From assembly GCF_052425735.1 (NCBI RefSeq), contig NC_135758.1:806001-870000 (forward strand): a stretch of DNA of 64,000 nt, in the 5' to 3' direction. This document shows positions 1 through 64,000 of the stretch, in pieces. The position numbers were made by a program, and so were the translations under genes. A model generated the notes under the pieces. The model made no database searches. It saw nothing but the letters and a program-made list of their open reading frames with translations, and was not told the origin of the DNA. This DNA comes from Oculina patagonica. Lineage: Eukaryota. The first letter of the stretch is position 1, and every line of letters starts with the position of its first letter.

Positions 1-3000
1 CACTTCACCTCGCAAACAATCAGTTGACAAGACTACCCAAAGGTAAGCCGAATGTTTTCTAAATTGAAAGGAACTACAGTCAACTCTCTTTTAACGGACA
101 CCTCTATAAGACGGACACATATTGATGGTCCCTGCCGTTTTTCAATTTTACTGTAACCAAACTCCCTATAAGACGGACACCTCTCTAAGACGGACAACAG
201 ACACTTTGAAATCATTAACGGACACTTGAGAAGTGTTTTTTATCATGTTTTATTAGCGAAAATACTTCCAAACTTCGTATCGACCTAAAGCAAAGTAAGT
301 CAGCCCCCTAAGGATACGTGTATACCAAGCTTACTAACCAAAAACAATGATGCTTTAACGGATTACTTCTCTGCTTAAGTGTATGGGCACTAAAATGGTC
401 GTTTTCTACTTACAGTATTACAGTTTGTAGAAGCTCTCAACTTTTGCGTTAACAAGCGAATATGCTCCTTAGCTCCTTAGTCTTGTTGCAGTTTGCAAAT
501 TCTTGTTGCATTGTGCAAAGGTTTAGCTTTATTATCTAAGAGTTACTGGTGTCATGTTACCTCGACTCTCTACAAGGCGGACACCTCTCTAAAATGGTCA
601 GCTGCGGCCGGTCCCGAAGGTGTCCGTCTTAGAGAGAGTTGACTCGGGACCCTGTCAGTGGCAGCTGTAAACCTTTTTTAATTTCTTTTCTTTACTTCAG
701 AGCTTGGAAATCTTACAAATTTAAGGAATCTAAATGTCACCAATAACAAGCTTGAATGGTTGCCATGGCAGCTGTGTAATTGCACATCCCTCAAGTTTCT
801 GTCATTTGATGGAAATGCAGTTCAGAAGATTCCACGTAAATTGATGAGACATCCAGGACTGACTGAGCTATACGCAAGTGGGAACAATCTTTCCACTTTA
901 CCTCAAGGTATTAAAGTTTTACTCGTGATTGAAATGAAATTTACCGACAATGCTAAAAAACAAAGATACTGTCTATTATTTTTATGACCGTATAAGGGGG
1001 CCCCTGGTAGAGAGTGTGGCTAAATGGGGGGGGGGGGGGGGGAGGGGCTCATTTCAAATCATATATCAGTCATGATTAAAAGCGTAACAATGGTCAAAGG
1101 TGGGGGCTTAAAGGAGCTATATCACTGGGTTTTCGCATATGTTTGGCCTGAACTGTACTGAAATTAGTGGTAGGCAACTTAAACCCTGAAAAAATTATCT
1201 TAGATTATAGCCTTAATTTGCAGATAGAAATCAAACTTTAGCTATAAATATCAGTGTTTTGACGACGTGCGCAAACTCTTTGAAAAGTTTAGCCTCAATT
1301 TTTCAAGTTGCAATCCATTTCCATCTGCAGCCAAATATGCTTGTCAACAGTTTCAGTGCACTAATATAGAGAATTGTTCATAAAAATGGACCATTATTTT
1401 TAGGTTTCATAGCTAGGGCACAAATATAAATGTTAGAGGTTAAAATCTGTGACAAAGCCCCTTTTATTATGGGGTCTTTTTAGAGAGGGGGGGGGAGGGG
1501 GGCGCTTAATAGAGCTTTATGGAAGTTATTTTTCACTTCCTCAGAAGACAATTTTATTATGACTTGACAGAAAGCAAAGATATATATCAGTTGATATATA
1601 TATATTTAATATACTTTCCTTCGCCAACTGGTTGTTATTGTGGCTTTACAGATTTGGATAAACTTATCTCACTGGAATCACTTATATTGGATAACAACAT
1701 TGAACTTCATCTGTTACCAGCAACACTGCTGAAAATGGAGAATTTAAAGATGATCGGGTTATATTGGTATGCATTCATCATTTAAACTAAATCCTAATTG
1801 CAGTTCCTAGAAGAGTGATTAATTTAGATAAACCGGCAGGAAATTTTGTATTGTTATTATTTCAACACCTTAATTTGTCAAACAAACAGCTTGTGAGAAA
1901 ACTGTAAATCACTACGCATAAAGGACTACGGGGTATCGTCACCAAATTCTTATAATCCAATGAAAAAGAAGTTAACGCAATGTGGGAGGAGTTTTCAGCG
2001 ACTCATTCACATTTGAGGAGCAGGGTGGGTGTTGCTCACGCATTCCTTTTTGTTTAATTATGACTTGCCTTTTCTTTCTACGCACCTACACTATGGAACA
2101 GTCTTCTGGATTCCATTAAAAATACAACATCTCTTTCTCTTGTAATTTCCTTGTTTCTTTTACCAACCACATTTTCATTGTGTTATCATAATTTTGCATT
2201 TAGTCATATGCATTACATTGGACTTCACTTAATGAATAAAATTCAGTGTTTGTGAGTGTGAATATGTTTGGCTGCAATTATAGTGGGTGAGATTAGATGG
2301 CAGCACCTTAACTTATAAAGCTCAGTGATCTGATACACTAACTTAATAAACTAACAATCCCAATTTCTCAATCCATCATTCCTCTACAAACCTCCTGATA
2401 ACTCAACCCAAAAGTTCCCACTCACCAGGCAAACACTGTAATTTTCGTTTCTATTGGAGGTTCAAAACAATTCAAGATTCCACACTGACTGTACTTTAAT
2501 TTTATCAATCAATAATTGCCATACTGATATTTTTCTTTTGTATTAACGTCTTGTAGTTCTTTTGAAACGCTGCCCAGATTGCAAAAAGATAAAAGTGGTA
2601 AGTGAAGCTAAGGGAAATCACGTATCAAACAGCTTAAGTTTATTTCTTGGTGATAGCAATACTAGTCTTGCTAACTAAGTTAACTGTCAATCAATTCTCA
2701 GTGAGCCAATTCCTTTGTGTTTAAGAATTTAAAAACTAAAATGCTGAAAATATTTGCTCAACAGATTTGCAACAAGTTCAAAATTTGGGGCGTGTCCTTA
2801 GAAAGAATGATGGAAGTATCCCCCCACTTCTAGAGTTGTGCTTAAGAACAGTCTATCCTCTTGGTAAGAACATCATTCTCTGTGTATTATGTTGCTCGAG
2901 TTCCTTATGTTTGGAACGACGCTGTACACTTGGTCAGTGTGTGACCAGCGCTAACAAAGTTAGGCCATCCCAATGAAATGTTTCGTTCCCCATCGCCCGA

Positions 3001-3939
3001 CCGACCCATTATTTTCAAAAAGTAAAAAAAAAAAAAAAATTGCAGATTCACTAGTTAAAGGAGCAAGTACTTTAATTTACAAGCACACGATCTTGTTTTA
3101 TCAACAACAATTGACATTATGTGATGTCCTTGCCTTTAATTTTGATTAAAGAAAGAATAACGGAAATAACGAACGAAATAGCCACCTTTTCGCATTCGTA
3201 ACCCGAGGCTTTCTTCCTTCAAGTGTTCCATCTTTTTTTTTTTTTTTGCCCGACCGACCGACCCACCATCACAAGAGACGAGGCGATGGGAAACGAAACA
3301 TTTTATTGAGATGGCCTTAACATCGCAGTAATGTACTCAACTTAAGCAGTTGAGAAAAGCAAGCCTGAAAAAAATTCAGGCTTATCCTTCACTGCTTTTT
3401 ATAACGTTTTCTTACATTTTTGCTTCAAGCTCTTACAAACTTCAAGGTCACGAGAACCGGAAGTGACACTGGTATTCGACACGCATTTTTGCATGTGATA
3501 ACATCTTTGCTCAGATTGGCTAGAATGCCCCTACAAACGTAGCCAATTTTCTCTGTTTTACGCACCCTCAGCCATTAAAGGTGTTTTTTGAAACCCTGTC
3601 AGAATAAACCCATTATTAATTTCTTACTTCTTTCACTTCACAGTTCAATCGGCCAGCGATGAGAACCTTTCGTCTCTTGTCCTGCCATCTCATTTGACCA
3701 ACCTGCTGAGCACACCAACTGGACACTGCTTTGTTTGCTGCAGTCCTTACTTCACAACAGAATTCCCTTTGGAGGAAAGTGCTGACATAGCGCTGCGAGT
3801 TGTAAATCCCAGCTCCGAAAGCTTACAGAGATTGCGCGGCATCGCCTGTCCGTTTGTTTTTTTCTGCTGCTCAAGAAGCTGTTTGGATGAAGTGTGCAGA
3901 TTGCGTGACAATCTTGACAAGGAAGCAAATCCTCATTAA
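1..3939 (+). CDS. LRRC28: LRRC28-like leucine-rich repeat protein, copy 1 (5' part lies outside the window); exons <1-42, 701-907, 1652-1766, 2557-2597, 2765-2863, 3644-3939
   Basis: GT-AG bounded exons stay in frame. LRR motifs LxxLxLxxNxL, 'ILDNNIELHLLP', 'IPPLLELCLRTVY' and a C-terminal CxxC...FFCCSRSC motif resemble LRRC28 (recognised from memory, not searched). Exon-for-exon paralog of 11443-15996. Confidence 0.8.
77..644. mobile_element. Tc1/mariner-pogo-type MITE in LRRC28 copy 1 intron
   Basis: TA|CAGTCAACTCTCT... at the left end and ...AGAGAGAGTTGACT at the right end; internal AAGACGGACAC repeats. Absent from the 93-bp homologous intron of copy 2. Confidence 0.7.
1112..1462. mobile_element. 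Non-autonomous DNA transposon with Kolobok-like ends
   Basis: TTAA|AGGAGCTATATCAC ... GTGACAAAGCCCCT|TTTA: imperfect TIRs with a TTAA-like target. Confidence 0.45.
2963..3316. mobile_element. PIF/Harbinger-like MITE
   Basis: TIR GGCCATCCCAATGAAATGTTTCGTTCCC / GGGAAACGAAACATTTTATTGAGATGGCC with a 3-bp TTA duplication. Not present at the paralogous position in copy 2. Confidence 0.75.
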
Positions 3940-4955
3940 ATGAATTTTCTCTCTGTTCACTCTGTTCAGCGGGAAAGGAACCAATCACACAGAAATATTT
4001 GTTAACTTAAGACTGTTAAACAACATTGCGTTGAAGAATGTCCGTTTTGTTGTAAAATATCTTTGTACAATTATCATTGTAGCAGAATGAAGAACAAAGT
4101 TCTCATTTTGTGTTACGTGTTACGACTTTCAAGAGTTGATTGTGTGACAGTTTTCTTTGGCAAACTGTGTATTTATCATTTTGACTGAAATTTCTGGGAT
4201 TATTATTCAACAAATTGCCACTTTGCATTGCCCACTCTGATGTATCTAGCTTTAAAGTGCATTTCGTTGACAATTTGTTTTAAAATGATGAAACGATGAT
4301 CCTGGAAAATCAACTGATTCTAGCCAACGAGGCCTGTGCATAGTTGGCTAAAATCAGTTGACAATTGTTAAATATTCTGTAACAGGTCAGTTTTGAGAAG
4401 AACTCTGAGCTCGACCTTGAACTTCTCCTTACAATTTCAATACATTATCAAAAAGACAAGTGGGGAGAATATAAAGAATCATCAAATAAGAGATCAGGCT
4501 TGATGTAAATTCTTAGAAGTAATGAAAAATGTAGCTTGCAATTGAACTGAAGTGTTGAAACAAAAGTAAACACTGACAATTTTACTTTCAAACTATACCG
4601 TAAAATTCTAGTTATAAGGGGTTTTGTGTGGGCTTATAAGCTGAGGGGCTTATATCTAGGAGGAATAAAAAGTTTCGAAATGAGCCACTGGAGTGTTGAT
4701 CGAAATACGTTTTTAGGTATAAAAGGCATAAAAAAACAACATTTAGCCCTGTTCAGTACTGTCATCCGGCAGAGGGGGGCTTATATTTGGGGGAGGGGGC
4801 TTATAATCGGATGTGTTTTTTTGTTTCCAGGTAGATGGGCCTATAACAGGGGGGGGGGGGGGCTTATAAGTGGGGGGACTTATAACCGGAATTTAACGGT
4901 ATGTCATTCTCATCTTCAGAGCCACAATCAATAATAGGTTTAAGGACTTTACATA

Positions 4956-5650
4956 CAGTCGAAGCTCTCTTAACGGACACTCTCGTAAGCGGACAGCTCT
5001 ACTTACGACCGCCTTGTTTGAAACCCTTTAACTCCCATGCAAACTCTGTATTTTTACATTCTCGTAAGCGGACATTCCCGTAAGCGGCCGCGGACACTTT
5101 CTGAGATTACGACTTAGGCATATAAGATATTGCTGTCGTCACCTATTGTTATTTTGTTGCCAGCTTGACAGTTAAAACAAAGGGTTTTTGTTTAATTTGT
5201 TGGATATTTAAATAACAAAAACAAAACTTATAAACAAGAAGTGCTCGCGTATAGCTTTTAAAACTTTTGGTTTCCTTGCGCTATGCTACATTTAACATAT
5301 TCCCAGGCCTCGTTGTTTTGTTTTTGTTTGCTTTTTTATCTGAGACCCACGTAGTATCATCCGATGGACGGGCTTAACAACAACGGACGAGTCTATGAGG
5401 AAAACAACTTCGTGTAAGAAGACGTCAGAGTCGCTCTTCTGGTCAACCTCGCTGATTGGCCACAAAAATATTTTTGTGGCCAATCAAGGGGAAGGAGTTC
5501 AAACGCTTCTGGAACTGGTTCGGTAAGACAAAGTGCCCAGGGGCTGTTACGCTCTATGTTGTAAACTTTCGCCCGAAAATCCCGTTGTCCCGATAAGCTG
5601 CCCGTCGCCCCCACTAACTGCCCCTGGGTCTCCGAGGATGGAGTTGACTG
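4956..5650. mobile_element. Tc1/mariner-type MITE with nested repeat insertion
   Basis: TA|CAGTCGAAGCTCTCTTAACGGACAC ... GAGTTGACTG|TA; related to the 77-644 family. Confidence 0.5.
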
Positions 5651-5905
5651 TATTAAGTAATCAATTAGAGACCAGGGCCGTGCATAGCAGGGGGCAGGGG
5701 GGGGGGCACTTGCTCCCGCCAGGAAAACTAAAACATCTAAGAAAACTAAAGAAATAAAAAAGTAAAAAAACAAAAAACAAAAAAACATATAAAAACTAAA
5801 AAAACAAAGAAAACTTAAGAAAAAAAGTGCCCTCCCACAGGTTGTAGAGTCTATGTTGACTGGTTGTTGCTTGGTTTACACATTAAGTAATCAATTAGAG
5901 ACCAG

Positions 5906-6133
5906 GGGTCCGTTTCTCGAAAGCCCCGAAAACTTAACGGGCCCGTTAAGCCATTTTAAATTATCTGTGTTTTTAAAACAGAGAATTGTATATGCCTGAA
6001 ACTTTGCATGAAGGAAGCCTCCATTCATATTAAAAATATCATGGAATTAAACAGCTCTTTAATAAAAGGGTTTGAGATTTTGCTATGGCTTTACGGGCCC
6101 GTTAAGTTTTCGGGGCTTTCGAGAAACAGGCCC
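5906..6133. mobile_element. Harbinger-like MITE with CAG target duplication
   Basis: ~40-bp TIRs (GGGTCCGTTTCTCGAAAGCCCCGAAAACTTAACGGGCCCG). It interrupts the second copy of a local tandem duplication; the empty site GAGACCAGGGCC is visible at ~5668. Confidence 0.8.
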
Positions 6134-6939
6134 CAGGGCCGTGCATAGCAGGGGACAGGGGGGGGGGGCAGTTGCTCCCGCCAGGAAAACTAAAGAATCT
6201 AAGAAAACTAAAGAAATAAAAAAAGTAAAATAAAAAAAAACAAAAAAAACAAAGAAAAACTAAAATACAGCCCTGGAGACTCCATTTAAGATCTCTCTCA
6301 GTAGTGGTACAAGTAAGTAATTAATTTAACAAATTGACGTCAATTTTTTTATGCATCAGTCCTCTAACTGATGATAAATATTATTGCATCATAACATTGC
6401 CAAAGTGTTTTGGATCCACGAGCCGCATGTGAATGGATCCACAACCAACTTTAATAATGTTATGACGCAATAAATATTCATCATGAGTAAGAGGACAGAT
6501 GCATAAAAAACTGATGTCAATTTGTTTTTTACAATAACAAAAGGTAAAAAAGGTCAAATGTGCGGTTAAAAAAGAGAAAACACATCAAGTAAACTTGAAA
6601 ATTTCTGAATTTTATTGAAACTGACGCAATCAGGGCACAACTATTGTCAATAACTTTGGCAGCTTCTCATTGGCACCTAACAACACTCAAGAGAATTTCA
6701 TTGGCTAAAAACTGCCAGGTTGACAGCATGCTTAACACGCCAATGCCTTGCATAAATTAAACTTTTATGTGTCTGTACTCTTAGGCAGTAAGACACTACC
6801 TCTCTGGAACCTCTATTTTCATTCGCCAGCTGTAAACACTACCTCTATTGTTATTCAGGGCTAGGGGCATTTGTTGTCACCTGTTATCTATTGTTTTAAG
6901 AGCCAATGAATTAACTCGTTCCGAGAGGTAGTGGGCGAC

Positions 6940-7382
6940 CCTGGGGGGGGGGGGGGTACTCCCATATATGGCCTACCGGTATATAGGTATGTGCCGCCCG
7001 ATAGGGTATGGTTTTTGAGGTTCTCGGTCCTTAAATAGGGTATCATATTTGGTCCTTTTGGCATTTTGTTCCTGGTGTGATCCGTAGATTGGGTACCTAT
7101 ATTCTATCAGCTTTAATAAACGCCCAGATAAACGAAAAAAGGTATCTTAAAACTGAACTACCCGTTCAAGTATTAGTAAAGGGATTTTATACAGATTTGT
7201 GTTTGACCGTGCACGGTTAGCCGCTATTTGGGTCGTCACGGAACGCTTCTCCTTCCCTTCGGTTTGGGGCCTTCAAAAGGCTATCAATTTTCGCTTTCTT
7301 TATCCTAAATAGGGTAAGTGTTTAAGAACCTTGGCGGCACACCCCTATCCGAAATTTATGGGAGTACCCCCCCCCCCCCCGG
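6940..7382. mobile_element. MITE with poly-G/poly-C TIRs and 8-bp TSD
   Basis: CCTGGGGGGG...GTACTCCC / GGGAGTACCCCCCC...CGG flanked by direct repeat TGGGCGAC. Related decayed copies at ~13673-14034 and ~36395-36812. Confidence 0.75.
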
Positions 7383-7412
7383 TGGGCGACTCCTCTTACG
7401 GCCTGATTACAT

Positions 7413-7762
7413 CGGTGTCTCACATTTGCAGAATGCAGAATGCAGACTAACAGAATATATTGAAAGCTAACCGTAAACAGGCTAACCGAAGTGCTATTAA
7501 GGCTAACCGGAGTGAATAGTAGGCTAACCGGAGTGTGTAGTTGGCTAACCCGAGTGAAAAGTTCACTCCGGTTAGCCTACTACAAACTTCAATTAGCCTA
7601 CTTTACACTCTGGTTAGCCTGTTTACGGTTAGCTTTCAATAATGGTAAAGGTAACACAATATATTCTGTTAGTCTGCATTCTGCATTCTGCATTCTGGGT
7701 TCTGCATTCTGCGTTCTGCAGTCTACATTCTGCATTGTGCATTCTGCAAATGTCAGACACCG
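7413..7762. mobile_element. Fold-back MITE with 9-bp TSD nested in a Harbinger-like MITE (~7399-8006)
   Basis: CGGTGTCTCACATTTGCAGAATGCA / TGCATTCTGCAAATGTCAGACACCG TIRs; TSD TGATTACAT at 7404-7412 and 7763-7771; internal TGCAGAA heptamer repeats. Confidence 0.85.
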
Positions 7763-8639
7763 TGATTACATGGCGAATTTCAGCCCGGGCTGAAATTTCA
7801 GTCCAGTTTGCCAGGCTGAGATTTCAACCCGGCTTCCAAAACAAATCTTCTTAAAAACACGTCTGCAAAAGTTTCATCCGGGGCCAAATTACAGCCTGGG
7901 CTGAAATTTCCAGCCGGGTTTCCAAAACCGGGGTGGAAATCGCAGCTGAAAAACCTCATGCAATCGCATATTCAATTTCAGCCTGGGCCCCCATATAATC
8001 TGGCCCTTATTGATGACATCTTTCAGGCTGTTTGCATGGCAAACATACATTTATGCAGCTTACCTTTTGGCAGTAGCAGTGTAGATCACACCACAATCAC
8101 AGTCCACAGTTAAACAAAATTGTTCCATCCAACTCAAGCACAGCGAAACTTCTTAGCAGTTTAAGATTCCTCGTGACTCAAATATTCCCTTGAGCATAAA
8201 TTTTAGATAAAAGATGATCTCTGTTACGCCAAAGCCAGTCAAAATAAATTCGATGTCCTAACATGCACACGTGCTTGAGAAGCAAAAATGTTATCGTGTG
8301 TTGAATGTGATTCAAAGGGAGAAGCTCCCATCCACGATTAACATGTTATAAAATAAACGTTGCTCTAGGGCATTATAATGAAGAAACGCCTTGATAATGA
8401 GTCTTTCGAGACAAAATATAAGCTTAAACATGTTAAACTCAGACTAAATAGTACTCAACAAATGAGAGAGGTGCAGTGTTGCGTATTATCATTATATCAG
8501 GACTAATAATCAATTATGATATATCACGTTTTTTTCTATATGTTTCTTCTAAGGGATAGTGCTATTATCATGATATATCTTTGGTGATATAAGGGGTTGA
8601 TTTTTTGATATTCCGCAATGGGGTTTTTTCTGATTATAA

Positions 8640-10297
8640 AGATATGTTATCATGATATTATCAGAATACTTAAATAAGTAACTATTTCTCTTTTCCCTGT
8701 GATACAGTGATTTATCATGATATTATCAGAATATATAATTAAGTGGTTTTTCTTCTCCTCCCAGTGATATAGTGATAAATCATGATATTATCAGAATATT
8801 TAATTAAGTAGTATTTCTTCTCCTCCCAGTGATATAGTGATAAATCATGATATTATCAGAATATTTAATTAAGTAGTATTTCTTCTTCTCCCAGTGATAT
8901 AGTGATAAATCATGATATTATCAGAATATTTAATTAGGTAGTATTTCTTCTCCTCCCAGTGATATAGTGATAAATCATGATATTATCAGAATATTTAATT
9001 AACTAACTTTATTTCTCCTCCCAGTGATATAGTGATAAATCATGATATTATCAGAATATTTAATTAAGTAGTATTTCTTCTTCTCCCAGTGATATAGTGA
9101 TAAATCATGATATTATCAGAATATTTAATTACGTGGTTTTTCTTCTCCTCCCAGTGATAAAGTGATAAATCATGATATTATCAGAATATTTAATTAAGTA
9201 GTATTTCTTCTCCTCCCAGTGATAGAGTGATAAATCATGATATTATCAGAATATTTAATTAAGTGGTTTTTCTTCTCCTCCCAGTGATAGAGTGATAAAT
9301 CATGATATTATCAGAATATTTAATTAACTAACTTTATTTCTCCTCCCAGTGATATAGTGATAAATCATGATATTATCAGAATATTTAATTAAGTAGTATT
9401 TCTTCTACTCCCAGTGATATAGTGATAAATCATGATATTATCAGAATATTTAATGAAGTAGTATTTCTTCTCCTCCTAGTGATAGAGTGATAAATCATGA
9501 TATTATCAGAATATTTAATTAACTAACTTTACTTCTCCTCCCAATGATAGAGTGATTTATCATGATATTATCAGAATATTTAATGAAGTAGTATTTCTTC
9601 TCCTCCTAGTGATAGAGTGATAAATCATGATATTATCAGAATATTTAATTAACTAACTTTATTTCTCCTCCCAGTGATATAGTGATAAATCATGATATTA
9701 TCAGAATATTTAATTACGTGGTTTTTCTTCTCCTCCCAGTGATAAAGTGATAAATCATGATATTATCAGAATATTTAATTAAGTAGTATTTCTTCTCCTC
9801 CCAGTGATAGAGTGATAAATCATGATATTATCAGAATATTTAATTAAGTGGTTTTTCTTCTCCTCCCAGTGATAGAGTGATAAATCATGATATTATCAGA
9901 ATATTTAATTAACTAACTTTATTTCTCCTCCCAGTGATATAGTGATAAATCATGATATTATCAGAATATTTAATTAAGTAGTATTTCTTCTACTCCCAGT
10001 GATATAGTGATAAATCATGATATTATCAGAATATTTAATGAAGTAGTATTTCTTCTCCTCCTAGTGATAGAGTGATAAATCATGATATTATCAGAATATT
10101 TAATTAACTAACTTTACTTCTCCTCCCAATGATAGAGTGATTTATCATGATATTATCAGAATATTTAATGAAGTAGTATTTCTTCTCCTCCTAGTGATAG
10201 AGTGATAAATCATGATATTATCAGAATATTTAATTAACTAACTTTACTTCTCCTCTCAGTGATAAAATGATAAATCATGATTTTATCAGAATACTGC
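8640..10297. repeat. 65-bp tandem satellite, ~25 copies
   Basis: CCAGTGATATAGTGATAAATCATGATATTATCAGAATATTTAATTAAGTAGTATTTCTTCTCCTC recurs at 8761, 8826, 8891 and onward (period 65). Confidence 0.97.
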
Positions 10298-10300
10298 ACT

Positions 10301-10510
10301 TACCCTAAACCCTAACCTAACCTAACCTAGCCTAGCCTAGCCTAACCTAACCTAACCTAACCTAACCTAACCTAACCCTATTCCTAACCCTAACCTAACC
10401 TAACCCTAACCCTAACCTAACCTTAACCCTAACCTCCCTAACCTAACCCTAACTCTTACTCAAACCCTAACCCTGAATAACATTGCCTCTGAACTCTAAC
10501 CCTAACTTAC
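10301..10510. repeat. Interstitial telomere-like tract (CCCTAA / CCTAA / CCTAG mix)
   Basis: Directly visible degenerate (CCCTAA)n and (CCTAA)n runs. Confidence 0.9.
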
Positions 10511-11442
10511 ATTAACCCGAGACAATCCCAATACGTAAATCTTACCCGCATCTTACTAAATACGTATTTGAAAGTTGCAAGAAAAATGACGCAGTACAAA
10601 CTAAATATTTTCTGCTTTGTGAATGACCGGCATTAAAAGGCCAAAGAGTGAGTTAAAAAAAGCCAAAATCGGGTGTTACGAAAGTTAATCTTGCCGTGTC
10701 TAAAAGGAGTAAATAGCAATGTGATTATGTAGTTTTGTGGACAATTTTGATATTATCACGATATATCATAATATCATTGTGTCTGTTATTGCTTGAGTGA
10801 GATTTGAAAATGATAGTGATACATGATATGATTCTAACTTGATAGTGATACCTTGATAATGATAATTTAAAAATTTGATAACAAAAAGTATTCTAGCAAC
10901 TATGATGTAAATACGATATGATAATGTAAATGATATTTTTGATATTTAAAACGGAAAAATATTTTTTGATATTATCATGCAGTTATCACCAAAATATCAC
11001 TGAGATATCAAAATATCAGTTATCAAACTAATGATATTCTATCATGAGATTTTGATAAACCGCAATCCTCCACCTTAGTGCAACAAATTCTGCTCTGGAA
11101 AGCAAAACTCATGATTGATACCGCTGACCATCACAACTTCGAAGGACTGGAACCTATTATTGCGTGACATCCAAAAAAGTGTACGGTGTCGAATCCATAA
11201 TCTTTTATATAACTTCGCCTTCGCTGTTATCAAACCACAACTGAACAACAGATGAAGCGTATTTTAACTCGATGTGGCCTGTTCTTGGTTTGAGAGCGCC
11301 ATCTCTGCGCCCGCCATAAATTGACAACGTCACTGAACCCGCGAGTATACGAACCTTCGATCCGAAACTTCTCGAATATGGCGGCCGAGATTGCTCGCTA
11401 ATTAGCTCAAATGTTTTTGTCGGTAAACATTTGATGTTACTA

Positions 11443-14400
11443 ATGTGTGCCTCCGTGCATGAAGAGATTTTGGAAGCTCAGTGCCATGGGCATACTAACA
11501 TCTACTTGAATTATCGCAAGCTTAGCGAATTGCCGGAAGAACTACTAACTTTGTCCAAGATCAAGAAGCTTTATTTGAAGCGAAATGTGCTAAAGAAGTT
11601 GGTAAGATGCTTAATGCATACAACTTTTGACATGCACGCAGTCTTTTACTTAAGTCTTACAGATCTGTTGCACTGACTGTTTTTTCATTTTCGCACTTCA
11701 GCCAGCAGATATTTGGAAACTCGGAAATTTAGTAGAACTGTAAGTATGTGTAAACTTGATTTTTCAAGTGAATTTATACAATAAACTTAAATTAAAATTA
11801 GCTCCATATATCGACACATCAATGATGTGATTCTTTGGTTTTTTTCTGTTTTGCAGGTATTTGCATTCTAATGAACTTCATCAGCTACCAGATGGTATAG
11901 AATTATACTGAAGTTATATTATAATAGAAGACTAAATTGCTATTACGTGTACATGATTTGTACATTGATTGTTTACAACACATGCAGCCAGGTTTTTTTT
12001 ATTTTATATCTCAGGAAAATCCCAGCCTCGTAAAGTCTTGAGGCCATGTAACACCAAGCAATTTTGATTGCATTGCAACTTGCAACATGGCTACTTTTCT
12101 TTCAAATGCAACATTTTGTTGCATTGCAGGTTCGTACAATGGGGTGTAATGCACTGAAAAATTATTTTTGACAACTGACAATGCAATGTTTGCATTTGTG
12201 CATTGCAAGTTGCAAAGAAATTGCCTTGTGTAACCTGGCCTTTAGATTTTACCATGATATACTTACTAACCCCCATTCTGACAACAAATGATAATACTAG
12301 TGGGAGACTTTTAATAATTATATACTATCAGGGCCGTACCTAGCGGAGGGGGGGGGGGGTGCAGTTGCCCCCGCCAGGAAAACGAAATTTCTTACATAGT
12401 GTTTGATTTTGCTGGGCTGTTTTTGTGGCTATATTTGAGTTTGCCCCCACCGCGGACTGAGTTTGGCAGATTTATGAAACCAATTAATTTCTTTATATGG
12501 TGCTGTTTCCAGCAAATGTAAAGAATAGCTTGCATATAGCAATTCAGAAAGCCTGTCGTAGCACTGATAGGCATCAATCATTATCTTGATCACTTTTTTT
12601 GAATTATTTTCTTAGAAATTGGAAAGCTTTTGTCACTTGAAAAGTTAAATGTTTGCAATAACTTCCTGAAGAATCTGACTCCAGCCGTCAGTCAACTAAA
12701 GTCACTCACATCACTTCACCTTGCAAACAATCAGTTGTCATTTTTACCCAAAGGTAAGCATTTTAATAGGCTTGTTTTTCTCTGTTACATGAATATTTGT
12801 GGCAGATATAAAGCCACTATTTAACTTCTTTCTGTTTTGTTTTCAGGGCTGGGAAATCTTACAAATTTAAGGGATCTAAATGTCATGAATAACAGGCTTG
12901 AGTGGTTGCCATGGCAACTGTGTAATTGCTCATCACTCAAGATTCTGTCATTTGATGGGAATGCAGTTCAGAAGATTCCACGTCAATTACTGAGACATTC
13001 AGGACTGACTGAACTATATGCAAGTGGAAATAATCTTTCCACTTTACCTCAAGGTATTAGAATTTTCAACCTTATTCAGTTACATGTATGTCAGCAGAAT
13101 GTCACTGACAGCTATCCCAAGAGTGTGTTCCTGATGGTATTATCAGACTTACATTACACACAATGCCAAGAAGTAAAGATAATTGATAATTTATATCCCA
13201 TGATTTGAATGTCCACAGGTGATATTATGTTTTTTTTAAGACAATCAATGTCATCACCTCAACAAATTTTTGAAAAAGCGGACATCTTCACCAATGAGAT
13301 CCAAGTTATTTATCAATGAAAAAGGCTTGGGATTGGATGTTAAAGTGTATTAATGATTAACTAAACAATATTTGACTGTATTTTAATACAAATTAAACAT
13401 ATGGTATGGATGGATCAACGAAGATATTAGAGTTACATTTAGTTCTGACAAGTGCATATCAGACAAAAAATAGCTACACTACAAATACCAATAAGTCTGT
13501 TTCACCAAACACTGTAGGTTTAAAAACACAAATATGGCACGCCGTTGGGTTTGAGATCCCCGCAACACCGCAAGATGGGATTTTATTTACTGCAACACTG
13601 CATAAAAAAAATTAGCAACTCTGCAACACCGCAAACCCCTATGTCCCCTCCTTCACCAGGAGAAAATTTTACTCTGGGGGGATGGGGGTACTCCCTATAG
13701 TAGAGTATACAGGAAGGTATATAAAAGGTGGAGATTTCATGCGTTGGAGTATACAACAGGATAGGAAAACTGTCATTAAGTTATTTTATAGGACCTTTTA
13801 AAAATATCTTGAACAGACCTGGGGACGGAATGGTCGATTCATTTATTTGACAAATTATTAAGTAAAGAGATGTAGTACCTCTTCTGTATTCATAGGAATG
13901 TGGTACCATTTTCCTATTAAAGGTATATGGAAGGGTAACCTTTTCTGACAAAAATGGTATTATGAAAAGGTAAGGGTTATGACCTTGGGGCGGAGCCTCC
14001 CCGTGTAGCAACTTTTTTTAAGTACCGCCCTGGGATTTATTATGGCTTGACATCAAGCAAACTTATAGATGAATGGATGATTGAAATAAATACATTTTAG
14101 TTAACTAAAATATACTTTCCTTTACCAACTGGTTGTTATTGTGGCTTTACAGATTTGGATAAACTTATCTCACTGGAATCACTGATACTGGATAACAACA
14201 TTGAACTTCATATGCTACCAGCAACACTGCTGAAAATGGAGAATTTAAAGATGATCGGGTTAAGTTGGTATGCATCCTTTATTCAACTAAATCCTTGAAG
14301 TACCTAGAAGAATGATTAACAGGAAATTTTGCATTGTAATTTTAACACATTGTTAAACAAACAATTATTGACGAGAAAATTATAAATTATTACCTATAAA

Positions 14401-15996
14401 GAACTACATGGAATCACCACCGAATTCTTATTCATTCTGATCTTACAGTAGGAGAGTTTGGACACCTTTTCGGTGACCCATTCACATTCGGTGAGTAGGA
14501 TGGGTGTCTGTAAGGTGATCTGATGTTATACAGATTATAACATGCTATCCTGTTTTTTTTATAAGATGGGACCCCAATTTCTCAAACCATTGTTGATCGG
14601 CAAACCTTCCGATATCTCAAACCAAAAGTTGTTTCCCTGCTTCATTCAGTCAAACACTGTTATAGTTTTTGTTTCCCTTGAAGGCCCGGGAAATAAGTAT
14701 TTTAAATGTATTTAACTTCATTTATATCAATCAATAATAACCATACTGATAGTTTTCTTTTGTATAACTTCTTGTAGTTCCTTTGAAACGCTGCCCAGAG
14801 TGCAAAAAGATTCCATGGGTGAGTTATCATGTATTAAACAACTTAAATTATTATTATTATTTTTTTTTTTCGTGATAGCTTCTTGAAACTAATTTAACTG
14901 CCAGTCTATTCTCAGTGGGCCGATTCATTCCTGTTAGATGTAAAAAGTAAAATTAATACTGGAAATATTTGCTCAACAGATTTGCAACAAGTTCTAGATT
15001 TGGGGCGTGTCCTTAGCAAGAATGATGGAAGTGTTCCCCCACTGCTAGAGTTGTGCTTAAGAGCAGTCTATCCTCTTGGTAAGAACATCATTGTCGAACC
15101 GTTCTGTGTTTATTATATATAGATGCTTGTGTTCCTTATGTTTGACAGAACATCCCACACTCGGTCAGTATGTGACCAGCGCCAACAAAGTAAGCTCTTA
15201 AACGTTGACGTTAAACCCAAGTGAAATACCAGCCAATCACTACTTTAAAAATAATGTCAATAATGCAATGAGCCAATCAGAACTTGAAGCAAACCGTGTA
15301 GCTGGAGGAAAGTGCGGGAAAACACGCAACCGGCGGAGAGCGCTGGAAAACACGAAATCGGCGGAGATCGCGGAAAACACGCAACCGGCAGAAAGCGCGG
15401 GAAAACACGTGTTCCGGCGGAAAGCGCGGGAAGGCATGTAACCAGAAGAAGGGCGGGAAGACATTACCAGGCGTCAAACGCACTGGGCGTTCGCAGTTCC
15501 TGCCAAAATTGCCGCTTTTAACCGGAACGGGAAGTGACGTTATTTTTTGACCGCTGTGAAGGGAAGATATCCAAGCTTCTGCACGTGATAACATCTTTGC
15601 TAGAACGTCCCTACATTAACAAACGAAGACAATTTTCTCTGTTTCTTCGCGGTCTGAGTTTTCCACCTTATTAAAGGTTTAAACCTTGTTTTAATTTCTT
15701 ACTTATTTCACTTAACAGTTCAATCGCCCAGCGATGAAAACGTTTCGTCTCTTGTTCTGCCATCTCACTTGACCAACCTACTTAGAACACCAACTGGACA
15801 CTGTTTCATTTGCTGCAGTCCTTACTTCACAGCGGCATTCCTTCTGGAGGAAAGCGCTGACATAGCGCTACGAGTTGTAAATCCCAGCTCCGAAAGCTTA
15901 CAGAGATTGCGTGACACCGCGTGTTCTTTTGTCTTTTGTTGCTGCTCAAGAAGCTGTTTGGATGAAGTGTGTAGATTGCGTGACAATCTTGATTAA
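11443..15996 (+). CDS. LRRC28: LRRC28-like protein, copy 2, complete (~370 aa); exons 11443-11601, 11702-11739, 11857-11894, 12616-12753, 12847-13053, 14153-14267, 14778-14818, 14980-15078, 15719-15996
   Basis: Nine GT-AG exons sum to 1113 nt in frame. N-terminus 'HTNIYLNYRKLSELP...LYLKRN...LGNLVELYLHSN' matches LRRC28 (from memory). Alternative ATG at 11434. Confidence 0.85.
15232..15485. repeat. Dispersed repeat with ~22-bp GCGGGAAAACACGCAACCGGCG subrepeats
   Basis: Tandem GCGGGAAA units; decayed relatives near 56240-56410 and 58380-58480. Confidence 0.6.
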
Positions 15997-17594
15997 GAAG
16001 CAAATCCTCGTTTTGAGTTTTCTTTCGTGTTTAGCGGGGAAAGAATAGATCTATTGAAGAGAAATATTTATTCATTTAACGCTGACTTTTAAAAAACATT
16101 GCATTGAAGAATACAGTTCAGTTGTAAAATATCTTTGTACATATATTCGAAAAATTATCATTGTAACAGAACGAAGAACAAAGTTCTTGTTTTTACTCAA
16201 ATCATAACACAAGTGTATGGGCTTTCAAAAGTTGATTGTGTAACAGTTTTATTTGAAAAGATAAAAATTCATATTTATGTTGATTATACAGTTGTATAGT
16301 TATTATTTTGACCGAAATTTCTGGGATTATTATCCAACAAATTGCCACAATGCCCACTTATAGTTTATTTAGCTGTAAAGTGCATTTCAACGACAATTTG
16401 TTGAATAATAAAAAAATGAAACAATTATCCCGAAATATCAAAGACTGATTTTAGCCGACGAGGCTATTTTCCGAGTCGGCTAAAATCAGTCGATATTCCG
16501 AAAAATTGAGCAGGATAATTGTGGTTTTGAGAAGAACATTCAGTTCAACTCCTAAGTTCTCCTTATAATTTTGATACATTAGCAAAAAAAACAAGTGGTG
16601 AGAATATAGAGTCATCAGTTGAGAGATAATAAGTCTTGATGCAACACCAAACTATATGTCATCCCCTGACAACAATTACACTATTTTTAATATATTGCTT
16701 TCTGATGACTTTTAAACAACGAACACTACTTTGACAGCATTTGTCTTTTTCGCCTTTCCAGTTCAACTGTTCAATGGGAAAATGACAGATGCGAGATAGA
16801 TGACATAATTGGAAGTAGATATAATTACTTGCTTTTACATGTTTGAAAGACGATAACTTTATTTCATATGATCTTGGTCAGCATGCTATTTGACATAATA
16901 GTTTTGACATCACTTTTAATTACCTTCGATTTCAATGTTACTGCTCACCGACCTTGAAGTAGTTAGCAAACACAGTAATTTTTGCATTTTTGACGTTTTT
17001 AATAGAAAAGTAGTACATAACTGCAAATTGAAGTGTTGAAAAGTAATAACTTAACTAAAGGTGACATGCACTATTTAAATTACAGTTTTTTTTTTTAAAT
17101 AAAGGTTATTAATAAAAATATAAGCTATCGTGGGCTATCCGCGCAGGTGCCAGTTTGAGCATTTATATGAAACTACCATTGTTTCATTTAATTAAAATAT
17201 AAAAATTGCCAATTGAAAATGTTTCTTCGTAAAAACGTATTTTTCAAGGCCTATCAAAAAATCGCTATAATTAAACAGTGTTGTAAAAGTGTCATATATA
17301 TTTTTGTGTTATCAGCTCAGCTGCTGTAATTACAACTTTTACACGAAACGTGCGAGCTCTCGTCTTCTTTATGAGTCAGGATGTTTTCGCAACGCTTCTG
17401 TTTCCATACAAACGAACCTTCTTTGGCAAATTGTGTAAATGCCCCTGTAGGCGGTTCGCTTTTGTTCAAACGATTAAAGCTTGTTGTGTGCATTGTTCCG
17501 TGCGAGTGGGTTTGTTTCAACAAGCACAACAGAGCTGAATACATGTAGTTGTGAAAAGCTCTAGAACCTACCGGAGTTGAGTGACTTTCACAAA

Positions 17595-18824
17595 ATGAAC
17601 GACGACGAATATGGCAGTGCAGATGACAGCAACTTGTTTGAAGAAGAGTCGTTCACCGAACAATATCAAAATTATTTGGTATTCTCAAACGCAGTTTTGA
17701 TAATAGAACTCTTGTTGGCTGTCATCGGTGTCGTTGCGAATTGCACTGTTTGTGGTGTGCTTCTTCGAAAGAAACGACTATTGAAGAACTTTTCCACCTT
17801 TCACCTTTTCAACCTTGCGATAACTGACATCATATTTAGACTGGCTCTGACACCAGTGTTGCTGACCATCGAAAACACCGCTGTCAAACATGGAAGTAAC
17901 ACCGTTTGCAAGCTCGGCGCGTTCGGTAGCTACACCACATTAGCTGTCACATTCACGCTTCTGTTAGGAATTGCTTTCGATCGCTATGTCCACATTGTTC
18001 ATCCGATAAGAGCCAGGTCCATCACATGGAAACACAGCCGCAGTGTGGTCGTTATTTCATGGTTGTACTCGGCAGCTTGCTCTTCGCCATTCCTTTACAG
18101 CATGAAATACGTAAAAGCTGACTGGAATCTCACAGCTAATACAGAATACGAGCTTTGCCTCTCCACGTTAGGCCTACCATTTCAAATATCTTCTAGCGTA
18201 TTTCTTGTATTTGCGTTTTTAGTACCTCTAATTTTGATGGCTGTGGCGTACGGCAAGATTTTGAAAGTCCTCTGGGAGCGCGCTCGAAGTAAAGTTATCA
18301 ATTCCAAAATAGCAGAAGCTAAATTTCGTGCTGTGAAGATGATGATTGTAATCGTAGTGGCTTACTTTATAAGCTGGGGACCGAAACTCATATGGACTTG
18401 CCTACAAGCTTTTGAAATCATTTCTTTGGAATATCCAGTTGATTGGGACAGCTACGAAATTTCTTGGGAGGAATACTTGAGACAGGAGAAAAAGTACATA
18501 ATTTTACTTATTGTTGATGACACAGCAGATCTTTTCACTTTTACAAGTTCAATTTTAAATCCTGTGATATTTGGCTATTACAATATGTCTTTTCGAGAGG
18601 ACTTAAAGAAGTGTTGTTGCAGGAGGGATTGCTTTAAATGTTTTCAAAAATGCAACCGAAAGACCAAAACTCGAAATAAGACAGAGAAACAAAATGTCTT
18701 TGTTTTGGACACGCGAACGAAAACTACTGAAAATATTGCTTTAGGAGACAGAGTAAAAACATTTGAAAATGTTTGTGCTTTGGAAGACGAAGCAAATGAA
18801 GGGGATAACGTGACTAAGTTGTAA
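17595..18824 (+). CDS. Intronless rhodopsin-family GPCR type A (neuropeptide-receptor-like)
   Basis: 7 hydrophobic segments; NLAITD (TM2), DRY (TM3), W in TM4, SWGP (TM6), NPVIF (TM7). First ATG at 17595. Confidence 0.93.
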   Translation: MNDDEYGSADDSNLFEEESFTEQYQNYLVFSNAVLIIELLLAVIGVVANCTVCGVLLRKKRLLKNFSTFHLFNLAITDIIFRLALTPVLLTIENTAVKHGSNTVCKLGAFGSYTTLAVTFTLLLGIAFDRYVHIVHPIRARSITWKHSRSVVVISWLYSAACSSPFLYSMKYVKADWNLTANTEYELCLSTLGLPFQISSSVFLVFAFLVPLILMAVAYGKILKVLWERARSKVINSKIAEAKFRAVKMMIVIVVAYFISWGPKLIWTCLQAFEIISLEYPVDWDSYEISWEEYLRQEKKYIILLIVDDTADLFTFTSSILNPVIFGYYNMSFREDLKKCCCRRDCFKCFQKCNRKTKTRNKTEKQNVFVLDTRTKTTENIALGDRVKTFENVCALEDEANEGDNVTKL

Positions 18825-21800
18825 AGAGCAAACAAATGTTACATTTATATGAAGTGAAATTGAATGTTTTACATGTAAGAATGTTTTTCTTTATGCCATT
18901 TTTTGTTTTTCATTTGCATATCCTAACGATTAAATTTGCAATGGTAATACAACTGAGTGGATTTTAATTCAGCAAGTATTTAATTAAATCAGTTGAGTGG
19001 AGCCCGTAGAATAAGAGTGATTACAACAGGACGTCGCTACTTTAAACTCCCCATTTTTTCAAACAAAAGATATTTTCCTTGGACGTGGTAGTATTTTTGC
19101 AGTCATTTACTGTAAAAAAGGGAACTAAACCAAGTGCAACCCCGCTATATTTTATTTAAGCCTCGCTTTCTTGACCTGCGATAACAAAAGAATGAGTTTT
19201 TTAAAACATTAAAAACGTTTTATCTCAGGCAAAATCAATTATCACAATGTACAGTTAATATCGCATACTGTATTGGAGACCGTGCGAACTTCGTTGTTTG
19301 TAACAGCTCCTGATTTGAACTCTGCGACTTTATAGTAATTTCTCAAACTCATTAATAATTCATCAAGTTTAAACAAAGAAAATTATAACCGTGACGTTGG
19401 TTTAGAAACCCGATCTTAATTAGCATAGATTTTTACGATTTTATTTCTCCGTTTACTCCGTAGTTTTTGTTTCGATTGAGAAGATATATCAAACACTCGA
19501 GACAGTGTTTCATCGGCTATCCAAACACCTCGAATTTCGTCAAAAATACTCCGCTGCGCGTCGTATTTTCAACTCTCTTCTCGGTGTTTGGATATCCCGA
19601 TGAAACACTGCCTCTCGTGTTTGATATATTACTTAACCTATTCAAGTGTAATTTACACCCAAATAGGGAAGACACGAGAATTAGCTATTGTTATACTGTA
19701 CTGCTTCAATATATTTCTCAGAGGCGGCGGAGCGTTTTGAAACGGGGGGGGGGGGGGGGTGGGACTCGTCGTACACCAAGCCAAGCTTCACCTCCCCCCC
19801 CCCCCCGGGGGGGCGCATACCCCTACTTATATTTCTCAAAATGTCTTTTGCGAAGTTGACTCCTTTGCAATCTCAACCGGTGTGTCCGTAATCGATTTGT
19901 GACAATGCATTACTAGGCAGTTCAGACGATCCTGCCTTATGGTGCTTTTTGGGTATTTTGTTAGTCGTCGAAGGGCAGAAAGGGGCACTAAATTGTATGA
20001 CACGACGAAGACCAAATGCTGGCGGGGTTTTGTGTGACGACATCAAATTTTACAAAATGTAAAAACAAAACGGTTGATTCTATGAAGTGCTTCTTTGTCG
20101 ATATAATGGAATTGGATTTGAGTCGTTGAAAGTTTTCGTAACATTACTCGTGAAATGGTGAATATATGACAAACTTATGTATGTTATATATACTTTTATT
20201 AAATTTTCAGCCACGGATATTGCATTTCTAGCATTCTGATTGGTTCACTCAATCCCGGTTGTCAGCTCGTATACCTTAGTTTGACCTTATTTGGAAAATG
20301 ATTGCGTTACTGTTGCCAAACTAAAATTTTTCTGCGGGAAGCGACAGTTCCATTAAACAAATGGTTTTGAACAGCAAATTTGGCGAGCTTTATGAACAAG
20401 AAATAATTAGCGGTGCCTACAAAAACCAAAGAAATGCCATAGTAAATTAAACTACGCAAAACAAAAGGATAGTTGCGAAAAGTGTAATTAATAATACTTT
20501 TAAACTGAACGCACAGCAAGAGCGAGTGAATAAAGTAGAAAAGCAGCAAATAATTTAAGAAAGAACGGCAAACTGACACAGTTTCATTCAGTGTACGTCA
20601 TAAAACTAGGCTCAGCACTTCAGTAAAGTTGGTTACCTTTCAATCTTGGTTTTGTCCTTTCATACTTTAATAAACCTGTTCCACTTTGAGCTCAATTTCG
20701 CTTCAAATAATATAGCAGTCTTGATGACAGCCGTGGAGCCGTAAAGAAGTACAATGTAAACACTTGCTTCGTTCGACTTGCACAAGACTTGTAGTTTCCA
20801 GAAAAGGTTTTGCTTCGGATCTTCTCGTAAATCTTAACTGTTGTCACAATTTCCAGGATATTTAGACGACTTTAGAGGGGATTGTTTGAGGAAAATCTTC
20901 TAAAGAAAACTCTCTTGCTCGCTTTCCTCGTATGTTTCATTCAACTCAAGAAGTGAACACCGCGCCAGAAATTTTCGCGCCTCTTCATACTATCACTTCG
21001 TTTACATCAAAATGAAATGTCCATTCGATTTTAACTTGGGAAGAATTTAATAAAACAATTATTCCATTCGCCCTTGTTGGATACGAGTCGTTATAGCCAA
21101 CTCGGCGCTTCGCGCCTCGTTGGCTATTTACCACCTCGTATCCAACGCGGACTCATGGAATAATTAACAATTATTGGATGAGGTTGAGCATGATAGCGAT
21201 AATTATCAAGGCCAAAGTTTCTGTTATCTGCCGAAGCCGAAGGCTGAGGCGGATAACAGAAACTGAGGCCTTGATAATTATCGCTATCATGCGAAAACCG
21301 AATCCAATAATTGTTTTTTTATGCACATCCCTGAGCTGCACTTGTAAAGACAAGAGCGCGCATAAAACTATTGTCTGTAGGTATGACGTCACTTCTACAT
21401 ATGAAAAATCTAATGTCTGTAGGTATGACGTAAGAGAAACAGCAAGCAAGAATTAGCTGCGTGCTTATAGCCAATCAAAATCAAGCTGGTGACACCAATG
21501 TATAATAATTGTTAATTATATAGCCACAAGTGTTTTATTGGAAAATAGACCACTCGTGAAATTCATATGAAACTGCATTTATTACAAACAAATATGTCTC
21601 CCGGGCGTTAAAATAAAAAAGGGACAAACCAACGCCGGATTAACTTTGAAAACTGTACAGCCTAACAGATTTTCAAAACCCATATCGCAATCTGTTAAAA
21701 TCTTCTTCAATTTTTGTCCATCCGTACCTTCTTTTCTATTTGCTGCGTTATTGAAATGTTCCACTCGATTTATTTCACTCAATTTGGTGGCCATTTTCTT

Positions 21801-24024
21801 TTGTCTAAATTTGACTAAAATCCGTGACACAGTCCCATTAATTAAGGCTTCAATGGGATTCGATTTTTGAACGAGGCTGGGACTGATAAACCATGCTTCT
21901 ATACGTACAGCACAAAAAACCAACATGTTATCGAAGGGATCTGAATAACAGTTCAAGTCCACTAAGTAGGAATGTGTTGAAATAAATAATTAAAAAAAAA
22001 AAAACAGCATGGAAATTAAAAGTATTTTTAAGTGATTTTAATTTAATTTAAAAATTCAGCTAACACATCGCATTAACCTAGCTCTAACTACATGAGGATC
22101 GTCCATACCCTGTTGAATTATAAAATTACCCAGAATATAGATCACTAAGAAAAACTGTTTTATCCCATTTTCGTCATCAACAAAGCCTAGCTTTTTAATT
22201 TCAGGAAGACAATTAAGCTTCCCTGCTGTTGACATTAAAAACGTGGAAACAGCTGTAAGTTCATTTATGTTTTTATATTACTGAGGAAAACTGGTATTTT
22301 CGGGTTTACATGCCCTTTTAAGGTAAAATGATTGATTCATCTTTATTGTCGAAAAACTGCAATAAGCTGATCAATGGACCTGGCTAAAATCTTTTGCTCT
22401 TTAGTGGGCAGACAAACTCAAAACAACTTTGAGCTAAATATTTCCTTTTAACCAGCAAAACAGCATAACTGAGAAATGGAAACAAGCCCAGTGACAGTTG
22501 TAAATACGTCGATGTAATTAATGACAAAGCATTTTTAATTTCTAACTGACAGTACAACAAAACACCTAAATTACCCAAAATCCGTACTGAATGTAACATG
22601 TACAAAGAATATAATTCCCAAAGACGCTACGTTTATTTTCAGAATTAAGCACATCTCCGTAAGTGAGCGCCTTACACTGCTTATTCGTATTACAGACGAT
22701 ATTCAACAACACTTGTTTGATTGGCGGAAGAGTAAAAGAGGCCATTAGAAAGCGAAGACGACAAGTTACAATTATGACAATGTGCTTTCATAAACGCTTC
22801 AGTGAAATATACTTTCTCGCATTCCATGCAAACTTAAAAATTTCAAGATTATTGTTCTCTTAAAAAAATTTCCTCCTTTGATTTATCCCGAGTTCATAAA
22901 AAATAGAACCCTGCGAGTAAGCAGATATTACAGCAAACACTGGGGCTAAAAAAAAATGTGTTTTCCAGTTACCACTACCAACAATTTTTTCTGCTTTTTA
23001 ATTAGGTTTAATGAGAGCCTTGCTTAAACTACGAAGTTTACAGCTAGTGGCCCAAATACATTCAATCTTCTAAACAGTCAGTTTTGTTTGCCGGCATAAG
23101 TTTAGAAGCACCAATCGTTGAAGAAAATAAATGATAGAATATAGAAGTGGCCTTGGAGAAGATAAGAAACCACTGATAATGGTTATGTACAATTAGCAGG
23201 CTTCACTTTTATGTATAAGGCTTTCATGTTGTAAATTGTTCAACGATATATTCATAACACGCTACTGAAAAGTTCAATTCGTTTATTTGCAGTAATCGTG
23301 CAAATCGTGCAGTAATCGTGAACTGAGCTGTCTCCCTTAACAGTGATCATGAATTTTCGGTTAAAAATTCCAAATTGTTTGAAAAACAAAGCGTACTTCC
23401 AGACAATATTCACTGAAATTTTTGAGACTACTTTCATGATTCTTGCCGAATTGCTTACGTTCATTTAATTTTTTTGCCTGTTTTATCATTAAAAGTTAAA
23501 CATTGCCTTTGGCATTACAGCTGGTTCCGCTACACATTATGTAAAATCGAAAATATAGTAAATTTACCAAAACGATGTCAGTTTACCGATGGAAAAGGAA
23601 GTATATAGAAAAATATCGTTAAAATGCTTCTGGGTCAATATCTACCACCTTTGCTGTAAAGATCATTTATATATTTCATGCACATAATATAATTCATTTA
23701 TGGGCTAGCAACGGAAGCATGCATTGATTGGCTTGTCATGAGGTGACATTACAAAGCAGGTAGCAAAAAGTTTCACTACTCATTAGTAAGTAGATGGTCG
23801 ATATAGGCCACTTAGAAAAGGCTCACATTTTTATTTCGAAACTCCTTTTTCATTGAAACATTAGTAAGACTATCATTTTTAGTTTTCAATACTTTTTCAG
23901 TTGTACCGTCAATTAACTACAAGCTTTTCAGTGGTGTAAATATTAGGTTTCGGAAAGTAAATCTTGAAGAAAGTGTCACAGGTATATCGAGTGAGAGGTG
24001 ATAGAAAAGGACTTTGGTGAAATC

Positions 24025-24178
24025 ATGGAGTTGAATCATACAGAGGACGAAAATCTTACAGAATTCGACAACGAAAACTTTGATGAGGAATACCACGCCT
24101 TTGTGCCCAACATCTATGATACGTTTTCTGTATTTGGCTGGATTTTAATAATCTGTGGAATCACCGAAAATGTTGTCG
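24025..24178 (+). pseudogene. Truncated type-B GPCR fragment (N-terminus to mid-TM1 only)
   Basis: Near-identical to 25160-25313, then jumps after ~45 bp to sequence matching the 3' flank of the type-B gene (24222 onward matches 29218 onward). Confidence 0.88.
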
Positions 24179-25159
24179 ATTTAATTAAGTGGTTTTGAGC
24201 TATATTCTCGATGGGTGTCCCTGTTATGTAAATTCAAGCTGACAGACAAGTGTTTTATAAAACAGCTCTTTGAAAAGCTTTAATTGAAGCTACGACTAAA
24301 GCCGTTTTAATCATCGTTTGGCGACTGTATGAATTGAACAAATTTGTCTTTTTGAAATTAGGTTTGGTAAACTTCATTCATAATGACGGTCTACCGATCA
24401 CAACAGCTCCAGTGATATAGTCGTAATTTAGGTTATGCTGTACTGCTACAGTGTAATAAATGGTAAACAGCTGTCTGTCATTCATTATATTGACACATGT
24501 ATGTAATAGTTTCCCTAGTTTCCATTTTTTATCTTTTCTGCCAGTTTGACGTGAAAGAAAGTAATTAGTTGACTTGACCTTGTTTTATGTTTGTGGGTCA
24601 ATGAGAAATTAAAAATACGGAACTATATTACAAAATGAAAAACACATCACAGTAGTTCATTGTAATTTACCACTGCATTTTATCAATCGCAAAATTAATT
24701 CCAAGCAATTTCTCTGAATTTGACTTGATTTTACAGTTAACACTTTATTTATTCATTTAGAATTTATTTCGATAGGCAAATCAATGAAAAAAGAACGCAA
24801 ATAATCCTATCTGAGCTTTGTAAATGCGCTATATAAGCACCTATATCATTTATTCATTCATTCATTTGCAACACGCTTTTTAACCGGCTTCCCTGCCACA
24901 GCAAAGTACGTGTTCCTCACTTTGTTTATGGCAGAAACGCGTTTTGCAATGTTTTTATCACATGACTAAATCTCTTTTTTAACTCAGTAAATGTAAAAGC
25001 TTCGGTTTCCTTAAAACTTTTAGTGATATTATCTGTTTAATATTCCATACGTTTATTGCAAGCTCTGGATGTAAATATTAGGTTTCGAAAAGTAAATCTT
25101 GAAGAAAGTGTCACAGGTATATCGAGTGAGAGGTGATAGAAAAGGACTTCGGTGAAATC

Positions 25160-26263
25160 ATGGAGTTGAATCGTACAGAGGACGAAAATCTTACAGAATT
25201 CGACAACGAAAACTTTGATGAGGAATACCACGCCTTTGTGCCCAACATCTATGATACGTTTTCTGTATTTGGCTGGATTTTAATAATCTGTGGAATCACC
25301 GAAAATGTTGTCGTTTGCTGGATATTGGTTCGTAAGGAGAAGTACTTGAAAAGCTTTGCCAACTTTCATTTACTGAATTTAGCCATTACTGACATTCTAT
25401 TTCGGATCGTCGCCATTCCCGATCTTCTGGAAGACCAGATTATTTCTAAGAACGACTTCACGTGTAAAATTGGAGAATTTGGTAAATATACTACTTTAGC
25501 GGTTACATTTGCTCTTCTCGCTGGAATTGCATTGGATCGTTACATTCATATTGTTCATCCCTTTCGAGCAAGAACAGTGACTTGGAAACACAGTCGAAAC
25601 TTGATTGCTTTGTCATGGATTTACGGAGCATTGTGTTCGGCGCCATTTTTATACAGCACGAAGCTTGAAGTTTATGTTGACGACGAAACCTTGGAGACAT
25701 TTTTAAACTGCTACGATTTGCCTGGCCTGCCTTTCCGTATTTCTGTAACTGTGTTTCTTGTGTTTTCGTTTGTAATTCCGTTGGTTTTCATGGGTGTTGT
25801 GTATAGCAAAATTGTGAACGTGTTATGGAGTCGCACTCGTAGAAATGTCATAAACAAAAACATTGCAAAGATAAAAATTCGAGCAGTGAAGATGATGATA
25901 GTGATTGTTCTCACATATCTTGTCACCTGGGGTCCCATGCTTATTCTGAAAACCATGGAGGCTTTTTATTTCGAAGAGGTAACCTATAAGCAGACCGAGA
26001 GCGAAGAGGACGAAGACTTAAATATCCAAGATGGCCTTGAGGCAGCATTTGTTACACTTTCTTTTGCGAGTTCAGTTTTAAATCCTCTGATATTTGGGTA
26101 TTACAATGGGAGCTTTAGAGAAGAGTTAAAGAACATTTATTTTGGGATAAAGGGCGCCAAATGCTTTAGGAAACGTAAGCACAAAATTGCTCCCCGTCCG
26201 ATAAAAATTCATGTTTCCACTGGGTGTAGTGAAGCCAAGCATACAAACGATAACACTTTATGA
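25160..26263 (+). CDS. Intronless class-A GPCR type B, copy B1
   Basis: NLAITD, DRY, TWGP and NPLIF motifs; ATG at 25160. Confidence 0.93.
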   Translation: MELNRTEDENLTEFDNENFDEEYHAFVPNIYDTFSVFGWILIICGITENVVVCWILVRKEKYLKSFANFHLLNLAITDILFRIVAIPDLLEDQIISKNDFTCKIGEFGKYTTLAVTFALLAGIALDRYIHIVHPFRARTVTWKHSRNLIALSWIYGALCSAPFLYSTKLEVYVDDETLETFLNCYDLPGLPFRISVTVFLVFSFVIPLVFMGVVYSKIVNVLWSRTRRNVINKNIAKIKIRAVKMMIVIVLTYLVTWGPMLILKTMEAFYFEEVTYKQTESEEDEDLNIQDGLEAAFVTLSFASSVLNPLIFGYYNGSFREELKNIYFGIKGAKCFRKRKHKIAPRPIKIHVSTGCSEAKHTNDNTL

Positions 26264-26344
26264 GCCTTTACAACTGTTAAAACGCAGATTCAGCTAATAT
26301 ATTTTTGCTTTATTCTTTTTTATTTTCAAGTTCCTTAACGAATT

Positions 26345-27079
26345 GTAGCTACACCACATTAGCTGTCACATTCACGCTTCTGTTGGGAATTGCTTTCGAT
26401 CGCTATGTCCACATTGTTCATCCGATAAGAGCCAGGTCCATCACGTGGAAACACAGCCGCAGTGTGGTCGTTATTTCATGGTTGTACTCGGCAGCTTGCT
26501 CTTCGCCATTCCTCTACAGCATGAAATACGTAAAAGCTGACTGGAATCTCACAGCTAATACAGAATACGAGCTTTGCCTCTCCACGTTAGGCCTAAAGGA
26601 GAAAATGTACATTATGCTACTTATTGTTGATGACACAGCAGATTTAACTTTTAAAAGTTCAATTTTAAATCCTGTGATATTTGGTTATTACAATATGTCT
26701 TTTCGAGAGGACTTAAAGGATCAATTTAGGTTTCTGGGAAACTGCTCACCTACCCCTCCCCAAACCTAACATTAACCCTTACTTATCGCTTTGGGCAAAA
26801 TGTTAGGTTTGGGGAGGGGTAGGTGAGCAGTTTCCCAGAAACCTAAATTGATCCGACTTAAAGAAGTGTTGTTGCAGGTGGGATTGTTTAAACTGTTTTC
26901 AAAAATGCAACCGAATAACCGAAACTCGAAATAAGACAGAGAAACAAAATGTCTTTGTTTTGGACACGCGACCAAAAACTACGGAAAATATTGCGTTAGG
27001 AGACAGAGTAAAAGCTTTTGAAAATGTTTGTGTTTTGGAAGGCGAATCAAATGAAGAGAATAAAGTGACTAAGTTGTAA
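26345..27079 (+). pseudogene. Type-A GPCR pseudogene (5' truncated, TM5-TM6 deleted, MITE inserted)
   Basis: Matches 17926-18175, then ~18485-18824. About 310 bp are missing and a 137-bp MITE is inserted at 26718. Confidence 0.9.
26718..26854. mobile_element. 137-bp MITE with perfect 56-bp TIRs and 8-bp TSD
   Basis: GGATCAATTTAGGTTTCTGGGAAACTGCTCACC... / ...CCCAGAAACCTAAATTGATCC; TSD GACTTAAA at 26710-26717 and 26855-26862; empty site at ~18600. Confidence 0.95.
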
Positions 27080-27957
27080 AGAGCAAACAAATGTTACATT
27101 TATGTGAAATACAATTGTATTTTTCAAGAGTATTTTTTGTTTCTCATTTGCATATCTAACGATTAAATTTGCAATGGTAATACAACTGAGTAGATTATAA
27201 TTCAGCAAGTTTTAATTTTAATCAGTTGAGTGGAGCCCGTAGAATAAGATCGAGAAAAAAAAAAATAAAAACAGCGATTACAGCATGACCTGGCTACCTT
27301 AAACTCCCCGCTATCCCAAAGCGTACTTCCAGACAATATTCACCGAAATTTTTGAGACTACTTGCATGATTCTTGCCGAATTGCTGACGCTCATTCTATT
27401 TTTTTGCCTGTTTCAACATTAAAAGTTAAACATTGCCTTTGGCATTACAGCTGGTTCCGCTACACATTATGTAAAATCGTTAAATGAATATGATAAATTT
27501 ACCAAAACGATGTCAGTTCACCGATGGAAAAGGAAGTATAAAGAAAAATATCGTTAAAATGCTTCTGGGTCAATATCTACCACCTTTGCTGTAAAGATCA
27601 TTTATATATTTCATGCACATAATAGAATTCATTTATGGGCTAACAAAGAAAGCATGCATTGATTGGCTTGTCATGAGGTGACATTACAAAACAGGTAGCA
27701 GAAAGGTTCACTACTCATTATTAAGTAGATGGTCGATATAGGCCACTTAGAAAAGGCTCACTTTTTTATTTCGAAACTCCTTTTTCAATCAAACATTTAG
27801 TAATGCTATCTTTTTTTTAGTTTTCCATACTTTTTGTACCGTCAATTAACTACAAGCTTTTCAGTGGTGTAAATATTAGGTTTCGGAAAGTAACTCTTGA
27901 AGAAAGTGTCACAGGTATATCGAGTGGGAGGTGATAGAAAAAGACTTCGGTGAAATC

Positions 27958-29061
27958 ATGGAGTTGAATCATACAGGGGACGAAAATCTTACAGAATTCG
28001 ACAACGAAAACTTTGATGAGGAATACCAAACCTTTGTGCCCAACATCTATGATACGTTTTCTGTATTTGGCTGGATTTTAATAATCTGTGGAATCACCGA
28101 AAATGTTGTCGTTTGCTGGATATTGGTTCGTAAGGAGAAGTACTTGAAAAGCTTTGCCAACTTTCATTTACTGAATTTAGCCATTACTGACATTCTATTT
28201 CGGATCGTCGCCATTCCCGATCTTCTGGAAGACCAGATTATTTCTAAGAACGACTTCACGTGTAAAATTGGAGAATTTGGTAAATATACTACTTTAGCGG
28301 TTACATTTGCTCTTCTCGCTGGAATTGCATTGGATCGCTACATTCACATTGTTCATCCCTTCAGAGCAAGAACAGTGACTTGGAAACACAGTCGAAACTT
28401 GATTGCTTTGTCATGGATTTACGGAGCATTGTGTTCGGCGCCATTTTTATACAGCACGAAGCTTGAAGTTTATGTTGACGACGAAACCTTGGAGACATTT
28501 TCAAACTGCTACGATTTGCCTGGCGTGCCTTTCCGTATTTCTGTAACTGTGTTTCTTGTGTTTTCATTTGTAATTCCATTGGTTTTCATGGGTGTTGTGT
28601 ATAGCAAAATTGTTAGCGTGTTATGGAGTCGCTCTCGTAGAAATGTCATAAACAAAAACATTGCAAAGATAAAAATTCGAGCAGTGAAGATGATGATAGT
28701 GATTGTCCTCACATATCTTGTCACCTGGGGGCCCATGCTTATTCTGAAAACCATGGAGGCTTTTTATTTCGAAGAGGTAACCTATAAGCAGACCGAGAGC
28801 GAAGAGGACGAAGACTTAAATATCCAAGATGAACTTGAGGCAGCATTTGTTACGCTTTCTTTTGCGAGTTCAGTTTTAAATCCCCTAATATTTGGGTATT
28901 ACAATGGGAGCTTTAGAGAAGAGTTAAAGAACATTTATTTTGGGATAAAGGGCGCCAAATGCTTTAGGAAACGTAAGCACAAAATCGCCCCCCGTCCGAT
29001 AAAAATTCATGTTTCCACTGGGTGCAGTGAAGCCAGGCATACAAACGATAACACTTTATGA
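27958..29061 (+). CDS. Intronless class-A GPCR type B, copy B2
   Basis: Differs from B1 at about 10 residues; all 7TM motifs intact. Confidence 0.93.
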   Translation: MELNHTGDENLTEFDNENFDEEYQTFVPNIYDTFSVFGWILIICGITENVVVCWILVRKEKYLKSFANFHLLNLAITDILFRIVAIPDLLEDQIISKNDFTCKIGEFGKYTTLAVTFALLAGIALDRYIHIVHPFRARTVTWKHSRNLIALSWIYGALCSAPFLYSTKLEVYVDDETLETFSNCYDLPGVPFRISVTVFLVFSFVIPLVFMGVVYSKIVSVLWSRSRRNVINKNIAKIKIRAVKMMIVIVLTYLVTWGPMLILKTMEAFYFEEVTYKQTESEEDEDLNIQDELEAAFVTLSFASSVLNPLIFGYYNGSFREELKNIYFGIKGAKCFRKRKHKIAPRPIKIHVSTGCSEARHTNDNTL

Positions 29062-30693
29062 GCCTTTACAACTGTTAAAACGCAGATTCAGCTAATATAT
29101 TTTTTTGCTTTATTTTTTTTATTTTCAAGTTCCTTAACGAATTCATTCCACTTTTGATACTTTATAATATTTGCCGACATTATTTTTCATTGAACAAGAA
29201 ACACACTATGTGAACAGGTTTATGTAAATTTAAGCTGACAGACAAGTGTTTTATAAAACAGCTTTCTGAAAAGCTTTAATTGAAGCTACGACTAAAGCCA
29301 TTTTAATCATCGTTTGGCGACTGTATGAATCGAACAAATTTGTCTTTTTGAAATTAGGTTTGGGAAAACTTCATTCATAATGACGGTCTACCTATCACAA
29401 CAGCTCTAGTAATATAGTCGTAATTTAGGTTATGCTGTACTACTACAGTGTAATAAATGGTAAACAGCTGTCTGTCATTCATTATATTGACACATTTATA
29501 TAATAGTTTCCCAAGTTTCCATTTTTTTTATCTTTTCTGCCGGTTTGACGTGAAAGAAAGTAATTAGTTGACTTGACCTTGTTTTATGTTTGTGGGTCAA
29601 TGAGAAATTAAAAATACGGAACTATATCACAAAATAAAAAACACATCAAAGTAGTTCATTGTAATTTATTACTGCATTTTATCAATCGCAAAATGAAGCT
29701 TCCTATCAATTTCTCTGAATTTGACTTAATTTTACAGTTTTCCCACTTCATTTATTCATTTAGAATTTTTTTCGATAGGCAAATCAATGAAGAAACAACG
29801 CAAATAAGCCTATTTGCGACACGCTTTTAAACCGGCTTCCTTGCCACAGCAAAGTACGTTCCACGCTTTGTTTATGGCAGAAACGCGTTTGGCAGTGTTT
29901 TTATAACATGACTAAATCTCTTTTTTTAACTCGGTAAATGGAAAAAAAATATGTATCTTGGGTAAGTAAATGTTAATTTCTCGGTCAGTTTGTTGTACAT
30001 GAAGAGAATAACACGTTTAATAACAGTAAAAAAACAATAAATCAGGAACCTTTTCTTTGGTTTCAAATATTATCCATTCTTTGTTAAACAAATGATTAAT
30101 AAAAGTGCTTTAGCTTACATGTTAGAAATTGGCAAACAATTCATGTTTTAATGTGAAGAGATTGGAACCTAACAGTATGCAAGCGTTCTCTTCTTGTTAG
30201 CCCCTGACGTCATCATTAAAGACGCGTGACGTCACAGCATGTTTTAAATCATTACCAGGTTGCTCCGTCCCCAAAGAACTGAAATAACAGTGTTTGTCTG
30301 ATAATTATGCAAACTGAGCTGTCTCGTACAGTGATCACAAATTCTCGGTAAAAATTCAAAATTGAAAAATAAACCGTTCTTTCCGACAATTCACTTTAAC
30401 TTGTAAGGCTATTTGTATGATTCTTGCCTAACTGCTAATACGTTCATTTTATTTTTTTTTGTTTACTTTATACAGTATAAAAGTTAAACATTGCCTTGGT
30501 CCTTAACAGCTGGTTCTATACATCCTGTATAATCGTTATATGATTATGACAAATTTAACAACGAGATGACAATCCGCCGTTAATTGGAAGTATAAGGTAA
30601 AATATCGTAAAGATGCACCATAAAAATAACGATATCTTACTAGCTTCCAGTAATTTATGCAAATAATATTAATAATTACGGTGGCCCACAACT

Positions 30694-31010
30694 GTCACGG
30701 CAAAATCGTTTTCGCTACGGCAAAATCATTTTCGCCACAGCAAAATCGTTTTCGCTACGGCAAAATCGTTTTCGCCACGGCAAAATCGTTTTCGCTACGG
30801 CAAAATCATTTTCGCCACGGCAAAATCAATTTCGCTACGGCAAAATCAATTTCGCTACGGCAAAATCATTTTTGCCACGGCAAAATCAACTTCGTCATGG
30901 CAAAATCATTTTAACTACGCCAAAATCAATTTCGTACACGGCAAAATCAATTTTGTGTTACGGCAAAATTAAATTCACTCACGGCAAAATCAATTTGACT
31001 CACGACAATT
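30694..31010 (+). repeat. Subterminal 20-bp tandem repeats (GCTACGGCAAAATCGTTTTC) in the left TIR
   Basis: CAAAATC recurs every 20 bp from 30701; mirrored at ~37400-37656 with three fewer units. Confidence 0.95.
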
Positions 31011-31129
31011 TTTTTTCCACTGGCGGCAAAATCTTTTTAACTTACTCACGTGATGCTGGCTCGCAAAGTGTCATGGGAGTCAATCCAACATGGCGGAGCT
31101 GTGTTCACTCGTGTGACTTTTTACCGAGG

Positions 31130-32635
31130 ATGTTTTGCGCAAATTGTGGCACTAATGTGCCACCAACAGCACGATTTTGCGTGCAGTGTGGACAAGGTAG
31201 GCTGTAGTGTTAATCAGAATGTATTTAAATGATCTAGCTTTTATTACATTTATTGTTTTGTTTGCAACTGAACCTAGCCGTGCATGATCACCGACTCTGA
31301 GATATAAACTCGGAGTACTTCAATATAGAAAAGTCAAAGGCCTAATAACCATAAATACCCTTGTGGTATTTTTTTTGAATGCTATGTTTTGGTCATGTTA
31401 TAGTTATACCTACAAACAGTAACACAAGCAATTCAGACTCAGACTCAGACTCTGATACTGACCCTGACGACGAGGAGTGCGAATTCGACGAAGAGGAAGT
31501 TCTAAAGTATTACTTCAATCGTGGATTCAATTACCAAGAAATTCTTCTGTTTCTTTCTGAACGCCATAATCATCCTTTAAGTTACAGTACACTGTTACGG
31601 CGACTGAAAAAGTATGGTTTGGGAAGGCGAGGCGTGACAAATAAAGACGAATTTAATGATACCTTTGGTAAGGTGCAACAGCGCATGGCGGAACTTATAA
31701 ATGGACCATGGTCATCGGCAGGATATCGAACAATTTGGCACATACTTGAAATGGAAGGTCTAAGGATACCAAGAGCAATTGTACAAGACCTGCTGAAAGA
31801 GATGGATCCAGACGCAACAGCACATAGGCGTAAACATCGCTTGAAGAGAAGAAGATATCAGAATCCTGGGCCAAACTACGCCTGGCACATAGATGGGTAC
31901 GATAAGTTAAAGCACTGGGGTTTTCCCATTCATGGAGCAATTGATGGATTTAGTCGGAAGATACTATGGCTTGAGGTTGCACGTTCTAACAATTCTCCTC
32001 ATAAAATAGCTTCGTACTATGTGCGAACAGCTTCAGAGCGGGACAAATGCCCTGTAGAATTGATCACAGATTTGGGCACAGAAAATGGCTTAGCAGCGGC
32101 TATACAGACATTTTTTCGCGACAATCCCGATGCCCATCGTTATGTTGCCTCGCCAAGAAACCAACGAATAGAGGGGTGGTGGTCTTTTTATTCCAAAAGT
32201 CACTCTAAATGGTGGAGAAGCTTTTTCAATGATTTGGAATTTCAAGGAACGGTGGACACTTCATCTGAAATGGCCATGGAATGTCTCTGGTATTGTTTTA
32301 ACGGGGTTCTACAAGCAGAGTTGGATACAGTGAAAGAGCGATGGAACACCCACAGAATCCGAAAATCAAGACACGACACAGTACCAGGGCGTCCTGACTC
32401 TCTGTTTTTCTTACCAGAGCTCCATGGCGCATCTGATAATGGCGTGCCAATAGCAGTTGCAGAAATACTCTATGTCACCCAAGAAATAATTGAAGACGAC
32501 CACAGTCAAGATAACGAGTATCAGGAGTACTTTGACTATGCAAGAACAAGCCTTTCAATTCCTCTGCCAAACAACTGGGAAGAGGCCCTTTCCTTATACA
32601 CAAAATTGATGTTTGTTGCTACTCATGGCCAGTAG
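31130..32635 (+). CDS. DDE integrase-core transposase (~432 aa) with spliced N-terminal zinc ribbon; exons 31130-31196, 31404-32635
   Basis: WHIDG...IHGAIDGFSR...ITDLGTEN...NQRIEGWW (D, D, E of the IS3/IS481-like integrase core). N-terminal HTH 'YYFNRGFNYQEIL...LSYSTLLRRLKKYGL'. Phase-1 GT/AG intron 31197-31403. Confidence 0.88.
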
Positions 32636-33943
32636 CTCCCCTAGTTCTTACACGCTTAGATTTACATACAGAGAAAAACCCTCTAAGTTTTTTGAAAAGA
32701 TTTTCGTCTAAAAAGGATGCATAACAGAAACTTTACAAATCTTCCGTCGTGTTAAGATTTTTACGTCACCTCAAGTGTGATACTTAAGAGTATCCAAAAA
32801 ATTAAATTGACTTGCCTTTCTAGATAAAAGCTGTCTGTAGTGACCAGCGACATCTCAGTTTCAAAAAACGTGTTTGAAATGGGGTTACAAGTAAATTTCC
32901 AGTTGTATTTCTGCCTATGAAGGTTTAGTAGTATCTTCTTTAGGAATTCAAACTCTTTGTAAGAAGCACGGAATAAAGGACATCGGATGTTTGCGCATGG
33001 CTCAGTTTGCTTTCACTGTCGCTCTAAAATCACGTAAGCAAAAACTAGTGGGAAATTGAACACTTCATTACTCTCTATTCTGAGTGCTTGAGATGACGAA
33101 GGCGCAGCGATGACCAACCTCGTTCTTAGGGTATCTCTCTCTCCCCTTCATCCCACTCTTGAGGCAGGGGAATGAAAAATCCTGGGAACGAGGTTGGTGA
33201 ATGGCTTCCCAAGAAGTTAAACATGTCCATTGATTGAAACTTTATTTAATTTAACCATTGCATCACATACAAAAAGTGAATGCGAAAAACGTGCAAAAAC
33301 GGATGTTCAAACTGTCAAAAAAGAGATCAGAAGTCAGTTCAGTTGTACTGTCAGGATGTACAATCCAACAAAACAAACATTCAACAAACGATAACTATTA
33401 AGAATAAAACGAATACGGCACTCAACTGGCACGGTCTTTATCACAGTAAGCTACAAGGCTCTGTTCTCGTTGCCCCAAAAGTTAATCACATCGTTTGATG
33501 AAAGCAGTGCTTTCATCGAATACAAAAAGTGAATTTCAACATAAATACAGGTGCAAAACATGTGTTAACACTTGGTGTACTGTCCGGATGTACGAATCCA
33601 ACAAAACTAACAGGTTAAAAAAAAAATTAAGGCACGTGGTTTGTAAGAAACAAACAACCTTGAATCAATTTAAACTACTAAGGCAAGTGATCATTAAGAC
33701 ATGCCGATTTTCTGATAAACAGCATCGTGATTAACTTCTTATAGATGACATGGCTAATTTGCATTGGGCAAGATTTCTGCACAGCCCCATACATTAATTA
33801 TGCATGCAATTTTGTGACTGATTCGTTCTTTCTCATGATTGCTGTTTGTGTCGAGTGATAGTATAAAATAGTTGCATACATAATTAACGAATGGGGCTGT
33901 GCGAAAATCTTTCCTTGTATTTGGACACAGGCTATATCAAGTG

Positions 33944-36900
33944 TTATGGTTTTGCAAAGGCTTGACCTTTGCAGTAAGCCAACGTAAATACATGTCTGAA
34001 ATCTTCATAGGTGTTCATGTGTTCAATGGGAAGAGTAATTTCCATCCCACACGCTCCAACATAAGGAAAACATACAGTGTGATTAGGAGCGCGGATCTTG
34101 CAATCATGATCGAAATTTATGGCTATCTGTACTTTTGTCCCATTCACCTCTCTGTGTCGCTGGCCAGTCAGCCATCCCATGACTCCTGCAGCATTCAATT
34201 CAGGTGTTTGAAATTTTTCCATTTCAGATGGTTCTTCGGGGATCTCTGCTCTGTCCTGAAGCAGGCCATCTTCATAATTCCACGCTATTGGGGCAGAATA
34301 GCCTGTGATGTTGTCATCTTCTAAGCTGAGCAGAAAATCTTGAAAGTGATCCACAATTTTCTCCTCCACGAGTCTTCGTGAGGAGCCTTCAGGAGAGTAT
34401 CGTGGGTTTAGTGCTCCAGCCAGATAGTTAGCATCGACATCACTTATATGCCCCTTGATGAACAACGGTTTGCAGGCATCTGGACTCTGTGAAAGAATAC
34501 TTGAAAGTCCATAAAGATCCATTCCTTGCCTAAACTCGTTTAGGCAGAGAACTCTTTTATGCCAAATACTGACCAAGACTGATCCCAAGATGTCGTCAAT
34601 ATGTTCTTCATTTATGACTCCCGTGTAACCGTGTTCTATGATTAAATCTTGGTGGTTACCCACATCTTCTCTGATGGTGTCAAATAGCTTCTGCTGTTCA
34701 GAGGTTAGATGTTTTTCAGGTGAAAGAGCTCTTATGTCCATGTTCAAGTTTATCAGTGAATCAAATGTTACAGCGTTAAGAAAGTTGGGAGGTGGGCCGT
34801 TTTGGGCCAGGCTTGTGGCAACGATTTCTCCTGCGGTCCTGAAGGTTTCATTTCGGACAAAAAGCGTGGATTCGACTGGGGATCCTCCAGGAAACAAGGT
34901 GCTGCCTATTTGTGTAATGGTGTCCGAGAAGTACTCCCTTGCTAAGGCACCGGAGTCGATGCCTTCCTCTCCAAGGTATTTTACCGTGACACGATTCTTT
35001 GGAGAATTTCGCTTGCTCTCACGTTGCCACAAAGAGATTGCTCGCTGAAAAGGGATCCCCCGCCTGACAACAAGAAAGAACTGTTCAGATGCAATAACGT
35101 GCTTCTCAAGAGATTGTACAACAGACGTGTAGTCACTAAAAGCTGCACTGTCTACTGCTCCTTCGACTGGCATTTCTTCTTGATTGCTGCCCTGTAAATC
35201 ATTATCAAAACTAGCTTGAATTGCTTGGGCAATTTCAAAGTCATCTTGTATTTGCAACTCTTGACTTTGTAGTTCACCTGCAATTTCATGGCCCTGTTCC
35301 TGGTCCTGCTTATCTACGTCCAAAACCTCTTTACTGCTTTCAGGAAGATTGTCGCCATCTCCGTTAACTGCATCTGGAAGATCTATTGATTCATCCCACA
35401 ACGAACCATCAGGCTTTTCCCCATCGGCAGCGACCCCACCTTCTGACAATCTAAAGTCTGACAATGTACAGAGGAACAATGTAATGCGTTTGAAGTCCTT
35501 CCCCAGTTCTTCTCGGTAACGATCTAAGGTAAAAAATTCTTTGCTCGAGCCAGGCAAGAAAGTGGCCTCCTTAAAATCTTCCAACAGGAGAACGTAATCT
35601 TCGCCACCATCATAGCAATTGCTAAAATATGCTTTCCACTTTTCAAGTGCTTTATTAAGCAGCACGGCAGGTGGGTCGTCTTTCCTCACTTTTAGTGCCA
35701 TACGCTTTCCATGTTTTCGTTTTAGATATTCACTACTTTCGCTCCACTCAACCAGACCTATGAATATAATAACTTCCTTTTCGTCATTTGTTCCCTTCTT
35801 GTCATCTTTTTTGCCTTTTACACTCTTGCCTTTCTTAGACACTCTCTCCTTCCACTCTTTTCCTTTATTTTTTTGGAAGTCAGCAAAAGACTTAACACTG
35901 ATTGATTCTGTGCTGCTGCACTGAGCTTGATTAAGAGGTTTCTCGACAACTGAAAAGAAATAATTCCGTTACGTTTTATTTTTCTTGACTGTGTGAAAAA
36001 CTAATGGGCACATGTGATACAATAATCGAAGGGCTGTTGTTGTTTATTTCACTCCATAACAAAGCTTAGAAGCGAATTTTTAAGTTTAAAGTAATTTAAA
36101 TTTTGCTTTCTTTTACTTGACAGCAGTGCTGAGCCTTAATTTTCGACTTACAATGAATGAATCTGTGTCAGTTTGCTGTTCTTTCATCAATCATGTACTG
36201 CTTTTCTACTTCATTTTACTCGCTCTTGTTGTGCACTAATGATTATTAACATTGACCTTTTCACATCAATCCTTTCGTTTTGCCTAGTTAATTTTACTAT
36301 GGGATTTCTGTGGTTTTTATACGTACCGCTAGATATTTCTTGTTCATAAAGCTCCCCAAATTTGCTGTTTTTAACCATTTTTCTAATGGAACTGCCAGGG
36401 GGTACCTCCTATAATGGCCTATACAGGGAGGCTACGCCTAAAAGGGATACCTTCAGGCTGCAGGTATATAAAACTTAAGGACAGGAACTTCACAAGTTTA
36501 GGCATATGAAAGGGTAGGGAAATATGTCATTTAAGTATTTAAAAGGGCCTTCAATTAAAATATTTCGAACAGACAAAACTTTCAGGTGTATTTTTTTTTA
36601 ATTTATTGAGCACTGCAAAAAAAAGGCAAGAATCGTCCTGTTCTTAGTCTATGCCATGTCTTTTAGCAATGTGAAAGGGGTACCTTTCTTTAGTAAAAGG
36701 TACACGAAGAGGCAGTTTCTGACAAAAAGGTATATTAAAGGAAAGGGGTCAGAGCTTGGGGCGGCCTCCCCGTAAAAAAACTTTCTTGAATGTCCCCCAT
36801 TCCCCCCACCCCAATAATGTAATAAATAAATCATAATTAAGAAAACACAATATACAACCGACGTAACCATTTGAACTAAATCAAACGTTCGATTACAGTA

Positions 36901-37280
36901 AGCAAACTCAATCGAATTTGACAAATCGATTTGTCGATTATGATTTTCAGTTCTTTGATTAGTTCGGAAAATTAACCCAATCGAACGAGTTCTCTCTCAC
37001 TTTTATGGGGTTCGCTTGCGTTTGACTATCGAACAAATCAAACCCAATCGTTCCATGAAGTTTGATTGAGTTCCATTACGGAACAGTTCGAGTCGGGATA
37101 GCTTATATCTCAGAGTCGGTGATCATGCACGGCTAGGTTCAGTTGCAAACAAAACAATAAATGTAATAAAAGCTAGATCATTTAAATACATTCTGATTAA
37201 CACTATAGCCTACCTTGTCCACACTGCACGCAAAATCGTGCTGTTGGTGGCACATTAGTGCCACAATTTGCGCAAAACAT
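33944..37280 (-). CDS. G2E3-like HECT-domain protein (~690 aa) with the same spliced N-terminal zinc ribbon; exons 37280-37214, 35949-33944
   Basis: HECT N-lobe 'VKYLGEEGIDSGALAREYF...AGEIVATSLAQNGPPPNF'; C-lobe 'WLTG...FPYVGAC...ITLP...Y' with the putative catalytic Cys and a Phe at -4 (FAKP*). UIM-like DDFEIAQAIQASF. Acceptor TTTCTTTTCAG at 35950 is in phase 1 and the frame is open into the annotated ORF. Confidence 0.82.
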
Positions 37281-38360
37281 CCTCGGTAAAAAGTCACACG
37301 AGTGAACACAGCTCCGCCATGTTGGATTGACTCCCATGACACTTTGCGAGCCAGCATCACGTGAGTAAGTTAAAAAGATTTTGCCGCCAGTGGAAAAAAA
37401 ATTGTCAAGAGTCAAATTGATTTTGCCGTGAGTGAATTTAATTTTGCCGTAACACAAAATTGATTTTGCCGTGTACGAAATTGATTTTGGCGTAGTTAAA
37501 ATGATTTTGCCATGACGAAGTTGATTTTGCCGTGGCAAAAATGATTTTGCCGTAGCGAAATTGATTTTGCCGTAGCGAAAATGATTTTGCCGTAGCGAAA
37601 ATGATTTTGCCGTAGCGAAAACGATTTTGCCGTAGCGAAAACGATTTTGCCGTGACNNNNNNNNNNNNNNNNNNNNNNNNNNNNNNNNNNNNNNNNNNNN
37701 NNNNNNNNNNNNNNNNNNNNNNNNNNNNNNNNNNNNNNNNNNNNNNNNNNNNNNNNNNNNNNNNNNNNNNNNNNNNNNNNNNNNNNNNNNNNNNNNNNNN
37801 NNNNNNNNNNNNNNNNNNNNNNNNNNNNNNNNNNNNNNNNNNNNNNNNNNNNNNNNNNNNATAAATGTGAACTAATTGGAGTCACCTATCTGGAGAGAGA
37901 GACCCTGGGAAAGAGGTTGTCTACCAAATACAAACTTATTAATAAACAAACGTATTATACAAAAAATTAATCTTGTAATAATGGAATTGGTTATGGCTAG
38001 CAAAGAAAGCATTCATTGATTGGCTTATCATGAGGTGACATAAAGGTCAGATTGCAGGAGGTTTTACTTCTCGTGAAATACACCTCTCAATGTGAGCAGA
38101 TGGTCTAGACGTTTCACTTAAAAAGGCTTACTGTTTGGAATTTTTAAAAGCTTCTCTTTCACTGAAAATTTTAAATAAGGCTTACTTTTGAATTTTGAAA
38201 GCTTCTGTTTCCTTAAACTTTTAGTCATATTATCTGTTTAATATTCCATACGTTTATTGCAAGCTTTGAGTGTAAATATTAGGTTTCGAAAAGTAAATCT
38301 TGAAGCAAGTGTCACAGATATACCGAGTGTGAGGTAATTGAAAAGGACTTCGGAGAAATC

Positions 38361-39488
38361 ATGGAGTTGAATCGCACAAAGAACGAAAATCTTACGGATT
38401 TCGACAACGAAAATCCAGATGATGGATTTCACTCCTTAAAGGACATCTTTCATACGCTTCATGCGTTTGGCGGGATTTTAATACTCTGTGGAATTGTCGA
38501 AAATGTTCTCATTTGCTGGATATTGGCTTGTAAGAAAAAGTACTTAAAAAGCTTTGCTAACTTTCATTTACTGAATTTAGCCATTACAGACATTCTATTT
38601 CGGATCGTCGCCACTCCCGATCTTCTGGAAGACCAGATTATTTCCAAGAGCGACTTCACGTGTAAAATTGGAGAATTTAGTAAATATACTACTTTAGCGG
38701 TTACATTTGCTCTTCTCGCTGGAATTGCGTTAGATCGTTACATTCATATTGTTCATCCCTTTCGAGCAAGAACAGTGACTTGGAAACACAGTCGAAACTT
38801 GATTGCTTTGTCATGGATTTACGGAGCATTGTGTTCGGCACCATTTTTATACAGCACGAAGCTTGAAGTTTATGTTGACGACGAAACCTTGGAGACATTA
38901 TCAGACTGCTACGATTTGCCTGGCCTGCCTTTCCGCATTTCTGTAACTGCGTTTCTTGTGTTTTCATTTGTAATTCCGTTGGTTTTCATGGGTGTTGTGT
39001 ATAGCAAAATTGTGAGTGTCTTATGGAGTCGCACTCGTAGAAATGTCATAAACAAAAACATTGGAAAGATAAAAATTCGAGCAGTGAAGATGATGATAGT
39101 GATTGTCCTCACATATCTTGTCACCTGGGGTCCCATGCTTCTTCTAAAGACCGTGGCGGCTTTTTATTTCGACTATGAGCATACCGAGAGCGAAGAGGAC
39201 GAAGACTTGAATAGCCAAGATGAACTTGAACAACTTAAAGAACTTTTGACGTGGCTTATTCTTGTTGCAACATTTGACACGCTTTCTTTAGCGAGTTCAG
39301 TTTTAAATCCCCTGATATTTGGCTATTACAATGCGAGCTTCAGAGAAGAGTTGAAGAATATCTATTTGAGAGTAAAGGGAGTAAAATGCTTTAAGAAACG
39401 TAACCAAAAAGTAGCCCCTTGCCCTATAAAAATTTACGTTTCCACTGTAAGCAGTGAGGCCAAACATACAAACGGCAGCAATGTATAA
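38361..39488 (+). CDS. Intronless class-A GPCR type B, copy B3 (divergent ends)
   Basis: NLAITD, DRY, TWGP and NPLIF motifs; TM2-TM6 nearly identical to B1/B2. Confidence 0.93.
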   Translation: MELNRTKNENLTDFDNENPDDGFHSLKDIFHTLHAFGGILILCGIVENVLICWILACKKKYLKSFANFHLLNLAITDILFRIVATPDLLEDQIISKSDFTCKIGEFSKYTTLAVTFALLAGIALDRYIHIVHPFRARTVTWKHSRNLIALSWIYGALCSAPFLYSTKLEVYVDDETLETLSDCYDLPGLPFRISVTAFLVFSFVIPLVFMGVVYSKIVSVLWSRTRRNVINKNIGKIKIRAVKMMIVIVLTYLVTWGPMLLLKTVAAFYFDYEHTESEEDEDLNSQDELEQLKELLTWLILVATFDTLSLASSVLNPLIFGYYNASFREELKNIYLRVKGVKCFKKRNQKVAPCPIKIYVSTVSSEAKHTNGSNV

Positions 39489-40619
39489 CCCTTTTACTGT
39501 TAAAATACAGAAGCTTTATAACTTTTTGTTGTAATACATTTTTATTTTATATCGTTTTTAACTTCCAATTTTAAAAATTCATTTCATTTTGACGCTTAAT
39601 AAACTGTGTTGACATTATTTTCCATTTATCAAGGAAATACTATGTGAACAGGTTATGTAAATTTAAACTAACAGACAAGATTTTGCAATAGATTTCTGAA
39701 TCAGTAACTTTAATTAAAGCTTAGACCAGGGCCATTGTGCATGATTTGTACATCATGTGGCGACTGTAAGAATCGAACTAATTTGTCTTTTGAAAATTAG
39801 GAATAGTGGTATTTCATTCATAATTAAGGTCTATCGTCTACTGATCACAACAGCTCTAGTCGTAATTTAGATGTTTTGCTGTATTGCTACAGTGTCATAA
39901 ATGGAAAAAACAACGCTTTCATTCATTATATTGACATATTTATATAATTGTTCCCTGGTTTCCGTTTGTAATTTTTTATCTTTTCTGCCGAATTTACACG
40001 AAAGGAAGTAATTAGTTAACTCAACCTTGTTTAAAGTTTGTGTGCCAATGAGCACATCGAACTCGCATTATATCAAAAAATACCACTTGGTTTATTATTG
40101 CGAATATCATTCTTCTACTCGAGTTGTCAAGTTAACTTCATAGAAATTTTGTATTGTATTATTCAATCATTAAATAAAAATCCTCGTAATGTTTCTGAAT
40201 TTAGACTTGATGAACAGCGTCGAAGTAGGTCACTGTAATTTAGTATATATTTTTATCAATCGTAAAAGGAAGCCGTATCACGATCACTGAATGCAGACTT
40301 AATTTTACATTTTACCCCTTCCCTTTAATTAAAAATTTATTTCAAAATGCAAATTAATGGAGTAAGAGCGCTGCGATTCTAACCGGCTTCCTTACCTCAA
40401 GAGAATATATATAGTGCAGTTAGATATAGCTCTTTGGCATACAAAGCTTTGCTTTACATGTCTAAATTGAGCACTCTACTAGGATGAGTCATTGCCGCTA
40501 GCATTGCGCATGCTCACTAGTTTTTACTAGTTTGAGCACTCTGGCATGGCTTAGATGATACCACAAGTGTGGGATCATTTGGGGTGGCTATACAGCTTAA
40601 CCTCCATCCTAGCATCAGC

Positions 40620-40665
40620 ACTGCACTGATGAGGCCCAGGAGGCCGAAACAGTACTGTCTGCAGT
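40620..40665 (+). ncRNA. Type I hammerhead ribozyme
   Basis: ACTGCA-CTGATGA-GGCC(CAGGA)GGCC-GAAA-CAGTACTG-TC^TGCAGT: stem I ACTGCA/TGCAGT, full core, palindromic stem III, GUC cleavage site after 40659. Confidence 0.92.
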
Positions 40666-40864
40666 TAGATATAGCTCTTTGGCATACAAAGCTTTGCTTT
40701 ACATGTCTAAATTGAGCACTCTACTAGGATGAGTCATTGCCGCTAGCATTGCGCATGCTCACTAGTTTTTACTAGTTTGAGCACTCTGGCATGGCTTAGA
40801 TGATACCACAAGTGTGGGATCATTTGGGGTGGCTATACAGCTTAACCTCCATCCTAGCATCAGC

Positions 40865-40910
40865 ACTGCACTGATGAGGCCCAGAAGGCCGAAACAGTAC
40901 TGTCTGCAGT
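40865..40910 (+). ncRNA. Type I hammerhead ribozyme (second copy)
   Basis: Same structure with loop II CAGAA; cleavage after 40904. Confidence 0.92.
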
Positions 40911-40969
40911 TAGTTATATATATATAACTATAGCTCATGTCATCCTGCACTATAGCTCATGTCATCCTG

Positions 40970-42108
40970 GGTCGTGCAAAAGAAGTATACCGTATGCGCA
41001 AGCAATGAGGCTACGAAGAATTTGTTCGAAATCGTCCTTTTTCGAAAAGAGAGCGAAAGATTTGGTGCTTTTCTTAACCAACAGGGGCTACAAGAAAAGT
41101 TACGTCGAGAGCCAAATACAGAGAGTAAGAAGCAAGACCAGAGAGGAGTTTTTGACAGGAAATCATCAAACGCGCAAGACAAAAACACCGTTCGTGGTGA
41201 CTTATCATCCGGGATTGCCAAACTTAAGCAAGATTCTTAGGGACTTACATCCAGTGTTGCAGTCATCTAACAGATGCAAGAAAGCTATCAAAGATGTTCC
41301 ATTAATAGCATTTCGGAAACCTAAAAGCCTTGGTGATTATTTGGTGAGAGCAAGAGTGAATAATCGTGAACGTGGAGATTACAGGCCAGGCACATGTAAA
41401 TGTACATCCAGAAGATGTGAAGTTTGCAAATACATCGATGAGAACGGTCGTTTTAAGAGCTCGCAAGACAATAGAAGTTATTCGATCAATTACAACCTTA
41501 ATTGTAACTCTAGTTATGTAGTTTACTTAATTACGTGTAAGAAATGTTCGTTGCAGTATGTGGGCTCCACAACAACGAAATTTAGACTTAGGTTTAATAA
41601 CCACAAGTCTAGAGTTAGGCGACACGAAATGTTGACGCAGGCCGAGAAAAGGGCTGATGATCTTTTGTACAGACATTTTTGTAGTGAAGGACATAATGGA
41701 CTAAGCGACATTAAGATTCAATTGATAGACCGGGTTAATGGAGAACAACAGTTGCGAGAAAAGGAGGGTCAGTGGGCTTATAGACTGAAAACTCTAGATC
41801 CGAATGGATTGAATGATAATGATTTTTTCTTTGTACAAAATAGGCGCTCGAGACGTACGTAGATTTATGTAAAGTTAGTTAGCGCGCGCATGCGGGGGAG
41901 TAAACGAATTATTGTAGCGCGCGCGCGTGGTTGCTCAATTTGAAACTTGTTAATGTAGTATGGCGTGTGCAGGGCAACGGTAATTTACCCTAAAGAAGAC
42001 GCCTATGAGGCGTCGAAATATAGGTAAAAAAATGAAAAAAATGTCTTCATTTGTGATAAAGTTATAATTTTCTATGAAGATGGAAAGCGTTGGATGCTTG
42101 TGATGATA
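40970..42108 (+). mobile_element. Penelope-like element family A, 5'-truncated (RT thumb, Cys linker, GIY-YIG endonuclease; ORF 41005-41862, plus 3' tail)
   Basis: 'LRLRRICS', 'CTSRRCEVC', 'VVYLITCKKCSLQYVGSTT...RLRFNNH...HF...H'. Cys-rich linker as in Neptune-type PLEs. Hammerhead-like motif 41984-42028 with core mutated to CTAAAGA. Confidence 0.9.
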
Positions 42109-42342
42109 TATATATATATAGGTGATCGTAAAAAGTGTGTCATAACTTCATTTGTGTTAATTTTTATTTGAACTTGAAGCAAGACCTATACACANNNNNN
42201 NNNNNNNNNNNNNNNNNNNNNNNNNNNNNNNNNNNNNNNNNNNNNNNNNNNNNNNNNNNNNNNNNNNNNNNNNNNNNNNNNNNNNNNNNNNNNNNNNNNN
42301 NNNNNNNNNNNNNNNNNNNNNNNNNNNNNNNNNNNNNNNNNN

Positions 42343-43897
42343 GACACACTTTTTACGATCACCTATATTTCGGCCGGTTTACCGGCCTTCCTCAGGGTGA
42401 ATAACTGAAAAACGCGTTACACGCCATTCTACAAGTAACGTTACAAATTTAAACTATATACAGAGCACGCGCTAAATACACAGTAACGGCTACAAATTTG
42501 AATTAAGCAATTTGCGTGCGCTAACCTTAAACCCGCGCGAAAACATTGAGCTCGCGCACATATAGAGAGTTAATTATAAAGAAATTCACTAAAAAGAATT
42601 CTAATTACGTAAACGTTCTCCGCGATTCTGGCTGTAGAAGAAGTCGCTCTCATTGAGACCGCTGGGTCTCAAGGAGCGAAGCCGATACGCCCACTGTCCT
42701 TCCTTGTCTATTAGATTTTCCTTTCTGTTTACCCTATCTATCAGTTGTACATTGAGATCTTGTAGTCCCTGATGTCCGTCGCTAAAAAAATGTTTATAAA
42801 TAAGGTCATCGGTTTCCTTATTGGCAGGTGACATCTTGGAGTGAGCTTTAAGCCGGCTCTTATGATTATTAAATCTTAGCCTAAACTTAGTGGTAGTGGA
42901 GCCGACATACTGCAAACCACAAACCTTGCAATTAATTAGATACACAACATTTCTAGCATTACAATCCAACTGGTGATTAATGGTGTAACTTGCACCAGTA
43001 ACATTACTCGAGAATCTGTCCCCCTCAACAAGATAATTACAAACGTCACACCTATTACTGGAACATTTATGAGTTCCTCGGTTACCAGGAGTTTCTTCCG
43101 CTCGTACAGAACTTAATTGTGCATGCACCAGGTAATCCCTTAGACTCTTAGGTCTTCTGAAAGCCACCATTGGATTCTCCTTAACTGCTTTTCGGCACTT
43201 TTCGGAACAGTGTAGCAGCGGTTGCAGTTCCTTCAGCATAGCCCCAATATTTGGGAGGCTAGGGTGATATGTCACCACCATGGGGACTCGGGAACTCTTG
43301 TTTTGTTGCCTTGGTGTCAATGCCTCCTCCCGAGTTTTGGACTGTGCATTTCGAATTTGTTGTTTGACAAACTTTTCCTGATATCCTCTCTTCACTAAAT
43401 ATTTTGCCAGTTCATCACATCTTTGATAAAATGCTTCATCGGTGGAGCATATCCGCCTTAACCTCAATGCTTGGGCATATGGGATGCTCTGTTTGCATCC
43501 TCTTGGATGACAGGAGGTGGAGAATAGATATTGATGCTTATCCGTCGGCTTTGTGTATAAGTCTGTATCAATCTTGCCTCTATTATTTATGACTTGTACG
43601 TCCAAATAGTTCACTCGTTCTCTTGACCAATTCCACGTAAACTTGATGGTTTCATGCGCTGCATTGATGTAATGAAGAAAATCCCTAAGATCACTTTCAC
43701 TTCCTAACCAAACCATAAAAATATCATCAATGTATCTAAACCACAGATACGGTTTGATCTCAGCCTCCGACAATAATCTCTGCTCCAGTCTGTCCATAAA
43801 GATATTGGCATACGCCGGTGCCATTTTTGTGCCAATCGCCGTTCCGAGTGTCTGGAGATAGTGTTTGCCGTCAAATTCGAAGTTGTTGTTTCTCAAT
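42343..43897 (-). mobile_element. Penelope-like element family B, 5'-truncated (RT motifs 4-7 plus GIY-YIG; ORF 43896-42601)
   Basis: 'YLQTLGTAIGTKMAPAYANIFM', 'WFRYIDDIF', 'DLYTKPTD', 'VVYLINCKVCGLQYVGS'. Minimal hammerhead at 42400-42359. Confidence 0.93.
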
Positions 43898-43902
43898 ACA
43901 AG

Positions 43903-44794
43903 CTGAACTGCAACCGCTGCTACACTGTTCCGAAAAGTGCCGAAAAGCAGTTAAGGAGAATCCAATGGTGGCTTTCAGAAGACCTAAGAGTCTAAGGGAT
44001 TACCTGGTGCATGCACAATTAAGATCTGTACGAGCGGAAGAAACTCCTGGTAACCGAGGAACTCATAAATGTTCCAGTAATAGGTGTGACGTTTGTAATT
44101 ATCTTGTTGAGGGGGACAGATTCTCGAGTAATGTTACTGGTGCAAGTTACACCATTAATCACCAGTTGGATTGTAATGCTAGAAATGTTGTGTATCTAAT
44201 TAATTGCAAGGTTTGTGGTTTGCAGTATGTCGGCTCCACTACCACTAAGTTTAGGCTAAGATTTAATAATCATAAGAGCCGGCTTAAAGCTCACTCCAAG
44301 ATGTCACCTGCCAATAAGGAAACCGATGACCTTATTTATAAACATTTTTTTAGCGACGGACATCAGGGACTACAAGATCTCAATGTACAACTGATAGATA
44401 GGGTAAACAGAAAGGAAAATCTAATAGACAAGGAAGGACAGTGGGCGTATCGGCTTCGCTCCTTGAGACCCAGCGGTCTCAATGAGAGCGACTTCTTCTA
44501 CAGCCAGAATCGCGGAGAACGTTTACGTAATTAGAATTCTTTTTAGTGAATTTCTTTATAATTAACTCTCTATATGTGCGCGAGCTCAATGTTTTCGCGC
44601 GGGTTTAAGGTTAGCGCACGCAAATTGCTTAATTCAAATTTGTAGCCGTTACTGTGTATTTAGCGCGTGCTCTGTATATAGTTTAAATTTGTAACGTTAC
44701 TTGTAGAATGGCGTGTAACGCGTTTTTCAGTTATTCACCCTGAGGAAGGCCGGTAAACCGGCCGAAATATAGGTGATCGTAAAAAGTGTGTCAT
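43903..44794 (+). mobile_element. Inverted partial copy (pLTR) of Penelope family B
   Basis: Near-exact reverse complement of ~42345-43232, joined head-to-head at ~43900; endonuclease-coding part plus 3' tail. Confidence 0.9.
44735..44776 (+). ncRNA. Minimal type I hammerhead in PLE-B pLTR (also at 45153-45194, 45506-45547 and minus-strand 42359-42400)
   Basis: TCACC-CTGAGGA-A-GGCCGG(TAAA)CCGGCC-GAAA-TATA^GGTGA. Confidence 0.8.
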
Positions 44795-44923
44795 NNNNNN
44801 NNNNNNNNNNNNNNNNNNNNNNNNNNNNNNNNNNNNNNNNNNNNNNNNNNNNNNNNNNNNNNNNNNNNNNNNNNNNNNNNNNNNNNNNNNNNNNNNNNNN
44901 NNNNNNNNNNNNNNNNNNNNNNN

Positions 44924-45228
44924 AGAATCGCGGAGGACGTTTACGTAATTAGAATTCTTTTTAGTGAATTTCTTTATAATTAACTCTCTATATGTGCGCG
45001 AGCTCAATGTTTTCGCGCGGGTTTAAGGTTAGCGCGCGCAAATTGCTTAATTCAAATTTGTAGCCGTTACTGTGTATTTAGCGCGTGCTCTGTATATAGT
45101 TTAAATTTGTAACGTTACTTGTAGAATGGCGTGTAACGCGTTTTTCAGTTATTCACCCTGAGGAAGGCCGGTAAACCGGCCGAAATATAGGTGATCGTAA
45201 AAAGTGTGTCATAACTTCATTTGTGTTA

Positions 45229-45262
<34 letters not shown>

Positions 45263-45637
45263 CGACTTCTTCTACAGCCAGAATCGCGGAGGACGTTTAC
45301 GTAATTAGAATTCTTTTTAGTGAATTTCTTTATAATTAACTCTCTATATGTGCGCGAGCTCAATGTTTTCGCGCGGGTTTAAGGTTAGCGCGCGCAAATT
45401 GCTTAATTCAAATTTGTAGCCGTTACTGTGTATTTAGCGCGTGCTCTGTATATAGTTTAAATTTGTAACGTTACTTGTAGAATGGCGTGTAACGCGTTTT
45501 TCAGTTCACCCTGAGGAAGGCCGGTAAACCGGCCGAAATATAAGTGATCGTAAAAAGTGTGTCATAACTTCATTTGTGTTAATTTTTATTTGAACTTGAA
45601 GCAAGCCCTATACACACAAAAGATGCGTGTGGAAAAT

Positions 45638-45640
<3 letters not shown>
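44924..45640 (+). mobile_element. Two further tandem 3'-end copies of PLE family B separated by (TA)n
   Basis: Repeat the sequence of 44490-44794, each carrying a hammerhead motif. Confidence 0.85.
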
Positions 45641-45702
<62 letters not shown>

Positions 45703-45703
<1 letters not shown>

Positions 45704-46215
45704 CTTTATCACAAATGAAGACATTTTTTTCATTTTTTTTACCTATATTTCGACGCCTTATAGGCGTCTTCTTCAGGGTAAATAACCGTTGCCCTGCACG
45801 CGCCATACTACATTAACAAGTTTCAAATTGAGCAACCACGCGCGCGCGCTACAATAATTCGTTTACTCCCCCGCATGCGCGCGCTAACTAACTTTACATA
45901 AATCTACGTACGTCTCGAGCGCCTATTTTGTACAAAGAAAAAATCATTATCATTCAATCCATTCGGATCTAGAGTTTTCAGTCTATAAGCCCACTGACCC
46001 TCCTTTTCTCGCAACTGTTGTTCTCCATTAACCCGGTCTATCAATTGAATCTTAATGTCGCTTAGTCCATTATGTCCTTCACTACAAAAATGTCTGTACA
46101 AAAGATCATCAGCCCTTTTCTCGGCCTGCGTCAACATTTCGTGTCGCCTAACTCTAGACTTGTGGTTATTAAACCTAAGTCTAAATTTCGTTGTTGTGGA
46201 GCCCACATACTGCAT
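45703..46215 (-). mobile_element. Inverted 3' fragment of PLE family A with intact-core hammerhead (45782-45738)
   Basis: Reverse complement of ~41552-42064; TTTACC-CTGAAGA-A-GACGCC(TATAA)GGCGTC-GAAA-TATA^GGTAAA; bounded by (TA)n on both sides. Confidence 0.88.
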
Positions 46216-46818
46216 ACTGTTATATATATATATATAACAATACGTTCCTTACTTTGTTTATGACGGAATCGTGTTCGTCAGTTTTTTTATCTCATAACTT
46301 ATTCCCTTTTACCTCAGTGAATGTAATAAGTAGAGGATAAACAAATATATAAAAATTGACAAGGCTGCAGCGATAGTAAATGTCATAAAAACAATTAATC
46401 AGGAACCTCTTTTTCGGTTTGAAATTTTTTCCATTTTGTTCTTTGTTAAACAAATGGTCAATCAAAGTGCTTTAGTTTGCTTGCTAAAAAAACAGGGAAA
46501 AAATCATGCAATTTATTCAAATTAAAAATGTGAAGTCGAAGACTGGAACCTAACAGCTCCTCCAGTCTAGTATGCAAACATCCACTCCTAAAAGCCCCTG
46601 ATGTCGTCATCATTTAAGACACTTGACGTCACAGGACGGACGTTCTAAATCATTCCCAGGTTGCTCCGTGCAGCCTTTTGCCGTTACAAAAGGGAAAGAC
46701 GGATTGACTGATATTTCTGCTGTTTTATAATAACATGCCACCATATTTAAAAGTTTTTTTAAGTTTGTCAATTAATTAAAGGTTGTACGTAATACGGCAG
46801 GTTAGCGTTAAAGTTTGA

Positions 46819-47811
46819 TCAAGCAGTTTTTCTTTCGGTGTGTGATCCTAAGCTAGGGTGCATCATTGTCAATTCATGGAGTTGTTCAGGTGGATGTACT
46901 GTGCGTTTTATTGTTTTGATACGCAGCACTTTAAGGAATGCCATTCGAAACTCTCCCGTTCGAATTGCATAAATCCAGGGGTTACAAAACGAGCTAGTGA
47001 ATGACAGAAAGGCTGCCCAGAACCACAGGTAGTCTATACACCGTCTTTTCCAGGGATCGGCGGTTGAAACGTGCCACAGCGAGAGGGCAAGACTCGGCGA
47101 CCACAACAACGCGAACAGACCAATTACTATACACAGTGTCCAAGCCGCTTTCTTGTTTTTCAATACTTCTTTACAATAAGTTGAATTAACAATGTTATCC
47201 GCTGCTATGCGGACACATTGAGTTCGGGCAGCTTTAAAAATGCAAACGTAACAATACAAGATGACAAAGAAAGGAAGAAACACTGTTAAAACTGTCGTAC
47301 AAATCCACAACGATGGCAGGTCTTCGACGCGATTGACAACAAAGCGTTGCGAAGCGTAGACGATGGAGAAAATCCATATCGATGCCACGCAGTAACAACA
47401 ACGCTTCTCTGTGACGATTTCAGAATAGCGAAAGCACTTGTTGACCGCGATGAATCGCTCAATAGAAACCGCTGTTAGAGTGAAAGTCGATGTTACAACC
47501 GTTTGGAGCCATAACCAATGTTCTGTGACTCGTAAAGGATGCATGTCGTCTTGAGCTGCATCATTTACGATGAAGATCGCCGTGTAAATTGGATTCATAA
47601 GCAGGCCAACCAACAAATCAGCGAAGGCAAGGGAGGCAATGAAAAAACTCGAAACCTTTCTCAGGGGAGAAAAGTTAAAAATTGCTGTTAAAACCAACAG
47701 ATTGCTTCCCACGGACAGTACTCCGGAGATGGCGTTCAACGACGCCAGAATAGTGTATGAAATGTTCTCAAACGATACATCTATTTTCCGGCAAAGCGTA
47801 GAGTTTTCCAT
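46819..47811 (-). CDS. Intronless class-A GPCR (adenosine/biogenic-amine/melanocortin-like group)
   Basis: SLAFADLLVG, ERF, 'KNKKAAWTL', LWSP and NPWIY motifs. Confidence 0.92.
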   Translation of the reverse strand: MENSTLCRKIDVSFENISYTILASLNAISGVLSVGSNLLVLTAIFNFSPLRKVSSFFIASLAFADLLVGLLMNPIYTAIFIVNDAAQDDMHPLRVTEHWLWLQTVVTSTFTLTAVSIERFIAVNKCFRYSEIVTEKRCCYCVASIWIFSIVYASQRFVVNRVEDLPSLWICTTVLTVFLPFFVILYCYVCIFKAARTQCVRIAADNIVNSTYCKEVLKNKKAAWTLCIVIGLFALLWSPSLALSLWHVSTADPWKRRCIDYLWFWAAFLSFTSSFCNPWIYAIRTGEFRMAFLKVLRIKTIKRTVHPPEQLHELTMMHPSLGSHTERKTA

Positions 47812-50557
47812 TTTGAAAAAAAAGCGTTGGTATCGAATTATTCAGCAACCCAGTGAACTTTACTCCAAGAGAGCGTTACGCAGTTTTAATAAAGATATGT
47901 TGATTTTTGCCTTAACAGTTCTTCCACACATTGGGAGGTTTTTGCAGGTGTATTTGCTAAGTGAAAGATTTGGACACAGTTATAATCAACCGTATTTGTT
48001 ACCTTCTTGCTAAAATCAGTTTCGTTTACCTATACAAACAGTTTTTTTATCCTATGTCAATTAAGTCTTCAGATATAATGAACAAAAACAAAAGGGGTCC
48101 GAAAAAGTTTAATTTTCTATGTTATTCTGTTTGCACGGAGTTAGAGACCAAGTTCGGCAGGCAATAATGCATTGAATTACCGCGTGTATATCGACAAATT
48201 TGTGTCGATAAACTTGTATTTTCGGCTCACATTTCTTTGGATGCTAGGAAGATCTTGCATCTCGGAATAGTTGGGTGCCTTCGGTGTGTTTTTTATTTAT
48301 TTTGTTTGTAATGTAAATTCCAAGTTATTCCTCTTCAAAATGTCGGACCGTAGAAAGTAAATAATGTCACAGTCTTTCCTTGGTAAACAAAGGGGGAAAC
48401 CGGCGGGTTTTGAGGTCTTTTGTAGATAGAGCCGACAAATTAAAATGTGTCTTAATACATAACATTGACAACACTTCCTTAGAATTGTTCAGGTTAATCA
48501 GTTAATTGCAAAAAAGAATCGCCGAAAAGCAGTACTAAGCTGAATTGCAGAAGTTAAAGAGAAATACACCAAGTTACAACACCTCATTCACGTTGTTAGA
48601 GTGCCTTTATAAAGTATATACAAAACCAAAATGCATGCAGTTGGGTAAACTGTGCTATCTTCAGGCCTCAAGGCCTTGTGGACCTTTTGCCGGGGATCGG
48701 TATGATAGACCGGTTCAGCTGGCAAGAGAAGCCGGAATTTGTTAGTGGATTTCCGTTTCATTGCGTCACATTATCAAGTTTGCTTTTTACCTTTTGCAAA
48801 TTTACGTTGGATATTAAATTTGGTTTTTGTACTGAGACATTTTTTCTTCGATGATCAAGTCCTTCGATTCAAGAACATAATCTAGCCACTTTAATTTGTT
48901 TTTAAAAAGGTTAAATCTCCGATTAGGAATCCAAATTTAATCACTTCTGGAGCCAAGCTGATAACTTAAGTACATTCTAAAATTAAATAAAATGGGTTGC
49001 GTTACAGAATAAAGTGTTCAATTGGCTGTGAACGGAGCAAACGGACTAGCATTTACGAGTAGTTTTTTTAAGACCTTGAGAAGGCGGCAGTAAGGGTCCA
49101 TTTCTTTTATGGGGTACACTCTTTTTTTTTTTATAAGAATCTAGTTTATAAGAATATCGAGGCTGAAATTGGCGAATTTTTAAGAATATTTTAAGAATAA
49201 ACCTGAGGCTGAGATTTTGAAAAGAATATAGTTTTGAGTTGAAGATTTGTAAATACAATACAATTAAATATGTTTTTAGTTGAAACAAAATCAGGTATTT
49301 TCATTTCCGTCACTTTATCTTTGTGAGGAATGCTTTGTTTAAAGCCAAAACGGCCAGGCTGCAACCAAAAGCAATGTTACATGTGCACAATATAACACGA
49401 AACAATTCTGGACACCAAACACTTGTAATTGATTACCCAATACTTTCTAAAACGGAAATGTCAAACAATATTTTCTAAGAATGTTTATAAGAATATTTCA
49501 GCCTAAAATCAGCAGAAAAATAAGAATATTCAGCCTGGGTCGGAAAAACTGTATTCTTATAAAAAAAAAGAGTGTATTGGAGGGGTGGTGAATGGTCCTT
49601 TAAAAACTGCGTGTCTAGCGAAATTTTAGCCAAAATCAGGGGTCTCGTCGTCTCGAATTTTTCTTTGACGCCTTCTCGCAGTCTCGATTTCTTTTGCAAG
49701 GCTAAAAAGGTCTCGGGCTCACAGAAAAGATATCAGTCTCGCCGTCTCGCAAAGTCTCGCATTTACCATTTGACACCCCTTATTGGGGTAAGGGTATGTT
49801 TTCAGCTGTGATGGCTGTCTGTAGTCTTCGTGCAACTGTATAATTTCAGTTGTTGTTGCAAGGAATAGCTTAGGGCCTGGCTTGCCAACAACAGCAACGC
49901 CGTGATAGATTAATAATGGGTGTTTTATAAAGGTAAAAACACATACTCACACTCACTCAATCCTCTTCGTGCCCTTGGGCACATAAGGCCGTTAACAGAT
50001 TCCGCCACTGCTGCCTGTTCTTTGCAGTCTTTCTCAGCTCCCCCAGCTGAGTCCGCTTTTTCACAATTTGGGCCAAAACATACAATAGGTCATAAATCCC
50101 TTGATGTGTCAAAAAAGTTTAAGTGTCTAGACACAGTGTCTGAAGACAGCAAAATTTAATAGCAGTATACGAGTATTTCGATGGTTCCTTGAGACCAATA
50201 AAATTGTTTTTCTTACAAATCTATTTTGTCCTTCGTTTCTTTTACTTGTTTCAGGCAATTATCTTTACAAAAACACGATAGTATAGAGATTCATAATCGC
50301 CATACGTCCTAAAATTTAAGTCTACAAACATGTCAGACATGTTCCTGTTATATAACTGAAGAGGTCACTCTCAGGTTAGAGTTATGGTTGATCGGTTTCT
50401 GTAAGTTACAAATACATATGTACACTTCGTAAAAAAAGCAGAATATCGAAAATGCAATCGTCGAAGTTTATGACGGTAAAGCTATGAAGAACAATATTAG
50501 AACTGAAGTTTCTTTCTCGACATGGTCGCATGGAAACGAATGTCACGCAAGTAACGT

Positions 50558-51111
50558 TTATAACGTAAGTCGCGTGTTTTGCTCGCGTTGAACGCTGTTG
50601 AAATATTCTTGTTCATGCTTCAGTTGTTTCTTGTCTTCCGCTCTTTCATATTTTTGTACGTATATAAAACTGTTTGAGGTACAAAAAACGAAGCATTTTC
50701 ATTGACAATTTCAGTTCAATTTTCTATTTCTCGATCGCGGCAAGTTCATTTACGAAAACAGCAAATCTATTGTTGTAAGTGGCTTTTTGTTTACATTTCC
50801 CAGCAGAACGCGTCCCGCCGCTGTTGAATCCACTGATCACAGCTCCTAATGTCTTTAACTCGATCATAGAAAACGTGAGATGGTAATCCATTGATTCCTT
50901 GATCGCCAAGTCGCATTCCTTTGCCACAGTGTGGACAAATAACAGAGTTCTCGACAAGGAATTTCTTGAGGCATGCTTCACAAAACTCGTGTAGACAGTT
51001 GAGTACCTTCACATTGTTGCTGTCCGCTTTGCTGCAAAGTTTACATGAAGGTTGATTGTTGTTGACCGAGTTTTCTTTTGGGAGGACGTATGAAGAAACT
51101 GCTGAATCCAT
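50558..51111 (-). CDS. Small RING-HC finger protein (TRIM-like N-terminus); ORF 51111-50791, possibly spliced 51111-50795 + 50669-50558
   Basis: CKLC...VLNCLHEFCEAC...ICPHC (C3HC4) followed by 'GINGLPSH', as in TRIM N-termini. The phase-2 GTAAAC...CAAACAG intron is plausible but unproven. Confidence 0.7.
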
Positions 51112-52502
51112 TTTCGTGTAAAATTAAGACGATTCGTAAACCAGCTGTTATAAGTGATATATCACGGTTGATCGTTCGAGTACTGACCTTTATATCAGGA
51201 CCTATCAGGCCGGAATTTATTACTGGATTTCCGTTTCATTGCGTCACATTATCATGTTTGCTTATTATTAGACCTAGTAAAACAATTTGCGCTATTTGAA
51301 ATTTAAATTAGTAAATATTTAACGATAGTGCCATTTCACTACGCTTTGTCTTTCAGGAACAAAATCACAAACTCAAATTTTCAAAAATACAATTCAAATA
51401 AATTAACAGATGTAAAAGAAAAATACCTGTGTATCAAGAATTCTATCATCGGTCAATCGAGATGTTATGAAATACGAGCTCAAAGAATGTATTGCGCAAG
51501 ACAGCGACGTAACGCAATGGGTGGCATCTATTTCGCGGTTGAGTGATCGACCGCAATGGCGCAAAAGAAACGAAGGAAATAGGTGAAAAGGGAAAAGAGA
51601 ATATCTAAAGTGGTCGCCGGTCGCGTAGATCCCGTGCGTGCGTACGGCGCCGTACGCTTGTTTTCGCAGGCCATAACCATGATTCCGTCACGGTGACGTC
51701 ACCGGGACGCTTAATGTGCCTCGAAGGGATTGGCTGTGGGCGAAATGAAGAGGCCAAGAAACTAGGAAAAGGGGACACTACGCCATGATCAAAATCAACA
51801 TGGCGACTACCCCGCTTTGACGGAGCTTATAGTCGTTTAATTCGTCGTATTTTCCGAGGAACTATTCAGTCTTTTTTTTTTTGGTTGGTAGCTGAAACGT
51901 CAAAACGTTGTGATTAAAACCACCGTTTAGTTGACAGGAAATTCAAAAATGTTGCGGAGCCACCAATTAGAGAATGGTTAAGGATATGACGTCATCACGC
52001 CAGCAAAAAGTTGGCCAACATTGGTCAAGCCACTCGTTTCCAGGCGGTTTATTCTAAAAACCAATATCATGCAGAAAAATAATGACCAGGGGTTTAAACA
52101 TAATAGAAAGTACACCATTCTCTTCAAACGTCGTCATTTCCTCTGAACTCTCAGTAAGACAGTACACCAGTAAGTGGACTTTCCTGCCATTTTGAAAAGG
52201 GCGCGTATTTGACGAAAACAAACACCGATACTAACGCTGCATTTTACGCCTTCAGGGGGTTTGCGCTTACTTCACAATGGCGGGAAAAGAAACACGGACT
52301 AGTTGTTAGTCGTGTAAGCATCATCACAGTGCATCAACATAAATCACCTTGCTAAAACTAGACGACTTTACATTCTTTCTCGTGGTTGTCCGTAAAATGA
52401 TGAATAATAAAGAGATTTCAGTTTTTGGGCATTCACAAAGTCTGTTCTAATTGGTGAGGGAACATGTAGATAAAAAAGTTTTACAGCAGTACAAGCTTCG
52501 TT

Positions 52503-55500
52503 TTATAATTCTTCTTTGAGAAGATCTCCGTATCTAGTCACGCGGCTTCCAGCGAAATCTCTATAGTGCTTCACAAGCTCCTCCACTGATAAGAAGGTAT
52601 CCTGCGGAGAGGAAGGAGAACAGTAAGGCGGTGAAAACAGGGTGGAACTTATGAAAATGTGTCTGACATGCTGGACTAGTTTGCGTGAAAAAATAAATCA
52701 TTGTAGCTTCAGTGACTTCAGTAGAGAAAAGAATAACATATATCTGAAAAGCATTGTACAGTATAGCATACCATCAAGAGAAAATAACTACCATAGATTT
52801 GGTGTTTGCAAAAAACGCACATTTGCAGAGTTTTGTAGAGTGTAGTACTGGAAATCCATGAATCTGATTGGTTTTCTCATTGTTTTCTATTCGATGATAG
52901 AACACAATCACGCGAGCATTGCGCTTAAAGGGGAAAATTATCCTTGATTTTTTGGCTTAACAATACCTGAAATTGTCACTTCACTTAGTGTTTGCTAAAA
53001 CAGTAAGACAACTCGCTCTCGATTTCTCTAAACGATAATCAACTCTGCTGCATGCGCTTCGTTGACTATTCGCTCTTATAGTTCACCACTAAATTTTCTC
53101 CGATTCTGATTGGTTTAAATTGAACACGTGACGCGATAGTGCCCGTCCGCCGGAGGGCACTATCAGCCCTCCCGTGAAAAATGCCCGGATCGATAGTGCC
53201 CGCCCGTGACTGTTTTTTGTAAACAAGCTGCCTGCAGACAAAAAACCCAACCAAATTCACTGCATTTAGTGGGTTTCTCGTCTGGTTTTGTTTCGTTTGT
53301 TAAATTTCGGCTTTCAATTGAGTTTTTTATCCTCAAAAGTAAAAATAATTCACGATGCTTGTTTTTGTATGTGCGCGCGGAAGAAAATTTAATGGTGAAC
53401 AATAAAGACAATAGAGTGTTTCTGTCTCGGAACTATCGGTCTGATAGTTGCCCCTTGGAAATTTGATGTTCTTAAAACTAGCATATTTGCCCTCGAAGCT
53501 TCGCTTCTCGGGCTAATATTTGTTTTAAGAACATCAAATTTCCGCGGGGCAACTATATATCAGCCGATAGTTCCTCGACAGAAACACTCTATTGTTAAAA
53601 TAGAAGTGGGGCTTGTTGTCTAATCGCGAAATAGATTTCAAAACACAAAGTTACGTTAACATCGCATTATACCGCAAAGAGCATTGAATAGTTGCCAGTT
53701 AACAATATAAGTAATACCTATTTCTTCTCAAAAGCTACTCATTTTTGTATTGTGTTGGATTGACAGGCATCAATTAAATCTGTCATTACCTTGTTGTCGT
53801 CTCCTAGTTTCATGAGATGATTTGTTTCAGATTGAATGGGGTCCTCATCCACCCCGGGAAGGATCCAATGTCGGATCTCATTCTGAAGGAGCGCAAATAA
53901 CAAAATTAATAATAAGGTTTCCTGCGAAAGAGCTCTATATTTGACGTGCTTTACTCTAAAATGGAAATGAAATTTCCCGCATTTAAGGTAAACGCCCTCC
54001 CCAAGGGGGACTAACTGCTCCCTTGCTTCCTGACACTAGCCCGTTTTTCCCTTTTCTTGAACGATGTTCCCTCCCGCCTTATTTGCGGCTCACGTTAAAA
54101 AAGCAACGTAGGAAGCACGAAAATACTACTGTGAAGATTTGTAATGGGCACCCTAAGCCGTACAAAAAACAAGGCGTTCAATCTGTAAAGGGTACAAAAG
54201 GTAACCTCGCTCCCAGCGCTTTTCCCTTGGTAATTTTGAAAGGGCCAAATTACCAATAGCCTTCTACGCAGACGGTCTTTGGGCTCGTGTCACGCGTTTC
54301 TAGCTCAAAGAACGTCTGCGTAGGAGGTTAAATTACCAAAGAAAAAGCCCTGGGAACGAGGTTGTACAAAAAGCTACAACAAGCTTCCAGTCAGTGTCAT
54401 ATTAAAAGCAACCTACCTCGCCCCCCCCCCCCCCCCCGGTATATGCATTTAAGGATATGGGATGTGGTGCTAAAAACTTGAACTATTGGCAACAAATTAA
54501 GATAGTTCTGACCAAACACACTACCTTATCAAGGTATCCATCCTGGTTAAGGTCCAGCTCCTTCTTAAAGCTGTTTGACAGGCTGTCGGCGGTGCTCTTA
54601 TCTAAACTATCCACTCCTTCTCCTATTATGACAAAACAGTAGCAGTAAAATATGAATTATTTAAGTAAAGAAACGGCTCTACTTGTGCAAGCCAATTGTT
54701 AAGTTAGAGTCGATCAATGAAAAAGTAACAGTTCCCGGAGAACGAAGTAGCGAGATAGCTTGTCAGTACAGGCTTCAACTTCGCTTAGCGTAGATAACTA
54801 ACTAGGATAATTGCTTTTCCCTTGGATTCCCCTTCACAGGTTAACCTCCCATTTTTTGACAGGATACGCAAACGATTTCTTAGTTCATATTTTATACTCC
54901 TAGGTGGAAAGAAGCCTTAGTTCGAGAGTAAAATGTCATTACACGATTCAAACCCGGACCGCTCGATCAAGGACAACTAGAGCCCGTTAAAATAAAAAAT
55001 AATCTAAAACCATCAATGTAATACAACAGCTGACAAGAAATAAGCTGAAATAAGGCGAAATGCTGAGATCAACACCAATGCCAACAACTTTTTGATATAA
55101 AAATATTGTAATTTTTTATCCATATTTAAGACATATTTTTTTAATTTCTAACAGGACCTGTATTGATAGAAGTTTGTTGTCTTAAAACTGAAGCAGCAAT
55201 CCTGTATAAATATGTTTTAATAATTATAATTATTATTATTATTTATCTCAACATACCGAGGTATTCCTCAAGAGACACTTTGCCATCTTTGTTCCTGTCA
55301 AACACGTCCATGTTTTCCTTTGACATCAAAATAGTACATGTTAAACTTATAGGACAGGGAATACAGAACTGATAGTACTCAAAGGCAGTTGACATGTGCC
55401 ACATTAAAAATTCTCTAATTTCAGTCGCACCTGCCCAGTCCCTGGCTTTCTCTCTTGCCCCGTTGTTCGCGCAAAGTCTGGGATGAAGCGGGCAGGAGAA

Positions 55501-57411
55501 CGGTAAGTGCTCTTCGGTGACGTCACCGGTCACGATGGAGCCCAGACTCCCTTGAGCCGAGAACATCTAGGGACTAGGACGCAGTTGCACCTATTTTGTT
55601 CTTTGGGCTTAGGGCCTGCGTCATTTCCCTCCCCACCATATCTGCATGTCACGTGATTATTACCTCAATAAGGTATGACGTCATCCTCTTTGACTCCTCG
55701 GGATGCAGGAAAAGTGTGAGTTCTTCTCGAGACAGTAAATTGTCGTTGTCTGTATCAGAAAATTCAAACCGCTTTTTGTCTCGTGATTCTATCTCCCTCA
55801 GTTCTGCCAGGGTAACCTCGTTCAAACCTTAAAGATAAATTTTAAAATATTAATTTAATTATTTCGATTCTTGTTAACTGCCTTCTCGACAATGTATTGG
55901 AACTGTGTACCACGTGACTAGTTTCTAACCTTCCTCAGTGGACGGTGGAAATTCCGATTCTTTGTACTCTTCCCATGATACCTTGCCGTCCTTGTCCGTG
56001 TCAATGTCCCTCAATTTCATGTCAGCCCCGCGCAGCACGTGTTTCCTCATGTGTTGTTCAATCCACTCATAAAGTTCAGTGTTTGACACTTTGTTGTCCT
56101 TGTCGATGTCTATTTTAGGGAAAAGTGCCCTGTGTTGTCAAGAAGCAAAACACAGCAATACGTGTTACTACACAAGATAGAAGCATGGGTATACATGTTA
56201 CCAGAGATAAGTCCAGAAAATACACTGAAGTATCTTTTGACAAGCGCGATAAAATGTCAACAGCGAAGAGGTACAACCTGCAAAAAGGGCGGGAAAATTT
56301 GCACCTGGTGACAGACGCGGGAAAAAATGCAACCAGAGACAAACATGGGAGACGTAATCTGTCAAGAACCGCTAAACGAAGGCGAAACCCCTGACAAGCA
56401 CGGGAAGACGTAAATTAATGTTGCATGCCGCCATTTTAAAACTCTCCAAGAAGAACTCACGTGATGGTGTGCTGTCTTTGTTGTTGTTGTTGTTGTTGTT
56501 GTTGTTTTTTTTTTGGGGGGGGGGGTTGTTTGTGTTTATGGTATGATGTCGTGAACAACTTCTAAAAAAGCTTGTTACGTGCGTTAAATGCGACGATATG
56601 CTTCGATATTGTCTTGATTAGTAGTTCTGTTTTGATCACAACAATGACAACGTCTATTACGAAGTAACTGGAAGATTTTAGTCTCACAACAAGTGACTTG
56701 GTTCCAATATAGATGCAAAGATAACGTCAGAGTTGTTAATTTGCGGTATTTTTAAACCATGCAATAAGCAAACTTGACGTCAAAAGATGGCAAGAACTGA
56801 AAGCCACCAGTTTACACACTGCGGTTTGTAACGGACATTACACATCGTCGCATCAAACAACAAACAGTTTACTGGCGATCTTTTCATGGTGGTAGAGAAA
56901 ATCAGGTGTTGACATTTACTGAAAAATTCGACTGCAGTTGAATTAAATTTTTGTAGCTCCTAGTAAACAACTTAACTGAAAACGGTCTCGTGTGATTTAC
57001 CATAAATTGTGAAGGGTTTAGAAACATTTTTAAAAATAAATATAAGAAGCTACGCTTGTTTATGATGAATTTCCTGTTTTCCCGTTTCCCTCGCACGCAT
57101 TGAATATTCTCAAGCATGAAAATAAATTAATTTTAAAAGTTTTCAAAAACACGAAAATACAAAGCTACTTGCCTGAGTTTTTCTTTGACCTCATCACTCG
57201 GTAGTTGCTCCCATTCTTGTGCTGTTTGTTGACCAAGGAAAGCTTCGTGATCGTACTGTACATCATGTTGTTCGTTCTTGTAATGTTCCTTAGATGACAA
57301 TTCTTTTTCTTGTAACGCACGTAACTGAGGGTATACAAGTCGGCTCGCAGACACTTCTAACACCCAAACACAGAGTGTCACAACGAAAAATGCGCTCAAA
57401 ACTCGAAACAT
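52503..57411 (-). CDS. Calumenin/reticulocalbin (CREC) EF-hand protein A (~317 aa, ends KEEL); exons 57411-57173, 56129-55930, 55827-55664, 55317-55257, 54622-54525, 53882-53790, 52601-52503
   Basis: Signal peptide, YDHEAFLG, EF-hand loops (DIDKDNKVS, DTDKDGKVSWEE, DRNKDGKVSLEE, DLNQDGYLD), FLHPEE. Exons sum to 954 nt in frame; intron 1 is GC-AG. Confidence 0.9.
54202..54364. mobile_element. Nested MITEs: outer AACCTCG...CGAGGTTG; inner TAGCC...GGTTA (54257-54330)
   Basis: Inner 9-bp TSD AATTACCAA; outer TSD TACAAAAGG/TACAAAAAG. A relative of the outer element lies at ~33115-33196. Confidence 0.8.
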
Positions 57412-59154
57412 TATGAAGTTCACGCGCGTAAAGCTATTAGCGAGAGAGCTTTCAACACACGATTAACAAGTCGTACAATTCACTGCAATGTCTTGAATTT
57501 TAAAGACACGTTTTCTTTTCGTGTTAAGCCACGTTGCCTAGAATATCGGCCGGTGCGCGTTCTACCGTTATATGTATGTTATCAAGATATGCCACGTCGT
57601 ATTACACTATAGGTTGTTAAACAAAAGTATTAAGACAAGCTCTACCTCCTCGATGTTAAACACGGAATAAAGGTTTTGCAAGGAACATTTCTGTCACGAA
57701 CATGTAAAATGGTCGCAAAACCAATTAGGTTTCAAACCCCAAATTAGTGCCTCAAGATCTAAAAATGTTATGTAGTATGAAGGTAGGACGAAAAACAAAC
57801 AGTTTTTATTTGTACACATTTGTTGATGCTGTATAGCCCGTTGCATGTTTTTACACAAACCCAAAACGTAAATTCAAATGACCGAAAACCATACAGTAAT
57901 TCCAATATCACATTGCATTGTGTTAAAAAATGAACTTCGAATTAGCTACCCAAGCCGGCGTGAAATCTGAAAAGCTATATTTAAGCTGAAGTGATATTTG
58001 ATTGTGCGCTAAACCACCGAAGCACTTAAAGTTGACCACTGAAGTGATTATGTACTTCTGGTAAAGATTTCATTTGTTCGCAGTGATAGGCAATTTATCA
58101 CAAATGATTTCCGCCCGTCGGGATACAAATTAAGGGAGCAAATAGTTCTGGGCATAAATTATCATACAATTAATCACATAAAAAGAGCTCATTTTTAACA
58201 CGCTATAGTGCTTTTTTTTTGCTGAACTCTGTAATAGAGTTGAACAATTTGTGAGATATAGCAGCAACCAATCAGAGCTTAGTTTTGTAAGTAACTGTTT
58301 TTGTAAATAGTCTTTTTTGTGCGTGTATGTGTTGCAATAAAGTTATTATCAAAAAATAAAAAAATAATAAATCTTTTTTAACCAATCAGCTGCCAAACCA
58401 AAACTAACCTTGCCAAGCGCGTTTTTCCGCGCTTGGTGCGGGTTAAATTTATTTTGCTTTGATGATTTGCTCATTGCGTTGTTGGCATTTGTTCTGATGG
58501 CTTTCGCTTTCCTTTCACGAGAGCTACTTCCAAAACCATTCTAGCTTAGAAAAGTTTGGACAGTGATCATTTTAGTATTTTTATCTATGGCGCCTAGCTA
58601 CAGTTATTTTTCAAATATGAGTGAAATGTTTTTCCCTTTGCCGACTCTGGACACCCTTTTCAAAATATCAAGTGTACTCTTTAATGTCAGAGAAGTGTCC
58701 TTCAATTGAACAATCTACCATTCCCCCAAACTTTTAAACTGGTGAATTCGAGCTTGAATCTCTACAAAATCTGTCTCATTTACTGCAAGCTTTCTTTTGA
58801 AAACGTCAGGCTGGTGCAGGAAACTAGTGTGTGTTCCATTTCTCAGCAAGGAGCCTTGAATGTTTTTCATTTAAAGGCAATATATAATTATAGCAACTTA
58901 TAAACAGAACAAACCCGAAACATTCCCTACACTTATCTCCCGGTCAAACCCCCTGTCGTAGGTAAAGTAAGTACCGGGCTGGATGCTCTGGGGGGGGTAA
59001 GCAAAACTACTAATACGCAGACAAGAAACATATTTTACATTCTGATACAAATGAAAAAATTCTAGTTTATTTGGCATTGTCTGACGGGAAATGGCAAAAA
59101 CACATTCACAAACAAATTATATTTCCAAGAAACGCTATGAGCAGCTATCAATTT

Positions 59155-62100
59155 TTACAATTCATCTTTGACTTCCTTGGCTTTTTGCTCGGGTTGCTGC
59201 TCTTTAGCTGCATCTAAGAACAGGTCCACGTGGTTTTCAATCTCATCTTGGCTTAAGGTGCCGTCCTGCGTAAAAAAGCGTTTGAATCTTAGACAAATGT
59301 ACATAAGACGTGAAATTAGTTCAATTATAATATATACTGAGGGAGGCGCGGTGGCCTAATGGTTAGTGCGCTGGAATCCGAATCGAGCGGTCCGGGTTTG
59401 AGCCCTGACCGGAGTCGTTGTGTTGTGTTCTTAGGCAAGACACTTTTCTCTCAGAGTGCCTCTCCCACCCACTGAGGGCAACCCTGCGATGGACTAGCAT
59501 CCCATCCAGTAGCCGTGGGGAGGAGTGAAACACGATCGCCCCTAAGAACGACTGCGTGGGAGGCTACCCATCCAGGGGGAGTAGAAATACTCCTACTCAC
59601 TTCATCGACTTCGTAAAACCGGGATAAGCTTCGGCCTAATGGGCCACTAGGCCCGTATGCATACTTTTTTTTAACAATATACACTTTGGGATAACTAGGC
59701 TAGTTTCTGAACTTTAGACTTTCTGTCCTTTCGTTTAGCTGTTCATGTGGTTGTTTGCTTTTTTATCATTTACGATAACTCCACCGTACGCTTGTTCTTC
59801 TTTAGATGGAATGCTCTCCGTAACAGTTTAACTTTATGTTCTAGAGGCCCTACCTTATTGTCGTCCGCCTTTTTAATATATCTTTCGGCTTCTTTCTTCG
59901 CTAGAGAAGCGGTATTTATTGACTTAAGCCATAGCTTCATTTCCTCCTGAAAAGAACCATTGTGAAGAGAATGCAATTACTGAAATGTCGAAGTTATAAA
60001 ATATCCCCCATAGAACGCTTGCTTTGATTGGCTAATCTGAATGCGAAAACAAATACCGAGATGATCGAAGTTAGTCCAAAGAAACCAAACCAGAAAACCC
60101 GAACGGCTTCCGAGGGTACCCGAAGCATCCCGAAGGTTTTTGAAGACCAGCCAAGGATTGTGGAACATTCTGAACTGGCCTTTTTTGTTTTGAACACTTT
60201 CGGAAATCTTTAAAAACTCGATTATCTTCAGGTGAAACTTTCTATCTTTCACTACACTCTTCACTACACTCTACACTCTTTCACTACACTCTTCTTTAGG
60301 TGTTAACAAAAACTCACTCGATCAATGTTGCCATCTTGGTTTTTATCCTGCTGTTTAAAAAATTTATCTGCGGCTTTTTCATTCTCTTTACCACCCTTGA
60401 ACATCCTCTCTACAAAAAGAAACATTAATACGAGTTAGATCCATCTGTGAGCGTACTAAAACTATCTTTCAATCAAGTCCATTTGATTGCACATTCCCGG
60501 AGGCTTATTTTGTGGTTCATCAAACCAAACTGGAAGAAAAGTCCGTGCGTCTTGTTGTCTCAGTTGAAGCCGGGGGCGTTTAAAAAATTTCGTTACTACA
60601 ATAATTTTGCTGCACTCTTATTTACTGCTTGGAGAGGAGGCTAAATCGTACTAGTACTGCAATCTTGGAATATTTTCATCGACTTTTAGTCGATATTTTG
60701 TTTGCGACATGTCCTTGCATTCTTACAGGAAGATAAATTCCATTTAGATGTCACGTTTGAAGCAATAAGCTGCTTTATCAATACTAAAAATGCCGGAAGT
60801 AATCGCTACCTACTTTTATACTCTTCAATTGTTAGACGCCCATCTTTGTCGGTGTCCGCCATTTCTATATATTCCTGCATGTTAGAAAAAAACACACTTT
60901 GACAAATATTCATTAGATCATGCTAAAGGAGCATTAAATAACAGGGGATCAGCGAACACAGAAATCATTGACGCATTCGGGAATATGGGGGATTATTTTA
61001 TGGGAACGAAGGGAACTTTACCCTCCCCACGCCCTCCCCTTTCTTCTCCCTAGGAGAGCATCATATTTCGTCCAATGAAACTTGTTAGTTGAAAGCGCGA
61101 AGGGAAATACTGAAATTACAGACAGAATCTAAAAGAGAAAGGACGGACTCTTACATCAACAATCACATCAAGCATGTGTGCCTTTTCTTCCGGGTGGAAC
61201 ATAGAATTGATTTCATCCTGTGACAGTAATTCGTCTTTATCAGTATCTGCATGATTAAATCTTCTTTTCTTTTGTTCTTCTGTGAGGCCTGTGATAAAGA
61301 ATGAAACAAAAGTTATTCTGTATATGAGTTATCGTGGGAGGCGCGGTGGCCTGATGGTTAGTGCGTTGAATTGGACTATGGATCGAGCGTTCCGGGTTCG
61401 AGTCCTGGCCGGGGTCACTGTGTTGAGTTCCTGGGCAAGACACTTTACTCTCATAGTGCCGTTGCCTTCCCAGGTTACCCTGCGATGGTCTAGTATCCCA
61501 TCTAGGGAAGAGTATAAATATTCTAACAGTCCGTTTTATGCGACGGAACTTTGACCTAATGGGCCTTTACGCTTGAATGCAGACCCTACCTACAACTGTT
61601 ACGAAGTTTCAGTCAGCGCTTGAGTGTTTATCTAATTCAGAAAACTTGCCGTAGGAACTTATTGGACATAAAACCGGTCATGATTTTATTCTGTGGGCTA
61701 ATAAACATCGGACGCAGGGCATGCACTAAACTACAGAGAAATTGCCAAAAAAGGGCGTTTATTGAACAAGACAGTCGGGGGAATAAGTGCCAGTTTTGGC
61801 AAATCTTCGTTAAAGCACTCGAAGAATTTCCGAATTATTTCATCCAATCAAAAACTAGCGCGAGCGCCTCACGAGTACTCCGAAAGTAATCGCGCGTACA
61901 AATTCGTCATGCTACTAAGCAACTTCTGAGACGAAAACCGCGGGCTCAGTCACTTCTCGGAGAAGTGATGTCGCCATCAACTGGCACTTGTTTCCCCGAC
62001 TGAAGAGACGCTTATTTGCAAGAGGAAGTTAGGTGGCGAGGAACTGGGTAGAGTTATTTAAGTACCTCCTACATCTTCTTTACTCTTTAGATATTCTTCC

Positions 62101-62922
62101 CAGGAGACCTTGCCGTCTTCGTTCGTGTCCAGTTTCTTCAATCGCTCTTTGGCTTCTCGTTTGTAAACAGACCTCAAAGATTTTTTCGTCCAAGCAGTAA
62201 GTTCTTCTAATGTAACTTTCCCATCTTTGTCTGTATCTGAGAGTAATATTATCGACCTACGGCGAATACGAAAAGAGGAAAATGTAAGCCTTTAACCTTG
62301 CTGTGTTTGTTTGTTTATCATGACGGTTATCAGGATGTTTAAAATAAAACCTAGTTTTTTTTTATTAATCGCGCGCAGGTTTCTGGCCAAACTATTCTAA
62401 ATGACCGTTTTACCGAAGTCCGTTTTAAAAGCAAAATTTAAATAAACAAGACATCGTGTGAGCCACATTCAACACGTCACGGCGACTGCATAATTCAGTC
62501 AGTTCAAATGTAGAGTGCAAGAAACTTGAAGTTCAAAGCTTTAAGAGATATTAATCATGTACTGAATGAGCTGAAAACTCTTACAAAATATATCGAAATT
62601 AGTCGGGGAACTTTTAACAAAAGTGTACAGAAGTTGATGGTTTTAGTTTTACAATAACTCTACAAATAAATAAACAAACAGATTAAACCTTCGATCTAGG
62701 ATAGTGCAAATATCGGAAAGGGACAAAACAATGCACAATTTCTAACATCTTTTTCTAGATTTAAACTGGTTGTACTTACCCAAACCCTTTCTTTAACATT
62801 TCCTCTGTTGCTTCAGTGCTATCTTCTTTGTGTTCGTTAGATGTATCTTCTGCTGCAAGCACTTTTAAAGTGCAAACGCACAGCAACAATGCAAGACAAT
62901 ACGCGATCAAAACTCGATACAT
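59155..62922 (-). CDS. Calumenin/CREC EF-hand protein B (~274 aa, ends KDEL); exons 62922-62780, 62256-62066, 61288-61155, 60874-60814, 60409-60318, 59946-59854, 59265-59155
   Basis: Signal peptide, DTDKDGKVTLEE, DTNEDGKVSWEE, FHPEE, DTDKDGRLTIEE. Same intron phases as gene A; 825 nt in frame. Confidence 0.9.
59341..59660 (+). mobile_element. tRNA-derived SINE with a nested 57-bp insert (59510-59566)
   Basis: A box TGGCCTAATGG, B box GGTTTGAGCCC, core TTGTGTTCTTAGGCAAGACAC. The insert TAGCC...GGCTA has 9-bp TSD CCCATCCAG. Confidence 0.85.
61336..61585 (+). mobile_element. tRNA-derived SINE, second copy (decayed minus-strand remnant also at ~54825-54970)
   Basis: GGGAGGCGCGGTGGCCTGATGGTTAGTGCG...GGGTTCGAGTCC, homologous to 59341. 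Confidence 0.85.
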
Positions 62923-64000
62923 GTTGAACTTTACGCACGCTTTAGTGAGAGAGCGAGTCCTACTGACGAATGACGAGCTCAACAAAGATGAGAACCGCTT
63001 ATAGATTTACACCTGAAACACGCTTTCCTTTCGTGTTAAGCCACGTTGCTTAACATATCGGCTGATGTGCATTCTACCGTTCAACTCATTTGCAATGTCG
63101 TCAAACATGGTACGCTGTCTAACAAAAGGGTTACATTAAATTAGAACCCCCTTGAGTTGACAGGGGAGTGGGGGAAGGGATTTAACCACGGAATAACGGT
63201 CTTTTGCAACAAATATCTGAGTCACGAATTAAAAAAAAGGACCAAAACATTTTTACCTATTAAAACGTAGCTTACTGTTTTCTGTATCACGATTCAAGTA
63301 AAAAGAAATCATAACATAAATGTTTATTGACTTTCGACAAAAATAGTTCATTTTCTTGCATGTCAATGTGACTCAGAGCGTTGCATGCATGCTCTAACGT
63401 AAACGGAAAATGTAAATTTAAAACAAAAACCCTTTAGTCATTGCAATATCAAGTTCTTTTATGTGAATACAATGCGAAAACCATTCTAGCGTATTACTTC
63501 AACCCTTAACAAAAGCACTTGTTGATATTTCATTATGCGTCTAACATCAAAGATGCTAAATTCGACCACAAGGGTCGGTAAGTGCTCCTAAAAAGGCTCG
63601 TGATTTGTTTTCAGCGATAAGTCGCCGAGAACCGTTTTATTGATTTCTGCGCGATCAGATGAAATTTTCAACACACGGAATACAAATGTTTTCACTATAA
63701 CTCAGTTCAAGCCGTAACTTTGGATGGTCAACAGATTTTATGAACAAAACACAACAATTTGCTAAACTAATACTGTACAACTGAGTCAATATAAGACAAA
63801 ATCATAACGACACGAAAACGAACTGCTTTAAATATGACATAAACAAACAAGCAAACAAACAAACTAATTTACTGACAAACAAATTAAAAAAACCCAGAAT
63901 AATTTACTCAACATTACCACGTGATTCTGACGTCAAGTTTTTACATCGTAACTGCTGGCTAAGAATAATGCTTTCGCAAAAAAGAGAACCTGCCTTCGAA

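Follow-up and report, generated by a model that had tools for sequence, protein, structure and literature searches.

Several long imperfect palindromes lie in the window (the whole 64-kb stretch of Oculina patagonica DNA analyzed here) whose arms differ in sequence and whose tips, on one strand, have the same design: stem, GA, stem, GNA triloop, stem, GA, stem. What are these palindromes, and which enzyme could read a tip of this kind? A preliminary description placed them in a class of mobile elements recognized in folded form. The analysis reported here indicates that four of them are probably terminal hairpins, each one module of a non-autonomous, MITE-like element derived by deletion from a CryptonA-type tyrosine recombinase (YR) transposon. 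Vertebrate genes of Crypton origin include ZMYM2-4, QRICH1, and KIAA1958, and work on Crypton DNA transposons reportedly includes that of Goodwin in 2003. To the best of the authors' knowledge, no class of eukaryotic DNA transposons is less well understood than the Cryptons, and we know of no transposition assay for them.

Apex motif and mismatch pattern in the window

The hairpins discussed below are:

21166-21315, plus strand: hairpin of element A, 150 nt, apex GCC-GA-AGCC-GAA-GGCT-GA-GGC at 21230-21250
21055-21165, minus strand: hairpin of element B, apex AAC-GA-GGCGC-GAA-GCGCC-GA-GTT at 21099-21121
19484-19629, minus strand: hairpin of element C, apex TAC-GA-CGC-GCA-GCG-GA-GTA at 19547-19565
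53408-53595, minus strand: hairpin of element D, 188 nt, apex CCC-GA-GAAGC-GAA-GCTTC-GA-GGG at 53490-53512
16419-16521, plus strand: hairpin of element E, decayed, with GCCGAC-GA-GG...CC-GA-GTCGGC enclosing a degraded apex and ACAATTATCC/GGATAATTGT as termini
4295-4370, plus strand: element F, decayed and related to E (about 76% identity), in which TAGCCAAC-GAG-GC remains of the apex region

All four apex strings quoted in the preliminary description were found, in position and strand as listed for A to D. A strict scan of the window for stem-GA-stem-GNA-stem-GA-stem returned exactly four matches, namely these hairpins, against a chance level of 0.01 on average and 1 at most in 200 first-order Markov simulations of the window. 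When any 2x2 mismatch and any triloop were admitted into the same architecture, 28 matches were obtained, and the 24 other than A-D were AT-rich or tandem-repeat sequence. Moreover, the effect is stronger than first described: almost every mismatch in the arms is a tandem 5'-GA/5'-GA purine pair on the apex strand. In DNA folds of A-D, 78 of the 85 unpaired internal-loop bases on that strand are purines (A, 17/17; B, 18/20; C, 25/27; D, 18/21), compared with about 50% in other palindromes of the window. The internal loops of A are GA/GA, GA/GAA, AA/GA, and GA/GA, purines throughout, and those of C are three GA/GA loops plus GA/G and GAGA/GAAA; the opposite strand has TC/TC mismatches where the apex strand has GA/GA. 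At the tip, GCGAAGC is exact in B and D, GCGCAGC occurs in C, and CCGAAGG in A. MITEs of the window taken for comparison, such as that at 26718-26854 (8-bp TSD), are without the GA code. Generic DNA nearest-neighbor energies favor the GA strand by only 0.1-4.9 kcal/mol; therefore, the strand asymmetry rests on the sequence pattern and on published G·A/GNA thermodynamics, not on computed energy.

The arms had been called unrelated. While no blastn similarity was detected among them, this wording is overstated, as termini and overall design are related across families: A and B have the terminus AACAATTATT in common, D and E start with (A)ACAAT, and TAGCCRAC-GA-GGC is common to B, E, and F. As for the decayed versions suggested earlier, E and F are plausible, being related to each other and with GA/GA retained near the decayed apex of E, and the palindrome at 6328-6526 was rejected as a family member (13/22 purines, no GA/GA).

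Layout, ends, and flanks of the elements

The proposal that the palindromes are mobile elements holds for the class, which has many copies in metagenome contigs, but not for the palindrome itself, which forms just the terminal part of a longer, asymmetric element. The complete elements, together with a repeat that flanks one of them, are:

21166-21508, plus strand: element A, complete and non-autonomous, ~343 bp, consisting of the hairpin and a 193-nt tail
20196-21165, minus strand: element B, complete, ~970 bp, derived by deletion from a ~2.0-kb Crypton
19337-19634, minus strand: element C, complete, ~295 bp, hairpin and tail
53076-53595, minus strand: element D, complete, ~520 bp, with IR-L CTTTATTGTTCACCATTAAATT directly after the hairpin and IR-R at 53076-53095
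21159-21165 (left) and 21504-21510 (right), plus strand: AATAATT direct repeat flanking element A

Read 5' to 3' along the GA strand, an element starts with AACAAT... and comprises a hairpin of 105-190 nt, a short IR-L, a body with CCAAT/CRE motifs, and a matching IR-R at the 3' end; the order of hairpin and IR-L followed by IR-R is present in every family. In B, IR-L adjoins the hairpin (about 21030-21054) and IR-R lies at 20196-20208. The tails carry promoter-like CCAAT, CRE, and TATA motifs, and that of A, with two copies of TGTCTGTAGGTATGACGT, one TGACGTCA motif, and CCAAT boxes, ends in ...CAATGTATAATAA. When whole elements were folded as ssDNA, the 3' end paired immediately after the hairpin in 7/8 cases.

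The boundaries of A coincide with the bounds of similarity (21166 and 21508) to a second copy on the same chromosome (L002:14316-14713), and copies from other corals (fam1) have ends identical to those of A. Element A is inserted within the terminus of B, between the AATAATT repeats; removal of A and one AATAATT copy restores the B terminus GGAATAATTGTT, the first three bases of which (GTT, plus strand) now lie at 21511-21513 because A inserted.

The preliminary description had noted no evident TSDs, and none was found in 26 fam1 and 26 fam0 copies. The 5' flank of fam1 ends in ...TA in 24/26 copies and that of fam0 is AT(A/T)TT; the 5' flank resembles the element's own 3' end (..ATAATA / ..ATATT), and the 3' flanks are variable. 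The element ends, AACAATTATT... and ...GTATAATAA, are not inverted repeats of each other. The identity of these elements as ordinary TIR MITEs of a DDE cut-and-paste transposon, an alternative raised at the outset, was rejected since there is no TSD in these copies and the termini are asymmetric. Additionally, the window and L001 contain orthologous GPCR genes with hairpins downstream of them; these hairpins were considered as orthologs and found instead to be independent insertions. Exact-protein look-ups of the window's GPCR and IS3EU-type transposase matched no record.

Relatives in metagenomes and conservation of the fold

A pattern search of metagenomes recovered at least 120 animal-type (probably coral) contigs of the same design, counts that are not independent events because the search pattern itself fixes the termini and the basal GA loop of the copies it picks and because ancestry is shared within families. 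Clustering, as had been proposed, resolved about five families among the metagenome contigs, and viral contigs searched with the same pattern gave no match. Relatives of C (contigs L022 and L046) have 86-88% identity and retain the apex; those of D are L053, L071, and L072. Of the 153 unforced 2x2 loops in 89 GA-class hairpins, 122 (80%) are GA/GA and none is AG/AG; in non-GA-class palindromes, 1x1 loops predominate. In hairpins collected independently of the search pattern, an extreme purine bias and a GNA triloop go together (9/12 vs. 4/48).

That structure rather than sequence is conserved, as first suggested, is borne out by one family in which stems covary and GA loops stay GA. Double compensatory changes occur at 17/44 pairs, paired cells amount to 97.8% vs. 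88.2% when shuffled, the observed covariation score was reached by 0/500 shuffles, and conservation at GA positions is 0.85-1.0. Stem covariation implies that arm-to-arm pairing is needed at some stage. Judging from these aligned copies, the one-strand G·A/GNA mismatch code is evidently maintained by selection.

Link to tyrosine recombinase genes

The ORFs within and around 19400-21500 and to the left of D include no recombinase, only a RING-finger fragment. No YR-like ORF lies inside or beside copies A-D, which are non-autonomous and encode nothing, and no autonomous copy was found within the 64-kb window. A 632-aa ORF (33944-35842) was rejected as the linked gene, being HECT-like and part of another transposon, as were ten large ORFs adjoining a first batch of metagenome hairpins, which are host or unrelated genes (GPCR, CHB_HEX, N-acetyltransferase, LRR, and LINE-like).

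Three kinds of enzyme had been put forward, namely a Crypton/DUF3504 YR, an HUH enzyme, and a DDE transposase, together with a search for long copies and their linked ORF. The tyrosine recombinase is the one found: starting from an ORF in L016, which came from a second batch of ORFs, and continuing with its homologs, ~2.0-kb relatives of B were identified that carry the same hairpin and encode a YR with DUF3504 and Phage_integrase domains. DUF3504 (PF12012) scored 35-57 bits in five proteins (cut-off 29.7) and Phage_integrase 37.6 and 37.8 bits (cut-off 27.1). The motifs GRRGRE..., HLTNHCLRATSV, and TGHKS...ESY are retained in P0079, P0092, P0144, P0102, and P0091, and the R-H-R-H-Y catalytic positions of these YR relatives are apparently intact. 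At five of the seven loci (L016, L123, L124, L125, and L128), a GA hairpin lies 260–600 nt downstream of the YR gene with the GA strand antisense; L126 is without a detectable hairpin and L127 has a decayed one only. Contigs L123 and L124 align over only ~2.0 kb, and the aligned stretch has a single YR ORF and, unlike DIRS/Ngaro, neither a reverse transcriptase nor a further transposase; RT fragments are present on L124 but outside the aligned element. The autonomous ~2.0-kb copies have one antisense YR gene as body and a promoter at the far end.

Element B shares both ends with such copies. Its hairpin is 88-91% identical to hairpins of YR-encoding Cryptons in other, probably coral, assemblies, and its promoter-end block (20196-20350) is homologous to L124:3522-3678; relative to L124, identity is 90% in the hairpin and 84% at the far end. 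Further short copies have homology to L123 or L125 at both ends. Hairpin identity is 93-96% where ORF identity is 72-80% (nucleotide). It should be noted that a YR partner of the same family was seen for B alone, and that for A, C, and D the link consists of the shared design only.

Proposed mechanism and alternative explanations

The coded hairpins suggest that Cryptons may work through folded DNA, and we infer that they are recognized as folded ssDNA or as a cruciform. In the mechanism proposed here, one strand would fold best, with tandem sheared-type 5'-GA/5'-GA mismatches in its stem and a C-GNA-G triloop as cap. The recombinase, possibly with a host factor, would recognize the hairpin in folded form, either as ssDNA or in an extruded cruciform, and the G·A marks would decide which strand or arm is used, a role that extrahelical bases have in integron attC sites. 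The 3' arm of the hairpin and IR-L could then act as a splint, the two ends of the element being joined in a nicked duplex (...TAATAA|AACAAT...) for circle formation, and integration would take place at AT-rich sites like the hairpin-base arm (AATAATT-like). That animal CryptonA moves in this way via folded ssDNA, with the coded hairpin selecting the strand and splinting the ends together with IR-L, and with the YR closing and integrating the element, is offered tentatively, as possible rather than probable. If true, this route would be the parallel in eukaryotes to recombination at integron attC and in CTXphi, and it would give a first mechanistic handle on how Cryptons transpose.

Rather unlikely, in our estimate, is a hairpin confined in its action to duplex DNA or a cruciform, its arms being arrays of sites for the recombinase or a host factor with no free ssDNA intermediate; the same holds for the corollary that GA/GA serves to break symmetry for directionality and to protect against palindrome instability. 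YRs typically bind inverted arms flanking a 6-8 bp spacer (Kojima & Jurka, 2011, PMC3212892), and the sequence formed by hairpin base and IR-L, AATAAT-TGTTTT-ATTAT, resembles a core site. Furthermore, both strands of the hairpins fold with very negative z-scores, and tyrosine recombinases normally use duplex DNA. However, any mismatch would break symmetry, yet 80% of the 2x2 loops are GA/GA with none AG/AG under a GNA cap, the combination known as the most stable in folded DNA, and the covarying stems require that the arms pair at some stage.

The one-strand hairpin near one end, the lack of TSDs, and the conserved 5'-flank base(s) recall what is said of Helitrons and IS608, and would accord with mobilization by an HUH/rolling-circle enzyme (Helitron/Helentron-like or IS200/IS605-like), the YR being a passenger or resolvase. 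This is very improbable: the ~2.0-kb autonomous copies hold a YR ORF only, with no Rep/helicase, and the short copies, matched at both ends, derive by deletion from YR elements. A Helitron/Helentron identity was likewise rejected, as the ends differ from 5'-TC...CTRR-3' and the YR is the only ORF. Just as hard to credit is a hairpin that works as RNA, whether in an antisense transcript, as a precursor of small RNAs, or as a signal at 3' ends. Tandem GA pairs reportedly occur in many RNA motifs and are stable in RNA too, and the tails have promoter-like motifs, but at all five loci the YR gene runs opposite to the GA strand, and its mRNA would therefore have UC/UC mismatches; C-GNA-G triloops are said to be a hallmark of DNA, not RNA, and Rfam at the gathering threshold gave no match in the entire window.

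The preferred reading, that of CryptonA derivatives with a hairpin read in folded form, would supply a concrete recognition element for tests where Crypton ends are otherwise described as featureless, as well as a testable hypothesis, that of a eukaryotic tyrosine recombinase using folded DNA. The coded hairpin is also a handle for annotating Crypton-derived MITE-like repeats, which are now unclassified, and, should the recombinase prove hairpin-specific, it may be of interest as a recombination tool. A literature search on G·A/GNA hairpins in transposons and on Crypton hairpins found no description of them.

Comparison with known systems

The CryptonA lineage comprises the DUF3504-encoding Cryptons (Glomhopper paper, 2026, PMC13465315), and Cryptons are described without terminal structures except 4-6 bp direct repeats, the word 'hairpin' being absent (PMC3212892, PMC13465315). 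The coral elements resemble CryptonA in their single YR gene with DUF3504, Phage_integrase, and R-H-R-H-Y, their size of ~2 kb, and their animal host, and apparently also in having no staggered-cut TSD, no classic TIRs, and one flank that briefly matches the element end on the far side. They differ from described CryptonA in the strand-coded terminal hairpin of 105-190 nt, which is better conserved than the gene, in the IR-L/IR-R pair, and in their abundant MITE-like derivatives.

Like fold-back/TIR MITEs, these elements are short, abundant, non-coding, and palindromic, and like Helitrons they have no TSDs and a hairpin near one end. Unlike both, they have a palindrome at one end only, asymmetric termini, and an autonomous partner that encodes a YR, not DDE or Rep/Hel; the absence of a TSD further separates them from TIR MITEs.

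Extra-stable DNA mini-hairpins, d(GCGAAGC) with C-GNA-G triloops, were reportedly described by Hirao and colleagues. Tandem 5'-GA/3'-AG is a stable sheared arrangement, and tandem sheared G·A pairs are stable in DNA. These motifs are biophysical, from phage origins and oligonucleotides, whereas in the coral elements they recur at transposon ends; to our knowledge, no recurring code of GNA/G·A mini-hairpin motifs is known from the ends of eukaryotic transposons.

Integron attC and CTXphi attP(+) are folded single-stranded substrates of the tyrosine recombinases IntI and XerCD, enzymes that are only distantly related to the coral Crypton YR. These sites are bacterial, carry extrahelical bases, and are experimentally proven as ssDNA substrates, whereas the coral elements have tandem G·A pairs. 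Common to both are the precedence of structure over sequence, an imperfect hairpin, strand-specific unpaired marks, association with a YR, and the absence of a target duplication.

Apex motif and mismatch code in the window

The preliminary description placed a common apex on one strand of four palindromes, and all four apex strings lie exactly at the positions it gave. These palindromes, together with a miniature element (MITE) used for comparison, are as follows.

21166-21315 (+): hairpin of element A, whose full extent is 21166-21508
21055-21165 (-): hairpin of element B
19484-19629 (-): hairpin of element C
53408-53595 (-): hairpin of element D
26718-26854: MITE of 137 bp, flanked by an 8-bp TSD (GACTTAAA), its 56-nt arms showing 100% complementarity

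The motif held up in a search against random controls, as a strict scan of the window (3-bp stem, GA, 3-6 bp stem, GNA, stem, GA, stem) recovered these four apexes and no others, compared to a mean of 0.01 matches in simulated windows. Relaxing the architecture to any 2x2 mismatch and any triloop yielded 28 matches, the other 24 of which were AT-rich or tandem-repeat matches. The palindrome arms showed no similarity to one another by blastn. When A-D are drawn as DNA hairpins, nearly every break in their arms is a tandem 5'-GA/5'-GA mismatch or a near variant (GA/GAA, AA/GA, and GAGA/GAAA), all on the apex strand (the GA strand), where purines make up 78 of the 85 unpaired internal-loop bases. 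Other palindromes in the window, including the MITE, have ~50% purines and single-base mismatches, and the GA code is absent from the MITE. Tandem GA opposite GA cannot be produced by random decay of a palindrome.

The window (G+C ~38%) contains clustered intronless 7tm_1 receptor genes, Penelope fragments, and further transposons. The MITE probably arose from a very recent insertion of hAT type and has tandem GPCR paralogues on either side. An inverted homopolymer pair (G15 ... C14 then G7, with a 35-nt spacer) lies at 19745-19812, between elements C and B. A large fold-back element at 7413-7762, with arms of ~21-nt GGCTAACCGGAGTG-type subrepeats and an AAG apex, is of another class than the GA hairpins. 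The 199-nt palindrome at 6328-6526 had been described as a decayed version of the motif; its mixed mismatches and 15-nt loop rule out membership in the GA-code class, and it belongs to a separate repeat family with relatives in four other contigs (L046, L007, L003, and L021).

Elements, families, and termini

A second copy of A, on the same chromosome (L002), is similar from exactly AACAATTATT (21166) to ...CAATGTATAATAA (21508), that is, for 193 nt beyond the hairpin; the hairpin thus makes up one terminus of a larger element. The start AACAATTATT-N4-GA is common to A, B, and a hairpin next to a GPCR orthologue in a different coral assembly (L001). A search pattern derived from this start matched once in the window and not in shuffles, matched no viral contig, and matched at least 120 metagenome contigs, which bear animal genes (e.g., GPCR, Ig, and ankyrin). 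Five families were found among the matches listed, including fam0 (the type of B), fam1 (the type of A), and fam2 (the type of L001), in keeping with the mobile-element class proposed in the preliminary description.

Flank-inclusive alignments of the matches listed reveal a single design across families. On the GA strand, a 5' hairpin is followed directly by a 15-19 nt inverted repeat (IR-L), a body of 200-270 nt with the motifs ATTGG/CCAAT and TGACGT(CA), and a 3' inverted repeat (IR-R). In autonomous relatives, the end equivalent to the tail of element A is the recombinase promoter region, with ATGCAAAT, ATTGG, and TATA-like motifs. Corresponding features in the window are listed here.

53076-53595 (-) and 20196-21165 (-): elements D and B, with the same IR pair
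21375-21392 and 21415-21432: two 18-nt direct repeats containing TGACGT, in the tail of A
21459-21500: two CCAAT boxes and terminal TATAATAA, in the tail of A

In single-strand folds of complete elements, 7/8 have a 3' end that pairs just after the base of the hairpin, so the two element ends would meet in a nicked duplex. AACAAT forms the 5' terminus at 21166, 21165(-), 53595(-), and 16419 (a decayed hairpin) in the window and at L125:5582(-), and this start is common to families whose arms otherwise differ. AACAAT is also the core SOX/HMG-box motif, and a host HMG-box factor might bind the hairpin base.

Selection on structure

The earlier proposal that structure rather than sequence is conserved is upheld by stem covariation and by fixed GA positions. 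Among 26 distinct fam2 sequences, 17/44 pairs have changes on both sides, pairing is seen in 97.8% of cells (88.2% when shuffled), and the covariation score is 0.287 (0.116 when shuffled); none of 500 shuffles attained either value, and slid controls collapse. Families fam0 and fam1 behave similarly. Conservation at GA positions is 0.85-1.0. With the termini and basal loop, which the search pattern forces, left out of the counts, and among copies that share ancestry, unpaired positions are 83-97% purine and the 2x2 loops of 89 GA-class hairpins are GA/GA in 122/153 cases and never AG/AG. In hairpins not chosen by pattern, the GNA cap accompanies extreme purine bias (9/12 versus 4/48).

Linkage to a tyrosine recombinase

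A tyrosine recombinase (YR) had been among the enzymes suggested, and it is the one found linked. In contig L016, an ORF 360 nt from a fam0 hairpin, on the opposite strand, matches Phage_integrase and DUF3504; its homologues carry both domains above Pfam cut-offs and keep the R...HxxR...H...Y motifs. Seven YR loci were examined (L016 and six others). In five of them (L016, L123, L124, L125, and L128), a GA-code hairpin follows the stop codon at a distance of 260-600 nt, its GA strand lying antisense to the YR gene in every case; the hairpin is decayed in L127, and none was found in L126. L123 and L124 align over ~2.0 kb, from hairpin to IR-R, and both element ends are matched by short copies. 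With L124, window element B shares 90% identity at the hairpin and 84% at the promoter end. The YR of L125, at 58% amino-acid identity, represents a diverged family; the hairpin arms of this locus are different, but AACAAT is kept at the start, as are two GA/GA loops and the GAA cap. Between Crypton copies, hairpins are 93-96% identical (L124:5437-5550, L123, L128:4211-4337, and L016:83-199), compared to 72-80% nucleotide identity for the recombinase ORF, indicating that the hairpin is more strongly constrained than the gene.

Insertion sites and possible mechanism

As the preliminary description stated, TSDs are lacking: none was found in family alignments with flanks. Among the matches listed, the 5' flank is non-random, ending in ...TA in 24/26 fam1 copies and reading AT(A/T)TT in fam0, and it resembles the element's own 3' end (GTATAATAA in fam1 and GAATATT in fam0); the 3' flank is variable. 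Element A sits 3 bases within the terminus of B, between AATAATT copies at 21159-21165 and 21504-21510, and its removal regains the B terminus GGAATAATTGTT. The fam0 element at L088:694-841 and the copy next to it are arranged head to tail, and their junction, ...GGTGAATATT-T-AACAATTATT..., is as would be expected from a circle junction or tandem integration.

The data establish the identity and design of the elements, their code, and selection on that code. The hairpin may be read in folded form, with the G·A marks choosing the strand or arm. Its 3' arm, together with IR-L, could act as a splint that joins the ends for circle formation, after which integration would proceed into sites resembling the hairpin-base arm. 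The GA strand differs from the mRNA strand, which speaks against a role in mRNA and favors a reading as DNA. GCGAAGC-type triloops, like tandem sheared G·A pairs, are characteristic of stable DNA structures. With generic energy parameters, the folding advantage of the GA strand is only 0.1-4.9 kcal/mol, and the hairpin may instead work in a duplex or cruciform mode.

Relation to known Cryptons

Cryptons have short terminal direct repeats (PMC3212892), and the AATAATT repeats around A may be their counterpart. The Crypton papers PMC3212892 and PMC13465315 describe no terminal structure past 4-6 bp repeats and make no mention of hairpins, and targeted literature searches found no description of such hairpins.
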